Below, piece after piece: positions 1-64,000 of a DNA stretch of 64,000 nucleotides. The number at the start of each line of letters is the position of its first letter. Within the stretch, counting starts at the first letter, position 1. A program made the position numbers and the translations under genes. The notes beneath the pieces were generated by a model. The model was not told the DNA's origin. It was given only the letters and a program-made list of their open reading frames with translations, and made no database searches. Origin of the DNA: Candidatus Aminicenantes bacterium (GTDB lineage: Bacteria; Acidobacteriota; Aminicenantia; Aminicenantales; JAFGBC01); contig OY969696.1 in the NCBI GenBank assembly GCA_963702005.1, forward strand, positions 2,112,001-2,176,000, given 5' to 3'.

Positions 1-153
1 GCGGATTTCAGCGAAACGGCGATCAAGGCGCTGGCAGCGGAGGCCGGGGTGTCTGCCGGCATCGTGATCGGACGCCTTCAGCACAAGGGACTTTTGCCTC
101 AAAACTCGGTATTGAACCGGCTTCGGGAAAGGTACGCCTGGGAGCGCCAATAA
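1..153 (+). CDS. 3' end (partial) of HigA-type HTH/ImmA-IrrE family antitoxin
   Basis: Frame 1 reads ADFSETAIKALAAEAGVSAGIVIGRLQHKGLLPQNSVLNRLRERYAWERQ*; GIVxGRLQH tail is typical of HigA-ImmA/IrrE fusion proteins. Confidence 0.7.
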   Translation, partial: ADFSETAIKALAAEAGVSAGIVIGRLQHKGLLPQNSVLNRLRERYAWERQ

Positions 154-191
154 CAGCACTTTTTCTTAAGGTGGTCTGAACTAAGCCCGCC

Positions 192-220
192 TTGACAGGT
201 GCTGTCAGGCGAGGTCTAAT
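192..220 (+). promoter_or_regulatory. sigma70-like promoter with overlapping TGACAG-N3-CTGTCA palindrome
   Basis: TTGACA-17 bp-TCTAAT upstream of AAGGAGG RBS and ATG 248. Confidence 0.55.
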
Positions 221-247
221 ATTTTCATCCAAATCAAGGAGGGGCGA

Positions 248-709
248 ATGAAGGGCATTGCTATTGCAGTCAGCGTGGCAGTCTTGGTCCTCGCCGTCGC
301 CGTCCAGGCGCAAACCTCGGCCCAGACAAAGAGCGGGGGCGTGGAACAGGAGCTGATCAAGTTGGAGAACGAGTGGGCTGACGCCTGGGTTAAAAGCGAC
401 GTCGCATTCTTTGAGCGGATTGAAGCAGATGACTTTACGTGGACTTCCCCCTGGGGCTGGGTCGCTACCAAGGCCGACGACCTTGCACTCGTAAAGTCTG
501 GGGAGGACGTGATTACGTCCTGGGTGCTCGCTGAAATGAAGGTTCGCGTTTACGGAGACGCGGCGGTAGTCACTGGCCGCGACGCAATCAAAGAAACGTA
601 TAAAAGCAAGGATGTCAGTGGCCAGCATCGATGGACGCATACCTGGGTCAAGCGTGCCGGCCGTTGGCAGTGCGTTGCCGGGCATAGTTCGGAGATAGCT
701 CAGAAATAG
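248..709 (+). CDS. secreted NTF2-like / DUF4440 family protein
   Basis: Signal peptide; VRVYGDAAVVTG and WVKRAGRWQCV motifs; strong RBS. Confidence 0.88.
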   Translation: MKGIAIAVSVAVLVLAVAVQAQTSAQTKSGGVEQELIKLENEWADAWVKSDVAFFERIEADDFTWTSPWGWVATKADDLALVKSGEDVITSWVLAEMKVRVYGDAAVVTGRDAIKETYKSKDVSGQHRWTHTWVKRAGRWQCVAGHSSEIAQK

Positions 710-886
710 GGCATATGGCACGAGCCAGAGACGGATGTTCAGGCTGTAAAGAACGGATCGCCCTAAAAACGCGGGGAATTTCAGGGCTGGGGGAGTTAAG
801 CTATGCGTTACAACGATCTGTAACTTGCCTATAATAAAGCGTGCCTTTATTATACGGAAAATCGTGTATTTAAAGAAAGGCATTTT

Positions 887-1462
887 CTCATAAAGGTCGG
901 TCTGGCCCACGCTCAATTCGAAACGATCCATCCGTTTCTTGACGGGAACGGAAGAGTCGGGCACCTGTTGATCACCTTCCTTTTATGCGAACGTAGGGTT
1001 CTATTCAAGCCCGTGCTTTATCTTTCCTATTATTTCAAACGCCACAGACAGGCCTACTATGATCTCCTTCAATCGGTGCGCGATACGGGTAACTGGGAAG
1101 CTTGGCTCGCTTTCTTTCTGCGCGGCATCGCTGAGGTCAGCGCCGAAGCCTCGGAAGCGGCCCGGCGCATCCTCGAAATGCGCGAAGCGCATCGCTCCGA
1201 GATTACGAATCAATTGGGCCGAGCTGCGGGAAACGGACATCGGGTTCTGGAATATTTGTTCGAGCACCCGATCGTGTCCGTGAAGCAAGTCCGAAAGATT
1301 ACGGGCACGAGCAACCCCGCGGCGAACATGCTGGTCCGAAAGTTCGTCGACTGGGGCATTCTGAAGGAGATCACCGGCCAGAAAAGGCACCGGCGATTCC
1401 GATATGAGGCTTATGTCCGCATCTTCGGTGAGTCCGAGCCCGTTCCCCGCGACCCGAATTGA
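887..1462 (+). pseudogene. 5'-truncated Fic family protein with C-terminal wHTH
   Basis: In frame upstream of TTG 968: LIKVGLAHAQFETIHPFLDGNGRVGHLLI (Fic motif, last Arg replaced by His); in-frame stop at 821-823, N-terminal half absent. Confidence 0.8.
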
Positions 1463-1495
1463 TTGTACTGCCCGGTATCAGGCGCCAAGGAAGGC

Positions 1496-2851
1496 TTATG
1501 ATCTCTTGATGACGACGAGCGTTTGATCGTCGAACCGGGGCGCCGCGCCGATGAAGCGTTTCGTATCGGCGGCGATGGCGGCCAGGATCTCGGCGGCCCG
1601 CAGCCCCGCGCATGAGCGCAGGAGCGAGATCAGGCGGTCCAGGGTGTATTCGGCGTTATCGGCATTCCGGCTGTCCGGGATGCCGTCCGAGTAGAGGAGA
1701 AGGACGTCGCCCTCCTCCAAGCGGACCGATTTCGCCTCGTACCCGGCGCCCGGGAACATCCCCAGACAGAAGCCCGTGCTCCCGAGCGTCTCCAGGGACC
1801 CGTCGACCTTCAGGACGAGGGGAGGGACATGGCCGGCGTTGATGTAGCGGACCTCGTCGCGGCGCCGGTCGACCTCGCAATAGAAGAAGGTGATGAAGCT
1901 CGAGACGGCCGAGCTTTGCTGGACGAAATCGTTGAGCTTGGCGGCCATGTCCTCGATCCGGTAGCCGGGATGGATTTCGGCCCGGAAGGCCGCCCGCAGG
2001 GAGGCCATCAGGAGGGCGGCGCCGATGCCCTTGCCGGAGACGTCGCCGACGGCGATCCCGAGGCGATCGGGATCGACCGGGACGAAGTCGTAATAATCTC
2101 CGCCGACTTCGTAGCAGGAGACGTTCAGCCCGCTGATGTCGAAATGCTCCATTCGCGGATCCTGGCGGGGAAGCAGATCCCGCTGGATCTTGGCCGCGAG
2201 GTCCAGGTCTTTCTCGATCCGCCGCAGGAGGCTCTCGGATCGTTCCTTTTCGGCCTGGAGGAGCCGGAAGGTCCGGTCCCGCTGGCCGATGAAATAATAG
2301 ATCGACATGACCGTGAAGATGGCCACCAGGATGAAAATGAGCCAGAAGATCAGGGTGAAGGCGAGGGGGCGGGCCGTGTCGGACCGGAACACCGTCAGCT
2401 CCATGACCACGGCGGCGCAGAGCAGGACGAGGTAGGCGGCGAAGACGAAAAAGGCCCGCCTCCGGTTGGGAAAGACCATGGCATACAGGACGCCGATCAG
2501 GCCCATGAAGATGAAGCCGTCGGACCGGATGAGTCCGCCCAGCCAGCAGGTGAAAACGAACGAGCTGAAGACGAGATAGCTCTGACTGCTCAGGCCGAAA
2601 TCCTCGATATGTCCGCGGACGACGGCGAAGAGAATCAGGGATCCGCACCAGTATCCCGCGGAGACGAACCAGAACGCGGCAGGCAGGGCGTGGCCCATCG
2701 ACAGGTAGCCGACCCCCAGCCCGGCGGAGAGCGGCGCGCCCAGGAGCAGGGTGATCGTCCAAATCCGCTTGAGCAGCCGGACTTGATCGGAATCGGACGG
2801 GTCGGATCCGATGTTTCCGATAAAATCCGCGATCTTCCGCAGGAGACTCAC
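1496..2851 (-). CDS. membrane-bound PP2C/SpoIIE (RsbU-like) Ser/Thr phosphatase
   Basis: Several TM helices then VGGDYYDF, GDVSGKG, LYSDGI, DDQT motifs. Confidence 0.92.
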   Translation of the reverse strand: MSLLRKIADFIGNIGSDPSDSDQVRLLKRIWTITLLLGAPLSAGLGVGYLSMGHALPAAFWFVSAGYWCGSLILFAVVRGHIEDFGLSSQSYLVFSSFVFTCWLGGLIRSDGFIFMGLIGVLYAMVFPNRRRAFFVFAAYLVLLCAAVVMELTVFRSDTARPLAFTLIFWLIFILVAIFTVMSIYYFIGQRDRTFRLLQAEKERSESLLRRIEKDLDLAAKIQRDLLPRQDPRMEHFDISGLNVSCYEVGGDYYDFVPVDPDRLGIAVGDVSGKGIGAALLMASLRAAFRAEIHPGYRIEDMAAKLNDFVQQSSAVSSFITFFYCEVDRRRDEVRYINAGHVPPLVLKVDGSLETLGSTGFCLGMFPGAGYEAKSVRLEEGDVLLLYSDGIPDSRNADNAEYTLDRLISLLRSCAGLRAAEILAAIAADTKRFIGAAPRFDDQTLVVIKRS

Positions 2852-2968
2852 CCGGGAAGCCGCCTTCCGGGGAATCTCGTGCCCCTCCGCGTCATGCCGG
2901 TACTATAGCGGCCTTCGCGAGGCGCTGTCAACAAGGGGGGCGCCGGGGCGATTTTAGCGGCGCCGGCG

Positions 2969-4621
2969 CTATTTCACCGCTTCCACGGGAATCGGCAGCG
3001 GCTTGCGGGGCAGCATCTCGTCCCGCATCGCCGTGAAATAGACGAAGCTGGCCATGACGACCGCCGACTGGACCAGGTCTTCGGGGACGCAGTGGTCGTA
3101 GACGTCCTGGTTCGTGTGGTGGATCGTCGGGAAGTAGTCGAGGGGATCCTGGATGAACTGGAAGGCCGGGATCCCGATGTAGTCGAAGGGCAGGTGGTCG
3201 GTCCCCTCGGTCGGCTGAAGGGCGATCGTCGTGACGCCCAGGTCGCGGAGCGGCTTCATCCACTCCTCGAAGATCGGCCGGACCTGGAAATTCTCCTGGA
3301 TGTAGATGCCCCGGACGCGGCCCGACCCGTTGTCATAGTTGAAATAGCCCGAGATCTTGTTGTAGTCGGGCTTGGCGATGATCTTCTTGGAATCGCCCAG
3401 CGGGCTCCGCCAGTTCTTTTCGTAGACATCCCAGTCGGGTTTGCTGAGGGTTTGCTTGTCGGTGTCGCCGAAATGGGTGAAGACGTAGCCGCGCGACCCG
3501 TAGTAGCCTTCCTCTTCGCCCGTCCAGAGGGCGGCGCGGATCGTGCGCTTGGGCTTGACTCCCAGCGCCTTGAGGATCCGCAGGGCCTCCATGGACACGG
3601 CGCAGCCGGCCGCGTTGTCCACGGCCCCCGTCCCCGCCGTCCAGCAGTCGAGGTGGCCGCCGAGCATCACCAGCTCGCCCTTCTTGTCCCAGCCCGGGAT
3701 CTCGGCGACGACGTTGTAGCCCGTCTTGTCCTGGTCATAGATCGTATTCCTAACCTCGGCTTCGAGCGTCACCGGGACCTTGAGGTCCAGGATGCGGCAG
3801 ATGCGGGCGTAGCTTTCGGCCGGCAGGACGATCCGCGGACTCTGGCCGGGAGTCGTGTGGTCCTTGCCGTTCCCCGAATAGGCGTCGACATGCACCGTCC
3901 CGAAATCGCTCCGGTTCGCGGGGCTCGAGTTGATGAGGAGCGCGACCCCTTCGTTTTTATAGAATTCCACGAGCTCTTCCCATTTGAGCGCGGGCTTCGC
4001 TTCTCCCGCCTCTTCCTTCGGCTGGAGAGGGATCGGAGTCTCCATGAGCTTCTTGAGGTCCTCGTCGGTGTAGCGGCGGGCAGGGGGCTTAAACGAGGGA
4101 TGGACCTGGCGGGGAGGATCGCAGAGGACGATCGCGCCTTTGAGCTTTCCCGTCCATTTTTCGAGGTCGGCCTTGGTCCGGATGACGGCCAGAAGCGGGT
4201 GGCCCGTGATCTTTCCCTGGGTTCCCAGGGTCCAGGGCTTGGCGTAGGCGAGGAGGGCGGCGTAGGTCGGCTCGAGCATGTGGACCGAGATGTAGTCGTT
4301 GGACCAGCCCAGGCCGAACTCGCCGCAGGGCTCGATGGCCGCGTTCGCCATCCCCCATTCGGTGAACTTAGCCTTGGCCCACTCCTCCGCCTTTTTCAGG
4401 GCCGGACTGCCGGGGATGCGGGGGCCGATGACGTCGGTCAGGTAGGAGAGCGTCTCCATGATCTTGGAGCGGTTGACCGCCTCATCCCAGATCCGGTTGA
4501 CTATGGCCGTGTCCACCTTCTCCTGGGCGAAGGCGGGCGGGATGAGGAATGTTGAAAGCAGGAACAGCGCAGAGATCATAGACAGCGCCAGGACGGCCGC
4601 GAACAGACGATTTCTTTTCAT
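2969..4621 (-). CDS. secreted M28-family metallopeptidase (carboxypeptidase Q-like)
   Basis: Signal peptide; GGHLDCW, GAVDNAAG, TGEEEG, TDHLPF, HHTNQD zinc-ligand motifs; start chosen at MKRNR with GGAG RBS. Confidence 0.9.
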   Translation of the reverse strand: MKRNRLFAAVLALSMISALFLLSTFLIPPAFAQEKVDTAIVNRIWDEAVNRSKIMETLSYLTDVIGPRIPGSPALKKAEEWAKAKFTEWGMANAAIEPCGEFGLGWSNDYISVHMLEPTYAALLAYAKPWTLGTQGKITGHPLLAVIRTKADLEKWTGKLKGAIVLCDPPRQVHPSFKPPARRYTDEDLKKLMETPIPLQPKEEAGEAKPALKWEELVEFYKNEGVALLINSSPANRSDFGTVHVDAYSGNGKDHTTPGQSPRIVLPAESYARICRILDLKVPVTLEAEVRNTIYDQDKTGYNVVAEIPGWDKKGELVMLGGHLDCWTAGTGAVDNAAGCAVSMEALRILKALGVKPKRTIRAALWTGEEEGYYGSRGYVFTHFGDTDKQTLSKPDWDVYEKNWRSPLGDSKKIIAKPDYNKISGYFNYDNGSGRVRGIYIQENFQVRPIFEEWMKPLRDLGVTTIALQPTEGTDHLPFDYIGIPAFQFIQDPLDYFPTIHHTNQDVYDHCVPEDLVQSAVVMASFVYFTAMRDEMLPRKPLPIPVEAVK

Positions 4622-4750
4622 CGGTGATTCTCCTTGCATCTAATAGTTAGAGTACGGCTTCCCCTCATTTGTTACAGATATTTTTCGCCGATATCCAATC
4701 ATTACGATACAGTGGAATGAGCATAGACCAGGCGGCGAGGAAGGTCAACG

Positions 4751-4838
4751 GAATTCTAGGGACACGTAACTTAATTCCGTCCCCAAACGGGACCGGCGCG
4801 GAGCTTCGGGAGAATTAAGTAACATGTCCCCAGAATTC
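4751..4838. repeat. REP-like inverted repeat pair, family A (GAATTC-GGGGACAC...TTAATT)
   Basis: GAATTCTAGGGACACGTAACTTAATT (4751-4776) and AATTAAGTAACATGTCCCCAGAATTC (4813-4838); related copies at 15859-16007, 20817-20842, 38129-38182. Confidence 0.8.
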
Positions 4839-4904
4839 CAGTGTCAAGGAAGGGGAGTGCGCTGCTGGGGGAGAGCAAACAGGGACCCAAGTAGGGACGA
4901 ATAA

Positions 4905-4984
4905 ATTCACCTTTGGGGTGAATAATGTGCTTGACAAACAAGCGATATGAAGCTATCTTATTGGTATTCACCCCAGGGATGAAT
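4905..4984 (+). promoter_or_regulatory. higBA promoter flanked by two palindromic operators
   Basis: TTGACA(4931)-17-TATCTT(4954); ATTCACC-N5-GGTGAAT (4905-4923) and ATTCACC-N5-GATGAAT (4966-4984). Confidence 0.75.
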
Positions 4985-5012
4985 GAATGCTCGAGCATCT
5001 ATCGGGGAGCCG

Positions 5013-5315
5013 GTGGAAGTCATATTCCGGACGAAGAAGCTGAAAAAGTGCTATGAAAGCTATTCGCAAGGTTGTCGCGTGTGGGGGGCGGATGTCGCAA
5101 GAAAATATATTCTCAGGATCGATCTCCTTCAAGAAGCTTCGGATTTAGCGGAGGTCCGAATGCTCCCCGGATTGAACTGTCATCCGTTGAAGGGCAGCAG
5201 GGAAGGGCAATATGGAATTATTCTTCATGATCGCTGGCGACTGGTCTTTTCTCTGAAAGGGGAGACGGCCGAATCGGTCTTCGTGGAAGAGGTGAGTAAA
5301 CATTATGGCGACTGA
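5013..5315 (+). CDS. higB: HigB-like (RelE/ParE superfamily, plasmid-killer type) toxin
   Basis: [26 protein letters not shown] and terminal EEVSKHYGD; GTG start with GGGGAG RBS; overlaps downstream antitoxin. Confidence 0.85.
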
Positions 5316-6792
5316 AAAACGCATCTATTCCAATCTGCCTATTCCGCCAGGGGAATACCTTGCCGAGGTTCTTGCGGCCAAAGGCATGACCCAAGCGGAA
5401 TTGGCCAGGCGTATCGGCCGACCCACCCAAGCGGTTAATGAAATCGTCAAAGGCGTAAAATCCATCACGCACACCACCGCTCTTGAGCTAGAACGCGCCC
5501 TCGGGGTGCCCGCCCATATCTGGACCGGCCTGGAGGATCGTTACCAGCTCATTAGAGCCAGAGAAAAGGAAAAGGCGAGACTCAAGAGCGAGCTGCCCTA
5601 TCTCAAGAGTATCCCCTATAAAAAGCTGGCCGAACTAGGCTGCGTAGCTAAGGAACGAGATAACGAACACAAGATCGGGGAACTTCATCGGTTTTATGGA
5701 GTATCCTCTCTTGATAACCTTGCCCGGATCAAAGCTTATGACGCTCCGTTCAGATACGGCGGGGCGCGAGAGCCGTCCAACTATGCGCTGGCGGCGTGGA
5801 TTCGATGCGCGGAGCTGAAAGCGGCCGAAACTCCCGCCGCTGCCTTCAATAAGGCAAAGCTAAGGAAAGCTTTAAACGATATTCGCACTTTGGCCGGGAA
5901 GGACCCGTCCGAATTCATGCCCGAAATCGAACGGATTCTCGCCGGATGCGGGGTTGTCCTTATCCTGCAACCCCATTTCCCCAAAACATATGCTCACGGG
6001 GCGACGTTTTGGGCGAAACCCGACAAGGCCGTTCTCGTAATGAGCATCCGGGGAAAAGGGGCGGACATATTCTGGTTCAGCTTGTTCCACGAGCTGGGGC
6101 ATATCCTCCTTCACAAGAAAAGAAGCTTTATTGATGACCGCAGAATCTCCGCGGAAACGGCCGACGAGGAAAAGGCGGCGGATACTTTCGCGGCGAAGAT
6201 GTTAAAAAGACAAGGTGAAAGCCATACAAAAAATATCCTTTCGGCTGCCCGAGTTCATAAGGAGGCTCAATTGCGCGCGAAGATCGAGCTTGTCCAGGGC
6301 GATATCACAAAGCTGGCTGTCGACGCCATCGTCAATGCCGCCAACAACTCCCTGCTCGGCGGCGGAGGCGTGGACGGCGCCATCCACCGGGCGGCCGGAC
6401 CGGGTTTGCTCGAAGAGTGCCGCCGGCTCCAAGGCTGCGAAACGGGGGAGGCCAAGATCACGAAGGGCTACGACCTTCCCGCGCGCTACGTCATTCACAC
6501 GGTCGGCCCGGTCTGGAGGGGCGGAGGGAAAGGGGAGGAGGCGCTGCTCCGGGCCGCCTACGAAAATTCCTTGCGCCTGGCCGCGGAGCGCGGCCTGAAG
6601 TCGATCGCCTTTCCCAACATCAGCACCGGGGTCTACGGTTTCCCCAAGGACAGGGCCGCCGCGATCGCCGTCGAGGCGACGTCCGCGTTCCTGCGCGAAT
6701 ATCCGGAAGTCGAGAAGGTCGTCTTCGTGTGTTTCGACCGGGAGAATTTCGAGATCTATCAGAGGCTCCTGGTCGGCATTGAATCCCCTTAA
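5305..6792 (+). CDS. HigA-type HTH + ImmA/IrrE-like (HExxH) domain fused to macrodomain (O-acetyl-ADP-ribose deacetylase-like)
   Basis: PPGEYL...[12 protein letters not shown]; [10 protein letters not shown]; then [50 protein letters not shown]. Confidence 0.88.
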
Positions 6793-6822
6793 TCGACCTA
6801 TATTCTCAGCTGCCGCGCTAAA

Positions 6823-6921
6823 TTATTTCCTGCCGAGCCGGACGCTGATCAGACGGTTGAGGCTGACTCCTTCTTCGGCGGCTTTCATAGCTAGTTCTCT
6901 ATGGATTTCGGGAGGGATCAT
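6823..6921 (-). pseudogene. C-terminal RHH fragment of HicB antitoxin (32 aa)
   Basis: Translates MIPPEIHRELAMKAAEEGVSLNRLISVRLGRK*; TTGACA on minus strand at 6947-6942 immediately upstream. Confidence 0.72.
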
Positions 6922-7122
6922 GATATCAATAATGATACTATTGTCAAGACCGCTTCTTAATCTTCTCTAATTAAAGGGACGTCTCGGAATGTCTGTCGAG
7001 CTCGTAATCCCGGCTGCAAAGAAGAATTCCCCGCGGCCCGTTCGTCCTCCGGAAAATTGACATAGGCCGTCTTCGTTGATATATATTTCTTAAATAGTCG
7101 TTGCGCGAAGGAGGCGGCGAGA

Positions 7123-8685
7123 ATGAAGGTCAAAGCGATCTTAGTGCTGGCTTTTTCGCTTATTATCTTTTCCCGGTCGTGGGCCCAGCCTTGGGCCCGG
7201 ACATATTCACTGCGGATCGAGGAACCGGCCGCCATCTGCGCGACGGCCGACGGCAAATATGTCTACGCCGCTTCTGTGAGCAAGGCTCTACAAGGGACCC
7301 AGGTGCTTGTCTTCGAGGCCAACGCGTCCGGCCTCGGCGTTTGGGGCAGCACGTTCGACGCCTCCCTGTCCTCGAAGGCCGTCGGCTGCGCTCCGCTCAA
7401 GAACGGCGGCATCCTGGTCTGGGGAGAACGGACGCCCTCGTACGATCGAAGCTATGCCAACAGCACGGACGCCGTACTGTTGGTTCTTTCCAAGACCGGG
7501 AAGATCGCCTCCCAGTGGCAGTACGGGGCGAGCGCTTGGAATACAGAATACACGTTCGGCCAGGTCCATGAGCTCGTCGGCGGCGGGTTTATCGCCTGCG
7601 GGGAGATCTCCCATCTCAACAAGTCGACCACTTGGTATTGCGACCTCAGAAAAGGATGGATCGTCAAGCTCGACGCCGCGGGCAAGATCGTCTTTCAGAA
7701 AGCGATCGAGCTTACGGCCTCCGACGCCTACAAGTACGTTTCGATGACCGATATCGGTCCGACGGCCGACGGCGGGTATCTCGCCGTCGGCTGGTGCTAT
7801 TCGACGCCGGAATGGTCGGCCGCCAACGTCGGCATCCTCCTCGTCAAATTGAGCTCCACCGGAAATATCGTCTGGACGAAGGCCTACGATGGCGGGAAAT
7901 ATACTAACGGGAATACGTTTCTGATCGAATCCCGGAGGCTGTTCGCCGCCAGCGACGGGGGCTGCCTGCTCGTCGGCTCGGACTGGGTCGATTCCTATCC
8001 GTGGTGCGCCAAGCTCGACAAGGACGGCGTCGTGGCCTGGGCGCGCGATTTCGTCGCCAAGAGCGGCGATGACGACATCGAGTTGCGAGACGCCTGTTCG
8101 ACCAAGGACGGGGGCTGCCTGCTGGGCGGCGCCGTCTATCCCTGGTCGGGCGACCGGCTGGGCTGGTTTATCAAGCTCAGCGCAAAGGGCGGCCTCAAAG
8201 TGAACCGGACCTACGAGCTGGGCGGCCGCTACTATAACCATTTTCTGGGGATGACCGAACGCCCGGCGGGCGGCTTCGCGCTAATCGGGCGATCTTACGA
8301 TGATTACGGCAGCCGGGAGTTATGGGCGATGACAGCCCAGACGAATGGACTGACCTGCTCTCCCGTGAAGCCCAGCTCGTTCAAGTCGGTCATGCAGACG
8401 TTCAAGCTCTATGCGAAAACCGGCGCTTTCGAGTTCGGGGCCGGTGGGGCGGTTTTCGGCAAGGGAGTTTTTAAGGCCGCGTCCGTTACGGCCACGGAGC
8501 ACGATTGGTGTGCTTCATCTTCTGGCCCGCGGGCCGAGAGCCTCGCCCCCCTCCGCTGGCTGGACGGGCGCCGTTTTTTGGAGCGGCCCGGGCGGTCGAA
8601 AGACGGGCGGACGATCGGTCCCGATGGAGGGATGTCCCTGGACTCGCTAAGGACGCTGGTGAGGCTCCGGTCTTCGGAGGAATAG
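7123..8685 (+). CDS. secreted beta-propeller-like repeat protein
   Basis: Signal peptide; repeated TADGGYLAVG / VKLDxxGxIxW units; AAGGAGG RBS. Confidence 0.75.
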   Translation: MKVKAILVLAFSLIIFSRSWAQPWARTYSLRIEEPAAICATADGKYVYAASVSKALQGTQVLVFEANASGLGVWGSTFDASLSSKAVGCAPLKNGGILVWGERTPSYDRSYANSTDAVLLVLSKTGKIASQWQYGASAWNTEYTFGQVHELVGGGFIACGEISHLNKSTTWYCDLRKGWIVKLDAAGKIVFQKAIELTASDAYKYVSMTDIGPTADGGYLAVGWCYSTPEWSAANVGILLVKLSSTGNIVWTKAYDGGKYTNGNTFLIESRRLFAASDGGCLLVGSDWVDSYPWCAKLDKDGVVAWARDFVAKSGDDDIELRDACSTKDGGCLLGGAVYPWSGDRLGWFIKLSAKGGLKVNRTYELGGRYYNHFLGMTERPAGGFALIGRSYDDYGSRELWAMTAQTNGLTCSPVKPSSFKSVMQTFKLYAKTGAFEFGAGGAVFGKGVFKAASVTATEHDWCASSSGPRAESLAPLRWLDGRRFLERPGRSKDGRTIGPDGGMSLDSLRTLVRLRSSEE

Positions 8686-8762
8686 GCGAGAGAGCGGCGA
8701 AAGCCGGTTCTTGAGATCGAGAAAAGGGATAGAATCATGTTGTAATAAAATATAACAAGCTA

Positions 8763-8790
8763 TTGACAAATAATCCAACATCGATATAAT
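8763..8790 (+). promoter_or_regulatory. sigma70 promoter of HTH-Panacea/toxin operon
   Basis: TTGACA-16 bp-TATAAT, followed by GGAGG RBS. Confidence 0.75.
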
Positions 8791-8811
8791 AGCGGCTGGA
8801 GGGCAAATTTC

Positions 8812-9600
8812 ATGTCTCATCTGGGCTTGCGAATAAAGAAATACCGTGAGAGCCGAAACTTGAGCCAGGAAGCGTTGGCCAAGCTCCTGGGAGTATCTCG
8901 GCCGACGATGTCGCTTATCGAAACTGGAGATAGAAAAGTCAGCGCCGAGGAGATCAAAATGCTCAGCGGTCTTTTCGGGGTCTCGGTCGAGGCTATGTTC
9001 GACGAGAAACGGGAACCCCGGCTTGTCGTCAAAGAGACAAGCGCGGAGTACAAGAAAAGCGAACCGGCAATACGGATCGATATTCCGCTGAAAAACCTCG
9101 AGAAATTCAAGGAAGTCCTTCTCTACATCATCGCGAAAGTCGGGGCCAAGCCGAATGTCGGCGAGACCGTGATTTATAAGCTGTTGTATTTCATCGATTT
9201 TGACCATTACGAACGATACGAAGAACAATTGATCGGCGCCACCTACAAGAAAAACAAATATGGGCCGACGCCCCTGGAATTCTGCAAGGTCGTCGAAAAA
9301 ATGATTGAGGCCGGCGAGATCCTGAAAATCCCCGATAAGTACTTCAATTATCCTCAGACGAAATATCTCCCGCTTCGAAATCCGGACCTGTCTCGGCTGA
9401 GCGCTCCGGAGAAAGTCGTCATCGATCATGTCCTTGACCGGCTTTCCGACATGAACGCCGGCCAAATCAGCGAGTATTCCCACAACGATGTCCCCTGGCT
9501 GACCACCGATGAGGGCGAGATCATTCCTTACGAGTCTGTTTTTTATCGTACGCCCGCGTATTCGATGAGGAAGGATGACGCCGAAGACGACGTTCCGTGA
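8812..9600 (+). CDS. XRE-HTH + DUF4065 (Panacea/SocA-like) antitoxin
   Basis: N-terminal SQEALAKLLGVSRPTMSLIETG; KLLYFIDF, YGPTP and YSHNDVPW motifs. Confidence 0.88.
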   Translation: MSHLGLRIKKYRESRNLSQEALAKLLGVSRPTMSLIETGDRKVSAEEIKMLSGLFGVSVEAMFDEKREPRLVVKETSAEYKKSEPAIRIDIPLKNLEKFKEVLLYIIAKVGAKPNVGETVIYKLLYFIDFDHYERYEEQLIGATYKKNKYGPTPLEFCKVVEKMIEAGEILKIPDKYFNYPQTKYLPLRNPDLSRLSAPEKVVIDHVLDRLSDMNAGQISEYSHNDVPWLTTDEGEIIPYESVFYRTPAYSMRKDDAEDDVP

Positions 9601-9970
9601 GGTCGCGCGCCTGCCTGAGTTCGAGCGCGACCTAAAAAGCCTGCTCAAGCGGTTTCGGACGATCGAGGAAGACCTGTCAACTCTCCTAAGGGCGCAAATC
9701 GTCCTTTTTCATAAATTGGGGGTCGATAACAAGGGCGTTTTACGGATCCCAGGCTTGCCTTTCAGTGAACCCGGAATTTATAAGGTCAAGAAATTCGCCT
9801 GCCGGGCGCTTAAGGGGCGCGGGGCTAATTCAGGATTGCGGCTCATATACGCGTACTTTGAGGGGGCGGACAGGATCGAGCTTGTGGAGATTTATTTCAA
9901 AGGCGACCAAGAGCGGGAAGACAAAAGCAGGATATTAAAAAAATATGAGAAAATGAGCGGTCGCGGTTGA
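9575..9970 (+). CDS. RelE/HigB-like putative toxin
   Basis: EFERDLKSLLKRF...IYKVKKFAC...SGLRLIYAY...EIYFKGD; overlaps antitoxin stop. Confidence 0.72.
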   Translation: MTPKTTFREVARLPEFERDLKSLLKRFRTIEEDLSTLLRAQIVLFHKLGVDNKGVLRIPGLPFSEPGIYKVKKFACRALKGRGANSGLRLIYAYFEGADRIELVEIYFKGDQEREDKSRILKKYEKMSGRG

Positions 9971-10050
9971 CCCGTTCGCCGACGCCACCCAACCCTGAAA
10001 AGCGGGGCTTAAAATCGGAGCCCCCCTTACAAGGGGGGGACAAGAAGCGA
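9968..10050. repeat. palindromic element family C (IS200/IS605-end-like, PATE/REP), copy 1
   Basis: First 23 nt TGACCCGTTCGCCGACGCCACCC identical to 50325-50347; similarity continues about 80 nt through two hairpins. Confidence 0.78.
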
Positions 10051-10179
10051 CACTTTATAGCCGGCCAACTAAATTCCATAATGGGCCTCAAAATGGACTT
10101 GTTATACACAGAATGATTTTTAGGTCAAGAGAATTTTGACATTCTCCAGCCTCTATGTTATTTATTTTCAAGCGATCCC

Positions 10180-11673
10180 ATGCGCGTCAAAGAAACGACC
10201 TCGCTCGAAGTCACGGTCGACAAGCGGCACATCATCTCGATCGGGGAGCGGCTCTACGCCGAGAGCGTCGAGCTCCTCCGTGAGCTCGTCAACAACGCCT
10301 ACGACGCCGACGCAACCAAGGTCCGGGTCGAAATCGCGCCCGATCGCGTCACCGTCCGGGACAACGGCGCCGGAATGGACGCCGAGGGACTGAAGCAGTA
10401 TTTCCGGATCGGATCGGACGAGAAGGTCGTCCGGCCGGTCTCGCCCCGCTTCGGCCGCGACCGCGTCGGCCAGTTCGGGATCGGGAAATTCGCCTCGCTC
10501 GCCGCGGCCATGGCGTTTGAGATCGTCACTCGGCGGGGGGATTTCGCCGCCCGGGTCGTCTTCGATAAACGGCAATGGGAGTCCTCGCTTTCCGCCTGGC
10601 GCCTGCCCTGCGAGATTCTCCAGCCAGACGCCGCCGCCGGCGACGGCACGATCGTCATCCTCTCCGAACTCACTAAGCCGTTCGACCTGGCCGAGGCCGA
10701 GGAGACGATCAAGGACGGCGTCCCCCTCAAAGCTCCGAATTTCGCCGTCTTCCTCAACGGCAAACCCGTCCTGCCGCGGACCTATTCCGGACAGCGCCTG
10801 CCGGTCCTAGAAGGCTGCTCCTACGGCGCCGTCGCCGGAGAGATCGTCATCATCCCCCAGAGCGCCGCCACGACCAAGGACCTTGGCATCGACGTCAAGG
10901 TCAAGGGCGTCACCGTCAAAAAGGAGCTTTTCGGGATGGAGACCTGGGGGCCGGCGATGGCCCGGGTCAAGGGCGAGATCAACGCGAACTTTCTGCCTAT
11001 CACCTCCGACCGCTCGAACTTCGTGACCGACTCCGACGAATACCGGCAGTTCCTCAAGGTCATGGAAAACGTCGTCGCGTTGATCGAGAAAAAACTGGGC
11101 AAGGACGCCGACCGCCGGGAGGACCGGCGCGCCGGACGGGCCGTTAAGGAAGCCCTGCTGAGGATTCATCGGGCCCTGGCGCTCAACCCGGATTTTTCGC
11201 CCTTCGGCCCCATCCCCTACGGGGATGAAAAGGGCGTCGGAGGCGCGGCCGCGGAAGGAAAGCCGGCGGCTTCGGGAGAAGAGGTTCCATCCGGGGAAGG
11301 AGGACCTCAGGCCCAGGCGCTGAAGCCCAAGCCGAAAAAGAAGCGGAATCCCCTCGTCAAGAAAATCACGCCAAATGCCATTGTCCGGAGGATCAAGCTC
11401 GGCCAGAGCGCCGTCTCGGTCTGCATGGATTTCTTCGGCGAGATGAGCCCGGAGTGTTTTGCCGAGGGGAACGTCGTGTACATCAACCGGGACCATCCTC
11501 TCTTCAAACGGGAGTCCCGTAAATCCGCCTCGTTCACGATGTATATCGCCCGCTTGATGACCCAGGAAATCGCCCTGATGAAGGAGACAAAGAGTCCGCG
11601 CCTTGCGTTCACGAGGCAGAGCAAGCTCCTCAAAGACGCTTTTGCCGAGGATCTCGCGGACAAGCCCGAATGA
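10180..11673 (+). CDS. GHKL (HATPase_c_3, MORC-like) ATPase
   Basis: ELVNNAYDADA, DNGAGMD, GQFGIGK, GT motifs; C-terminal YINRDHPLF. Confidence 0.85.
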   Translation: MRVKETTSLEVTVDKRHIISIGERLYAESVELLRELVNNAYDADATKVRVEIAPDRVTVRDNGAGMDAEGLKQYFRIGSDEKVVRPVSPRFGRDRVGQFGIGKFASLAAAMAFEIVTRRGDFAARVVFDKRQWESSLSAWRLPCEILQPDAAAGDGTIVILSELTKPFDLAEAEETIKDGVPLKAPNFAVFLNGKPVLPRTYSGQRLPVLEGCSYGAVAGEIVIIPQSAATTKDLGIDVKVKGVTVKKELFGMETWGPAMARVKGEINANFLPITSDRSNFVTDSDEYRQFLKVMENVVALIEKKLGKDADRREDRRAGRAVKEALLRIHRALALNPDFSPFGPIPYGDEKGVGGAAAEGKPAASGEEVPSGEGGPQAQALKPKPKKKRNPLVKKITPNAIVRRIKLGQSAVSVCMDFFGEMSPECFAEGNVVYINRDHPLFKRESRKSASFTMYIARLMTQEIALMKETKSPRLAFTRQSKLLKDAFAEDLADKPE

Positions 11674-11721
11674 CGACACTCCGGGGAACTTCGAAATTTT
11701 CATGGCCACGATGCGCCCTCC
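11668..11721 (+). repeat. 54-bp diverged copy of the 3' end of the downstream BNR gene
   Basis: 48/54 identical to 12836-12889; encodes NDDTPGNFEIFMATMRP. Confidence 0.85.
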
Positions 11722-11756
11722 AAAGGAGACTTCGGGGGAGAGGCAGAGGAGGTCCC

Positions 11757-12899
11757 TTGACAAGACGGACGAAATCTCTTGCGTCGATCGCCTTGCTGTT
11801 GATCGTATTGGTCCCGCTGCGGGCCGCCTGGACGACCCAGCGCCTCACGAACGATTCGGGGGCGTCTTTTGAGCCGGCGATCGCGATTAACGGGTCGGAC
11901 ATCTACGTCGTCTGGTCTAATGAGACTCCGGGGAGACGCGATATTTACTTTAAGAAATCCTCGAGCGGCGCCGCGACCTGGCAAAGTACTCATCGGCTCA
12001 CGGAGAATTCCCTCAACTCCCGGAATCCCAAGATCGCGGTCAACGGCTCAAGCGTCTATGTTGTCTGGGAAGATCACGCCCAAGGGCATGAGGGGATCTA
12101 TTTCCGGAGGTCCTTGAACGGGGGGGCGACCTGGCAGAATGCGCGGCGGATCGCTCTCTCTCTGGGGTTTGCCTGGAGCCCGGCCATCGCGGTCAGCGGC
12201 TCAAATATCTATGTCGCCTGGAACGACATTGCTCCGGAAAATTATGAGATCTATTTCCGGAAATCCGCCGACGGCGGCGGGACCTGGCAAAGCGTGCAGC
12301 GGCTGACGAATAATTCGGGATCCTCGGATAATCCCGCCCTGGCCGTCAGCGGCTCGAATGTCTATATCGTCTGGAAGGACAACACCGGGCGCGAGCATGA
12401 GGCGATCTATTTCCGGAAGTCGCCGAACGGCGGCGCCACCTGGCAAAGCGCGCATCGTTTCGAGGAGGATTCGGGAACATCCCTGCATCCGGCGATCGCG
12501 GCCGGCGGCTCGAACGTCTATGTGGCCTGGCATCATTATGTGACCGAAAATTCGGAGATCTATTTCACCAGGTCTACCGACCGGGGCGCGACCTGGCAAA
12601 GCATCCAACGGCTTACGAAGAATTCGGGAGCCTCCGGAGCGGCGGAGCTGGCGGTCAGCGGCTCGAATATCTATATCACCTGGTTCGATGACACCCCGGG
12701 AAACTACGAGATCTATTTCAGAAAGTCATTCGACGGCGGCGCGACCTGGGCGGGCGCGCAGCGGCTTACAAAGAATTCCGGGAAATCCCAGATCCCGGCC
12801 ATCGCGGCCGATGAGTCGAACGTTTATGTCGTCTGGAATGACGATACTCCGGGGAATTTTGAAATTTTCTTAGCCACAATGCGCCCTCCGATATATTAG
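11757..12899 (+). CDS. secreted BNR/Asp-box (sialidase-fold) repeat protein
   Basis: TTG start after GAGGAGG; signal peptide; about 6-7 repeats of IAVSGSNVYVVW...IYFRKSxDGGATWQ. Confidence 0.85.
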   Translation: MTRRTKSLASIALLLIVLVPLRAAWTTQRLTNDSGASFEPAIAINGSDIYVVWSNETPGRRDIYFKKSSSGAATWQSTHRLTENSLNSRNPKIAVNGSSVYVVWEDHAQGHEGIYFRRSLNGGATWQNARRIALSLGFAWSPAIAVSGSNIYVAWNDIAPENYEIYFRKSADGGGTWQSVQRLTNNSGSSDNPALAVSGSNVYIVWKDNTGREHEAIYFRKSPNGGATWQSAHRFEEDSGTSLHPAIAAGGSNVYVAWHHYVTENSEIYFTRSTDRGATWQSIQRLTKNSGASGAAELAVSGSNIYITWFDDTPGNYEIYFRKSFDGGATWAGAQRLTKNSGKSQIPAIAADESNVYVVWNDDTPGNFEIFLATMRPPIY

Positions 12900-12924
12900 G
12901 CAGTTAGCAATCCCGGCAAATTAA

Positions 12925-13056
12925 GAAGAAGCCTACACGGCCCTGGACAGGCTGAACGACAAGAACGCCAAGCACCTGACCACCGAAGAGCTGGAGAAAG
13001 AGCTCGGCCGCTTAACGGTCCTCCGCGGTAAGCAAAGGAAAGACGCGTTTAGCTAG
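12925..13056 (+). pseudogene. C-terminal fragment of RelB/RHH-type antitoxin
   Basis: EEAYTALDRLNDKNAKHLTTEELEKELG resembles tails of RHH antitoxins; no start codon or N-terminus. Confidence 0.5.
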
Positions 13057-13108
13057 AAAGAAATTTCGACCTCTCCGAAGGCGAGGGATTGCGGCCGGGC
13101 TTATGCCC

Positions 13109-15220
13109 CTAACGGCTGATCTTGAAGATGCTTCCGCCGAGAAGCGCGGCATAGATCGACTTGCCCGACGCGTCGGCGTCGAGGCACTGGATATATTTGA
13201 CCATCATCCCTTCGCTGGAATCCTTCCAGGTCTTGCCGCCGTCCTGGCTGATGTAAAGCCCGGAGACTCCCCCGGCGTAAACGAATTTCGGCGCGCTGGG
13301 AACGATCCGAACGCCCCGGATATCCCCGGTCAGGACGCGCGTCCAGGTCGCCCCGCCGTCCTCGCTTTTAAAAATGCCGGCATCGGACGCCGCCAGAATC
13401 CTGCTGGGGGCGTGGGGATCGAACTCCGCGTCGTAAAGGATCGTGCCCTGGATCGCGCCGGTGATGTCCGTCCAGGTGCCCCCGTCGTCTGCGCTTTTTA
13501 GCAGAACGGCGCGATCACCCCCGGTGTCTGGACCCCCGAAGCGCAGTTCGTTTGATCGCGCGAATCCGGAAGCCTTGCTGGTCCGTCCTCCGATGAGCAG
13601 GGTCTGCTCATCTCCGGGTTTCGCCGCGATATCCATGCCCCGGCCCGAGTAATTGAGGGGGCGCGATGAGGTCCAGGATTTTCCTCCGTCCGAAGACTTG
13701 AAGAAGCCGATTCCCTGGGCGTCGGCGGAGTAGCCGGTTCCGTAGATGTCGCGGGCCGATTTCCGGCTGAAGGCAAGACGCCACACTCCGTTATAGGTCA
13801 CCCGCTCCATCGTCGATCCGCCGTCGCGGGATATGTAGAGTCCCGAATATCCGCATTGCCCGAGACCGACGAAAATCGTATCCGCGATATCCGGGTGCGC
13901 AATCACCGCGATGACGGTTCCAACGTCCTTGAACCTGAGCATCGGCGCCCACTTTTTCAGCCAGGTTGCACCGCCGTCGGCCGATCGGAACAGCCCGACG
14001 TGGGAGAAGCCGGCGTAGAGGACGTGAGAGGAAGAGGAAACGACGGCGGTCGCGGAGGCGGGACGAGCGCCCGACGAGGGCGCCGGGCCGACGCAGAGCG
14101 TCGTGACGTCGGCGGCATAGAGGCCTTTATAGACGGCTTTCCATGACTGGCCTTTATTGGCGCTCTTGTAGAGGCCGGTGAACGATCCCGCCAGGACCCA
14201 GCCGGGTTCGGGGAGGATATCGTAGACTTTCCGGACGAGATCCGACACCTTGGCCCAATGGCTTCCACCGTCCAGGCTTCGGAAGAAGACGCCGTCCGCT
14301 GAAGCATAAAGGATGGAAGGATTAGCGGGATCGATGGCCAAAGCCGATAGGAACTGGTTGACGGTCAGGAAGGACTTGAGCGGACTCTCCGTCCAACTCT
14401 TCCCGCCGTTCGCGCTCCGCCAGATCGACTTGTAGGCCGCGTAAAAGACGCGGTCGGGATTTCCGGGATCGACCGCGATTCCGGCCGGGTCATAGTCGCA
14501 TCCGGTGTGGTGGGGATAGATATCCTTCCAGTTTTTACACTCATCGTCGCTTCGCCAAAGTCGATAGAAGAAGTTTGTTTCCGTGCCCCAGTAGCCGGCG
14601 ATATAGAAGACGGCCGGGCGGCTCTTGGCCATGGCGAGATGGGTCAGCGAGCCGCAGAGGGCGCTGGGGATCTTGGCCGTCATCGTCCAGGTCTTTCCGC
14701 CGTTATGGGATTGAAAAATGGCCGGGCAGAGGGCACGCCAGTCCGCCGGATTGGTCTGGTAGTATCCGGAGACGAAAAGATTGTCGGCGTCCTGGGGATG
14801 GACGGCGATTTGACCCTTGCTCCATCTCCGCGAGCCGAACCGGCAGTCCTTCCAGGTCGCTCCCCGGTCGGCGGATTTGAAAACGCCCTTGCTCCCCAGC
14901 ACATAAATCCTGTTGGGGTCGGAGGGGGCCACCGCGACGTCGAACAGCGTGTCCTCGAAAGCGGCCAGACTCGTCCAGCTCGCGCCCGCATCCTTGGAGC
15001 GGAAGACCTGACCCCGGTTCCAGCTCACGGCGAAAATTTCCTTCGAATCCGCCGGGCTGACGGCCAGGCCGTGGATCTCGCCTCCGGTCGGGCCGATGAT
15101 CGTCCGCGTTTCCGCGGGCGGGGGAGAGGTGGGCGAAGCCGGGTCGGCGGGATGGAGGGCCGGAGCGGCGAAGCTCAGACAGACTCCCAAACCGAAAAGC
15201 ACGAGCGGTTTCTTTGTCAT
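13109..15220 (-). CDS. secreted BNR/VPS10-like (WD40/YVTN) repeat protein
   Basis: Signal peptide; more than ten SxDGGxTW Asp-boxes. Confidence 0.85.
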   Translation of the reverse strand: MTKKPLVLFGLGVCLSFAAPALHPADPASPTSPPPAETRTIIGPTGGEIHGLAVSPADSKEIFAVSWNRGQVFRSKDAGASWTSLAAFEDTLFDVAVAPSDPNRIYVLGSKGVFKSADRGATWKDCRFGSRRWSKGQIAVHPQDADNLFVSGYYQTNPADWRALCPAIFQSHNGGKTWTMTAKIPSALCGSLTHLAMAKSRPAVFYIAGYWGTETNFFYRLWRSDDECKNWKDIYPHHTGCDYDPAGIAVDPGNPDRVFYAAYKSIWRSANGGKSWTESPLKSFLTVNQFLSALAIDPANPSILYASADGVFFRSLDGGSHWAKVSDLVRKVYDILPEPGWVLAGSFTGLYKSANKGQSWKAVYKGLYAADVTTLCVGPAPSSGARPASATAVVSSSSHVLYAGFSHVGLFRSADGGATWLKKWAPMLRFKDVGTVIAVIAHPDIADTIFVGLGQCGYSGLYISRDGGSTMERVTYNGVWRLAFSRKSARDIYGTGYSADAQGIGFFKSSDGGKSWTSSRPLNYSGRGMDIAAKPGDEQTLLIGGRTSKASGFARSNELRFGGPDTGGDRAVLLKSADDGGTWTDITGAIQGTILYDAEFDPHAPSRILAASDAGIFKSEDGGATWTRVLTGDIRGVRIVPSAPKFVYAGGVSGLYISQDGGKTWKDSSEGMMVKYIQCLDADASGKSIYAALLGGSIFKISR

Positions 15221-15418
15221 GGGCGTATCCCCTCCGCGTGGAATACCGATATCTTCCCTATTCTTATCAAATCGGACCGAAACGAGTCAAGAGTGTTGCG
15301 GAGCGGGATCATTGACCGGGGATCCGGGCGTTGACGGAGAGGGACGGCGGTTGCCCCTGCGCCTGATACGGCGTATACTTTTTTCTCTCCGGAACGATTG
15401 AAGTCGCGAGGGACCGCC

Positions 15419-15859
15419 ATGAATATCAAGATCACGAAAGACCAGTTCGAGAAACTCCTCCATCTGGCCTACATGGGGAACTGGGTCGTCAACGGATACC
15501 GGTCTGAGGATCCCAAGGAGGAATACGACGAGGCGGCCGGGATCGTCTATGCCCACGCCCTGGAGGCCGGGCTCAAGTCCATGATCGAATTCGACGAGGC
15601 GGAGGGGCGGTATTTCCCGTCGGCGAAGCTCGAGGAAGATCTCGCGGACCTCATCGACGATTACGAGGACTGGGCGTTCTGGGACCTCCTCGTCCTCAAG
15701 CTCGCCGAGCGCGACCTCGTCCGGCAGGTCGGGCAGGAGGCCGTGGACGCCATGGGCGACAAGGAGCTCGATGAGCGGCGGGCGCCCTTCGTCCAGAAAT
15801 ACGAGAAAGAAATCGAGAAGCACGGGATATTGAACCTGGAGATTATGAGGTTTTCGTAG
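15419..15859 (+). CDS. hypothetical acidic protein
   Basis: Strong GC3 bias, GAGGGA RBS; no recognisable motif. Confidence 0.75.
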   Translation: MNIKITKDQFEKLLHLAYMGNWVVNGYRSEDPKEEYDEAAGIVYAHALEAGLKSMIEFDEAEGRYFPSAKLEEDLADLIDDYEDWAFWDLLVLKLAERDLVRQVGQEAVDAMGDKELDERRAPFVQKYEKEIEKHGILNLEIMRFS

Positions 15860-16007
15860 AATTCGGGGGACACACGACTTAATTCATGATGAGCATCCCG
15901 GGGACAGGTCGGTTATTTCAAGAGAAGAATAAGAGAATTCTGGGGACACGTAACTTATTTCATAAGAAATAAGCAACATGTCCCCAGAATTCATGTCCCC
16001 AAAATTC
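15859..16007. repeat. cluster of REP-like family A units
   Basis: Arms at 15859-15884, 15935-15959, inverted 15968-15992 and partial 15993-16007, between convergent genes. Confidence 0.8.
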
Positions 16008-17331
16008 AATGGACACGGAGGGCGTTGCCGCGCATCAGTTTCTCGGCGATGAGGACGGCCTTGCCCTCCGAGACGATCCCCTCGTCGATGAGCCGGGACA
16101 GCGCCAGATATAAAGCGTCCCTCGTGACCCGGGCCGCGATCCAGTAGAAGACGGGCGCGCCGGCGTCGCTTCCGAACATGATCTTTTCCGAGGCGCCCGG
16201 ATAGGACAGCCAATCGTAGAGGATCCCGGCCAGCTCGCGCGGATAGACCATCCAGTTCACGGCCGAGAAATCCACGAACGCGTTCCGCTTCTCGAGGAGC
16301 GGCTTGAGCTTGTCCCATTGGGGATAACCGGCGTGGAGCATGACGAACCGGGTATCCTTGAAACGGATGTCGGACAAGACGCTCTCCAGGTTCAGCGGGC
16401 TGGAGTCGAGGCTGCGCAGCCCGGCGTCCGCGCCGAACCCGGTGTGGACGTGGACGGGGAGGTTGAGCCGGCCCGCCTCGAGGAAAACGGCCCGGGCGAT
16501 GAAGTCCTGGAGCTTTTTGTAGTCCTCCCAGCGGGTGAGAGTCCCGGCGAGGCCGCTCGCGAAGAGCGCGGCCGCTTCGTCCTCGTCGACATCGCCGAAC
16601 CAGAGCGTCCGAAAGTAGGCGCTTACGACCTTGACGGCGACGGCGCCGTTTTTCTTGTCGTCGGCAAGGACGGCTTTGACGTAGGTCAGGTAGGAGGCGA
16701 GGTCATTGAACTTTATGCCGAACTTGACGGACTCGGCCGCGACGGCTCGGCTCGAGTCGTCCAGGATCGCGATGAGGTAAGGCGAGACATTCTTGAGCTT
16801 GGCGCCGCCGAAGGGATAGAACAGGTGGTCGACGAAGGCGACCGAGGAGACGCGGGCCGGGTCGAGATCCCTGGGAGGAGCGTCGGCATTGGCGAAGGTC
16901 CGCTCGATCCCCGCGATGTCGAGGACGCGGTTGAAGCCGTCTTTTTTGCCGGCAGCCCAGAACTCCTTGGAGAGGGCCTCGAGCGCCGGGATGTCCTCGG
17001 CCCGGACGCTCTCGCTTTTGTAACCGTAGACGGCGCGAAGCGCTTGAGGCTCGAGTGTATCGAAGACGGCGATCCGCTCGGGCCTGACGGGCCAGTAGGG
17101 CCGGCCGATCGGGGGCTCGAGCTCCGGGTAGGGGTCCTGAGGATCGTAGGCGCGGTGGCCGGCGACGGGATGGCTGTGGACGTCGATGAAGCGCGTGGCC
17201 TCAATGAAGGCGCGGAGTTTGGCGTAGGGCGTCTCGGCGGCTGCGGCGGCGGACAAAGCGGGAGAAGAAGCGGAAGCGATAATAGCGGTGAATAAAAAAA
17301 GGATGAAGAATAGGGTGGCCGGCTTTCTCAC
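16006..17331 (-). CDS. secreted amidohydrolase family (Amidohydro_2) protein
   Basis: IDVHSH, HVHTG, LHAGYP, KIMFGSD motifs; signal peptide. Confidence 0.88.
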   Translation of the reverse strand: MRKPATLFFILFLFTAIIASASSPALSAAAAAETPYAKLRAFIEATRFIDVHSHPVAGHRAYDPQDPYPELEPPIGRPYWPVRPERIAVFDTLEPQALRAVYGYKSESVRAEDIPALEALSKEFWAAGKKDGFNRVLDIAGIERTFANADAPPRDLDPARVSSVAFVDHLFYPFGGAKLKNVSPYLIAILDDSSRAVAAESVKFGIKFNDLASYLTYVKAVLADDKKNGAVAVKVVSAYFRTLWFGDVDEDEAAALFASGLAGTLTRWEDYKKLQDFIARAVFLEAGRLNLPVHVHTGFGADAGLRSLDSSPLNLESVLSDIRFKDTRFVMLHAGYPQWDKLKPLLEKRNAFVDFSAVNWMVYPRELAGILYDWLSYPGASEKIMFGSDAGAPVFYWIAARVTRDALYLALSRLIDEGIVSEGKAVLIAEKLMRGNALRVH

Positions 17332-17394
17332 TAGGGGCCTCCTTTTCGGGCGATCTCCGGTCGGAGGTCATTGTAGCATATCGGAATCGCGAGC

Positions 17395-17422
17395 TTGAAA
17401 ATATACAAAGATTGTATATAAT
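17395..17422 (+). promoter_or_regulatory. promoter with palindromic operator
   Basis: TTGAAA-16-TATAAT with ATATACAA-AGA-TTGTATAT (17401-17419) in the spacer. Confidence 0.7.
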
Positions 17423-17458
17423 TAATTTGAAGGCTTATTTCGAAAAAGGAGAGACATA

Positions 17459-17704
17459 ATGGTCGTGAGCACCGTCAATATATCCTTCAGGAAGGATCTC
17501 TTGGCCAAGATCGACGAAGCCGCCCGGGAAGAATGCCGAACCCGCTCCGAGCTGATCCGCGAAGCCGCCCGGCTCTATGTCGAACGGAAGGATAGGTGGG
17601 ACAGGATATTCAAATTTGGCGAACGCCAGGCCGCCCGACGGGGCTTGACCGAGGCGGATGTCGGCGCCGAGATCGGGAGAACCCGTGCGGGCCGGAAAAA
17701 GTAA
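17459..17704 (+). CDS. CopG/RHH antitoxin
   Basis: TVNISF...IDEAAREECRTRSELIREAAR. Confidence 0.88.
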   Translation: MVVSTVNISFRKDLLAKIDEAAREECRTRSELIREAARLYVERKDRWDRIFKFGERQAARRGLTEADVGAEIGRTRAGRKK

Positions 17705-18107
17705 GCCTCGGGTCGTTGTCCTGGATTCGAACATCCTGATTTCGGCCATCGCCTTTCCCGGCAAGCCTCGGACTATTCTGGAGCGGGCCCTACGAAGGGA
17801 GTTCCGGCTGGCCTTATCAAATTCCATTCTGGAAGAGGTTGAGGCCGTTCTCTCCGGGAAGAAATTCCTATTCCCGGAACGGATGGTACGGCTCGTCATG
17901 AACGAGCTCGAGGCCCTGGCCGATTTCGTGGAGCCGAAGTCCGCGATAAAGCTTGTCCGTGAGGACCCGGACGACAACAGAATTCTGGAGTGCGCCGTCG
18001 AAGCCGGTGCGGATGTCATCGTGACTGGGGACGAGCACTTGTTGAGGTTGAGAGAAGCGCTGGGGATTTCGCTATTGAGCGCGGACGAATTCCTTCAGAG
18101 AAAATAG
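17685..18107 (+). CDS. PIN-domain (VapC-like) toxin
   Basis: VVLDSNILISA, EDPDDNRILECA, IVTGDEHLL; start uncertain. Confidence 0.9.
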   Translation: MRAGKSKPRVVVLDSNILISAIAFPGKPRTILERALRREFRLALSNSILEEVEAVLSGKKFLFPERMVRLVMNELEALADFVEPKSAIKLVREDPDDNRILECAVEAGADVIVTGDEHLLRLREALGISLLSADEFLQRK

Positions 18108-18133
18108 AATTCCAGTAAGTTCGTGGAATTCAA

Positions 18134-18162
18134 TTGACGTTATAGCGTTAAAACGTTATAAT
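18134..18162 (+). promoter_or_regulatory. promoter with CGTTA direct repeats
   Basis: TTGACG-17-TATAAT; three CGTTA units between -35 and -10. Confidence 0.72.
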
Positions 18163-18183
18163 ATCGTACATGGAGGAAGGGCG

Positions 18184-18417
18184 ATGAAAGAGCCGAATAA
18201 ACGGGTAACTGTTTATCTGAAACCCGCCTATCACCGAGCCCTCCGTGTTAAGGCGGCCGAGACGGAATACTCCGTTTCCGACTTGGTTAACGAAGCCGTC
18301 CAACGCGCGCTGGCCGAGGACGCTGCGGACCTCGAGGCGTTCGAGAAACGGGAGCGCGAGCCTCTTCTCGCCTTTGAGGATGTTCTAAAGAAGCTCAAGA
18401 AGGATGGAAAGATATAA
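18184..18417 (+). CDS. CopG/RHH-like antitoxin
   Basis: KRVTVYL...HRALRVKAAETEYSVSDLVNEAV; overlaps relE-like gene. Confidence 0.85.
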   Translation: MKEPNKRVTVYLKPAYHRALRVKAAETEYSVSDLVNEAVQRALAEDAADLEAFEKREREPLLAFEDVLKKLKKDGKI

Positions 18418-18661
18418 GGTCTTCCTCCGGAAATCCGCGGCCGGCGAGCTGAGCGCGTTGTCCGGAAAAGTCCTTCAACGTATCGTCGCAAAGATCCAGG
18501 GGCTTGAGACGAATCCGCGGCCGCTGGGCTGCCGTAAGCTTTCTGCCGAGGAGAAGTATCGGCTACGGCAAGGGGATTACCGGATCGTCTATTCGGTCCA
18601 GGATAAAGATAAAACCGTCATTATCGTCAAAATCGGACACAGACAAGAGATCTATAAATAA
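18404..18661 (+). CDS. relE: RelE/ParE (StbE-like) toxin
   Basis: NPRPLGCRKLS, YRLRQGDYRIVY, KIGHRQEIY. Confidence 0.92.
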   Translation: MERYKVFLRKSAAGELSALSGKVLQRIVAKIQGLETNPRPLGCRKLSAEEKYRLRQGDYRIVYSVQDKDKTVIIVKIGHRQEIYK

Positions 18662-18769
18662 AAATCCCAAAGACAAGGATGCAGCACTAATTGTCGGGGA
18701 AATAACAGTCATTTTTCTGGATGCGGAGTGAGAATGAAGATCTCGTTTTATCGTTTGAATATTAAAGGA

Positions 18770-18798
18770 TTGACACGGCAGACAAGGAATAATACAAT
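18770..18798 (+). promoter_or_regulatory. sigma70 promoter of AbrB gene
   Basis: TTGACA-17-TACAAT followed by GTAAG repeats and AAGGAG RBS. Confidence 0.7.
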
Positions 18799-18837
18799 AG
18801 GTAAGGAAGTAAGATAGAAAGAAAGTAAGGAGATCAT

Positions 18838-19104
18838 ATGGAAATCATGGAAATCGCCAGAATGACCTCCAAGGGGCAGGTCACGATTCCATTTAGGATT
18901 AGGGATATTCTTAAGCTTGAAGAAGGATCGATGTTGATGTTCAAGGTCACGGAGAAAGGGGTTTTCCTCACGCCTTGCGAAGTCAGAGAAAGTAACCCCT
19001 ACAGCGAAGAGGAGTGGAGAAAGATCGATAGACTCGTCGCGGAAAAAGGAAAAAAGTATGGATCCGCGCGAGCCGCTAAAAAGCACTTGAAATCCCTTAT
19101 TTAA
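18838..19104 (+). CDS. AbrB/MazE/SpoVT family DNA-binding protein (orphan antitoxin)
   Basis: MTSKGQVTIP..IRDILKLEEG. Confidence 0.88.
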   Translation: MEIMEIARMTSKGQVTIPFRIRDILKLEEGSMLMFKVTEKGVFLTPCEVRESNPYSEEEWRKIDRLVAEKGKKYGSARAAKKHLKSLI

Positions 19105-19663
19105 CCCGTTTCATGACGCCCTTGGAGTAGCAGGCGAACTCCTGGCCGGGTGCGGCCAGGTCGAAGGTCTGCTCGAACGAATTTTCGTCGAGGATGCGAT
19201 AGGTCAGGCGGGCCGAAAAACCGGGCGGGATGTTCTCGATGGCCTCAGAGACGAAGACGAAGGTTTTGCCGTCGGCGGCCGGGCCGTCGGAGACGTATTG
19301 ATTGACGAAGCCCTCGACATGGAATTGGCGGAAGACGTATTTCTTGCGGGCTGTATCGTAGCTGATGAGGCCGAAGTCTTCGTGGACTTCGCCCGCAGGA
19401 TTTTGTCCCTGCGGCTCGAACCTGGCCTCGTTGCGCACCTGGAGGTATTTGCCCCGGAGGATGAACCCCCAAGTCTGCTTCCCGTGCGAGACCCCTGGCT
19501 TGCCCTGGCCCGTCCCTTCCCAGCGTCCTTCAAAGAACCGGAAGGGCTTCCAGATGTCCTGGGCTTGGCTTTGGCTCGCGTCGGTTTGAGCGGCGGCGCC
19601 GGCAAAACTGACGAGCGATGAAAAGGCTATGAGTGCAATGACAATCGTTCTGGCTGTTCGCAT
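19097..19663 (-). CDS. secreted beta-barrel (nitrobindin/THAP4-like) hypothetical protein
   Basis: Signal peptide; FEGRWEGTG, HEDFG, FRQFHVEGFVNQY; GGAG RBS. Confidence 0.65.
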   Translation of the reverse strand: MRTARTIVIALIAFSSLVSFAGAAAQTDASQSQAQDIWKPFRFFEGRWEGTGQGKPGVSHGKQTWGFILRGKYLQVRNEARFEPQGQNPAGEVHEDFGLISYDTARKKYVFRQFHVEGFVNQYVSDGPAADGKTFVFVSEAIENIPPGFSARLTYRILDENSFEQTFDLAAPGQEFACYSKGVMKRVK

Positions 19664-19867
19664 TTCGACTCCTTCCATTGCGCCTATCTTATCATGGACG
19701 AGACGTTCCAGCATCGCCAATTATCAGTTGATTTTCGCCCGGGTTTGCTATAAAGCTAAGAGTAATGAACAGCCGGGGTTTATCCGCGACTTGTCGGCCC
19801 GGCGCAATCCCCCGAGCTTTCCTTGATTTATCGGGAGGCTCCTTTTGATCTCACGAGGAGGTCAGCC

Positions 19868-20818
19868 ATGAAACGAAGAGAATTCGTATCCAAAGGATTC
19901 GGCGCGGCGACGGCCGCCGCGGCGCTCGGTGTCGGCGGGTTCGCGGCAGGCCGGGCGCAGGAGGCTGCGGGCGTCCAGGCCCAGGCGCCGACAGCCGCGG
20001 CGAAGTCCATCTTCAAACTCCGCTACGCGCCGCCCTTCGGCATGTTCAAGGCCCACGCCGGCGACGACCCGATCGCCCAGATCCGGTTCGCCGCCGACGA
20101 GGGGTTCGGCGCCATGTTCGACAACGGCCTGATGGGCCGTCCCGCCGCCCAGCAGGAGTCCATCGTCAAGGAGCTCGAGCGGCGCGGCATGATCCTGGGC
20201 CCCTTCGTCCTTTACGCCGATTTCGGCGTCAGAAGCTTCGTGACCCGCGACTGGGACATCCGCGACATGCTCCTGGCCAAGATGCGTCAGGGCGTCGAAA
20301 CCATGAAGCGGACGGGCTGCAAATGGGCCCTGGTCGTTCCCGGCCACTTCGACGAGAGCCTGGCCTGGGAATACCAGACCGCCAATGTCGTCGACAACCT
20401 CCATTTCTGCATGGAGGTCTGCGAGGCCGCCGGCCTCATCCTCGTCCTCGAGCCGCTCAACCCCAAGGACCATCCCGGCCTGTTCCTGACCCGGATTCCG
20501 CAAGCCTATGCCATCACCAAGGCGGTCGGCAGCCCCTCCTGCAAGATCCTGGACGACTTGTATCATCAGCAGATCACGGAGGGGAATCTCATTCCCAACA
20601 TCGACGCGGCCTGGGACGAGATCGCGGCTTTCCACCTCGGCGACACTCCCGGCCGCAAGGAGCCGGGGACGGGCGAGATCAACTATCGAAATATCTTCAA
20701 GCACATTCACGCCAAGGGCTATCAGGGCGTCCTGTGCATGGAGCATGGGATGAGCCTGAAGGGCAAGGAAGGCGAGCGGGCCGTCATCGATGCTTACAAA
20801 ATTTGCGACGAGTTTTAA
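19868..20818 (+). CDS. Tat-exported hydroxypyruvate isomerase-like TIM barrel
   Basis: KRREF Tat motif; LEPLN, DLYHQQITEGN, DTPGRKEPGTGEINY. Confidence 0.9.
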   Translation: MKRREFVSKGFGAATAAAALGVGGFAAGRAQEAAGVQAQAPTAAAKSIFKLRYAPPFGMFKAHAGDDPIAQIRFAADEGFGAMFDNGLMGRPAAQQESIVKELERRGMILGPFVLYADFGVRSFVTRDWDIRDMLLAKMRQGVETMKRTGCKWALVVPGHFDESLAWEYQTANVVDNLHFCMEVCEAAGLILVLEPLNPKDHPGLFLTRIPQAYAITKAVGSPSCKILDDLYHQQITEGNLIPNIDAAWDEIAAFHLGDTPGRKEPGTGEINYRNIFKHIHAKGYQGVLCMEHGMSLKGKEGERAVIDAYKICDEF

Positions 20819-20842
20819 TTAAGTCGTGTGTCCCCGGAATTC
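20817..20842. repeat. single REP-like family A arm
   Basis: 25/26 identical to reverse complement of 15859-15884. Confidence 0.8.
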
Positions 20843-20853
20843 AGGAGGAATAA

Positions 20854-22131
20854 ATGAGTGAACGGGCGGACAAAAGCCATCTGACTAGACGAGATTTCAT
20901 CAAGGCTTCGGCGGCGGCCTCGATCGCGGCCGCCATCCCCGGAAGCCTCGGGCTCCACGCGGCGGGCTCGGACGCGATCAAGATCGGGATCATCGGCTGC
21001 GGCGGACGCGGCACGGGCGCCGCCATCGACGCCATGGACGCCGCGCCGGGGGTCGAAGTTGTGGCCCTCCACGACGCGTTCCAGGACCGCCTCGACGGAT
21101 CGCTCAAGCGCCTGCGGGAGAAGCATGCCGACAAGATCAAGGTCACGCCCGACCGCTGCTTCGTGGGTCTAGACGGTCATGAGCGGCTGTGCGCCCTTCC
21201 CGACGTCAACATGGTCGTCCTGGCCGCCCCGCCCGGCTTCCGGCCCATGCACCTCAAGGCCGCCGTCGAGGCCGGCAAAAACGTCTTCATGGAAAAGCCG
21301 GTCGCGGTGGACCCGGTCGGCATCCGCTCCGTCATCGCCTCATCGGACCTGGCGCTCCGCAAGGGTTTGGCCGTCGTGGCCGGGACGCAGCGGCGCCACC
21401 AGGCCAGCTACCTCGAACTCATGAAGCGGATCCACGCCGGCGAGATAGGGGAGCTCGTCGGCGGCCAGTGCTACTGGAACCAGGGCTTCCTGTGGGTCAA
21501 GGCGCGCGAAGCCGGCTGGTCCGACATGGAGTGGCAGTGCCGCAACTGGCTCTATTTCACCTGGCTGTCGGGGGATCACATCGTCGAACAGCACGTCCAC
21601 AACATCGATGTCATCAACTGGGCTTTCCGCGCCCTCCCGGTCCGCTGCTTCGCCATGGGCGGCCGCCAAGTCCGGACCGCACCCGAGTGCGGGAACATTT
21701 TCGACCATTTCGCGGTCGAGTTCGAATATCCCAACGGCGTCCGCATCCTGAGCATGTGCCGCCAGATCGACGGGACCTTCGAGCGGGTGGAGGAGAGGAT
21801 CGTCGGGACCAAGGGCGTCGGGTTCGGATTCGGCGAGATCCGGGGCGAGAAGCCCTGGAAGTTCGAGGGGGAAGAGCCCAATCCCTACGTCGTCGAGCAT
21901 GCCGACCTCATCGCGAGCGTCCGCGCCGGGACGCCGCTCAACGAAGGCCGCCGGATCGCGGAAAGCACGCTCTGCGCGATCATGGGCCGGATGAGCGCCT
22001 ACACGGGCCGGGCCATGAGCTGGGAATGGGTTCTGAATTCCTCCCAGCTCGACCTCATGCCGGCCAAGCTCGAGTTCGGGCCGCTCCCGGTCGCGCCGGT
22101 CGCCGTCCCCGGCCAAACCCCGTTGATTTAG
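20854..22131 (+). CDS. Tat-exported Gfo/Idh/MocA oxidoreductase
   Basis: TRRDFIK; IGCGGRG; EKP; EQHVHNID. Confidence 0.93.
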   Translation: MSERADKSHLTRRDFIKASAAASIAAAIPGSLGLHAAGSDAIKIGIIGCGGRGTGAAIDAMDAAPGVEVVALHDAFQDRLDGSLKRLREKHADKIKVTPDRCFVGLDGHERLCALPDVNMVVLAAPPGFRPMHLKAAVEAGKNVFMEKPVAVDPVGIRSVIASSDLALRKGLAVVAGTQRRHQASYLELMKRIHAGEIGELVGGQCYWNQGFLWVKAREAGWSDMEWQCRNWLYFTWLSGDHIVEQHVHNIDVINWAFRALPVRCFAMGGRQVRTAPECGNIFDHFAVEFEYPNGVRILSMCRQIDGTFERVEERIVGTKGVGFGFGEIRGEKPWKFEGEEPNPYVVEHADLIASVRAGTPLNEGRRIAESTLCAIMGRMSAYTGRAMSWEWVLNSSQLDLMPAKLEFGPLPVAPVAVPGQTPLI

Positions 22132-22133
22132 AG

Positions 22134-22166
22134 CGGGGTCAAACCTACACTTTGTCACAAAGTGTA
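22134..22166. repeat. REP-like family B unit (left of SDR gene)
   Basis: CGGGGTCAAACCTACACTTTGTCACAAAGTG is the exact reverse complement of 23111-23141. Confidence 0.88.
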
Positions 22167-22200
22167 AATTGCAGGCATGCTCCCGAAGAGGAGAGACGGG

Positions 22201-23076
22201 ATGATCGATCCGTATCTTGAGGGCCGAGTCGTTCTCATCACGGGCGCCAACAATCCGCGCGGGATCGGCGCGGCGACGGCGCGCGCCTTTGCGGCCCAGG
22301 GAGCTCAAATCTTCATCACGTCCTATCGCACTCCATTGGACGCGGCCGCCGCGGAGCTGGAAGAAGCCCGCGCAAGCGGAATCGGAGGACAGCGCTTCTA
22401 TGAGGCGATGCAGCAGCAGTCGCCCGAGATCGTCGTCGGCGAGATCGAGACTCAACACGGCCGGGCCGCCTGGTGGGAAGCGGACTTGTCCGATCCCGAT
22501 AACATCCCCCGTCTGTTCGACGCCTGCGAGGAAGGGCTTGGCCCCGTCGACATCCTCGTCAACAACCACGCCCATTGGCAGCCGGACACCTTCGATCCGG
22601 GGCTTATGACCGGCGAAGGCTACGGAGTCCGTCCCACGAACCGTTCGATTATTGACGCCCATTACGAGGTCAATGCGCGGGCCTGCGCCCTCCTGATGGC
22701 CGAGTATGTCAAGCGGTTCTTGGCGCGGGGCGCGACCCGGGGCCGGATCATCAATATCAGCACGGATGCGGCCCACGCGCACTTCGCGGCCGTCAGCTAC
22801 GCGGCCAGCAAGCACGCGATCGAATCCTACAGCCGTTCCGCGGCCTGTGAACTCGGCAAGTACGGTATCACGGTCAACATCGTCGCGCCCGGGCCGGTTC
22901 AGTCGGGCTGGCTCCGGCCCGACGAAGAAGCGGACATCGGCACCAAGACGCCGCTGGGCAGAGTCGGCCGGCCCGAGGATATCGCGGATGTCGTCGTCTT
23001 TCTGGCCTCCGAGCAGGCCCGCTGGCTGACCGGGCAGCTCATCTACGCGGGCGGCGGATGGAGGATGCATCAATAG
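22201..23076 (+). CDS. SDR family oxidoreductase
   Basis: TGANNPRGIG, NNHA, YAASK, PGP. Confidence 0.92.
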   Translation: MIDPYLEGRVVLITGANNPRGIGAATARAFAAQGAQIFITSYRTPLDAAAAELEEARASGIGGQRFYEAMQQQSPEIVVGEIETQHGRAAWWEADLSDPDNIPRLFDACEEGLGPVDILVNNHAHWQPDTFDPGLMTGEGYGVRPTNRSIIDAHYEVNARACALLMAEYVKRFLARGATRGRIINISTDAAHAHFAAVSYAASKHAIESYSRSAACELGKYGITVNIVAPGPVQSGWLRPDEEADIGTKTPLGRVGRPEDIADVVVFLASEQARWLTGQLIYAGGGWRMHQ

Positions 23077-23089
23077 AAATTATGAGAAA

Positions 23090-23141
23090 CGGGGTCAAAC
23101 CTACACTTTGCACTTTGTGACAAAGTGTAGGTTTGACCCCG
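23090..23141. repeat. REP-like family B palindrome (right of SDR gene)
   Basis: CGGGGTCAAACCTACACTTTG-N10-CAAAGTGTAGGTTTGACCCCG perfect 21-bp inverted repeat. Confidence 0.9.
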
Positions 23142-23169
23142 AGAAGTTGACCTTGAGAAGGAGATTAAG

Positions 23170-24474
23170 ATGCGAAGACGAGAGTTTCTGAAAACGATCC
23201 CGGCAGCGGCGGCGGGCGCGGCCGGCTTCCCGTCTATTGTCTCAGCTTCGGCCTTGGGCCTCGAAGGCCGCCCCCCGGCCTCGGACCGCATCGTCATGGC
23301 CGGAGTCGGGTTCGGCATGATGGGCCCCGGGAACATGGAGGCCCTCCTGAGCAAGGACGAAGTCCAGTGGGTCGCGGTCTGCGACCTGGATAAGAACCAT
23401 CTGGCCGAGGCCAAGGCCATGGCCGACACGAAGTACGGCAACAAGAGCTGCGCCGCCTACTCCAATTTCAGCGAGCTCCTCAACCGCCAAGACCTTGATG
23501 CCGTTTCTCTCGCCGTCCCCGACCACTGGCACGCCATCCTGGCTATCCAATCCGCCCGGTCCGGCTGGGACATCTACGGCGAGAAGCCGCTAACCCATAG
23601 CCTGCGCGAGGGCCGGGCCCTATGCGACGCCGTCAAGCGCTACGGCCGGGTCTGGCAGACCGGCTCCTGGCAGCGCTCGGTCGAGGACTTCCATCGCGCC
23701 TGCGAGCTCGTCCGCAACGGCAGGATCGGGAAGGTCCTCAAGATCGAGGTCGGGCTCCCCGAGGGCCACTACGACTTCGCCCGGACCTTCGGCCAGGAGG
23801 CGATCGTCCCGCCCCCGCCGGAGCTCGACTACGAGACCTGGGTCGGTCCCGCCCCCTACGTTCCCTACTGCAAGGCCCGCGTCCACATGAACTGGCGCTG
23901 GAACATGGATTTCGGCGGCGGCCAGCTCATGGACTGGATCGGCCATCACCTCGATATCGCCCACTGGGGGATGGGCTGGGACCTCGCCGGGCCGGTCGAG
24001 GTTTCGGGCACGGCCGAGTACGTTAAAAGCGGTATCTATAACAGTCCCGTTCGCTATAAGCTCGACGTCAAGTACGCGGACGGGACGCCCATGGTCATCG
24101 CCGGCGGCTATCCCGAGATCTGGATGGGCGCCAAGTGGATAGGCGAGCGGGGCTGGATCTGGGTCGACCGGAGCGGGTTCGTGACCGAGCCGGCGAGCCT
24201 CAAGAACGAGCGGATAGGCCCCAACGAAATCCGGCTCTACCGCAGCCGCGACCACTATCAGAATTTCCTCGACTGCGTCAGGACGCGGGCCCTGACCATT
24301 GCTCCCTGCGAGGTCGCCCACCACTCGGCGAGCGTCGGCCACCTGGGCGTCATCGCCATAGAGACGGGACGCAAGATCCGTTGGGACCCGGCGACCGAGA
24401 CCATCATCGGAGACCCGGACGCCGAAAGGCTTCTGAGCCGGGCTTATCGGAAACCTTGGCAGCTTCCTGGATAG
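23170..24474 (+). CDS. Tat-exported Gfo/Idh/MocA oxidoreductase
   Basis: RRREFLK; PDHWH; EKPL; DWIGHHLD. Confidence 0.93.
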   Translation: MRRREFLKTIPAAAAGAAGFPSIVSASALGLEGRPPASDRIVMAGVGFGMMGPGNMEALLSKDEVQWVAVCDLDKNHLAEAKAMADTKYGNKSCAAYSNFSELLNRQDLDAVSLAVPDHWHAILAIQSARSGWDIYGEKPLTHSLREGRALCDAVKRYGRVWQTGSWQRSVEDFHRACELVRNGRIGKVLKIEVGLPEGHYDFARTFGQEAIVPPPPELDYETWVGPAPYVPYCKARVHMNWRWNMDFGGGQLMDWIGHHLDIAHWGMGWDLAGPVEVSGTAEYVKSGIYNSPVRYKLDVKYADGTPMVIAGGYPEIWMGAKWIGERGWIWVDRSGFVTEPASLKNERIGPNEIRLYRSRDHYQNFLDCVRTRALTIAPCEVAHHSASVGHLGVIAIETGRKIRWDPATETIIGDPDAERLLSRAYRKPWQLPG

Positions 24475-24504
24475 GAAGAGGCACTTGAAAGATTGGAAAG
24501 GACA

Positions 24505-26532
24505 ATGACCATGTCCCACTCAAAGATGAACAAGCTCGGATTCGGCCCTCTGCGGACGGCGGCCGTTCTTGCCGGATTCTTGATTCTTATCGCGGCCCCG
24601 CCGTCAAGAGCCTCGGTTCCGACGATCGGAGCCCAAGAGACGGTCAATCCATCGTCGCCCTCCCTCGAATCCCTCCTCAAGGATCTCGCGGTCTTCCAGA
24701 ACGGCGGGACCGAGGAAGTCCTCCACGCCTTCAGGGCCTACGTCAGGGCTCATCGCGACGGCGCGGTCGAGCGCGAATCCCTCGAAACGAAGCTCGACGC
24801 CTTTCTCGCGGGCGAGGCCGCGCCGGCCGGTAAGATGGCCGTCTGCCGCGAGCTCAGGTATATCGGAACGGATCGATCCGTTCCGATCTTGGCGGGGCTT
24901 CTCAGCGCGGCCGACACGACCGACGCCGCGCGTTATGCCCTGGAAAAAATCCCCGGCCCCGCCGCGGACACGGCTTTGATCGAAGCCCTGGGCCGAACCT
25001 CGGGTCCGGTCAAGCTCGGCATCATCCAAAGCTTGGGCGGCAGGAAGTTGCTGGGCGCCGTGCCGGTACTGGCCCAGCTCGTCCTGATGGGGGACGAGGC
25101 GACGGCGGGCGCGGCCGCAGTGGCCCTCGGTGCGGTCGGCGGGCCCGATGCATCAAAGGTCTTGGCCAATTTGCTGGGCGTCGCGTCCGGCGAGGTGAAG
25201 TCGCGCGTCGCCTCGGCTCTGCTCCTCTGCGGTGAGGAAGCCCTCAAAAAGAAAGACATCATATCCGCCGCCGCGGTATTTGATAAGGTTTTTAGTTCCA
25301 AGCTTTCTGAACCCATTCACCAGGCGGCTTTCAAAGGGAAGGTCCGCGCGTCGGGAAATCACGCCGAAGAGATTGTCCTGGCTGCCCTGGGCGGCCGCGC
25401 CATCGGGCTGCGCGAAGCCGCCCTCGACCTGATTTCGGAAGTCTTCGGGCCGGGCTCGATCGGCCGCGCGACGGCGCTCTTCCCCAATCTCCTCCCGCCC
25501 GAGAAGGTCCGTTTTCTCTCCATCCTGGCAGGCTATCCTAAAGACTCCGCTTTGCCGGTTATCAAGGCAGCTGCGGATAACCCGGACGTTGCCGTCCGCG
25601 TCGAAGCCTTGAGAGTCCTCGAGAAAATCGGTGACGGCTCGGCCGTCGGACTCCTCGCCGAGCGGGCGGCCCGCGCGCGCGGAGATGAGCAGCTCGCGGC
25701 CCGGACGAGCTTGTGGGGAATGAAAGGATTCGATATCGACAAGGCCGTTCTCGGCTTGCTGGCGGCCGCCACGGACGAGGCCGTCAAGGCCGAGGCCGTC
25801 CGCGCCGTCGGCGAGCGTTCGATCGGCGCCGGGAAAGACGCCCTGACCGGGCTCGTCCGCTCCGGCCCCGCCGCCCTTCGTCTCGAAGCCGTCCGCGGCC
25901 TCAAAGGCCTGTCCGGGCCCGAGGACCTTTCCGCCCTCCTCGTCCTTCTCCTCAGGCTAGAGGACGAGACCGAGCAGGAAGAGATGCGGAACCTCATCGC
26001 GGGCGTCGCGCTGACCGGCGTCCGGACGAACGCCCGGGCCGACGCCGTCAAATCTTTGCTCGCGGTCACGACCGACGTCAAGGGCCGCGCTTCTCTTCTT
26101 CGGGTGCTGGGGAAGATCGGAGACGACAGCGGCCTTCCCTTGATTAGAAAAGCGCTGGCCGAGGGGAATCCGGACCTGACGGACGCGGCCGTGCGATCGC
26201 TTTGCGACTGGCCGACGGCAACGGCCAAGGATGATGTCGCGGCCTTAGCCCGGATATCGGCGAATCCCGTCCACAGAGTTCTGGCCCTTCAGGCCTTCAT
26301 CCGAATGGTCGAACTCGAGCCTTACCGGAATCCGGCCGCGGCCGCGGCCGACCTCGAATCCGCGCTCAAGCTCGCTTCGCGGCCCGAGGAGAAGAAGCTC
26401 GTCCTGGGCGTTCTCCCCCGATTCGCCTGTCCGGAAGCCCTGGCTCTCGCCCAGTCCCTCGTCGGCGATCCCGACGTCAAGGCCGAGGCCGAGATCGCGA
26501 TCGCCGGGATCAAAGAGAGGCTCGGCGGCTGA
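24505..26532 (+). CDS. secreted HEAT-repeat protein
   Basis: Signal-like N-terminus; repeated VRxxAxxALGxIG helices; start uncertain. Confidence 0.85.
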   Translation: MTMSHSKMNKLGFGPLRTAAVLAGFLILIAAPPSRASVPTIGAQETVNPSSPSLESLLKDLAVFQNGGTEEVLHAFRAYVRAHRDGAVERESLETKLDAFLAGEAAPAGKMAVCRELRYIGTDRSVPILAGLLSAADTTDAARYALEKIPGPAADTALIEALGRTSGPVKLGIIQSLGGRKLLGAVPVLAQLVLMGDEATAGAAAVALGAVGGPDASKVLANLLGVASGEVKSRVASALLLCGEEALKKKDIISAAAVFDKVFSSKLSEPIHQAAFKGKVRASGNHAEEIVLAALGGRAIGLREAALDLISEVFGPGSIGRATALFPNLLPPEKVRFLSILAGYPKDSALPVIKAAADNPDVAVRVEALRVLEKIGDGSAVGLLAERAARARGDEQLAARTSLWGMKGFDIDKAVLGLLAAATDEAVKAEAVRAVGERSIGAGKDALTGLVRSGPAALRLEAVRGLKGLSGPEDLSALLVLLLRLEDETEQEEMRNLIAGVALTGVRTNARADAVKSLLAVTTDVKGRASLLRVLGKIGDDSGLPLIRKALAEGNPDLTDAAVRSLCDWPTATAKDDVAALARISANPVHRVLALQAFIRMVELEPYRNPAAAAADLESALKLASRPEEKKLVLGVLPRFACPEALALAQSLVGDPDVKAEAEIAIAGIKERLGG

Positions 26533-26543
26533 TCCCCGGCCGG

Positions 26544-27680
26544 CTATTTTTTGCCGTCCAGGTAAAAGTCCGCTACTTTAAGGGCCAGCGCCCGGGCGTC
26601 GAGGTCGGCCCGGTTGCAGAGGATGATCACGGTGAGCCCGTCGTCGACGAAACGTTGGATCGCCGTCCGGAATCCGACGGTCTCGCCGTAGTGCCAAACC
26701 CGGGCGTGGCCTTTCCAGGCGTTCAGGAACCAGCCGAAACCGTATTCCGCCGTCGTCCCGTCGGGCTCGGTCGGCGGCCCTTCCGGAACGCGAACGGGAG
26801 TCCAAGCGGCCCGCAGCTCCGACTCGCTCAGGAGGGTCCGCCGGCGCAGCGCTTCATCCCATTTCATGAGGTCCGAGAGCGAGGAGTAGACGCCTCCGTC
26901 CCCCAAGGTTGCCGAGGTCGGGCTCTGGTCCGTTTCGCTCCAGCGGCCGCCGTCCTTGGCATGGCCGTAGGCGCGGTCCGCCACCTCATTCCGGCCGCGT
27001 ACGTAGGCCACCGTGCCCGTCATCTTGAGCGGGACGAAAATGCGGTCGCGGAGAAAATCGGCGAACGTCCGGCCCGAGGCTTTCTCGACGATGAGGCCCA
27101 GCAGGACGTAGCCCGAGTTGCTGTAGGCCCATCTCGCGCCCGGCGCGAACTTGCCGGAATTTTGCCGTTTCAGGAGATCCAGAACCTCGGCGTCCTTGAT
27201 CTGGATTTGCTCCACGGGAAGGGAAGGGTCGGCGGCGGCCATCAGGTCTTCGTAATCGGGGAGGCCCAAGGTGTGGTTGAGGAGCTGACGCACGGTAATG
27301 GGGCGGCCGTATTCGGGGAAGTCGGGGAAGATATCGGTCAGGCTGTCTTCAAGCCGGAGTTTCCCGTCGCGCACCAGCAGTAGGACGGCCGCGGCGGTGA
27401 ACGCCTTCGTACACGAGGCCAGGCGGAAGTTCGTCCGGCCATCGATCCGGCGCATCGTCCGCAGGTCCGCGACTCCAAACCCTCGCTCGATGACGGAGCG
27501 GCCGTCCTTCACGACCAGGACCGCCGCCCCGGGCTCTTGATCTGAGATCAAGCCCGCCAGCAGGGCGTCGACTTGCCTCGACGACCGGTTTGATCCGGCC
27601 GGCCGGCATGCGACAACGAGCGGAAAGATCAGACTCAAGATCGTCAATGTTTTAAGCGCCTGTCCCAGCGGGATGTCCAT
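26544..27680 (-). CDS. serine hydrolase, beta-lactamase class C-like lipoprotein
   Basis: ASCTK, YSN, HYG motifs; lipobox VVAC. Confidence 0.9.
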   Translation of the reverse strand: MDIPLGQALKTLTILSLIFPLVVACRPAGSNRSSRQVDALLAGLISDQEPGAAVLVVKDGRSVIERGFGVADLRTMRRIDGRTNFRLASCTKAFTAAAVLLLVRDGKLRLEDSLTDIFPDFPEYGRPITVRQLLNHTLGLPDYEDLMAAADPSLPVEQIQIKDAEVLDLLKRQNSGKFAPGARWAYSNSGYVLLGLIVEKASGRTFADFLRDRIFVPLKMTGTVAYVRGRNEVADRAYGHAKDGGRWSETDQSPTSATLGDGGVYSSLSDLMKWDEALRRRTLLSESELRAAWTPVRVPEGPPTEPDGTTAEYGFGWFLNAWKGHARVWHYGETVGFRTAIQRFVDDGLTVIILCNRADLDARALALKVADFYLDGKK

Positions 27681-27738
27681 TGAGAGGAGATCGTAATTCA
27701 ACTGATGGGGAAATATCAAGGGCCGCCGCTTTTTTGGG

Positions 27739-27771
27739 GTGTTGACGTTAACGCATCGCCGGCGGTATACT
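27739..27771 (+). promoter_or_regulatory. symporter promoter with LacI-type operator-like palindrome
   Basis: TTGACG(27742)-18-TATACT; GTGTTGAC/GTTAACGC near-palindrome centred on CG overlapping -35. Confidence 0.5.
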
Positions 27772-27815
27772 TCGGGCCATGGCGGCAAATCCCATCTCAC
27801 GCGGAAAGGAATGAC

Positions 27816-29625
27816 ATGGGCTTACAAGGACTGGATTGGATCACGCTGAGCTTGTATTTCGCTTTGATCATCGGCGTCGCCTGGTGGGTCATCCGTAAAA
27901 GAAAAGACACCGCCGCCGATTATTTCCTGGCCGGCCGCAACCTCAGCTGGTGGATTATCGGGGCCTCGATCTTCGCCTCGAACATCGGCTCGGAGCACAT
28001 CGTGGGCCTGGCCGGGACCGGGGCGACGGACGGCGTCGCGATGGCTCACTACGAGCTCCACGCCTGGTGCCTGCTGGTGCTGGCCTGGGTCTTCGTCCCC
28101 TTCTACGCACGTTCGCTGGTGTTCACCATGCCGGAATTCCTGGAGCGGCGTTTTTCCAGCCACTCGAGATACGTCCTGTCCGTCGTGTCGCTGATCACCT
28201 TCATCGTCACCAAGATCGCGGTCGGGATATTCGCCGGCGGGGTCGTGTTCGCGACGCTGCTGCCTGAGCTTCACTTGCGCCTGGGCGGAGTGCAGGTCAA
28301 CAGCTTCTGGATCGGGTCGGTGCTGGTGATCGTGCTGACCGGCTTGTACACCATGCTGGGAGGCATGCGCGCGGTCGCCTACAACGACGCGGTCCAGGTC
28401 TTCATCCTCATCCTGGGCTCGGCGACGTTGACCATCTACGGATTGGTGAAGCTGGGCGGCTGGGAGCAGCTGCGCGCGCTGTGCGGCTCGGATATGTTCA
28501 ACCTCTGGAAGCCTCTCATCCCTCATGGGGTGCAGGCGAGCTGGGCTCCGGTCATGGTCAAGAATGCCGCGGGCCAGGTCGTCAAGCAGGCCTGGTATTT
28601 CAACGGGTATTATCCGTGGCTGGGGATGCTGTTTTGCGCGCCGATCATCGGGTTGTGGTATTGGTGCACCGATCAGTATATCGTCCAGAGAGCGCTGGGA
28701 GCTCCCAACGAGCGGACCGCCCGCCGCGGCAGCATCTTCGCCGGGATTCTGAAGCTCCTGCCCGTCTACCTGTTCATCGTGCCGGGCCTGATCGCCTACG
28801 CGCTGGCCAAGAGCGGCAAGGTGCCCGGGACTGGAGGTCATGGTCTCACCGGACGGCAGTCCGATACCCCATCAGGCCCAGGCGGCCTTCCCGTTGATGG
28901 TTAAATACATGCTGCCGACCGGATTGCGGGGTTTGGTGGTCGCCGGATTGCTGTCCGCTTTGATGGGGTCGCTGGCCGGAGTCTTCAACGCCTGTTCGAC
29001 GTTGTTCACGGTGGATCTCTATGGGAAGTGGCGGCCCCACGCCTCGCAGCATCAGATCGTGCGCATCGGCCGCATCGCCACCGGCGTCATGGTCTTTATT
29101 GCCCTGATGTGGATTCCCGTCATCCAGGGGGCGCGCGGGCTGTACAACTACCTTCAGTCTGTGCAGGGCTACCTGGCGCCGCCCATCTTCGTCGTCTTTT
29201 TCTTCGGCGTCTTCTGGAAGCGCCTCAACGCCAAAGGCTGCCTGTGGGCCCTGATCGTGGGCTTCTCCCTCGGCCTCTTCCGCATGTTCGTGGACACCCC
29301 GGTCGCGCTGGGCTTGTTCGGGTACGCCGATGCGGCGCGGACGGTCGCGAACGGCTACGCCTCGGGATCGTTCCTGTGGATCGTCAACAACATCTATTTT
29401 CAATACTTCAGCGTGCTCATCACGGTTGTCTCGATCCTGGTCATGATCGTGGTCAGCTACCTGACGAGCGAGCCGGAGTACGAAAAGATCAAGAGCCTGA
29501 CCTTCGGCACCTCCACCGATGAAGATCGCCGGTGCACCCGTCTGAGCTGGGATTGGCACGACTTGCTGGGGTCCGCCATCGTCCTGGCGTTCATTCTCGG
29601 CGCTTACTTGTACTTCAGGGGATAA
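27816..29625 (+). pseudogene. sodium:solute symporter (SGLT-like) split by +1 frameshift near 28827
   Basis: YFLAGR, ASNIGSEH, WCTDQYIVQR in first frame; LRGLVVAGLLSALM in second; removing one base from GTGCCCGGGACTG joins them. Confidence 0.85.
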
Positions 29626-29630
29626 GCCGA

Positions 29631-31016
29631 TCAGTTGCCGGGTCCTTTGTACATTCTAGCCCAGATCTGTTTGCCCTTCGCGTCGTACTTGACGGTCCCA
29701 AATCCGGAGCCGTTGCCAGAACCCTTGCTCTGTCCGGTGATATAGACGTTGCCCGCGCCGTCGACGGCAATGTCCATGGCGATATCGAGGCCGTTGCCCG
29801 GCCCGTTGTACGTTTTGGCCCAGACCAGCTTGCCGTTGGGGCCGTACTTAATGGTGAGGTAGTCGTAATTGTCCTTATTGGCGTGTGAAACCGAACCGTA
29901 TCCGGTGAGATAGACATTGCCCGAACCGTCCAACACAACGGCGTATGAAAAATCGTTGCCCTTGGCCGTCCCGTCATATCTTCGGACCCAGAGTTGTTCG
30001 CCGCCGGGGCTGTACTTGATAGTGGCGGAGTTGCTGCTATAAAGGGATGGACCTATGCTCCAACCCGTGACATAGGCATTCCCCGAGCCGTCCACCGCGA
30101 TGGCCGTGGGAAAATCGCCGTGGTTCGCCGGTCCGTCGTACCATCGGACCCAGAGTTGTTTGCCGCCGGGGCCGTACTTAATGGTGGCGTAGTCGCCGTC
30201 TATAGCGAGGTTATATTTACCCCAGGCGGTGATATAGACATTGCCCGAGCCGTCAACCGCCGCCGCCCGTGCCATTTCACTGTGGTTATCCGGCCCGCTG
30301 TACGTTCTTGCCCAAAGCTGTTTGCCGTTTGTGTCGTACTTGATGGTGAGGCATTCGTGAGTGTACCCCGGACCGTCTCTATCTCCAGTGACATAGGCAT
30401 TGCCCGAGCCGTCCACGACGATGGCCCGCGCGCCGGCGAAGCCGCTGTAGGGATCGGTATACCTTTGAGCCCAGAGCTGTTTGCCGCTTGTCATGTACTT
30501 GATTGTCACGACGTCTTTGCCCATAGCCGGACCGACGCTGACTCCGGTGACATAGACGTTGCTCTGTCCATCGACCGAAAGCGCGAACCCCTCATCCGCG
30601 CGGTTGCCAGTCCCGTTGTACCTTTTGGCCCAGAGCTGCTGGCCGTTTGTGTCGTATTTGATGGTCGCATAGTCGGAGTCGCTGCCCGAACCTTTGCTTT
30701 CTCCGCTGATAAAAACATTACCCGCGCCGTCCACCGCGATCGCCACGGCGCCGTCATAGCCGTTGCCGGGTCCGTTGTACCTATTGACCCAGAGCCGTTT
30801 ACCATTTGTGTTGTACTTGATGGTCGCATAGTCGTAATCGGTGCCCGAGCCCAAGCTGTGCCCGGTGACATAGACGTTGCCCGAGCCGTCCACGGCGATG
30901 GCGACGGCGTTATCGGTGAGGTCGGGGGTTCCGAGGCCGCGCCCTTCTCCTAGAAGAATCAGCAGGGGAACGGCGGTAAGGATGACTCCGACTGCGATCC
31001 AGGCCTTTTTCTTCAT
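29631..31016 (-). CDS. secreted SBBP beta-propeller repeat protein (paralog 3)
   Basis: Repeats AIAVDGSGNVYVTG...DYATIKY...GKQLW...YNGP. Confidence 0.9.
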   Translation of the reverse strand: MKKKAWIAVGVILTAVPLLILLGEGRGLGTPDLTDNAVAIAVDGSGNVYVTGHSLGSGTDYDYATIKYNTNGKRLWVNRYNGPGNGYDGAVAIAVDGAGNVFISGESKGSGSDSDYATIKYDTNGQQLWAKRYNGTGNRADEGFALSVDGQSNVYVTGVSVGPAMGKDVVTIKYMTSGKQLWAQRYTDPYSGFAGARAIVVDGSGNAYVTGDRDGPGYTHECLTIKYDTNGKQLWARTYSGPDNHSEMARAAAVDGSGNVYITAWGKYNLAIDGDYATIKYGPGGKQLWVRWYDGPANHGDFPTAIAVDGSGNAYVTGWSIGPSLYSSNSATIKYSPGGEQLWVRRYDGTAKGNDFSYAVVLDGSGNVYLTGYGSVSHANKDNYDYLTIKYGPNGKLVWAKTYNGPGNGLDIAMDIAVDGAGNVYITGQSKGSGNGSGFGTVKYDAKGKQIWARMYKGPGN

Positions 31017-31076
31017 CTCGCCCCTCCTTGGTACGCGACGGTCATTTTACATAGCGAGCAAGGATATCATCAATTG

Positions 31077-32423
31077 TCAATACTTAATGGTGGCAAAGTC
31101 GGAATCTGTGCCCGAGCCTTTGCTTTCTCCGGTGATATAGATATTGGCCGCGCCGTCCACGGCAACGGCACTAGCGCTGTCATAGTTATTGCCGGGTCCG
31201 TTGTACCTTTTGACCCAGATCTGTTTGCCGTTAGGGTCGTACATAATGGTGGCGAAGTCGGAATCGGTTCCGTTACCTACGCTCTCTCCGGTGACATAGA
31301 CGTTGCCCGAGCCGTCCACGGCAAGTGCCATTGCGCAGTCATAGTCGTTGCCGGGTCCGTTGTATCTTTTAATCCATAGCTGTTTGCCGTTTTTATTGAA
31401 CTTGAGGGTGGCAAAATCGTAATCGTTGCCCGAGCCCTTGCTCCATCCGGCGACATAGACGTTCCCCGAACCATCCACGGCAATGGCCTGTGCGCCATCG
31501 TTGTCCTTTCCCGGCCCGTTATATCTTTTAGCCCACATCAGTTTGCCGCTGGGGCTGTATTTTATCGTGACGAAGTCGTAATCGGTGCCCGAAACCAGGC
31601 TCTGTCCGGTAACATAGACATTGCCCGCGCCGTCCACGGCGACGGCCTGTGCTCTATCGGTGCCGTTGCCCGGCCCGTTATATCTCTTGGCCCATGTCTG
31701 TTTGCCGCTTTTACTGTACGTGATGGTCGCGTAGTCGCTGCCGGTGCCTGAGCCGGCGCTCTCGCCGGCGACATAGACGTTGCCAGAGCCGTCCACCGCG
31801 ATGGACCTCGGCCAATCCTGATTGTTGCCCGGCCCGTTATACCTTCGAACCCAAATCTCTTTGCCGCTCGCGTTGTACTTGATGGTGGCAAAGTCGGCGG
31901 CGGTGCCTGAGCCGGCGCTCATTCCTGTGATGTAGACGTAGCCCGAACCGTCCACCGCGATAGCGCGCGCCTCATCATATCCTCCGCCGTCGTACCTTTG
32001 AACCCAGAGCTGTTTGCCATTTGGGTCGTACTTGATGGTGGCAAAGTCGGAGGCGGTGCCCGATCCGGCGCTCTCTCCGGTGACCAAGACGTTGCCCGAG
32101 CCATCCACCTTAATGCCCGCTGCTCGATCCACGGCATTGCCCGGGCCGTTGTATCTTTTAACCCAGAGCTGTGTGCCGGTGGGGCTGTACTTGACGGTCG
32201 CGAAGTCGGCGTCCGTGCCCGATCCGGCGCTCTCGCCGGTGACATAGACGTTGCCCGAGGCGTCCACGGCTAAGGCCCGCGCACTGTCATCGCCGTTAGC
32301 CGGACCGTTATACCTCGCCACCCACTTTTCCGTTGGCGCGAGACCGCGCCCCTCGCCTAAAAGAATCAAAAAGGGAACCGCGGCGAGAATTAGGCTTATT
32401 GTGATCCACGCCCCCTTCTTCAT
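31077..32423 (-). CDS. secreted SBBP beta-propeller repeat protein (paralog 2)
   Basis: Same repeat; leader MKKGAWITISL. Confidence 0.9.
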   Translation of the reverse strand: MKKGAWITISLILAAVPFLILLGEGRGLAPTEKWVARYNGPANGDDSARALAVDASGNVYVTGESAGSGTDADFATVKYSPTGTQLWVKRYNGPGNAVDRAAGIKVDGSGNVLVTGESAGSGTASDFATIKYDPNGKQLWVQRYDGGGYDEARAIAVDGSGYVYITGMSAGSGTAADFATIKYNASGKEIWVRRYNGPGNNQDWPRSIAVDGSGNVYVAGESAGSGTGSDYATITYSKSGKQTWAKRYNGPGNGTDRAQAVAVDGAGNVYVTGQSLVSGTDYDFVTIKYSPSGKLMWAKRYNGPGKDNDGAQAIAVDGSGNVYVAGWSKGSGNDYDFATLKFNKNGKQLWIKRYNGPGNDYDCAMALAVDGSGNVYVTGESVGNGTDSDFATIMYDPNGKQIWVKRYNGPGNNYDSASAVAVDGAANIYITGESKGSGTDSDFATIKY

Positions 32424-32495
32424 GGCTTCCCTCCTTGCAGGAACGCGCCCGGCGGCCGGCTCCTTCAGGAGCCGGTCGGGCCCGCGGGCCCAATA

Positions 32496-33857
32496 TCAAT
32501 ATTTAATGGTGGCGACGTCGATATCGGTGCCAGAGCCTTTGCTTTCTCCAGTGATATAGACATGGCCCGCGCCGTCCACCGCGATGTCCGCTGCTGCATC
32601 AAAGCCGTTACCCGGTCCGTTGTACCTTTTAATCCAGATCTGTTGACCGTTGGAATTGTACTTGATGGTAGCGAAATCGGAATTGCTGTTTGAGCCCTCG
32701 CTCCATCCTGTGATAAAGACATTCGCCGCGCCGTCCAAGGCAATTGCCACTGCTTCATCCATGCCGCTAGCCGGCCCGTTGTACCGTTTGACCCAGAGCT
32801 GTTTTCCGTTTGTGTCGTACTTTACGGTGAGGTAGTCGTAATTGTAATCTGAAATTCTGCTCTGTCCGGTGACATAGACATTGCCCGAGCCGTCCACGGC
32901 GAGTGCCCTGGGCATATCAAAGCTATTGCTCGCCACGCTAAGCCTTTGGACCCAGAGGCGTTTGCCGTTAGTATTATATTTTATTGTGGCGTAGTCGAAA
33001 TAGGTGCCCAAACCTCTACTGGCTCCGGCGATATAGACATTGCCGAAACCGTCCAAGGCAAGACATAAGGCGAAATCAGGTCCGTTATCGGGGCCGTTAT
33101 ATCTTTTAATCCAGAGTTCTTTGCCGTCGGGGCCGTACTTGATGGTGGCAAAGTCGCCTTTGCGGACGGATATGCCGCCTTCTCCTCCGGTGACGTAGAC
33201 GTTCCCGGTGTCATCGACGGCGATTGCTTGAGGGCAATCCGAGTCGTCCGGGGGCCCATTATACCTTCTGACCCAGAGTTGCGCGCCGTTCATGTCGTAT
33301 TTGATAGTCGCAAAGTCAAAGGTAGCGTGAATGCCTGTGCTCCAGCTGATGCCGGTGACATAGACGTTGCCCGAAACGTCAACGGCTATGTTTCCAGCCT
33401 CGTCAATTCCGTTCCCGGGTCCATTGTACCTTCGGATCCAGATTTGTTTGCCGTTTGTATTGTACTTGATGGTAGCGTAGTCATATTCGGTACCGGAGCC
33501 TTCGCTATATCCCGTGATATAGACATTGCCCGAGCCGTCTACCGCAATGTCCGCCGCTATATCCCTGGCATTGCCCGGCCCGTTGTATCTTTTGACCCAG
33601 ATTTGTTTGCCGTTTATGTTGTACTTGATGGTCGTGAAGTCGGCTTGCGTGCCCGAACCGGCGCTCTCTCCTGTGACATAGACATTGCCAGCGCCGTCCA
33701 CGGCAATGGCCCAGCCGCCATCGAATTTGTTACCGGGCCCGTTATACCTCGCTACCCACTTCTCCGTTGGCGCAAGGTCGCGCCCCGCGCCCAAAAGAAT
33801 TAAAAAGGAAACCGCGGCGAGAAACAAGCTTATCGTGATCCACGCCCCCTTCTTCAT
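32496..33857 (-). CDS. secreted SBBP beta-propeller repeat protein (paralog 1)
   Basis: Same repeat and leader; AAGGAGG RBS. Confidence 0.9.
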   Translation of the reverse strand: MKKGAWITISLFLAAVSFLILLGAGRDLAPTEKWVARYNGPGNKFDGGWAIAVDGAGNVYVTGESAGSGTQADFTTIKYNINGKQIWVKRYNGPGNARDIAADIAVDGSGNVYITGYSEGSGTEYDYATIKYNTNGKQIWIRRYNGPGNGIDEAGNIAVDVSGNVYVTGISWSTGIHATFDFATIKYDMNGAQLWVRRYNGPPDDSDCPQAIAVDDTGNVYVTGGEGGISVRKGDFATIKYGPDGKELWIKRYNGPDNGPDFALCLALDGFGNVYIAGASRGLGTYFDYATIKYNTNGKRLWVQRLSVASNSFDMPRALAVDGSGNVYVTGQSRISDYNYDYLTVKYDTNGKQLWVKRYNGPASGMDEAVAIALDGAANVFITGWSEGSNSNSDFATIKYNSNGQQIWIKRYNGPGNGFDAAADIAVDGAGHVYITGESKGSGTDIDVATIKY

Positions 33858-34101
33858 GGCTTCCCTCCTTAAAGGGTTAAGAAAATAAACTGGTCGCAAA
33901 ACATGGCAACAGAAGAATCGAACGGCACGAGGATGACAGTCATCAACGGCATTCCCTCTTTTTTTAATGATAGTGTAGGCTGATATCCGATGTCAAATAT
34001 ACCATTAACGCGCCCGGCGGCTTTTCTTGCGGGAAGGGGAGGGCAAGGTTGGCGAAAAGGGGACGCCCCAGCCTTCGAGGGAGCGAAAACCGATAACTCG
34101 T

Positions 34102-34425
34102 CTACATTAAAAAATAGAACGGCCGGCGCATCCTTGAATAGATCCGGGCCCGGATTGTCTCCATGGTCAGGGCCAGCCCCGGATCCTCGGCCAGCTCCTT
34201 CAGGAATCGCGAACGGTTGCGGGACAAGGCCGCCGAGCTGAGCCGGAAATAGCGGAGGATTTCCGCGCGCCCGATTCCGCTCCAGGTTTCGCACAAAAAC
34301 AGGACGATTTTCCGGCAAAGCGCGGGGTCAAGCGGCATAACGGATTCGGCCTCCTGGACGATGAGATGGACGGAGGGGAGCGCTCTCTTTCTTTGCGAGT
34401 TCAAGCCCAGGAGAGATCTTGACAT
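34102..34425 (-). pseudogene. possible C-terminal DnaA_C-like HTH remnant of a REP-associated tyrosine transposase
   Basis: RKIVLFLCETWSGIGRAEILRYFRLSSAALSRNRSRF...EDPGL resembles the C-terminal HTH of long RAYT/IS200-like proteins; no HUH domain seen. Confidence 0.45.
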
Positions 34426-34549
34426 GGACGCCGCCCGCCGCGCCGTTTTCCCCGATCCGTAAGATTAAGACGCGGCAGGGGACGACTCTTTCTCAATTAA
34501 GCCGCGGCCGCATTTGTGCTATGATATCGCCCGAAGGAGAAGACGGCCC

Positions 34550-35722
34550 ATGATCGAAGGTCAGGACGCCCCGGGACGGAAGGCGAGGCTTCGCTACGGC
34601 ATGGTCGGCGGCGGACGGGGCGCCTTTATCGGCGACGTCCATCGCAAGGCCATCGCCATGGACGGCAGGGCCGCCCTCGTCGCCGGCTGCTTTTCCCAAT
34701 CCCACGAAAACACTCTCGCGACGGGCGAGGCGCTTAGGATCGATCAGAGCCGCCTGTACCGTTCCTACAAGGAGATGATCGAAGCCGAGGCGCGCCGCGA
34801 CGACCGGATCCAGTTCCTGGTCGTCGTCACGCCCAACGACTCCCACTACGACATCGCCCGGCGCGCCCTCGAAGCCGGCTTCCACGTCGTCTGCGACAAG
34901 CCGCTGACGACCTCGAGCCGCCAGGCCGAGGAGCTTGCCCGGCTGGCCGCCTCGCGCCGCCTTCTTTTCTGCGTCAGCTACGCCTATTCCGCCTATCCGC
35001 TCGTCAAACACGCCCGGGCCCTGGTAGCCGCCGGCGAGCTGGGGACGATCCGCTTCGTGAGCGCCGAATATCCCCAGGAATGGCTGGCGACCCTTCTGGA
35101 AAAGACGGGCCAGAAGCAGGCCGCCTGGCGGACCGATCCGGCCCGGGTCGGGATCTCGAACTGCGTCGGCGACATCGGGAGCCACATCGAGCACACGGTC
35201 GCCTACACGACCGGGCTCCGGATCGATTCTCTGTTGGCGCGGCTCGACCGCTTCGGCGAAGGCCGAGCCCTCGATGACAACGCCTCGATCATGGTCAATT
35301 ATGAGGGGGGCGCCAAGGGCCTCTTCTGGTGCTCCCAGATCGCGGTCGGCCACGATAACGGCCTCCGCGTCCGTGTCTATGGCACCAAGGGCTCTTTCGA
35401 ATTCGCCCAGGAAACTCCCAACGTCCTCAAGGTCAGTTTCCTCGACCGGCCCACCGCGACCATCTCCCGCGGCCGCGACCCGATGGCGCCGCGGGCCCAG
35501 GCCCTGTCCCGGATTCCGTCGGGCCACCCCGAGGGCTATTTCGAGTGCTTCGCCAACATCTATGCGACCTATATCACGGCCCTGGCCAAGACGCTGGCCG
35601 GCGAGACGCCGACGGCCGATGACCTGGATTTCCCTAACGCCGAGGACGGAGTCCGCGGCGTCCGCTTCATCGAGAAATGCGTCGAGAGCTCCGAAAAGGG
35701 AGCGGTTTGGGTAAAGTTTTAG
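34550..35722 (+). CDS. cytoplasmic Gfo/Idh/MocA oxidoreductase
   Basis: GMVGGGRGAFIG, CDKP, GDIGSH, GHPEGY. Confidence 0.93.
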   Translation: MIEGQDAPGRKARLRYGMVGGGRGAFIGDVHRKAIAMDGRAALVAGCFSQSHENTLATGEALRIDQSRLYRSYKEMIEAEARRDDRIQFLVVVTPNDSHYDIARRALEAGFHVVCDKPLTTSSRQAEELARLAASRRLLFCVSYAYSAYPLVKHARALVAAGELGTIRFVSAEYPQEWLATLLEKTGQKQAAWRTDPARVGISNCVGDIGSHIEHTVAYTTGLRIDSLLARLDRFGEGRALDDNASIMVNYEGGAKGLFWCSQIAVGHDNGLRVRVYGTKGSFEFAQETPNVLKVSFLDRPTATISRGRDPMAPRAQALSRIPSGHPEGYFECFANIYATYITALAKTLAGETPTADDLDFPNAEDGVRGVRFIEKCVESSEKGAVWVKF

Positions 35723-35733
35723 AGGAGGCGACC

Positions 35734-36729
35734 ATGGCGCGACCCGTGACGCTCTTCACCGGACAGTGGGCCGATCTTCCCTTCGAGGAGATCTGCAAGA
35801 AGGCGAGCCGCTGGGGCTACGACGGCCTCGAGATCGCATGCTGGGGCGATCACCTCGACGTCCGCAAGGCGGCCTCGGATAAAGCCTACGTCGAAAAGAA
35901 GAAAGCGATCCTCAAGAAATATAAGCTCGGCTGCTGGGCCCTGGGCGCCCATCTGTCCGGCCAGTGCGTCGGCGACAGCCACGACAAGCGGCTCGACGCG
36001 TTCGCCCCGGCCCGCCACAAGGGCAAGCCCGACGACATCCGGGCCTGGGCCGTCAACGAAATGAAGGCGACGGCCCACGCCGCCCGGGCCATGGGCTGCA
36101 CGGTCGTCACCGGCTTCATGGGGTCGCCGATCTGGAAGGCCTGGTACTCCTTCCCGCCCACGACCGAGGAGATGATCCAGAAGGGGTTCGAGCGGATCAG
36201 GGAGCTCTGGACGCCCATCCTGGACGAATTCGACAAGTGCGGCGTCAAGTTCGGGCTCGAAGTTCATCCGACCGAGATCGCCTACGACTTCTACACGACC
36301 CAGCGCCTGTTCGCGGTCTTCAACGGCCGCCAGGCCCTCGGCCTCAATTTCGACCCCAGCCACCTCGTCTGGCAGGGGATGGAGCCGCAGCTCTTCATCC
36401 GCGAGTTCGGCGAGCGGATCTACCACGTCCACATGAAGGACGTCGCCGTAACGCTCGACGGCCGGGCCGGCATCCTCGGCTCGCACTTGCCCTTCGGCGA
36501 CCTGCGGCGGGGCTGGAACTTCCGGTCGCTCGGCCACGGCGACGTCGACTTCGACGCCGTCGTCCGGGAGCTCAACGCGGCCGGCTACCAGGGCCCGCTC
36601 TCGGTCGAGTGGGAGGACAACGGCATGGACCGCGAAGCGGGCGCCAAGGAGTCCCTCGAGTTCGTCCGGTCCGTCAACTTCGCCCCCTCCGGGGTTGCCT
36701 TCGACAAAGATATGAAAGCCAAGACATGA
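35734..36729 (+). CDS. sugar phosphate isomerase/epimerase (AP_endonuc_2 TIM barrel)
   Basis: LFTGQWADL, EVHPTE, FDPSH, HVHMKD, SVEWED. Confidence 0.92.
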   Translation: MARPVTLFTGQWADLPFEEICKKASRWGYDGLEIACWGDHLDVRKAASDKAYVEKKKAILKKYKLGCWALGAHLSGQCVGDSHDKRLDAFAPARHKGKPDDIRAWAVNEMKATAHAARAMGCTVVTGFMGSPIWKAWYSFPPTTEEMIQKGFERIRELWTPILDEFDKCGVKFGLEVHPTEIAYDFYTTQRLFAVFNGRQALGLNFDPSHLVWQGMEPQLFIREFGERIYHVHMKDVAVTLDGRAGILGSHLPFGDLRRGWNFRSLGHGDVDFDAVVRELNAAGYQGPLSVEWEDNGMDREAGAKESLEFVRSVNFAPSGVAFDKDMKAKT

Positions 36730-38117
36730 TATTCAAAGGAATTCATACTCCTCGGGTCGTTTCGCGCCGCGCCTTCCTGAGGTCCTCGGCCGCGGCGGGA
36801 CTGGGCGCCGCGCTGGCCGCCGGAGCCTTGGGAGAGGAAGCGCGAAACGGAATGCCCCAAACGCCCGCTAAGCCGCAGGATTCGGAACATGCTCCCGGCG
36901 ACCTTCGGGTAGCCCTGATCGGCGCGGGCGAGCAGGGCCGGGTCCTGATTGAATCCTGCCTTCGCATCCCGGGTGTCCGGATCGTCGCCCTGTGCGATAT
37001 CTGGGAGTACAGCCGCCAGTACGCGAGCGGATACCTCCGCAAGTACGGCCAGCCCGTGACGCTCTACGAGGACTACCGCGAGCTCCTGGCCAAGGAGAAG
37101 GGGCTCGACGCGGCGATCGTCGCGACGCCCGACTGGATGCACGCCGAACACGCCAACGCCTGCCTGGAGGCCGGACTCCCCGTCTACTGCGAGAAAGAGA
37201 TGTCGAACTCGCTCGACAAGGCCCGCTCCATGGTCGAGACGGCCCGGCGGACCGGACGGCTCCTCCAGATCGGCCATCAGCGCCGCTCCAACCCCCGCTA
37301 CCTCCATGCCATCGACCGCCTCATCCGGGAGCGCCGGCTCCTGGGCCGGGTCAACCTGGCCTACGCTCAGTGGAACAGGTCCAAGGCCGACATGCTCGGC
37401 TGGCCCAAAAAGTACACTCTCGACGCGGCGACGCTGGATCGTTTCGGCTACGGCTCCATGACCGAATTCCGCAACTGGCGCTGGTACAAGAAATACGGCG
37501 GCGGTCCGATCGTGGACCTCGGCTCGCACCAGATCGACCTGTTCGGCTGGGTGTTCGGGACGAACCCGGCCACGGTCGTCGCCAGCGGCGGCGTCGATTA
37601 TTACAAAGGCCGCGAGTGGTACGACAACGTCATGGCCATTTACGAGTTCGAAACGGCCCAGGGCGCGGCCCGGGCCTTCTACCAGGTCCAGACGACGACC
37701 AAGCACGGGGGCTTCTACGAAACGTTCATGGGCGACGACGGCTCGCTCGTCATCTCCGAAGTCGCCCAGAGGGGCAACTGGGCCATGCGCGAGGCCCACG
37801 CCCCCGAATGGGATTCCCTGGTCAAGGAGGGTTTGCTCCTGAGCGAGGCGGCCCCCATCCAAAAGGTCGACACCCGGAATATCTTCGTCGACGTCCGGGT
37901 CACGGCCGAGGCGGGCCGCTGGCCGCTGCCGGTCGACCTGGCCAAGCCCGCTCACCAGCCTCATCTCGAGAATTTCTTCAGTGCCGTCCGGAGCGGGACG
38001 CCGCTCAGCTGTCCGGCCGAGCTGGCCTACGAAAGCGCGGTGGCCGTCCTCAAGGTCAACGACGCCGTCCGGTCCCGGGATCTCATCCGCTTCCGGGCCG
38101 GGGAGTTCAGGGCATGA
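36726..38117 (+). CDS. Tat-exported Gfo/Idh/MocA oxidoreductase
   Basis: SRRAFLR; IGAGEQG; CEKEM; DLGSHQID; ATGA overlap with upstream gene. Confidence 0.9.
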   Translation: MIFKGIHTPRVVSRRAFLRSSAAAGLGAALAAGALGEEARNGMPQTPAKPQDSEHAPGDLRVALIGAGEQGRVLIESCLRIPGVRIVALCDIWEYSRQYASGYLRKYGQPVTLYEDYRELLAKEKGLDAAIVATPDWMHAEHANACLEAGLPVYCEKEMSNSLDKARSMVETARRTGRLLQIGHQRRSNPRYLHAIDRLIRERRLLGRVNLAYAQWNRSKADMLGWPKKYTLDAATLDRFGYGSMTEFRNWRWYKKYGGGPIVDLGSHQIDLFGWVFGTNPATVVASGGVDYYKGREWYDNVMAIYEFETAQGAARAFYQVQTTTKHGGFYETFMGDDGSLVISEVAQRGNWAMREAHAPEWDSLVKEGLLLSEAAPIQKVDTRNIFVDVRVTAEAGRWPLPVDLAKPAHQPHLENFFSAVRSGTPLSCPAELAYESAVAVLKVNDAVRSRDLIRFRAGEFRA

Positions 38118-40459
38118 GGCGCCGCGGAAAATTCCGGGGACACGCACCGAAATTAAGAAATTTCGGAGCATGTCCCCTGGTTGCCGTCGCTTTAATTTGT
38201 TTGGTCGGGTTCGCATTCGCTTCGACGGACAAGCAGGCCCAGTGGACCGGGAGCCGGACAAGCCCCGTCCATCGCATCCCGCTTAAGGACGAGCTCAACC
38301 AGGACATCATCCCAAGCGAACCGAACCCGCTCCCGTTTTCGTCCCGGCATTCCTGCGCCCCCTGCCACACTTACTCCGTCATCGAAAAAGGCCTCCATTT
38401 CAGCGCCGGTCGGGGCGGGAGCGACGGCCGTCCCGGCGAGCCCTGGATCTGGCTCGACGAAAAAACGGGAACGGTCCTGCCTCTTTCCTACCGGAAATGG
38501 AAGGGGAGCTGGGACCCCGCGGCCCTCGGCCTGTCGACCTGGGATTTCACGCTTCTGTTCGGCAGGCACTTGGCCGGGGGCGGCATCGCCGAGCCCAAGG
38601 ACGGCGAGGCGACTCCCGGATCACGTTGGGATGTCTCGGGCCGGATCGAGATCAACTGCCTGGGCTGCCACAGCGGCTCGCCCCGCCAGGACCACAGCGA
38701 ATGGGCCAGGCAGATCCTGCGCCACAACTTCCGCTGGGCGGCGACCGCGGCCGCGGGCTTGGGCGAGGTCGGCGGCATGGCCTCGCGCCTGTCCGGGACC
38801 TGGGACGTCTTCGACGGCCCCAACCCCGACGACAGCGAATGGGCCGTCGCGCCCTCGGTCCGCTACGACCGGACGATTTTCGACTCCAAACACCGCGCCT
38901 ATCTCGATATCGTCCTCAGGCCGGAGGACGCCCGCTGCCTCTCCTGCCACTCCGTGACGCCGGTCGGAGCCGCGAAGGCGGGCACCGACGGGGACGTCCA
39001 CGCGGCGGCCGGGCTCCGCTGCGTGAGCTGCCACCGGAACGGGATCGATCATGATATGATCCGAGGCTATGAGGGGGAGAACGGAGATGAACCGGCGGAG
39101 GCGGCCGAGCAACTGACTTGCGCCGGCTGCCATCTCGGGAAGGACGCCGCCGCGGGAGGCAAGGGCTGGTCGGGCCGGATGGGAGCTCCCTATCCTCTCC
39201 ATAAAGGCCTGCCCAAGGTCCATTTCGAGAGGCTGAGCTGCGCCGTCTGCCACTCGGGGCCGCTGCCGGCCGGGGAGCCGACCAAAGTCCGGACGGCCCG
39301 GGCCAACCGGCTGGGTATTTTCGGGATCGCCGATTGGTCCACGAAGCTCCCGTCCGTCCTCGAGCCGGTCTATATCAGGGACGCCGCGAACAAGCTTACT
39401 CCGCATCGAATCATCTGGCCCTCCTTCTGGGCGCGAAGAAAAAAGGACGGGACGCTCGTCCCGCTGAGTCCCGAGGCCGTCCTGGCGGCGGCCGGTCCGG
39501 TCTTCGCCCCTCCCGACAAAGCGGCGCGCATCCTCTCCTTTCTGACCGGAGCGCTCGGAGAAGGGGAGAGGGCCGTGCTCGTCCTGGAGGGGAATGCTTT
39601 CGAACTCAACGTTGACGGAGGCCTGGCGCCTTCGTCCGTGCGGGTCGCGCCCGATATCAAAGGGCTGCTGGGAATGGCGGGCGCGGACGGCGTCCTCAAG
39701 CCGCTCATCCCGGAGGTCGATCCGGCGGCCGCCGAGCCGCAGCTCGACGCGGAAGCGAAGGTTCAGAAGTTGCTTGAGGCACTGGGGACGGAGGCCGGCA
39801 TTCCAGGCCCGCCCGTCTTGGCGATTAAAAACTTCGTCTACAAGATCACGGATGGATATTTGGATAAGGCGGAAACAGCCGGCCCGGCCCGGACCGAGCC
39901 CGAGCTCGGATATCTCGTCGGCAAAAAGGTCCAGCCGCTCCTGTCCGATTTTGAGCGAAGGACGCTCGCGGCTGTTGCCGGGAAAGATTCGGCCCTGACC
40001 GAAGAACAAGTCGCCCTCGCCCTTGCCGAATTGAATAGAGACGCCGTCTACATCTCGGCCGGAAAGCTCCACGAGCTTGACAAAAACGGCCGCCTCAAGT
40101 CCCGCGACCACCGAGCGGCCGGCTTCGTCGCCTGGCCGCTCGGCCACGACGTCCGTCCCGCCCGCCAGGCGCTGGGCGTTCACGGCTGCACGGACTGCCA
40201 TTCCATGGATTCGAAGTTCTTCTTCGGCACGGTTAAGGCCGAAGGGCCGTTGATCACGGCTGGGACGATCGGACGTCCGGCTTCGTCCTTCATGGGATTG
40301 GGCGGGCTCTTTCATAGGATGTTCGGCCTCAGCTTCACGGTCCGGCCCGTGTTCAAGATGGTCCTGGCCGCCGCGGTCGCCATCCTCGGCCTCACGGTGC
40401 TGCTGGCGGCGCTCCTGGCCCTGGGCCGCCTGTCCGGTCTTCTGGAAAAGAGGAGATGA
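38114..40459 (+). CDS. membrane-anchored multihaem cytochrome c (7 CxxCH)
   Basis: CAPCH, CLGCH, CLSCH, CVSCH, CAGCH, CAVCH, CTDCH; signal peptide; C-terminal TM; ATGA overlap. Confidence 0.88.
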   Translation: MRRRGKFRGHAPKLRNFGACPLVAVALICLVGFAFASTDKQAQWTGSRTSPVHRIPLKDELNQDIIPSEPNPLPFSSRHSCAPCHTYSVIEKGLHFSAGRGGSDGRPGEPWIWLDEKTGTVLPLSYRKWKGSWDPAALGLSTWDFTLLFGRHLAGGGIAEPKDGEATPGSRWDVSGRIEINCLGCHSGSPRQDHSEWARQILRHNFRWAATAAAGLGEVGGMASRLSGTWDVFDGPNPDDSEWAVAPSVRYDRTIFDSKHRAYLDIVLRPEDARCLSCHSVTPVGAAKAGTDGDVHAAAGLRCVSCHRNGIDHDMIRGYEGENGDEPAEAAEQLTCAGCHLGKDAAAGGKGWSGRMGAPYPLHKGLPKVHFERLSCAVCHSGPLPAGEPTKVRTARANRLGIFGIADWSTKLPSVLEPVYIRDAANKLTPHRIIWPSFWARRKKDGTLVPLSPEAVLAAAGPVFAPPDKAARILSFLTGALGEGERAVLVLEGNAFELNVDGGLAPSSVRVAPDIKGLLGMAGADGVLKPLIPEVDPAAAEPQLDAEAKVQKLLEALGTEAGIPGPPVLAIKNFVYKITDGYLDKAETAGPARTEPELGYLVGKKVQPLLSDFERRTLAAVAGKDSALTEEQVALALAELNRDAVYISAGKLHELDKNGRLKSRDHRAAGFVAWPLGHDVRPARQALGVHGCTDCHSMDSKFFFGTVKAEGPLITAGTIGRPASSFMGLGGLFHRMFGLSFTVRPVFKMVLAAAVAILGLTVLLAALLALGRLSGLLEKRR
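38129..38182. repeat. REP-like family A variant hairpin inside cytochrome 5' end
   Basis: GGGGACACGCACCGAAATT-AAGA-AATTTCGGAGCATGTCCCC. Confidence 0.7.
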
Positions 40460-41148
40460 ACGCCATGCTCTTCAGGCTCGTCGCCATCCTCGTCCTCCTG
40501 GCCGCAGCCTTCCGGCTGAGCTTGTTCCGCTTCCAGGCCGCGGCCTCGCCCAAGGGCCGGCCGTCGGAGCCCTTCCGATTCAAGGCTTATTTGGGATGGG
40601 TCCGCGAGCGGTTGTCCCGGCTTGCCCAGCCGGCATTCTGGCCGCGTTCGGTCAAGGTTGTCGAAGCCTGGCTGAAGCTCCATTATCCCGGCTGGAGGAT
40701 CTGGGTTTGGGCGGGGCTCGTCCTGAGCTTCACCTATAACGCCGTGAGCGGACTCGGCTATGCCGTTTTCATCCGGCGCGGCCTTTGGGGCGCGCCCCTG
40801 CTCCTCCATGTCATGTCCGGGGAGCTGTTCGCCATCTGCCTGGCCGCCGTCGTCATCCTCAGGGCTCGCCGCTACGGATTCGAGGCGGACAAGGGCAAGG
40901 GCGAGGTCGAGTGCCTCGTCTGCCCGGTCGTGAAACGGGTCCCGCTTCCCCTGGCGCGTACGCTCGCGTTTTGGATTTTCGTCCTGGCCGGCCTCGTCCT
41001 CGGGGCGACGGCCCTATTCTCGATGCTCCCCTGGTTCGTCTACACGGCCCAGCTCACGTTTATCGGCGTCCACCGCTATGCGGCATTGGCGGCGGCCCTG
41101 GCGGCCATGATCTTCGCGGACCTCGACCTCATCCCGCGCCGCTCCTGA
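40456..41148 (+). CDS. cytochrome b-like integral membrane protein
   Basis: About 5 TM helices; membrane His in LLLHVMSG and GVHRYAAL; follows cytochrome c. Confidence 0.6.
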   Translation: MNAMLFRLVAILVLLAAAFRLSLFRFQAAASPKGRPSEPFRFKAYLGWVRERLSRLAQPAFWPRSVKVVEAWLKLHYPGWRIWVWAGLVLSFTYNAVSGLGYAVFIRRGLWGAPLLLHVMSGELFAICLAAVVILRARRYGFEADKGKGEVECLVCPVVKRVPLPLARTLAFWIFVLAGLVLGATALFSMLPWFVYTAQLTFIGVHRYAALAAALAAMIFADLDLIPRRS

Positions 41149-41150
41149 CG

Positions 41151-42059
41151 ATGGCCGAACCGGAATCCGTCTTTCGCTTCGGCCATGAGGCCATGTCCAC
41201 CGCTTTCGAGATCTTCGCGGCCGGCCCTGACGAAGATGACCTCCGTCAAGCGGCTCAGGCCGCTTTCCGGGAGATCGACCGAATCGAGCGGATCTTGAGC
41301 CGGTTCGATCCCGGGAGCGACATCGGGCGAATCAATAGACTCCGTCCGGGCGAATCCCTCCGGATCGGGGTCGAGACCGTCGAGTGTCTGACGGCGGCCG
41401 AGGATGTCCGCCTGGAGACGGCCGGTGCTTTTGATATCCGTTTCCGGTCTCTGATAAAATACGGCTGGGAGATCGGGCCCTCCGGCGGAGGGTTCGAGTT
41501 CCGCCTCCGGGAAGCCGAGACGCCAGAGGGTAAGCCCTCTCAAGCTCCGCTCGAGCTCGACTTAGGCGGAATCGGGAAGGGCTATGCCCTGGAAAAGGCC
41601 TGCGCCGTCCTGTCCGAATGGGGCGTCGAGCGGGCCCTCGTCCATGGCGGGACGAGCACGGCCTTCGGGCTCGGAGCCGGCCCCGAGCCGGACGGCCGTT
41701 CGAAGGGATGGCCGGTGGGCGTCGCCGGACCCTGGGCGGGGCCGGGCGTCCCGCGGAGCGTCCTCCTCGCGGATATCGCTTTGAGCGGATCAGGGACAGA
41801 GGTCAAGGGCGCCCATATTCTGGACCCGAGGACGGGCGAGCCCGCCCGGGGGCATATTGCAGCCTGGGCCGCCCATCCTTCGGCCGCCGTCGCGGACGCC
41901 CTCTCGACGGCCTTCATGGTCATGGCGACGGCCGAGGTCGAAGCACTCTGCCGGCGCCGGCCGGAGGTTTGGGCGCTGGTCGTCGCGGACGGAGGGTGCG
42001 TGATGATTTTCAACCGGGAGGCGCTCCCGGAAGCGGATGTCGAGCGCATGATCCCATGA
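41151..42059 (+). CDS. apbE: FAD:protein FMN transferase
   Basis: AMST, LSRFDPGSDIGRIN, DLGGIGKGYA, HILDPRTG, ADALSTA. Confidence 0.9.
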   Translation: MAEPESVFRFGHEAMSTAFEIFAAGPDEDDLRQAAQAAFREIDRIERILSRFDPGSDIGRINRLRPGESLRIGVETVECLTAAEDVRLETAGAFDIRFRSLIKYGWEIGPSGGGFEFRLREAETPEGKPSQAPLELDLGGIGKGYALEKACAVLSEWGVERALVHGGTSTAFGLGAGPEPDGRSKGWPVGVAGPWAGPGVPRSVLLADIALSGSGTEVKGAHILDPRTGEPARGHIAAWAAHPSAAVADALSTAFMVMATAEVEALCRRRPEVWALVVADGGCVMIFNREALPEADVERMIP

Positions 42060-42073
42060 TGAAGGAGTCAGAC

Positions 42074-42760
42074 ATGATGAAGAAACTGCTGTTCGGGACC
42101 GCCGCCGCGGCCATCCTGGCCGCCGGAGCCCTGGCCTTCGCCGCCGCTCAAGCCCAGGACCAGGACAAGGTCGAGCTCAAGCTCCAGCTCCCCAAACCCA
42201 TGTTCATCGGGACGCCCCGGAACATCCGGACGCCGAACCTGGAGCCAGTAACGGGGAGGCCGCGCGGGCCGGTTTTCGTCCCCAAGGGGACGGTCCTCCT
42301 ATCGCTCCACAAACCCGTTACCTCGAGCGACATGCAGCCCGTCATCGGCGAGCTGAGCTTCGTCACGGACGGCGAGAAGTCGGGCGAGGACGGCTACTTC
42401 GTCGAGCTCGGCCCGGCCAAGCAGTGGGTTCAGATCGACCTCAAGGGAACCTACACCCTGAGCGCCATCCTCGTCTGGCACTACCACAGCCAGGCCCGCG
42501 TCTATCGGGATGTCGTCGTCCAGGTCGCCGAAGACAAGGATTTCGTGAGCGGAGTCCAGCCGCTCTTTAACAACGACCACGACAATTCCTCGGGGCTGGG
42601 CGCCGGCAAGGACAAGGAATACATCGAAACGAACGAAGGCCGCTTCATCGATCCCAAAGGGGCCAAGGGCCGTTATATTCGACTCTACAGCAGCGGCAAT
42701 ACCTCGAACGACATGAATCACTATGTGGAGGTCGAGGTCTACGGCCTCCCCGTCAAATGA
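42074..42760 (+). CDS. secreted discoidin/F5-8 type C-like protein
   Basis: Signal peptide; TDGEK, WVQIDL, RYIRLYS, EVEVYG. Confidence 0.75.
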   Translation: MMKKLLFGTAAAAILAAGALAFAAAQAQDQDKVELKLQLPKPMFIGTPRNIRTPNLEPVTGRPRGPVFVPKGTVLLSLHKPVTSSDMQPVIGELSFVTDGEKSGEDGYFVELGPAKQWVQIDLKGTYTLSAILVWHYHSQARVYRDVVVQVAEDKDFVSGVQPLFNNDHDNSSGLGAGKDKEYIETNEGRFIDPKGAKGRYIRLYSSGNTSNDMNHYVEVEVYGLPVK

Positions 42761-44244
42761 AACGGACGGTTTTCGTCGGCGGGCTCGGGCTCATTGTCCT
42801 GGGCGGCCTTCTCCTCCGGACGGCCGACCTGGGCCTCAGGCCCATGCATCCCGACGAGGCCAACCAGGCCGTCAAATTCGGCGCCCTCCTCGAGAAAGGG
42901 GAGTACCGCTATGATCCCGCCGAGCATCATGGCCCGACCCTCTACTATCTAACCCTGCCGGTGGCCCGGCTGGCGGGGCGGTCGACCCTGGCCGCGCTCG
43001 ATGAACGGACGCTGCGGCTCGTCCCGGCCTTGTTCGGGGCGGCCGCCGTGCTCTTGCTGGCCCTGTTCGGGAAGGCCATGGACCGGCGCGCCATTCTCGC
43101 CGCGGCCTTATTTGCGGCCGTCTCGCCGGTTCTCGTCTATTACAGCCGGTTCTATATCCAGGAGACGCTCCTGATGGCCTTCGTCGTCGGATTCCTCGCC
43201 TCGCTCTGGCGGGCATCGGCCCGGCCGTCGGCCGGCTGGGCCGCAGCGGCGGGCCTGTTCGCAGGGCTCATGTTCGCCAGCAAGGAAACGGCGGTCATCC
43301 TATTCGCGGCGGCCGGGATTGCGCTCGTGGTTCTCAGGCCTTGGAGAGAGCGGGGCCCGCGCCAAGCCCTAGCCGGGCTCGCCGCGTTCGCGGTCACCGC
43401 CGGGCTCTTTTTTTCATCCTTCCTCCGTTATCCGAAAGGGATCGTCGATTCCTTCCTCAGCTTCGCGAGTTATTTCCAGAAAGCGGGGGAGCCGGGTTTC
43501 CACGTCCAACCCTGGCATTATTATCTCGAGCTGCTGGCCTTTTTCCGCGAGGGACGGGGGCCGGTCTGGACTGAAGCCCTCATCCTGATCCTGGCCGTCG
43601 CCGGGGGAGCCGCCGCTTTTGCCCTCAGGAAACGGAAGTCGTCCGGACTGATGCGCTTCATCGCCTTGTACACCCTCGTCGCGACGGCCGTTTTTTCGTT
43701 TATCCCATATAAGACGCCCTGGAACCTGCTCCCTTTTTACGCGGGATTCGTCATCCTGGCCGGGGAGGGGGCGGTCGTCCTCATCGAGTTGTTGCGGGGA
43801 CGGGCGGCCCGGGTTGCGGCCGCGGTCGTCTTGATCGCCGGCGCCGGCCATCTCGGCCTCGAGAGCTACCGGGCGAGCTTCGTCTATCATTCGGACCCGC
43901 GCAATCCCTGGGTCTATGCCCAAACCGTGCCCGACATCCTGAGGCTCGTTCGCCGGGTCGAAAAACTCAGCCTGGCCCGTCCCGAGGGGAAGGACGTGCT
44001 GATCAAGGTCGTGGCCGACCCTTCGGAGACCTGGCCCTTGCCCTGGTATCTGAGAAGTTTCCGGATGGTTGGGTACTGGACCAAAGCGGAGGACGCCGGG
44101 GGATTCGAGGGCGTCCCCGTCGTCATCTGTTCGGTCGAAGCGGCCGAAAAACTCGGCTCCCTTTTCGAGGACGCTTATCAAACCGAATACTTCGGGCTGC
44201 GTCCCGGCGTTCTTCTCATACTCGGATTCAGATCCCGCTTATAG
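42757..44244 (+). CDS. TIGR03663/Agl23-like membrane glycosyltransferase (PMT-like)
   Basis: RPMHPDEA, YRYDPAEHHGP, YYSRF, SKE, YKTPW, WPLPWYLR; multiple TMs. Confidence 0.82.
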   Translation: MKRTVFVGGLGLIVLGGLLLRTADLGLRPMHPDEANQAVKFGALLEKGEYRYDPAEHHGPTLYYLTLPVARLAGRSTLAALDERTLRLVPALFGAAAVLLLALFGKAMDRRAILAAALFAAVSPVLVYYSRFYIQETLLMAFVVGFLASLWRASARPSAGWAAAAGLFAGLMFASKETAVILFAAAGIALVVLRPWRERGPRQALAGLAAFAVTAGLFFSSFLRYPKGIVDSFLSFASYFQKAGEPGFHVQPWHYYLELLAFFREGRGPVWTEALILILAVAGGAAAFALRKRKSSGLMRFIALYTLVATAVFSFIPYKTPWNLLPFYAGFVILAGEGAVVLIELLRGRAARVAAAVVLIAGAGHLGLESYRASFVYHSDPRNPWVYAQTVPDILRLVRRVEKLSLARPEGKDVLIKVVADPSETWPLPWYLRSFRMVGYWTKAEDAGGFEGVPVVICSVEAAEKLGSLFEDAYQTEYFGLRPGVLLILGFRSRL

Positions 44245-44262
44245 CTCGCCGATAACAAAGAG

Positions 44263-47200
44263 CTATTTTTTGTGATAGTTGGGGTAGGGGGGATGATCCG
44301 GGATGACGACGGGATTCTTTTTCAGCGCCTCCAGCGTCACCTGAACGGCCTTTTCGAGCTGGGGATCACGGCCGGCGGCGACGGAGGCGGGGTCGTTCTC
44401 CACCTCGATGTCGGGCGCGATGCCGCGGTTCTCCACCTCCCATTCGCCCTTCAGGCCGTAGATGGCCACCCGGGGAGCGGTCACAAAGCCGCCGTCCAGA
44501 AGGACAGGATAACCATAGATGCCGACCAGCCCTCCCCAGGTGCGCGTCCCGACCAAGGGGCCGATTTTATCCTGCTTGAACATCCAGGGAAGCGCGTCGC
44601 CGCCCGAGCCCGACATTTCATTGATGATCATCGTCTTGGGGCCGTAGATCTGCGCCAGGGGCGAGCAGAATTTCTCGCCCTCCCGGGTGACGCTGCAATT
44701 ACGCAGGGGACGGCTGAGAAGGTCGATAATGTAGTCGGCGATTTCACCGCCGTGGTTGTAGCGTTCGTCGATGACGGCGGCCTGCTTGCCGACCTGGGCG
44801 AAGTAGAAACGGTTGAAATTCTGGTAGCCGCCGACGGCCGTATCCGGCACGTGGACATAGGCGATCTTCCCGCCGCTCAGCTCATCCACCCGGCGGCGGT
44901 TGTCTTCCTCCCAAGCGCGGTTGCGCAGGGGGAATTCCGACTCGACCGGGATGACCGTGATTTCGCGCGAGTCTCGGCCGTCCGGATTCACGCCCACCTT
45001 GATCTTGACCTGTTTTCCGGCCGTGTTCTCCAAGAAGCCGTGCACGTCCGCCGGCGGGCGAACGGCCGCTCCGTTGATCTCCAGGAGATATTCGCCCGGC
45101 TTCACTTCCGCGCCGGGCTGCGTCAGGGGGGCGCGCAGCTCGGGATTCCAATTTTCGCCGCTGTAGATCCGCGCGAAGCGGTAACGCCCGTTCTCGATCG
45201 TGTAATCGGCGCCGAGCAGTCCGCCCTTGACCCTCTTCGCCGGGGGAAGGTCGCCCCCGAACACGAACATGTGGCCGATGGTGACCTCTCCGAGCATCTC
45301 TTCGAACAGATAATTGAGGTCGGCGCGGCCGCCCAAGCCCTTCAGGTACGGCGCATACTTCGTCTCGGCGGCGGCCAGATCCAGGCCGTGATGGTTCGGG
45401 TCATACAGGAAATCGCGCTGGATGCGCCAGACTTCATGGTACATCTGGTTCCAGCCGAGGCGCGGATCGACAGCGACCTCCATCGAACCGAGGTTGAGGG
45501 CGCCCTCGCCGGGCTTGGGCGCGGGCGGGCCGGAGGCGATAAACCAGCCGGGGCCCTGCCGGTAGAGGACCTTGTCTCCGCTGAACGAAACGACGAAGGC
45601 GGAGATTCCGCCCAGGAAGGGCTCGGTTTTGCGGGTGCTCAGGTCGAAGCTGGAGACGGTCAGCGGCGCGGGTTCGGTCAACGAGGGAACGGAAGGGATT
45701 TCGCTGAGGAAGAGCGTTCCCGCTTTGCCGGCGTCCAGACGGACGTAGTTCGCGGCCTTGATCGGCAGGGCCAGGATGCGCTGGCCGATGCCGTCGAGAT
45801 CGATCGTGACCTTGACGGCCTCTTCCTTCTTCTCCCCCTCTTTCCCCTTAGGGCTCTGCTCGGCCTTCGCGGCCTCTTTGGCCTTCTCGCCTTCCTTAGC
45901 CTTCTCGGCTTCCTTGGCTTTGTCCGGGGCCTTTTCCTCGTCGCTTTGCGGCTCGACCGGCGAGGGATCTCCCTTCTTCAACACGACCGCATAAATGCTG
46001 CGCGAAACGGGGCGCTGGTAGCTGGAAAGGTCGAGCCAGCCGACCGAAAGGCCGACGTCGGTGCTGGCCGCGAAGAACAGGGTCTTTCCGCCCTTGTCGA
46101 AGACGGGCATGCGCGCATCGCTCAAGCCGTCCGTGATCGGAGCGCTCTTCCCGGTTTCCAGCGAGAACAGGAACAGGCTGCGCAGGTGGTTGGGCAGGCA
46201 GCGGGAATAGACGATCCAGCGGCTGTCCGGCGACCAGGCCGGATCGAGGCCGTAGGTCGGATCTTCAAAAAGATCCTCGTCTACCTTCAGCGGCGCTCCC
46301 TTCTCGACGTCCAAGCACCAAAGATTCAGCCGCTTGTCGGTGTAGGCGATTTTCTTGCTGTCCGGCGACCAGCGCGGGCTGTAGAAGAACGACGGGGGAT
46401 CGCCCAGGCTGATCTTTTTCACCGGGCCGAGGCCGGACTGCGGGATCAGATGGAGCGCGTACTCTCCCGACTCGTCGGAAAAGCAGGCGATCCAGTTGCC
46501 GTCGGGCGACCAGGCCGGATCGCGCTCGGCGACCCCCGGCGTCCGGGTCAGGTTCCGGATGTCGCCCTTGGCGGCCGGCACCGTCAGGATCTCGCCGTAG
46601 GCTTCAAACAGGGCGCGCGCCCCCGACGGCGAGATCGCGGCGTTGACGATCTTCTCTCCGACATTTTCAAAGTGAGGCCGTGTCGAGGGCAGGTCGGCCG
46701 AAATCCGGATGTCGACGGGCCGGGACTTGCCGGTCTCCGGCTCGAACAGATAAATCCCGCCGAACTGCTCGTAGACGAGAGCATCGGGTCCGGCCGAGAG
46801 CGACTTGAAGTCCAGGCCGCCGTTGGCGACGAGCTGTTTGACGGTCTTGGATTTGGTCTCGTAGCCGAACAGCGTCACCGGTCCGTTGCGATCCGACAAA
46901 AAATAGATCGTGTCGCCCCGCCAGACCGGGTTCGAGTCATTGGAGTTGTCGCGCGGTATCTTCTCGAGGCTCAGGTCCTTGAGCCTCACGATATAAATCG
47001 GAGTGGTCTGGCCGCCCCGATAACGCTTCCAGGCGTTTTGCCATTTCAGGTTCGGGACGTAGGCGATCCGTGAGGCGTCGGGAGAAAAAGAACCTTCTTC
47101 GGCCCGCCACATGGGCAGGGCTTCCGGCCAGCCTCCACCGACCGGAATCGTGTAGAAACGATCGAAGTCGGCGTAGGCTTCCCGATCCGAACGAAAGAGC

Positions 47201-47565
47201 ACCCGCTCGCCGTCCGGCGTCCAGCCGACGGCGACGTCGGCGCCCGGATGCCAGGTGAGCCGCCGGGGCGCGCCGCCGGCCGCGGGCATGACGAAGACGT
47301 CGACGTTTCCGTCGTATTCGGCGGTGAAGGCCAGCCGCTGTCCGTCGGGCGAAAAGATCGCGCCCCTTTCGCGGCCGCCCGTCGTCAACTGGCGGGCCTG
47401 GCCGCCTTCACGCGAAACGCTCCATAAGTATCCTCCGTAGTTGAAGACGATCTCGGTTTTGCTCAGGGTCGGAGACTGAACGAGCAAGCGGGCATCGTCC
47501 GCCGCGGAAGCGGCCCCCAGACAGAGCGCGAATATGAAAAGAGCCATTACGAATCGAACGCGCAT
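44263..47565 (-). CDS. tricorn protease homologue (S41B)
   Basis: PD40 propellers, PDZ, DERYNHGG, SGSGGD, GTRTWGG. Confidence 0.95.
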   Translation of the reverse strand: MRVRFVMALFIFALCLGAASAADDARLLVQSPTLSKTEIVFNYGGYLWSVSREGGQARQLTTGGRERGAIFSPDGQRLAFTAEYDGNVDVFVMPAAGGAPRRLTWHPGADVAVGWTPDGERVLFRSDREAYADFDRFYTIPVGGGWPEALPMWRAEEGSFSPDASRIAYVPNLKWQNAWKRYRGGQTTPIYIVRLKDLSLEKIPRDNSNDSNPVWRGDTIYFLSDRNGPVTLFGYETKSKTVKQLVANGGLDFKSLSAGPDALVYEQFGGIYLFEPETGKSRPVDIRISADLPSTRPHFENVGEKIVNAAISPSGARALFEAYGEILTVPAAKGDIRNLTRTPGVAERDPAWSPDGNWIACFSDESGEYALHLIPQSGLGPVKKISLGDPPSFFYSPRWSPDSKKIAYTDKRLNLWCLDVEKGAPLKVDEDLFEDPTYGLDPAWSPDSRWIVYSRCLPNHLRSLFLFSLETGKSAPITDGLSDARMPVFDKGGKTLFFAASTDVGLSVGWLDLSSYQRPVSRSIYAVVLKKGDPSPVEPQSDEEKAPDKAKEAEKAKEGEKAKEAAKAEQSPKGKEGEKKEEAVKVTIDLDGIGQRILALPIKAANYVRLDAGKAGTLFLSEIPSVPSLTEPAPLTVSSFDLSTRKTEPFLGGISAFVVSFSGDKVLYRQGPGWFIASGPPAPKPGEGALNLGSMEVAVDPRLGWNQMYHEVWRIQRDFLYDPNHHGLDLAAAETKYAPYLKGLGGRADLNYLFEEMLGEVTIGHMFVFGGDLPPAKRVKGGLLGADYTIENGRYRFARIYSGENWNPELRAPLTQPGAEVKPGEYLLEINGAAVRPPADVHGFLENTAGKQVKIKVGVNPDGRDSREITVIPVESEFPLRNRAWEEDNRRRVDELSGGKIAYVHVPDTAVGGYQNFNRFYFAQVGKQAAVIDERYNHGGEIADYIIDLLSRPLRNCSVTREGEKFCSPLAQIYGPKTMIINEMSGSGGDALPWMFKQDKIGPLVGTRTWGGLVGIYGYPVLLDGGFVTAPRVAIYGLKGEWEVENRGIAPDIEVENDPASVAAGRDPQLEKAVQVTLEALKKNPVVIPDHPPYPNYHKK

Positions 47566-47733
47566 GATTTCTCCTTGTCGGGAATGGGATATCCCTTAGT
47601 CATCGTTTGAAATCCTACTCCTTGACTCTGGAATCTGTCAAGACGATGAGATCCTCAATCCAAGCTCCTATCCCTACCATTTTTTTAGTATACTTAAGGG
47701 GCAATGAGAAGGGACACGAAAGGAGTCAGGACT

Positions 47734-49149
47734 ATGTCCGGAACCGCAATCGATAATCTGTTGAAGAATATGTCCGGTGTCGTCGCCAAAACGAAGAGCG
47801 GACTCAAGGTCGAGGATGAGACCGGCCTGCGCGGCCGGATGGACGTGCTTATTTTCGATGCCGTATTCGGCGACGATGAGACCAGGGCGGCCGCCCGCTG
47901 GATCGTGTGGGAGGCGGCCCAGGCCCTCGGCATCCGGCCGGCCTCGATCCAGGACCTCTACCTGGCCCGTGGCCGGGGGGCGGTCGACCGGGTCTTCACC
48001 GTTCCGGCCATAAACCTCCGGATGCTGGCCTACGATTCGGCCCGGGCCGTGTTCCGGGCCGCCCGCGCGCTCGAGGCCGGGGCCCTCATTTTCGAGATCG
48101 CCCGGAGCGAGATCGGCTACACCGACCAGCGGCCGGCCGAATACGCGACGGCCCTCCTGGCCGCGGCTGTCAAGGAGGGAGTCCGAGGCCCCGTCTTCAT
48201 CCAGGGCGACCACTTCCAGACGTCGGCCAAGAAGTACGCAGCCGCGGCCGAGAACGAGCTCAAGGCCATCCGCGACCTTATCCTCGAGGCCCTGGCGGCC
48301 GGGTTCTACAACATCGACATCGACACCTCGACCTTGGTCGACCTCTCCAAACCGACGCTGGCCGAACAGCAGGCGCTCAACTACGGCCTTTGCGCCGAGT
48401 TCACCCGCTTCATCCGGGAGCACGAGCCGAAGGGGATCACAGTTTCGGTCGGCGGCGAGATCGGCGAGGTCGGCCAAAAGAACTCGACGCCCGAGGACCT
48501 CGACGCCTTCATGGCCGGCTACCGGAAGAGCGTCGGCGGCCTCGCCGGCATCAGCAAGATCAGCGTCCAGACCGGGACGAGCCACGGCGGGGTCGTCCTC
48601 CCCGATGGCACGTTGGCCAAGGTCGCCATCGACTTCGAGGTCCTGCGCGTTCTGAGCGAGAACGCGCGCAAGAAATATGGGATGGGGGGAGCCGTCCAGC
48701 ACGGAGCGAGCACGCTCCCCGACTCGGCCTTCCACAAGTTCGTCGAGGCGGGTGCCTGCGAAGTCCATCTGGCGACGGCGTTTCAGACTCTGATCATGGA
48801 CCACGAGGCGACGCCCGAGGCCCTGCGCGGGGAGATCCATGATTGGCTCCGGGCCCACGCCGCCGACGAGCGCAAGCCCTCAGACACCGAGGCCCAGTTC
48901 CTTTACAAAGCGCGCAAGAAGGCGATCGGCCCTTTCAAAAAACAGTTTTGGTCGCTGCCGGAAAGCGGCCGGGCGGCGATCGGGGCCGGCCTCGAGAAAC
49001 AGTTCCGGTTCCTGTTCGAGCAACTGGGGATCGCCGGGACGGCGGGCATCGTCGCCGAGTTCGTCCGGGCGCCCGAGGTCCATCAGGCGGTCCCGGCCGG
49101 CGGGGTCCAGAAGGTCAAAAAAGAATCCGTCCACGGCCTGGCCGACTGA
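47734..49149 (+). CDS. class II fructose-bisphosphate aldolase family protein
   Basis: QGDHFQ, GGEIGEVG, GTSHGG, QHGASTL. Confidence 0.88.
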   Translation: MSGTAIDNLLKNMSGVVAKTKSGLKVEDETGLRGRMDVLIFDAVFGDDETRAAARWIVWEAAQALGIRPASIQDLYLARGRGAVDRVFTVPAINLRMLAYDSARAVFRAARALEAGALIFEIARSEIGYTDQRPAEYATALLAAAVKEGVRGPVFIQGDHFQTSAKKYAAAAENELKAIRDLILEALAAGFYNIDIDTSTLVDLSKPTLAEQQALNYGLCAEFTRFIREHEPKGITVSVGGEIGEVGQKNSTPEDLDAFMAGYRKSVGGLAGISKISVQTGTSHGGVVLPDGTLAKVAIDFEVLRVLSENARKKYGMGGAVQHGASTLPDSAFHKFVEAGACEVHLATAFQTLIMDHEATPEALRGEIHDWLRAHAADERKPSDTEAQFLYKARKKAIGPFKKQFWSLPESGRAAIGAGLEKQFRFLFEQLGIAGTAGIVAEFVRAPEVHQAVPAGGVQKVKKESVHGLAD

Positions 49150-49200
49150 ACGGATTCCAATAAAGCCCGCCCGGGCGGGCCGCTAACTGAAGGAGGGAAC

Positions 49201-49512
49201 ATGAACCGGTCTTTTCGGATCGCATTGGCGGTGGTCGTCCTATGTCTGATGCTGGCGAGCCTGAGCTGCGCTCCCGGCCCGAACGATATGGAAAAGACGG
49301 CAGACCGCGAGGGCCGGACGGCGGGTTTCCTGAGGGGGATCTGGCACGGCTTGATCTCGCCGATCACCTTCGTCATCTCGCTCTTCAGCAGGAACGTCCG
49401 CTTCTACGAGGTCCACAACAATGGCTCCTGGTACAACTTCGGTTTCGTCCTGGGCGCGGGCCTTTTCCTGAGCGGAGGCATCCTGGGCCGGAAGCGAGGC
49501 TGGAAACGCTGA
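49201..49512 (+). CDS. small membrane lipoprotein, conserved hypothetical
   Basis: Lipobox SLSC; GIWHG...YEVHNNGSWYNFGF; strong RBS. Confidence 0.8.
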   Translation: MNRSFRIALAVVVLCLMLASLSCAPGPNDMEKTADREGRTAGFLRGIWHGLISPITFVISLFSRNVRFYEVHNNGSWYNFGFVLGAGLFLSGGILGRKRGWKR

Positions 49513-49525
49513 ACCGGATATTTTC

Positions 49526-50248
49526 TTAGAACCGCTTCGAGGTGTAGCGGTCCAGGGCTTTCTTGAGGTCGTCGACGGCGGACGGCGTCTTGAGGGCTTT
49601 ATCGAAAAAGATGTCCGGAGGCTGGAGGTTACGGCCGTAGAACGCCTGGTCGGCGTCCTCGTCGACCTTTAAGCTGGCCCCTTTGATGGAGATGCCCGCG
49701 AACAATCCCTTGCTCTTGGAGTAGGAATAGATCTCGGCCTTCATCTCCCAATCGGTGCTGGCCTCGGCCGAACGTCCGACCGGCCCGGCCGCGACGCCGA
49801 CGTCGGCCCCCAGCGTGAGGTCTCCCTTGACGACGTTGTCGATGCCCCGCCGTGTCTTGAAGACGAGGATGACGTCGGCCTTCTGGACGCCGATCTGCCA
49901 GCCGATGCTCCCGCCGATCAGGGAGATGAAGACGGGGTTCGACCATTCGCCCCGATCGTTCTTGACGACGATCAGGCCCCGGCCGTACTGGCCTCCGAAT
50001 CCGTAGGCGGCTTTGATGACGCCGGGGATGATGGCCAAACCATAACATTTGTCGAGAAGCGCCGAGGGAAGCCCCTCCTCAGGGATGTCGACGAGCTCCC
50101 CGAGGACCCGGATGGATTCGGCGATCCGCTCGCCCCCCGGGGAATCGGCGACTCCGGCCGGAGCCGGCCGGGCCGGGAGCGCGAGGCCGGTCGAGCCGAA
50201 CGCCGCTATCGCCAGAATAACAATCAAACGACGTGTCTGTTTGATCAT
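49526..50248 (-). CDS. SYLF/YSC84 lipid-binding domain protein
   Basis: GGSIGWQIG, AAGPVGR, YSYSKSKGLFAG. Confidence 0.92.
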   Translation of the reverse strand: MIKQTRRLIVILAIAAFGSTGLALPARPAPAGVADSPGGERIAESIRVLGELVDIPEEGLPSALLDKCYGLAIIPGVIKAAYGFGGQYGRGLIVVKNDRGEWSNPVFISLIGGSIGWQIGVQKADVILVFKTRRGIDNVVKGDLTLGADVGVAAGPVGRSAEASTDWEMKAEIYSYSKSKGLFAGISIKGASLKVDEDADQAFYGRNLQPPDIFFDKALKTPSAVDDLKKALDRYTSKRF

Positions 50249-50324
50249 GGTATTCTCCTCGCCTGAAACGTTCATCTTAACATATATACGGCTAAAAATA
50301 GCTGGAGTTTGAGAACGAGAGAGC

Positions 50325-50457
50325 TGACCCGTTCGCCGACGCCACCCCGCCCTAGAAGGCGGGGCTAAAAATCGGAGCCCCGCCTTTCAAGGCGGGGATG
50401 AGAGCGAGGCTCAGGGTTAATCATGAACAAGCCCCGGCCTTCAGGCCGGGGAGTCGA
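50325..50457. mobile_element. palindromic element family C (IS200/IS605-end-like, PATE/REP), copy 2
   Basis: Three hairpins CCCCGCC..GGCGGGG (x2) and AAGCCCCGGCCTTCAGGCCGGGGAG; homologous to 9968-10050; no ORF. Confidence 0.65.
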
Positions 50458-50517
50458 TGATTTGACTATAGGTCGCCTTGGCGCGGCTGGCCGCTTGGCC
50501 TCATGAGAAATATTAAG

Positions 50518-50544
50518 GGGCGGCCCTCACGGCGAGAGCCGCCC
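50518..50544 (-). terminator. hairpin downstream of thioredoxin-TPR gene
   Basis: GGGCGGC...GCCGCCC stem about 25 nt after stop; weak U-tract. Confidence 0.4.
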
Positions 50545-50568
50545 TGATCGATTCGAGTCAGACGGAAG

Positions 50569-52092
50569 CTACTTTTTCTCCGCGGCTTTTTTTTCCTCGT
50601 CCTGGGCTTTCTTGATCCGCTCCAGCCTCTGCTTGAAATAGTCAACCTGGTCGCCGGCGAGCTTGATCGCCTCCTGGGCGGCCTTTGTCGCCTCGTCGTA
50701 CTTCTTCATCTTGAGGTAGATGGTGGCGACGATATCCCAGACATAGGAGGAGGGCGTCAGCTCGAGGGCCCGGTTGGCCGCGGCCAGCGCGCTCTCGAGA
50801 TTCGCCCCCTGATTAGCCCAGAAGCGGGCGTAGGGCGCGAGGGAGTCGGACTTGTCCCAGTTTTTTTTGGCGTAGTCCGAACCGAGAACGGCCAGGGCCT
50901 GGTCCTTTTTATCAAGGTTCCAGTAAACGCCCGCGGCCTGCATCAAGAGATAGGCGCTGTCGGGATTCAACTTGAGGGCTAAATCGACCATCTTGAGGAC
51001 GCTTTCGGTGTTGGCCTTCTGCTTGGTCCAGAAGTTCGCATATTCGATGAGGTCGTAGCCGAGGCGGGTGACCTTATCGTTCATGACGGCCTTGCCGTAG
51101 ACGTCATCGGCCTTAGCCTGATCGCCCTTGAGAATGTAGAGCTCGGCCAGGTTCTGCTGGAAGGAGGAGATCGGGTTGTATTCGGTGAGCTTCTCGATCT
51201 TCTTGGCGAGTTCGATCCCATGATCGACGTCCGCTTTGTTCTTGATTAAGAATTCCACATAGGAATTGAGGGCGAAGGGTTTATCGGGGAACTTGGCGAC
51301 GTATTCCTCGAAGAAGGGCGCAGCCTTGTCCCTGGACTCGTCCCGATAATAATAGCTCAAATACTGGTAGGCATTTTCGAGGAGCTTGCTCTGGGGATAC
51401 TTGGCGATAAAGGCTTTCAGCGGGGCCGCGTCTCTATTCGGCCAATTGAAGACGGCCATCTGGCCGAGCGAGAACTCTGCGTATTCGGTGTAGCTGACCT
51501 TCTCCCCGTTCCAGGTTTCGGTCGTGCCGAGCTTCCCCTCGGGGTCGAGGGCGATGACTTCCTTGAAGAGAGCCTTGGCCTTGTCCTGGGCGGTATAGCG
51601 GTCGTCGTATTTCTTGGCGAGCTTGAAGATGACATCGATCGCCTTGGGCTCTTTGGCGTAGCGCTCGGCCAAGACCTTGTAGGTGTCGATCCCGTTGATC
51701 GTATTCTCGACCCTGGCGTGGAACTTTTCGGCGGGCGGCCCGTAGCCGACCTGCCAGTCGACTTCGCTCCCGTCGCCAGCCACGAAAAGCACCGTCGGAG
51801 TCGCGCTGACTTTATAGCGCTTGAAGATCGCCTCGCCTTTCCGGTCGGCGCGGTCGGCCAGGAACATGACGAAATGGGTTTTAAAGAATTCCTGAAACTT
51901 CGGATTTGCGAAATACTGCTGACCCAGCAGTACGCAGGAGCCTCAGCCACCGGAGAAGAAGTCGATGAGGACTAACTTCCCTTCGGACTTGGCCTTGGCC
52001 AGGGCTTCGTCCAATGAGCCCTGGAACCAGCTCTGTCCGAAGGCCGCGGTGGCGAGGAGACAGAACATCAGCATGGCAGCGAATTTTTTCAT
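50569..52092 (-). CDS. secreted thioredoxin-like (UxxC) + TPR protein, predicted selenoprotein (507 aa, Sec50)
   Basis: AAGGAGG RBS, ATG 52092, signal peptide, WFQGSLDEALAKAKSEGKLVLIDFFSGG[TGA 51945-51943]GSC in frame with ORF 50569-51867 (TPTVLF cis-Pro loop, TPRs). Confidence 0.88.
51907..51936 (-). promoter_or_regulatory. bacterial SECIS-like hairpin
   Basis: UGCG-UACUGCUG-GGU-CAGCAGUA-UUU-CGCA; G-first apical loop 18 nt after UGA. Confidence 0.75.
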
Positions 52093-52224
52093 GAACGTCT
52101 CGCCTCCTTGGGCATTCTTGAATACTCTATCCTATGTATAATCCTATACGCAAAACACCCTCTCTATCAATACGCAGGTCAAGACGCCTTGGTTGCCGCC
52201 GTTGGGCGTCCTTTCGCCGTTTCT

Positions 52225-53033
52225 CTATTCTTTCTTCAGACGGAGGCGGAATGTGGGGGCGGGCTTGTCCTCGAGGGCGTGGGCGGCCCAAAGCATCCCG
52301 CGCTGGACGATCGTCCGGGCCTGGGGGACATCGAAGTCCTTGGCGACGTGGCCGAGCGAGGTGTAGAAGACCCGTCCCTTTCCGTAGTACTTCTTCCAGA
52401 CAACGGGCATGACGACGCCCTCGACCCAGGGCGCGTACTTTCCGGAGAAGGTCGTCGCAGCCAGGACCTCGTTGCCGGGGTCGACCAGCATGTAGTACTG
52501 CTCGGAGTTCATCTTGAAGTCGGTCAGGCCGGCCGTGATCGGGTCGTCGTGGTTGACGATGTTGACCTCGTAATCGATGACTCCGCCCGGGTGGGCGGCC
52601 CAGGCGCCGCCGACCATGAATTCATACTCGGTATTGCTTCGGAACGCGTCGGCCATGCCGCCGTGCCAGCCGGCCATGCCGACTCCGCTCTTGATGGCTT
52701 CGAGCAGGCCCGACTGCTGCTGGGGGGTGATCGTCGACATGGTGAAGACCTGGACGATGAGGTCGAGGGATTTCATTTTCGCGGCGTCAAGGTAGGAATC
52801 CAGGGTCGTCGAGATCTCGACCTCGAAGCCCTGCTCGGCCAGCCAGGGCGCGAAGATGTCCACGCACTGCTTGGGTTCGTGGCCCTCCCAGCCGCCCCAG
52901 ACGAACAAAGCCTCTTCTTCTTTTCCTGGCTCGCTCCGGGAAGGGTCATCAGAAATGCGCCCAATAAAATGACGATCGGCCAAAAAGCAAGCTTGGACCG
53001 GGCGGCGGGATGTCGAGTTGTTTTGTCAGTCAT
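52225..53033 (-). pseudogene. ThuA-like domain protein with -1 frameshift after signal peptide (near 52912)
   Basis: Signal peptide frame ends ASQEKKK; [28 protein letters not shown] continue in another frame; one base missing in GAAAAGAAGAAGAGGCT. Confidence 0.8.
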
Positions 53034-53038
53034 GGCGG

Positions 53039-53794
53039 TCAGAGCTCTCGAATCCAGATATTGCGGTAGCGGACCGGGTTCCCATGGTCCTGGAGCGAGA
53101 GGGGGAGCTTGTCCGGATGGGCCTTGTAGGGCGGACGCGCCTTGTGGGCGGTCGGACCGGTCAGCACGTCGTTGTCATGGACGAGGATGCCGTTGTGGAA
53201 GACCGTCATCCGGGCCGGCTTGAGAAGAGACCCGTCCGGCGCGAATCGGGGCGCGTGGAAGATGATGTCGTAGCTCTGCCACTCGCCCGGAGGCCGGCAG
53301 ACATTGACGAGGGGGGGGAACTGGCCGTAGATGGCGGCGGCCTGTCCGTCGGCGTAGGTCCGGTTCTGATAGGAATCGAGGACCTGGACTTCGTAAGTGT
53401 CCATCAGGAAGACGCCGCTGTTGCCGCGGCCCTGGCCTTCGCCTGCAACGACCGCCGGCGACGCCCATTCGACGTGAAGCTGGCAGTCGCCGTACCCTTT
53501 TTTGGTCCGGATCGAGCCCGTCTCGGCGACGACTTCCATGAAACCGTCCGCGACCTTCCAGCCGGCCGGATTCCCTTTAGTATCCTCCCATTGGGCGAGG
53601 TCCTTGCCGCTGAAGAGGACGACGGCGTCCGAGGGGGCGGGGGAGGGCGGTCCGGACGAACCCGGATCGACGACCGCCGGGACGGGCCGGTTCATATCGT
53701 GGATAGCCCAATCCTGGCCGCCGGACGCGCCGGCCCACACCAAAGCGGCCGAAATTAATAGACCTGTCAGCGCTAGAATTCGGAGGCTCGTCAT
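53039..53794 (-). CDS. DUF1080 (3-keto-disaccharide hydrolase family) protein
   Basis: GNSGVF, YEVQVLD, GEWQSYDI, LQDHG; signal peptide. Confidence 0.93.
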   Translation of the reverse strand: MTSLRILALTGLLISAALVWAGASGGQDWAIHDMNRPVPAVVDPGSSGPPSPAPSDAVVLFSGKDLAQWEDTKGNPAGWKVADGFMEVVAETGSIRTKKGYGDCQLHVEWASPAVVAGEGQGRGNSGVFLMDTYEVQVLDSYQNRTYADGQAAAIYGQFPPLVNVCRPPGEWQSYDIIFHAPRFAPDGSLLKPARMTVFHNGILVHDNDVLTGPTAHKARPPYKAHPDKLPLSLQDHGNPVRYRNIWIREL

Positions 53795-53816
53795 GGCCGG
53801 ATTCCTCTCGGCCCGG

Positions 53817-55208
53817 TCAGAGGGACCAGCCGGAACGGTATTCCTTGTGGACGAACGGGTTGGCCTCCGGGAAGTTGGGGAACACCATTTTCTCAGAGTC
53901 CCATTCGAGGATGACCTTCGATTCCTTGAAGCGGAGCGCGATATTCCCCAGGAGCATCATCTCGGTCAGCGCGCCGGCGTAGCTGAAGTCCGTCGTCGAT
54001 TTCTTGCCCGCTTTGATGGCCGCGATCCATTCCTCGTGGATGCCGGGAGAGCGGGGGATGGTTTTGTCAGGCCGCTTGTAGTCCTTCATGAGCTGGTCGG
54101 GGAGAAGGCGGGGGCTCTCTCCGTAGGTCGAACAGACGAGCATGCCTTTGTCGCCGACGAACAAGCAGCCGCCGCCTTCGTCGCCCAACATCAGGCCGTT
54201 GGCGAGGGCGGCCGGCCGGGGCGGCGTCAGGCCGCCGTCGTACCAGGTGAGCTTGACCGGGGGGAATTTGTCCCGGGCCGGAAATTCGTAGCTGATGACC
54301 TCGGCCAGAGGGTAGGAGTCTTTGGTGAACGGCGTGCCGCTCGCCTGGATTCGTTTGGGAGCGCCCAGCTTGAGGGCCCAGAAGGGCTGGTCGATGAGGT
54401 GGGCGCCCATATCGCCCAGCGCGCCCGTCCCGAAGTCCCACCAGCCTCGCCAGGCGAAGGGGAGGTAAGCCGGGTGATAGGGCCGCCAGGGGGCCGGCCC
54501 GAGCCAGATGTTCCAGTCGATGGTCGGGGGGACGGAGGGAATCTCGGTGGGGGCGTTAATGCCTTGGGGCCAGATGGGGCGGTCCGTCCAAACATGGACC
54601 TCGCGGACCGGTCCGATGGCGCCGTTCCAGATCCATTCGCAGACGAGACGCGCGCCTTCCTTGGAATGGCCCTGATTGCCCATCTGGGTGACGAGGTTCC
54701 GCGCCTTGGCTTCCTGGGCGAGCAGGCGGGCCTCCTTGACGGTATGGGTCAAGGGCTTCTGGACGAACGCGTGCTTGCCCTGCTTCATGGCCGTCATGGC
54801 GGCCACGGCGTGGAAATGGTCGGGGGTGGAAACGGTGACGGCGTCGATATCCTTGACCTTGTCGAGCATCTCCCGAAAGTCGCGGAACTTGGCGGCCCGC
54901 TCGAACTTCGCTTTCTGCTCGGGGGTGGGCTCGTCCCATTTCAGGAATTTCTCCATCATGACGTCGTCGACATCGCAGAGCCCGACGATATTCTCGGTCG
55001 AGACGCTGACGATATCGGAGGCGCCCTTGCCCCAGACCCCGATGCAGCCGATGTTGAGGGTGTCGCTCGGCGCCTGGTAGCCGCGGCCTCCCAAGACGCG
55101 GCGGGGCACGATCATCAGCCCGGCGGCCGCGGCGGCCGTCCGGCCCATGAACTCGCGGCGGGTCAGGTTCGTAGGCTTGGCTGAAGCATTTTTGCGGGAG
55201 TTAGACAT
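53817..55208 (-). CDS. Tat-exported Gfo/Idh/MocA oxidoreductase
   Basis: TRREFMG; TPDHFH; QKPL; GDMGAHLID. Confidence 0.93.
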   Translation of the reverse strand: MSNSRKNASAKPTNLTRREFMGRTAAAAAGLMIVPRRVLGGRGYQAPSDTLNIGCIGVWGKGASDIVSVSTENIVGLCDVDDVMMEKFLKWDEPTPEQKAKFERAAKFRDFREMLDKVKDIDAVTVSTPDHFHAVAAMTAMKQGKHAFVQKPLTHTVKEARLLAQEAKARNLVTQMGNQGHSKEGARLVCEWIWNGAIGPVREVHVWTDRPIWPQGINAPTEIPSVPPTIDWNIWLGPAPWRPYHPAYLPFAWRGWWDFGTGALGDMGAHLIDQPFWALKLGAPKRIQASGTPFTKDSYPLAEVISYEFPARDKFPPVKLTWYDGGLTPPRPAALANGLMLGDEGGGCLFVGDKGMLVCSTYGESPRLLPDQLMKDYKRPDKTIPRSPGIHEEWIAAIKAGKKSTTDFSYAGALTEMMLLGNIALRFKESKVILEWDSEKMVFPNFPEANPFVHKEYRSGWSL

Positions 55209-55271
55209 GGAGTTCCCTCCTCAGGAATTAATGGTTTTGAAAAACATTCTCCTTACTATAGCCGCAGACCT

Positions 55272-55350
55272 TTCTTCGAGTCAAGCCGTGCAGGCTCAGC
55301 CGACGAGGCTTCTAGTACTCAGGGCTTCCCTGAGTATGAAGCTCGAAGAA
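55272..55350. repeat. nested intergenic palindrome
   Basis: TTCTTCGAG...CTCGAAGAA enclosing TACTCAGGG-CTT-CCCTGAGTA. Confidence 0.55.
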
Positions 55351-55363
55351 CGCGAACCGATCC

Positions 55364-58159
55364 CTATTCCCGGATGAAAACGTTCTTGAACGAGAGCGGC
55401 GTGCTGTGGGCCTGGAGCTCGATCTGGCCCGATGGGTAGATGGGCTTATCCCGCTCCCAGTAATTCTCCATGACGACATTGTCCACGACCAGGATGCCGT
55501 TGAGCCAAGCCGTGACCCGCTCGCCCTTCATCAGGATCCGGAAGGTGTTCCAAGTCCCGATGGGGTTGTCGGCGGGCCGCAGGGGCTTGGATGGATTGAC
55601 TTTATTATTGTAGAGGCCTCCCGAGCCTTCGGGCCAGCGGGCCGGGTCCCAGATCTGGACTTGGGGCGATCCGCGCAGGTAGATCCCGCTGTCGCCCTGG
55701 GGTTCGATCTTCCAGTCGACGAAAAGCTCGAAGTCGGTATAATCCCCTATCGTGCACAAGCTGGCGCCCTGGCCGTCGAACATGAGGCACCCGTCGACGG
55801 CCCGCCAGTGGCGCCGCATATCCTCGTCGGCCGCGGCCTGAGCCTTTTGGAATTCCCGAGCCGTCATCTTGGCCCTACTGACGGGATCCTCGACCAGGCC
55901 TTTCCAGCCCGAGAGGGTTTTCCCGTCAAAGAGCCGGACAAATCCCTCGCGGATGAGGAGGGCCGCGGCGTAATCCTCGACGCGCCGCCGGTCGAAATCG
56001 TTGTCCATGAGCGGGGCGGCCTTCTTGAGGGCCAAAGCCGTTTCCATGCCGCCCAGCCCTTCCGCTCCGGAGCCGGGAAGGGCGATCCCGACAACGGCTT
56101 CGGCCGCGAACTCGCGGAGCTCGGGATCGTCGAGGACCGCGGCCGCCAGCGCCAAGGATTCCGCGGAGCGGCTATTGCGGAGGGCTTGGAGGATGAGCTT
56201 CTTTTCGCCCGGCTCTTTGGCGTCGGCCCAGACGCTGTTGAGCAGACGGGATAGGTCCGCCGCAGAGAGACCGGGATCCTTGGCTAGGCGCGTCAGACCC
56301 TGGACCGCCAGATAATGAAACTTCGGGTCTTCCGTTCGCTTCAACACCGTGAACAGTCCCTCGAGCGCGTCCGGGCTCGGCCAGATGGACAACGCATGGA
56401 CGGCTACCGCCTGGACGAGAGGATCGCTGTTTTGAGTATCAGACAGGACCGCATCGAGGGCTTTCGCCCCTCCCACTTTGGGCAGGATCCGAATGAGATC
56501 AACTCGCTTGGTGCCCGATAGGGATGCCAAAGCCCTTAAAATGGGCTCGACCCTGCGATCGGGCTCGGGAATCCGAATGGCCGAGGCGGCCAGTGCGTTC
56601 TGGAGCGGCGCCGTTTCGGCGGCGTCGGTGCTTTTCAAGAGGAGATCCAGCAGCCGAGGCAGATCTTCGGCGCGGACGACCCGCTCCAGGGCGGCCAATG
56701 AAGCGTGTCTGACCTCCTCCGAATCGCTGCGGATCAGTCCTAAGATTCGATCCGTCTGCTCCCCGGCCCGGCGCTCGGCCAGGACCTCGATCAGCGCGAC
56801 CTGAGATACGGGGGGAACGCCGTCGAGGAGAGCGGCCGCCTCGGTGACCGCTCGGGCCGCCGGGGCTGAAAGCAGAGTCTCCTTGACAATCGTCGTTTCC
56901 TCCGTCTCTCCCGAGTTTAAAAAAGGAAGAAGCTCGGGGAGCGAATCTTCTCCCGCCAGGCGGGCCAGGGCCGCCATCGCGGCGAGGCGGACGCTACGGT
57001 TGGAATCCTTCAGTCCTTCTCGGACGGCGGGGAGCGCGGCCGGATCCCGCCGCCGGCCGAGCATGGCCATGATCTCAACCTTGCTCTCGGTCGAGGCCCC
57101 CGCCATCTTGTTCAGGAAGCGCGACGTTGCCTCCGAGCCGGGGAGGGTCTCCGCCATATCGAGGGCCCGGACGCGGTAATCTTTATCCCCCGAATCGACG
57201 GCGCCGAGGAGGTCGTCGAGGGCGGCCGGGCCGAGGATGTCGGCGAGGAGGGACAGCGCTTGACAGCGAACCTGGCTTTCTGAGGGCTGGAGATAATTCT
57301 TGAGAATTCCGCGGCAGATATCCTCGGCCGCCTTCCGTTCTCCGTTTTCAAAAAGGCGCCGGCCGTAGAACAGGTATAGCGAAGCCGTCCTCGTTCTCTC
57401 CGCGGCCGGGGCGAGCAGGGGGATCCGTTCGAAGGCGGGCGCGGCCGCCGGGTCTCCACTCTGGGCCAGGGCCTCCATGGCGGCCATCCTCAATATCCCA
57501 TCCTTGTCTTGGGCGAGGGGAAGGAGCTTGGCGACGGCCTTGCGGCTTCGCAGCCGGCCCAGGGCTTGGGCGATGGAAACCCGGATGTCCGTCGGCGCGC
57601 CGGCCAAGGCTTTGACGAGATTTCGTTCCGCGTTTTCGCCGCCGATCGCGGCGAGGGCCCGGGCGGCAGGATCAGCGATCCGTCCGTCTCCGAGACAAGC
57701 CGTCAAGGCCTTGATCGCCTCTTTTCCCCCCGCCAGCTGGAGCTCGCTGATGAGAAAGGCCCTAACCTCGGCGGGCGCGGCGTTCTTCAAGTTGTCGGCG
57801 AGGGCTTTGGCAAAGGACGTCTTTTCATTCGCCGCCCCGGATCTCGACGCGTAGACGGCCAAGGCGTCCAGGGCATAGCGGACCAAAGTGTCGTCGGCCG
57901 CTCCGGCCGGAACGAGCCTCGCGCAGAGGTCGCCGACGGCACGCGGCCCGAGAGCCGTAAGCTCCGCCGCCAGAGCATCCCGCTCCGCGGAGGTCCGGGC
58001 CGGGAACCGGACGAGAATCGAGTCGAGGGACGGCCTGACCGCGCGCGTCTCGGTTCGAGCGTCTCCCTGCGAGGATATAATGAGGAGCGCGAAGACCAGG
58101 GCGGCGGTCGCCCTCGAGGGGCGTCTTGCGGTTTTCGCGATTCTTGGCGTCATGTTCAT
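55364..58159 (-). CDS. HEAT-repeat + C-terminal DUF1080 protein
   Basis: HEAT repeats then LFDGKTLSGW, GDSGIYLRG, QVQIWD, IELQAH. Confidence 0.92.
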   Translation of the reverse strand: MNMTPRIAKTARRPSRATAALVFALLIISSQGDARTETRAVRPSLDSILVRFPARTSAERDALAAELTALGPRAVGDLCARLVPAGAADDTLVRYALDALAVYASRSGAANEKTSFAKALADNLKNAAPAEVRAFLISELQLAGGKEAIKALTACLGDGRIADPAARALAAIGGENAERNLVKALAGAPTDIRVSIAQALGRLRSRKAVAKLLPLAQDKDGILRMAAMEALAQSGDPAAAPAFERIPLLAPAAERTRTASLYLFYGRRLFENGERKAAEDICRGILKNYLQPSESQVRCQALSLLADILGPAALDDLLGAVDSGDKDYRVRALDMAETLPGSEATSRFLNKMAGASTESKVEIMAMLGRRRDPAALPAVREGLKDSNRSVRLAAMAALARLAGEDSLPELLPFLNSGETEETTIVKETLLSAPAARAVTEAAALLDGVPPVSQVALIEVLAERRAGEQTDRILGLIRSDSEEVRHASLAALERVVRAEDLPRLLDLLLKSTDAAETAPLQNALAASAIRIPEPDRRVEPILRALASLSGTKRVDLIRILPKVGGAKALDAVLSDTQNSDPLVQAVAVHALSIWPSPDALEGLFTVLKRTEDPKFHYLAVQGLTRLAKDPGLSAADLSRLLNSVWADAKEPGEKKLILQALRNSRSAESLALAAAVLDDPELREFAAEAVVGIALPGSGAEGLGGMETALALKKAAPLMDNDFDRRRVEDYAAALLIREGFVRLFDGKTLSGWKGLVEDPVSRAKMTAREFQKAQAAADEDMRRHWRAVDGCLMFDGQGASLCTIGDYTDFELFVDWKIEPQGDSGIYLRGSPQVQIWDPARWPEGSGGLYNNKVNPSKPLRPADNPIGTWNTFRILMKGERVTAWLNGILVVDNVVMENYWERDKPIYPSGQIELQAHSTPLSFKNVFIRE

Positions 58160-59409
58160 AGCGTCCAGGGCGAACGCATAGGTTCGCCGATCAACCGGTT
58201 CGCCTCATCATCTCCGATGAACCTCTCGCGCTCGGGATCGAAGCGAAGCCCGCGTCCGAGCCGGACCGCGATCTTGGCCAGGTTGACGAGCGTGCAGGAG
58301 CGGTGTCCGTTCTCCTCGTTCAGCGGGAATTTTCGGCGCTCACGGACGGCCCTGCTGAAATCGGAATCCTGCGGTTCGGGGTCGGGCAGGGAGGCCACGG
58401 TCTCCTTGATCCTGGGGATATCCGAATCGAACCCCCGCATGAGCTTGCCCAGAGGACCTTGGAGAAAAGGAGCGTTCGGATCTTTGTTTTCGCCGTCGAG
58501 AAAAATCTCGCAGCCGTCCGCATATCGCAGCCGGACCCAGCTCCAGGAGCCGCAGGCGTCCGGGTGCTGCTGGGGCGCTTCGGCTTCGACCTCCACCGGG
58601 CCCGTGCCGTCCTTGTCGAGGAGGTACTGGACGGGGTCGAGATAGTGCTGGCCCATGTCCCCCAGGCCTCCGCCGTCATAATCCCAGTAACCGCGGAAGG
58701 TCCCATGGACCCGGTGAGGGTGGTAAGGTTTTTCGGGCGCCGGGCCGAGCCAGAAATCATAATCGAGGTCCGCGGGCACGGGCTGGGGCGGGAGCCAGGT
58801 CTTGCCGCTCCAGTAGAATTTCCAATCGAATCCGGTGGCCCGGCTGACCGTGACCTTGAGCGGCCAGCCCAGCAGTCCGCTCCGGACGAGCTTTTTGATC
58901 GGCTTGACCTCCGTTCCGAAGCCGTAGAAAGTGTCCTGGAACCTGAACCAGGTGTTGACGCGCAGCATCCGGCCGTTTCTGCGGACCGCCTCGACGAGCC
59001 TCCGGCCTTCTCCGATCGTCCTGGTCAACGGCTTTTCACACCAGATGTCCTTGCCCGCCTCGGCGGCGGCCGCGGCGATCAGGGCGTGCCAGTGGGGCGG
59101 GGTCGCGACGTGGACGATATCGATGTCGGGACGTGCCAGGACCTCGCGGAAATCCCGATAACCCTTGACGCCGGGCCCGCCGATCTCCAGGGCTTCTCTG
59201 AGGTGACCGGCGTCGACATCGCAGACGGCCAGGAGTCTCGCGCCCGGATAGGTCAGGTGGCCCTGCCCCATGTTCCCCACGCCGATGACGGCCTTGGTCA
59301 GCTCGTCGGAAGGGGCCGTGAAGCCGGAGCCGCCCAGGACGCGGCGCGGCACGATGGTCGCCGCGGCGGCGGCCAGGGCCGCCCGCTTGAGGAAGTTGCG
59401 TCGATCCAT
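58156..59409 (-). CDS. Tat-exported Gfo/Idh/MocA oxidoreductase
   Basis: DRRNFLK; IGVGNMG; TPPHWH; CEKP; DMGQHYLD. Confidence 0.93.
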   Translation of the reverse strand: MDRRNFLKRAALAAAAATIVPRRVLGGSGFTAPSDELTKAVIGVGNMGQGHLTYPGARLLAVCDVDAGHLREALEIGGPGVKGYRDFREVLARPDIDIVHVATPPHWHALIAAAAAEAGKDIWCEKPLTRTIGEGRRLVEAVRRNGRMLRVNTWFRFQDTFYGFGTEVKPIKKLVRSGLLGWPLKVTVSRATGFDWKFYWSGKTWLPPQPVPADLDYDFWLGPAPEKPYHPHRVHGTFRGYWDYDGGGLGDMGQHYLDPVQYLLDKDGTGPVEVEAEAPQQHPDACGSWSWVRLRYADGCEIFLDGENKDPNAPFLQGPLGKLMRGFDSDIPRIKETVASLPDPEPQDSDFSRAVRERRKFPLNEENGHRSCTLVNLAKIAVRLGRGLRFDPERERFIGDDEANRLIGEPMRSPWTL

Positions 59410-59526
59410 GTCTGCCTTTCCGGAGGTCGAGTCCTATATTATCTTTTCTTGGGCTCGGACTTCAACCTCTCGCAAAGCCCCGGAAAAAGAACTGAGATAG
59501 TCTTATAATAGCATCCGGAGGGACAA

Positions 59527-59766
59527 GTGATCCCGCAGATTCCTTACGGCGGCATCGGCTTAGGCATCGCTTTGATCTTCATCGGTCTGGCTTTCTATGA
59601 AGCCGAAGCGACGGGCAGGATCATCATCCTGTGCGTGCTCGCCCTGTCCTTCATCCTCCCGGCGATTGCATCTTCTTATGCGTTGGGGGTCGTCTGCCAG
59701 ATCGGGCGCCTGGTCTTTGGCGCGTGCTGCTACGTCTATTGGAAATATCGGGTCGCAACGTCCTGA
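59527..59766 (+). CDS. small 3-TM membrane protein
   Basis: GGAGGG RBS, GTG start, three hydrophobic segments. Confidence 0.6.
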   Translation: MIPQIPYGGIGLGIALIFIGLAFYEAEATGRIIILCVLALSFILPAIASSYALGVVCQIGRLVFGACCYVYWKYRVATS

Positions 59767-59822
59767 CGGGAACGACGAGCGAAGCGGCCCCAGGGCCGTT
59801 TCCGCAGCCTAAGGAGGATATC

Positions 59823-60011
59823 ATGCCCCTCATCGAAATTCACATGCTCGAGGGCCGAACCGACGAACAGAAGGAGAGGCTCCTGGGGGCGGTCACCAAG
59901 GCCGTCCATGAGTCGATCGGCGCGCCGCTCCCGACCATCCGGGTCTGGATCCAGGAGTTCTCGCCGCGGGAATACATGTCGGCCGGCGAGTTGGCCGCTC
60001 ACCGAAAATAG
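59823..60011 (+). CDS. 4-oxalocrotonate tautomerase family protein
   Basis: MPLIEIHMLEGRTDEQK with catalytic Pro1; AAGGAGG RBS. Confidence 0.93.
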   Translation: MPLIEIHMLEGRTDEQKERLLGAVTKAVHESIGAPLPTIRVWIQEFSPREYMSAGELAAHRK

Positions 60012-60028
60012 GCTGAGAGGGGACTCGC

Positions 60029-60991
60029 TCAGGCGCCGTTCCGCTTTCGCATCCGGAACGTGATCTTGCGGCTTTTAAAAATGGTGACCCGTCCGCCGAT
60101 CGGGATGGCCATCGGGTCCCGGCTGACGCCGTGGCCGAAGTTGGAAACGGCCAGGATCGGAAGCGGGTAGCCCTGGCGCCGTCTCCAGCGGATGATATCG
60201 TCGAGGTAGGTGAGGACGAAGGCCCGCGCTTCGTTCTGGCTCTTCCGGTCGTGGGCGTTCTTGCCGTAGGGGATGAGGGAGCCGATGACGAGACCGCGGA
60301 CTCTGCGGAAGATGTTATGGCGGCGCAGGGCGGCCAGCAGCCTGTGGACGTCCTCGACGTCGATCTGGACATCTTCGAAAAAAAGGATGTGGCGTTTCCA
60401 GTTGAACTTGGGCGGCTCCTTCCGGTTCAGGAAGTTGACGAAGGTCGACAGGTTCCCGCCGATCGGGATCCCCGAGAAGCGCCGGACCGGGGGCGCCGTC
60501 AGCCAGGCCGATCCCTGGTAGTGGATCTCCTCCCCCGAGATGAGGGACAGGACCTTATTGATGCGCCCGCCCCCCAGCTGGAGGGAGGGGAAGTAGATCA
60601 GGGGGACCCGGGAATGATAGTAGATTTCGTTGAGAAGGAAGGTGAAGTCCGAGAAGCCGACGATGAGGGGGCGACGCTCCCGGATGACCCGGAAATCCTT
60701 TCCGTCGATCTTGAAGGCCAGGTCCTCGGCGCCCGTCCCGCCCGCGACCGATACGACGAGATCATAGTCCCGGACGGCCCGCTTGAAGTCATCGGACCGC
60801 TGCTCGGCCGAGGCCGAAACGTGCTCGATCTGGTCGTCGCTCGAGAAGAGGTACTCGCTGAAGGCGATGTCCTTGACGCCCAGGAATTTCTTGAGGCGGC
60901 TGCGGGTCCGGAGCAGGGCGCTCCGGTCGTTACGAGACAGACAGGTCGAGGGGGCGATGAAAATAGCTTTGTCGAAGGAGTGAGCGTTCAT
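60029..60991 (-). CDS. LD-carboxypeptidase (S66)
   Basis: IAPS, GFSDFT, GGNL, FFED, NFGH. Confidence 0.85.
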   Translation of the reverse strand: MNAHSFDKAIFIAPSTCLSRNDRSALLRTRSRLKKFLGVKDIAFSEYLFSSDDQIEHVSASAEQRSDDFKRAVRDYDLVVSVAGGTGAEDLAFKIDGKDFRVIRERRPLIVGFSDFTFLLNEIYYHSRVPLIYFPSLQLGGGRINKVLSLISGEEIHYQGSAWLTAPPVRRFSGIPIGGNLSTFVNFLNRKEPPKFNWKRHILFFEDVQIDVEDVHRLLAALRRHNIFRRVRGLVIGSLIPYGKNAHDRKSQNEARAFVLTYLDDIIRWRRRQGYPLPILAVSNFGHGVSRDPMAIPIGGRVTIFKSRKITFRMRKRNGA

Positions 60992-61213
60992 GGCCCTCGA
61001 AGAAAGACATACATTAGCAAAAAAGGGTCCGGTTTTCAATGATCTAAATAACGCAGTTTTAGCGCGGCCGGGTCCGAAAAGAAGACGGCAGGAGGAGGGA
61101 GAGACGCCCTGTTCGCCTAATTGTTCTCCATGTCGGCGCTAGCTGACAGGGACTTAAAGGCCCCTCCCAGCGTGGAAAATCACGGCGCCGCGGGGATAAA
61201 TAAAAAATCCGGC

Positions 61214-62659
61214 TCAGTTCAAGGTTTCGAGGGGCTTGTAGAGTTTTTTGAGGGCCTTGAGCTCGATCTGGCGGATGCGCTCCCGAGTCAGGTTGAAGTA
61301 CTGGCCGACCTCCTCGAGCGTCCGCTCCTGGCCGTCGTCCAGGCCGTAGCGCATGCGGAGGATCCGCATCTCCCTGTCGTTGAGGGTTTTGAGGGCCGCT
61401 TCGATATGTTCCCGGAGATTGATGTGGATGACCGCGTCGGGCGGGGAGGGGAGGGTCTTATCCTCGAGGAAATCGGCCAAGCTGCTCTCCCCGCTGTCGC
61501 CGATCCGGGTTTCGATCGAGACCGGCTCCTGGGTGTTCCTGAGCATCTCGCTGACCTTGCTGACCGGGAACCCGGACTTGCGGGCCAGGTCCTCCGTGGT
61601 CGCCTCTTTCCCGTTCTTCTTGAGGATTTCCTGGGCGGCCCGAGACAGGCGCTGGAGCGTTTCGACCATGTGGACGGGGACCCGGATGGTCCGGGCCTGG
61701 TCGGCGATCGCCCGGGTGATGGATTGGCGGATCCACCAAGTCGCGTAGGTCGAGAACTTATGGCCGCGGCGGTAGTCGAACTTATCGACGGCCCGCATCA
61801 GCCCGATATTCCCCTCCTGGATGAGATCCAGGAAATGGAGGCCCCGGTTCTGGTAGTGCTTGGCGATGGAGACGACGAGCCTCAGGTTGGCCGCGATCAT
61901 CTCTTGCTTGGCTTCGTCGCGGGCCCGCTTGCTTTCCCCGATGAGCTTGAGGAGTTTCCGGGCGTGGACTCGACGGGATTTGGGGCCCCGGAATCGCGCG
62001 GCCATAAGCTCAGACTGCAGGCTGACGACGAAGTCCTCGACGCCGTCGGGCTTGAGGTCGAGTTGCTTGAAGAGGCCCATCATGCGGACGACCAGACGTC
62101 CCCTGGCCATCCGGTTCTTGGCGGCGGGCCTGATCCGCTTGAGCCGTCGTTCAAGACCGTTGAGGGCCTTCAGGATCTCAAGAACGGCCTTGTGCCGCCG
62201 GGCCAATCCGGCTTCCTCGAACTCGTCCTCATTCAGATGGAAGCCTTTTTTGACCGCATCCGGAGATGTCTTGACCATGGCCTCGAGGGCTCTGAGCTCG
62301 TCCATGGTACGGGGGCTCCGGGCCAGGGCTTTGAGGATCCCTTTCTGGCCCTTCTCGATCTTCTTGGCCAGGAGGACTTCTTCCTCCTTGCTCAAGAGAA
62401 GGATGCTCCCCATCTCCCGGAGGTAGAGGCGGACGAGGTCGGTCGTCTGCTCGGACTCACCCGGGGGAGGCCCCGCCTGGGGCTGGGCCGGCTTGGGCCG
62501 CGGCTCCTCGTCGGGGAGGGGCATTCCGAAGGCGGAGTCCTCCCAGGATTCCTCTTGGGAAGCCAACGGAGAGGGTAGGCCCTCTAGGGGGAGAGATTCC
62601 TGGGCTCGAACCTCGGCCTCGAACAAGGCCTCGTTCGTATATTTCTGATCCTTGGACAT
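61214..62659 (-). CDS. sigma70 factor, RpoD/SigA-like
   Basis: Region 1.2 [11 protein letters not shown]; [11 protein letters not shown]; [10 protein letters not shown]; TRERIRQIE. Confidence 0.93.
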
Positions 62660-62787
62660 TGTCTTCTCCTGACCTCTTTATCAATCATATGGGATAACTC
62701 ATGTTAATCGAATTTGGTTTCAAATAATACGAGGAAATTGTTTCAAATGCAAGCATTTTTTTTACATTTTTCGAGGCTGGCCGCCCC

Positions 62788-63828
62788 TTAAAACCGGCAG
62801 GAGCCGCCGTGTTTTTCGTAATATCTCTGGTGGTAGTCCTCGGCCCGGGTGAACGTCGCGGCCGGGACGACCTGGGTCACGATCGGCTTAGGAAATCGTC
62901 CGGACGCCGCCAAGCCGGCCATAGCCTCGAGCGCCTGCCGGCGCTGGTCCTCGCCGTGAGCGAAAATGGCCGAGCGGTACTGAGTTCCTGTGTCCGGGCC
63001 CTGACGGTCGAGCTGAGTGGGGTCGTGGATGCGGAAAAAGACATCCAGGAGCTCCCTGTAGCTGACCCGTGAGGGATCGAAACGGACCTCGACGGCTTCG
63101 GCGTGGCCGGTCTGGTCCGTACAGACTTCCTGGTAGGTCGGATGGTCGGTCCGGCCGCCCGTGTAGCCGACTTGGGTGTCGACGACGCCCGGGACCCGGC
63201 GGAACTCGGCTTCGACGCCCCAGAAACATCCCGCCGCGAAAGTCGCGATTTCGGCCTTCGTTTCCGGGGCGACCGGGGCCGACCCCTCCGCCCGGCCGTC
63301 GGCGGAGCGACCGTCCGGCCGGAAATCCAGGGCCGCCGAATTGATGCAGTAGTGGAGGCGCGAAGGAGCCGGCCCGTCGTCGAAGACGTGCCCTAAGTGG
63401 CCTCCGCAGACGGCGCAGCGGACCTCGGTCCTCTTCATCAGGAAGGAACGGTCCTCCCGGAACTCGAGCTTGGAGAGGTCGATCGGCTCGAAAAAGCTGG
63501 GCCAGCCCGTCCCGTGCTCGTACTTGGCCTTCGAGGAGAAGAGAGGGGTCCCGCAACCGGCGCAGAGATAGGTCCCTTCCTTCCAGAAATCATTGAACTT
63601 GCCGCTGAACGCGGGCTCCGTCCCGCACATCCTCAGGACTTTATACTGATCCGGCGTCAGCGTCGTCTTCCAATCCTGGTCCTTTTTGGGGGTTTTGTCG
63701 TTCATGGTCCTTCCTTCGCGGGCCGCGATGCGCCCCGGGTGAGGGGCGCCCGTGACCAAGGCGTTGAAAGCGGCCCAGCCGGCCGCCGTTCCCGCCGCAA
63801 TGATCAGGGACGCGACGATTTTACGCAT
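62788..63828 (-). CDS. msrBA: bifunctional methionine sulfoxide reductase MsrB-MsrA
   Basis: GWPSF, HLGHVF, YCINS (MsrB); GCFWG, GHAE, QYRS, AEDYHQ (MsrA). Confidence 0.95.
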   Translation of the reverse strand: MRKIVASLIIAAGTAAGWAAFNALVTGAPHPGRIAAREGRTMNDKTPKKDQDWKTTLTPDQYKVLRMCGTEPAFSGKFNDFWKEGTYLCAGCGTPLFSSKAKYEHGTGWPSFFEPIDLSKLEFREDRSFLMKRTEVRCAVCGGHLGHVFDDGPAPSRLHYCINSAALDFRPDGRSADGRAEGSAPVAPETKAEIATFAAGCFWGVEAEFRRVPGVVDTQVGYTGGRTDHPTYQEVCTDQTGHAEAVEVRFDPSRVSYRELLDVFFRIHDPTQLDRQGPDTGTQYRSAIFAHGEDQRRQALEAMAGLAASGRFPKPIVTQVVPAATFTRAEDYHQRYYEKHGGSCRF

Positions 63829-64000
63829 GGTCCGTGGCCTCCTTCCAAACCTACTATTCCCATAGGAACATTATAGTAGTATTTTAATAAAAAGCAAGAG
63901 GGGCCGGCTTCGCCCGGCAGGGGAGCCTCCCCGGCCCAGCCCGTCATTTTCTCTTGACTTTTCGGACTTATTTTGTGCTAAACTAATATCGCTGGCTGGA

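Follow-up and report, generated by a model that had tools for sequence, protein, structure and literature searches.

A gene on the minus strand of the analyzed window (a stretch of 64,000 nucleotides from a contig of 'Candidatus Aminicenantes bacterium') very probably encodes a selenoprotein, namely one exported protein with a thioredoxin-fold domain and a tetratricopeptide repeat (TPR) region, which has been mis-called as two products. Codon 50 of its 507-codon frame is a UGA, which we read as selenocysteine (Sec), and the gene belongs to a widespread gene family of Aminicenantes.

The features of the gene are summarized in Table 1. The frame contains a single in-frame TGA (51945-51943, minus strand), and an ORF listing with translation table 11 divides it into a separate 49-aa ORF (52092-51943) and an ORF from 51867, which is 75 codons downstream of 52092. 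The initial annotation had extended the called ORF upstream through one TGA to an ATG preceded by AAGGAGG, had assigned this TGA to the place of the first Cys in the thioredoxin CxxC, and had described an 8-bp perfect stem with a GGU loop 18 nt from the UGA; all of these elements were recovered at the positions in Table 1, and translation with read-through gives the local peptide IDFFSGG-U-GSC. Homologues align across the TGA (residues 1-502), and many related loci have a similar GGAGG box ahead of an MKK start. The sigma-70-like promoter match upstream of the full-length start is weak evidence, since two promoter-like sites were observed in the region where 0.7 were expected. The terminator-like hairpin lies 25 nt downstream of the stop.

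Table 1. Features of the putative selenoprotein gene (positions are those of the window)
Feature	Position	Strand	Basis or remark
Full-length selenoprotein gene (predicted)	50569..52092	-	507 codons from the ATG at 52092 to the TAG stop at 50571-50569; translated with TGA as U
Putative Sec codon UGA, residue 50, position 1 of the U-G-S-C redox motif	51943..51945	-	Sequence and conservation
Putative resolving cysteine codon TGC, residue 53	51934..51936	-	C53 unchanged in all of 39 full-length homologues
bSECIS-like hairpin, 8-bp stem and GGU loop, encoding V-L-L-G-Q-Q-Y	51914..51932	-	Fold, conservation and compensatory changes
Signal-peptide-like N-terminus, residues 1-20	52033..52092	-	MKK, hydrophobic core, AFG followed by Q; homologue conservation
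Thioredoxin-fold domain, residues ~23-132, spanning the TGA	51697..52026	-	Pfam and AF2 beta-alpha-beta topology
All-helical TPR-type superhelix, residues ~138-506	50575..51681	-	Pfam and AF2
ATG of standard gene calling (Met76)	51865..51867	-	Yields the truncated 432-aa product
Ribosome-binding site AAGGAGG	52103..52109	-	Sequence; 10 nt upstream of the ATG
Sigma-70-like promoter match (TTGATA, 18 nt, TAGGAT)	52141..52170	-	Consensus scan, 9 of 12 positions
Terminator-like GC-rich hairpin with T-rich tail	50518..50544	-	Consensus scan; 12 pairs, 9 of them G-C

The architecture of the predicted protein was examined with Pfam and AlphaFold2 (mean pLDDT 94.5, pTM 0.82). Two Pfam models matched the thioredoxin-fold domain above the gathering cut-off of 27 bits, Thioredoxin_7 (PF13899; residues 23-105, 45.1 bits) and Thioredoxin_2 (PF13098; residues 34-125, 44.9 bits), and the UGSC motif (residues 50-53) is located ahead of the active-site helix 51-61 with residue 50 just before it, at its N-terminus, as expected for a thioredoxin-fold oxidoreductase. 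The N-terminus, judged by eye, consists of MKK, a hydrophobic core of 13-14 residues and A-F-G followed by Q; across 39 homologues, K2, A17 and Q20 hardly vary, and residues 4-18 form a low-pLDDT helix. A distant clade has a lipobox-like AAGC or AAAC instead. This conserved, signal-like N-terminus is consistent with the export by a signal peptide that had been proposed initially, and the long TPR scaffold proposed with it is borne out by the Pfam models TPR_14, TPR_2, TPR_8 and TPR_19 and by 22 modelled helices, mostly with pLDDT above 90. When the whole protein was compared with the PDB by Foldseek, nothing but generic TPR superhelices came up (TM 0.33 or less), and no functional lead emerged.

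To collect related loci, we used seeds on C-terminal motifs, which are uninformative about codon 50, and 77 loci were returned. Codon 50 is TGA in all of the 75 loci that cover it, which share 41-56% protein identity and are conserved in sequence on both sides of the TGA, so that the conserved in-frame UGA and the flanking coding conservation expected of a bacterial selenoprotein gene were both found. A pattern scan of metagenome contigs, in which any TGN was permitted at the Sec codon, gave 126 matches on 120 contigs; 125 matches belong to the family, and all of these carry TGA (125/125; TGG 0, TGY 0). Six-frame searches gave one TGA in each of 53 matches among 151 genomes of the class and TGA in 16 of 16 matches among 401 genomes of the phylum, the latter with the Cys-form protein P0122 as the query. 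Note that nine of the 53 class matches also contain TAG or TAA, probably because the alignment runs over the gene's own stop, as the matches reach the query end. A second paralogue in the same genome has the TGA and the same hairpin, and this conservation in the paralogue and in all relatives makes a sequencing error at the TGA implausible.

The alignment of homologues at residue 50, proposed as a check in the initial annotation, thus gave TGA in every relative readable at the DNA level and Cys in the protein P0122. P0122 is full length, 45% identical, and has FGCQGC at the redox site, and more distant relatives have WCGPC; Cys homologues, as expected for a selenoprotein, therefore exist. The search of the 401 genomes of the phylum with P0122 detected TGA forms only and no Cys forms, and the Cys-form control for the hairpin is drawn from protein sequences. 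As an exception, a database fragment (P0185, 153 aa) has Ser at the Sec position.

The genome was also searched for the Sec machinery, as had been suggested, and selA (561.7 bits), selD (364.6 bits), selB (288.1 bits summed) and tRNA-Sec (73.8 bits; ARAGORN SeC, anticodon tca) were all found together at C1:765451-770102. This is the complete set expected of a selenoprotein-producing bacterium, with a frame break in selB, which is split across two frames at C1:768190 in the assembly. Contigs from two wetland runs (two studies) have one letter fewer exactly at this position, which restores the selB frame. Elsewhere these contigs disagree with the genome at 2-3 letters, so they may represent close relatives instead of the same strain. 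Among the 151 genomes of the class, selA was detected in 28 of the 29 that hold the gene vs 3 of the 122 that do not; the lone holder without a detected selA is G034, which is 93% complete and in 390 contigs.

The putative bSECIS element begins 11 nt after the UGA, and its stem is formed by perfect pairing of 51932-51925 with 51921-51914 around the loop GGT (51924-51922). A published bSECIS model has a loop of 3-9 nt, a stem of 4-16 bp, a G within loop positions 1-2, a distance of 16-37 nt from the UGA and an MFE of -7.5 kcal/mol or lower, as given in the Fig. 2 legend of PMC13188914. The hairpin falls within all of these ranges (3 nt loop, 8 bp, GGU, 18 nt from the UGA to the loop, -14.6 kcal/mol), the 3-nt loop being at the lower limit of the model. 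When the 40 nt from the UGA were folded alone, the stability was modest in comparison with shuffled sequences (z = -2.39; 2 of 200 shuffles were as good), so it was the comparative data, rather than the fold of the single sequence, that placed the hairpin beyond chance. In 70 distinct sequences, the hairpin pairs were formed in 97.0% of 560 cells, vs 13.8-65.7% in a control in which the 3' partner was slid by 1-3 columns. Four of the eight stem pairs showed changes on both sides, with the compensatory changes C-G to U-A (11 rows), A-U to U-A (11 rows) and G-C to C-G (4 rows, in which the Gln codon becomes Glu); because these sequences are kin, there were fewer independent events than the counts suggest. 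None of 500 shuffles reached the observed percentage of pairing, the number of both-side-changed cells or the covariation score, whereas further pair types were not in excess (7 vs 6.1; 99 of 500 shuffles). The outermost stem pair is unpaired in 17 of the 70 rows, and the loop starts with G in each of the 76 rows available for this position. The same hairpin recurs in another class of the phylum, in a clade that shares 29-31% identity with the Cys-form query P0122 and in which C-G and U-A versions both occur.

We considered whether the TGA is simply a true stop, leaving either a pseudogene or a 49-aa secreted peptide together with a 432-aa cytoplasmic TPR protein from 51867. These are exactly the two ORFs of the table 11 listing, and the public collections hold the same forms: P0002 is the 432-aa form, the public annotation has either W at codon 50 or two entries, a "TPR protein" and a stub of 49 aa, and there are hundreds of truncated 'TPR repeat proteins' and 49-aa 'hypothetical proteins' together with a few spurious-Trp products. 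However, the TGA lies inside both the thioredoxin models and the AF2 fold, residues 51-75 downstream of it are conserved among the 39 full-length homologues (C53, L55, L56 and Q59 are invariant) although the supposed start Met76 is not, P0122 is a contiguous Cys homologue, and decay would not have kept TGA at one codon in all of the divergent loci and metagenome copies. This explanation is therefore extremely improbable, and the truncated entries are what had been predicted of standard gene callers when the gene was initially annotated. The UGA could instead be decoded as a standard amino acid, by a reassigned code (Trp or Gly) or by near-cognate read-through, and W is indeed present at the Sec position in three full-length database proteins (P0028, P0108 and P0113) and in the distant protein P0233 (DGWGGC). 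Yet TGG does not occur at this codon in any of the 75 + 125 DNA copies, and the W proteins closely resemble loci carrying TGA and were called on contigs of only 2263-2748 nt, so the W would be explained if the gene caller had picked a TGA=Trp model for such short contigs and mistranslated the TGA. TGA is moreover the commonest stop of the long ORFs in this genome (ORFs of at least 400 aa: TGA 828, TAA 415, TAG 394; 828/1637), and the gene tracks selA and carries the SECIS-type hairpin; decoding as a standard amino acid is thus hardly credible.

It is also conceivable that Sec is inserted but that the hairpin is a by-product of a required LLxQQ peptide, the true SelB-binding element being different or larger. 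The whole stem does lie in the codons of conserved residues, including the invariant L55, L56 and Q59, the loop has the minimum length of the published model, and in the window's own sequence the MFE structure lengthens the stem by four pairs. Against this, the choice of codons is tighter than the peptide needs, as CUG for Leu55 goes with CAG for Gln60 in 59 rows and UUG with CAA in 11 rows, and the two are never mixed. In the 4 rows with CUC for Leu56, the pairing codon is GAG, which replaces Gln59 with Glu, and both P0122 and the WCGPC relatives are without LLxQQ, so that the motif goes with the UGA and not with the fold. A by-product hairpin is therefore quite unlikely. In our preferred reading, in which the hairpin is the SECIS element, the LLxQQ peptide after the redox motif would for the most part reflect the SECIS stem (CUGCUG...CAGCAG) at the level of the protein.

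Members of the family can stand in tandem, with as many as four or five copies in an array, and the gene is sometimes within about 2 kb of selA. When shorter proteins were searched for with residues 1-135, only N-terminal stubs of 49-84 aa were obtained, with no named stand-alone thioredoxin relatives. Across the 77 loci, crude ORF clustering (noisy in GC-rich DNA) and Pfam revealed no universally conserved neighbour; cydAB is upstream in 33 loci, and an O-methyltransferase (29), an HpcH/HpaI aldolase (21) and an esterase (17) were also seen. In the window, the neighbours are ThuA, 3-keto-disaccharide hydrolase and Ysc84, without cydAB, O-methyltransferase, aldolase or esterase. Since the recurrent neighbours are absent from the window and none is universal, no functional link was drawn from the neighbourhood.

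We propose the following mechanism. The 507-residue precursor would begin with a signal peptide for the Sec pathway, continue with a thioredoxin-fold domain that is related to DsbD-gamma and Thioredoxin_7 and has the redox motif U-G-S-C, and end in a TPR superhelix of about 370 residues. On the translating mRNA, SelB with Sec-tRNA(Sec) would bind the hairpin and selenocysteine would be inserted at UGA50; the finished chain would then be exported and its signal peptide cleaved after AFG. Once in the periplasm, the protein would attack disulfides or oxidised cysteines with the exposed selenolate at the start of helix 51-61, and Cys53 would resolve the intermediate, while the TPR superhelix might hold a client or partner protein, as in the thioredoxin-TPR 'chaperedoxins'. 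Re-reduction may occur via the CcdA/DsbD-type membrane protein of the genome, which holds both BamA and a DsbD_TM/CcdA protein. Judging from the sequence and the structural model, such a specific periplasmic role in redox and scaffolding is reasonably probable. Only tentatively would we go further and regard the family as undescribed and effectively Sec-obligate, and as the first Sec-dependent extracytoplasmic 'chaperedoxin', which, in bacteria of anoxic sediments and wetlands, would act on oxidised envelope proteins to repair or reduce them. The Sec-obligate reading derives from the predicted use of Sec in every copy seen in Aminicenantia and in a second acidobacterial clade, and from the near-restriction of the gene to genomes with the Sec machinery.

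If this is true, the protein could be a main reason why these lineages retain the Sec trait. Annotation systematically gets selenoprotein genes wrong, and recognition of the family would correct that of a gene widespread in Aminicenantes, a common group of wetlands and sediments, and would add the thioredoxin-TPR architecture to the known selenoproteome. The gene would also provide a clean natural case of an RNA element (SECIS) constraining a protein motif, and the compact 19-nt hairpin with its natural compensatory variants would be suited to studies of SelB recognition outside Proteobacteria. The mechanism is canonical, so known biology would be extended, not changed.

We found no description of the family in the full-text literature searched or in the selenoprotein catalogues checked, although supplementary selenoproteome tables may list it, and no NCBIfam selenoprotein model covers the protein. 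Among known selenoproteins, the 'Thiol:disulfide interchange protein' family (PF13098, UxxC), which the tables of PMC13188914 and PMC9312934 give as a high-confidence prediction, likewise has a Thioredoxin_2-type domain and UxxC with Sec first. It may differ from the present protein, in which about 370 TPR residues follow the domain; the words TPR and tetratricopeptide are absent from both reviews (PMC13188914, PMC9312934). The UGSC-containing selenoprotein (NF041046), described in the text of PMC2398784 as abundant in ocean metagenomes, has the same U-G-S-C motif, a probable thioredoxin-like fold and very few Cys homologues. NF041046 was not among the 14 NCBIfam matches (E <= 0.1) of our protein (P0001); on these sequence comparisons it is a different family, and the common U-G-S-C is a coincidence of the redox site.

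The nearest PDB sequence was 2kuc, a putative disulphide isomerase (7e-12; residues 17-129), followed by plant and bacterial thioredoxins and chains of the DsbD C-terminal domain (best 1.3e-05), with several cytoplasmic thioredoxins between. The DsbD (gamma)/DsbH-type reductases have a related thioredoxin domain and an extracytoplasmic reductase context and gave hits at the domain level, far from the whole-family cut-offs (NF001419, DsbD, 34.6 vs 330 bits; NF043050, 22.5 vs 190 bits); these reductases and 2kuc, however, have Cys instead of Sec and no TPR region. The best NCBIfam hit was TsoB (NF045694; 39.4 bits vs a cut-off of 805), and VPGUxxT (NF041383) was hit weakly (20 vs 275 bits); both are curated selenoprotein models with a thioredoxin-like domain, but their motifs and architectures differ from those of our protein.

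In the thioredoxin-TPR 'chaperedoxins', such as CnoX/YbbN of E. coli and plant tetratricoredoxin, a thioredoxin fold is combined with TPRs that bind clients or partners; these proteins are cytoplasmic and use Cys or Ser. Neither the 41 PDB sequence hits nor the listed Foldseek hits included a CnoX/YbbN-type chain or a tetratricoredoxin, and CnoX/YbbN has only the thioredoxin-plus-TPR logic in common with the Aminicenantes protein, so that the likeness would be one of functional analogy. As a thioredoxin-fold UxxC selenoprotein, the protein is of a known kind; what appears to be new is the fusion to TPRs and the near-exclusive use of Sec.

The initial annotation had proposed that positions 52092..50569 of the window (minus strand, 507 codons) encode an exported thioredoxin(UxxC)-TPR selenoprotein, and our analysis upholds this proposal: five independent lines of evidence (conservation of the codon, the hairpin, the Sec machinery, co-occurrence and the Cys homologues) agree that the TGA at codon 50 is a selenocysteine codon. 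The read-through frame, the AAGGAGG, the single TGA, the 8-bp stem with its GGU loop and the 18-nt spacing all proved accurate in the sequence (see the table). A standard ORF listing gives two ORFs instead, one of 49 aa (52092-51943) and one of 432 aa (start 51867). The read-through product begins with MKKFAAMLMFCLLATAAFG, then Q, and reads ...LIDFFSGG-U-GSC-VLLGQQYF... around the TGA. According to a consensus scan, which is weak evidence, the full-length frame is bracketed by a promoter-like site and a terminator-like hairpin. The three flanking genes have no evident tie to the selenoprotein.

Coordinates of the gene, its surroundings and related features (window positions unless a contig or locus is named)
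Feature	Position	Strand	Basis or remark
Start codon ATG	52092	-	read from sequence
Ribosome-binding-site-like AAGGAGG	52109-52103	-	precedes ATG at 52092
In-frame TGA, sole one in frame	51945-51943	-	direct translation
Stop TAG	50571-50569	-	end of read-through frame
Hairpin, perfect 8-bp stem, GGU loop	51932-51914	-	18 nt between UGA and loop
Promoter-like site	52170-52141	-	consensus scan, weak evidence
Terminator-like hairpin	50544-50518	-	consensus scan, weak evidence
ThuA-family protein gene	52225-52983	-	flanking
3-keto-disaccharide hydrolase family gene	53039-53794	-	flanking; signal-peptide-like start
Ysc84/SYLF-domain protein gene	49526-50275	-	flanking
selB, frame-split (own genome)	G000:C1:768099-769995 (L012:1413-3309)		break at C1:768190, one extra letter in GAAGAAGAAG run
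Tandem array, 4-5 adjacent copies	G045:C81:26031-31964
Tandem arrays	G105:C31:214611-218885; G147:C1:280810-283968
Cytochrome bd oxidase genes, example	L032:24-2180	same as gene	Pfam

A scan of the genome collection, seeded on C-terminal peptide motifs and therefore blind to codon 50, recovered 77 loci, for the most part from Aminicenantes MAGs; TGA was found in 75/75 loci covering the codon, and the two remaining loci lack the N-terminal part. The metagenome pattern left the third base of codon 50 free and required the hairpin, so that Cys forms without a hairpin were undetectable by it; it gave at least 126 matches on at least 120 contigs. Among the matches listed, all 125 family members have TGA, and the lone TGT match is an unrelated sequence. 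Six-frame searches gave one TGA in 53/53 matches (151 whole genomes of the class) and TGA in 16/16 matches from 401 genomes of the phylum searched with a Cys-form homologue. The latter include a clade of another class (29-31% identity) with T-U-G-P-C and lipoprotein-like signal peptides. In the distant members L223, L224 and L225 (genomes G190, G175 and G157) the N-terminus ends in AAGC or AAAC followed by QQ, whose resemblance to a lipoprotein signal suggests a membrane-anchored form. A full-length homologue with 45% identity has Cys at this position (FGCQGC), and distant relatives have WCGPC; an LLxQQ motif is present in none of these protein sequences.

The hairpin is conserved as a structure. 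Pairing was observed in 97.0% of 560 cells from 70 distinct sequences (13.8-65.7% with the 3' partner slid), with both-sided changes in four of the eight pairs, these counts being inflated by the kinship of the sequences. The percentage paired, the doubly changed cells and the covariation score were matched by 0/500 shuffles, and additional pair types showed no excess over shuffles (99/500). In 17 rows of the 70-sequence alignment the outermost bases are unpaired. Leu CUG is matched by Gln CAG (59 rows) and Leu UUG by Gln CAA (11 rows), without mixtures; wherever CUC encodes the second Leu, its partner codon is GAG, so that Gln becomes Glu. Both the C-G and the U-A versions of the pair recur within the distant clade (29-31% identity), indicating repeated events despite the kinship-inflated counts. 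All 76 aligned sequences have G at the start of the loop, the folding energy is -14.6 kcal/mol, and the hairpin agrees with a published bacterial SECIS model in all four criteria set out in a figure legend (PMC13188914, Fig. 2).

The search for selA, selB, selD and tRNA-Sec found all four in the own genome, side by side at C1:765451-770102; the tRNA-Sec scores 73.8 bits, and ARAGORN calls it SeC with anticodon TCA. In 151 genomes sampled, the gene is present in 29 and selA in 31, with selA in 28 of the 29 gene holders versus 3 of the 122 non-holders; the selA-less holder, G034, has a completeness of 93% and consists of 390 contigs. The gene and selA lie about 1.4-2 kb apart in two genomes (G135:C54, gene 20389-21879 and selA 23291-24661; G099:C5, gene 62135-63610 and selA 58660-60030).

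In the single-contig own assembly, SelB residues 1-32 are encoded in another frame than the remainder. Since wetland metagenome contigs from two runs of two studies, which show 2-3 further letter differences to the assembly, have one letter fewer exactly at C1:768190 and encode a normal SelB, the break is either an assembly indel or strain-specific. A reassigned genetic code is excluded because long ORFs in this genome end most often in TGA (828, against 415 for TAA and 394 for TAG). Trp is printed at the Sec position in four full-length database products (P0028, P0108, P0113 and P0233), and a few such products come from contigs of 2.3-2.7 kb; as TGG at codon 50 is absent from all DNA copies read, they are probably cases of TGA read as Trp by the gene caller on short contigs. 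A single fragment, P0185, has Ser at this position. Public collections otherwise hold the 432-aa shortened product, some hundred 'TPR repeat proteins' of similar kind and 400-450 aa in length, and 'hypothetical proteins' of 49 aa that stop at the TGA, as expected from the claim that gene callers truncate the gene.

The own genome carries a second copy, 41% identical, at G000:C1:1013352-1015049 (L092:1499 onward). It too has an AAGGAGG, a signal peptide and U-G-S-C at the TGA, and it shares the hairpin, here with GUC as the loop. In related genomes the gene also occurs in tandem, with 2 to 4-5 copies side by side and a TGA in each. No consistent partner was found in the neighbourhoods of the related loci. 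At 33 of the 77 related loci the gene is preceded, in the same orientation, by genes that Pfam assigns to cytochrome bd oxidase (subunits I and II). This arrangement is absent from the window and may be synteny within one clade only.

Pfam Thioredoxin_7 (residues 23-105, 45.1 bits) and Thioredoxin_2 (34-125, 44.9 bits) both span the TGA, and TPR models fall between residues about 240 and 480. The nearest solved sequence is 2kuc, a putative disulphide isomerase (7e-12), followed by thioredoxins and the periplasmic C-terminal domain of DsbD (1e-07 to 1e-05). AlphaFold2, given 39 full-length homologues translated through the TGA, produced a confident model (mean pLDDT 94.5, pTM 0.82) that is poorly defined only at residues 1-20. 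It places a thioredoxin fold at residues 27-132, with residue 50 directly ahead of helix 51-61; another 22 helices make up a TPR-type superhelix. A fold search with the model found only generic TPR superhelices.

The data show that the UGA is conserved and followed by a SECIS-type hairpin, that the signal sequence is conserved among homologues, and that the protein has a TPR superhelix and a thioredoxin fold with Sec at the nucleophile position and Cys53 as its partner. SelB would insert Sec co-translationally, and the protein would then be exported; the genome is diderm (BamA is present) and also encodes a CcdA/DsbD-type membrane protein. The selenolate would probably act on envelope proteins bound by the TPR scaffold, reducing or isomerising their disulfides or repairing their oxidised cysteines. 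By analogy, this role may be likened to that of the Trx-TPR chaperedoxins, which are thioredoxin-TPR proteins, a likeness that receives no support from the PDB sequence matches or the fold search.

Among predicted bacterial selenoproteins, UxxC proteins with a thioredoxin fold are the most frequent kind. An exported 'thiol:disulfide interchange protein' that has this Pfam domain as well is already catalogued (PMC13188914, PMC9312934). The motif is also that of the classic 'UGSC-containing' family, but the model of that family, NF041046, gives no match to our protein, and none of the NCBIfam selenoprotein models reaches its cut-off. A 2026 review does not mention TPR, tetratricopeptide or Acidobacteria, and a literature search over full texts found no description of such a protein. 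We regard the finding as one of moderate interest: it brings to light a probably uncatalogued selenoprotein family and an annotation error that recurs systematically, and its mechanism is not new. The canonical recoding and the fold are already known; relative to the full texts searched, we rate as new the TPR domain fusion, the near-exclusive use of Sec and the tandem expansion.
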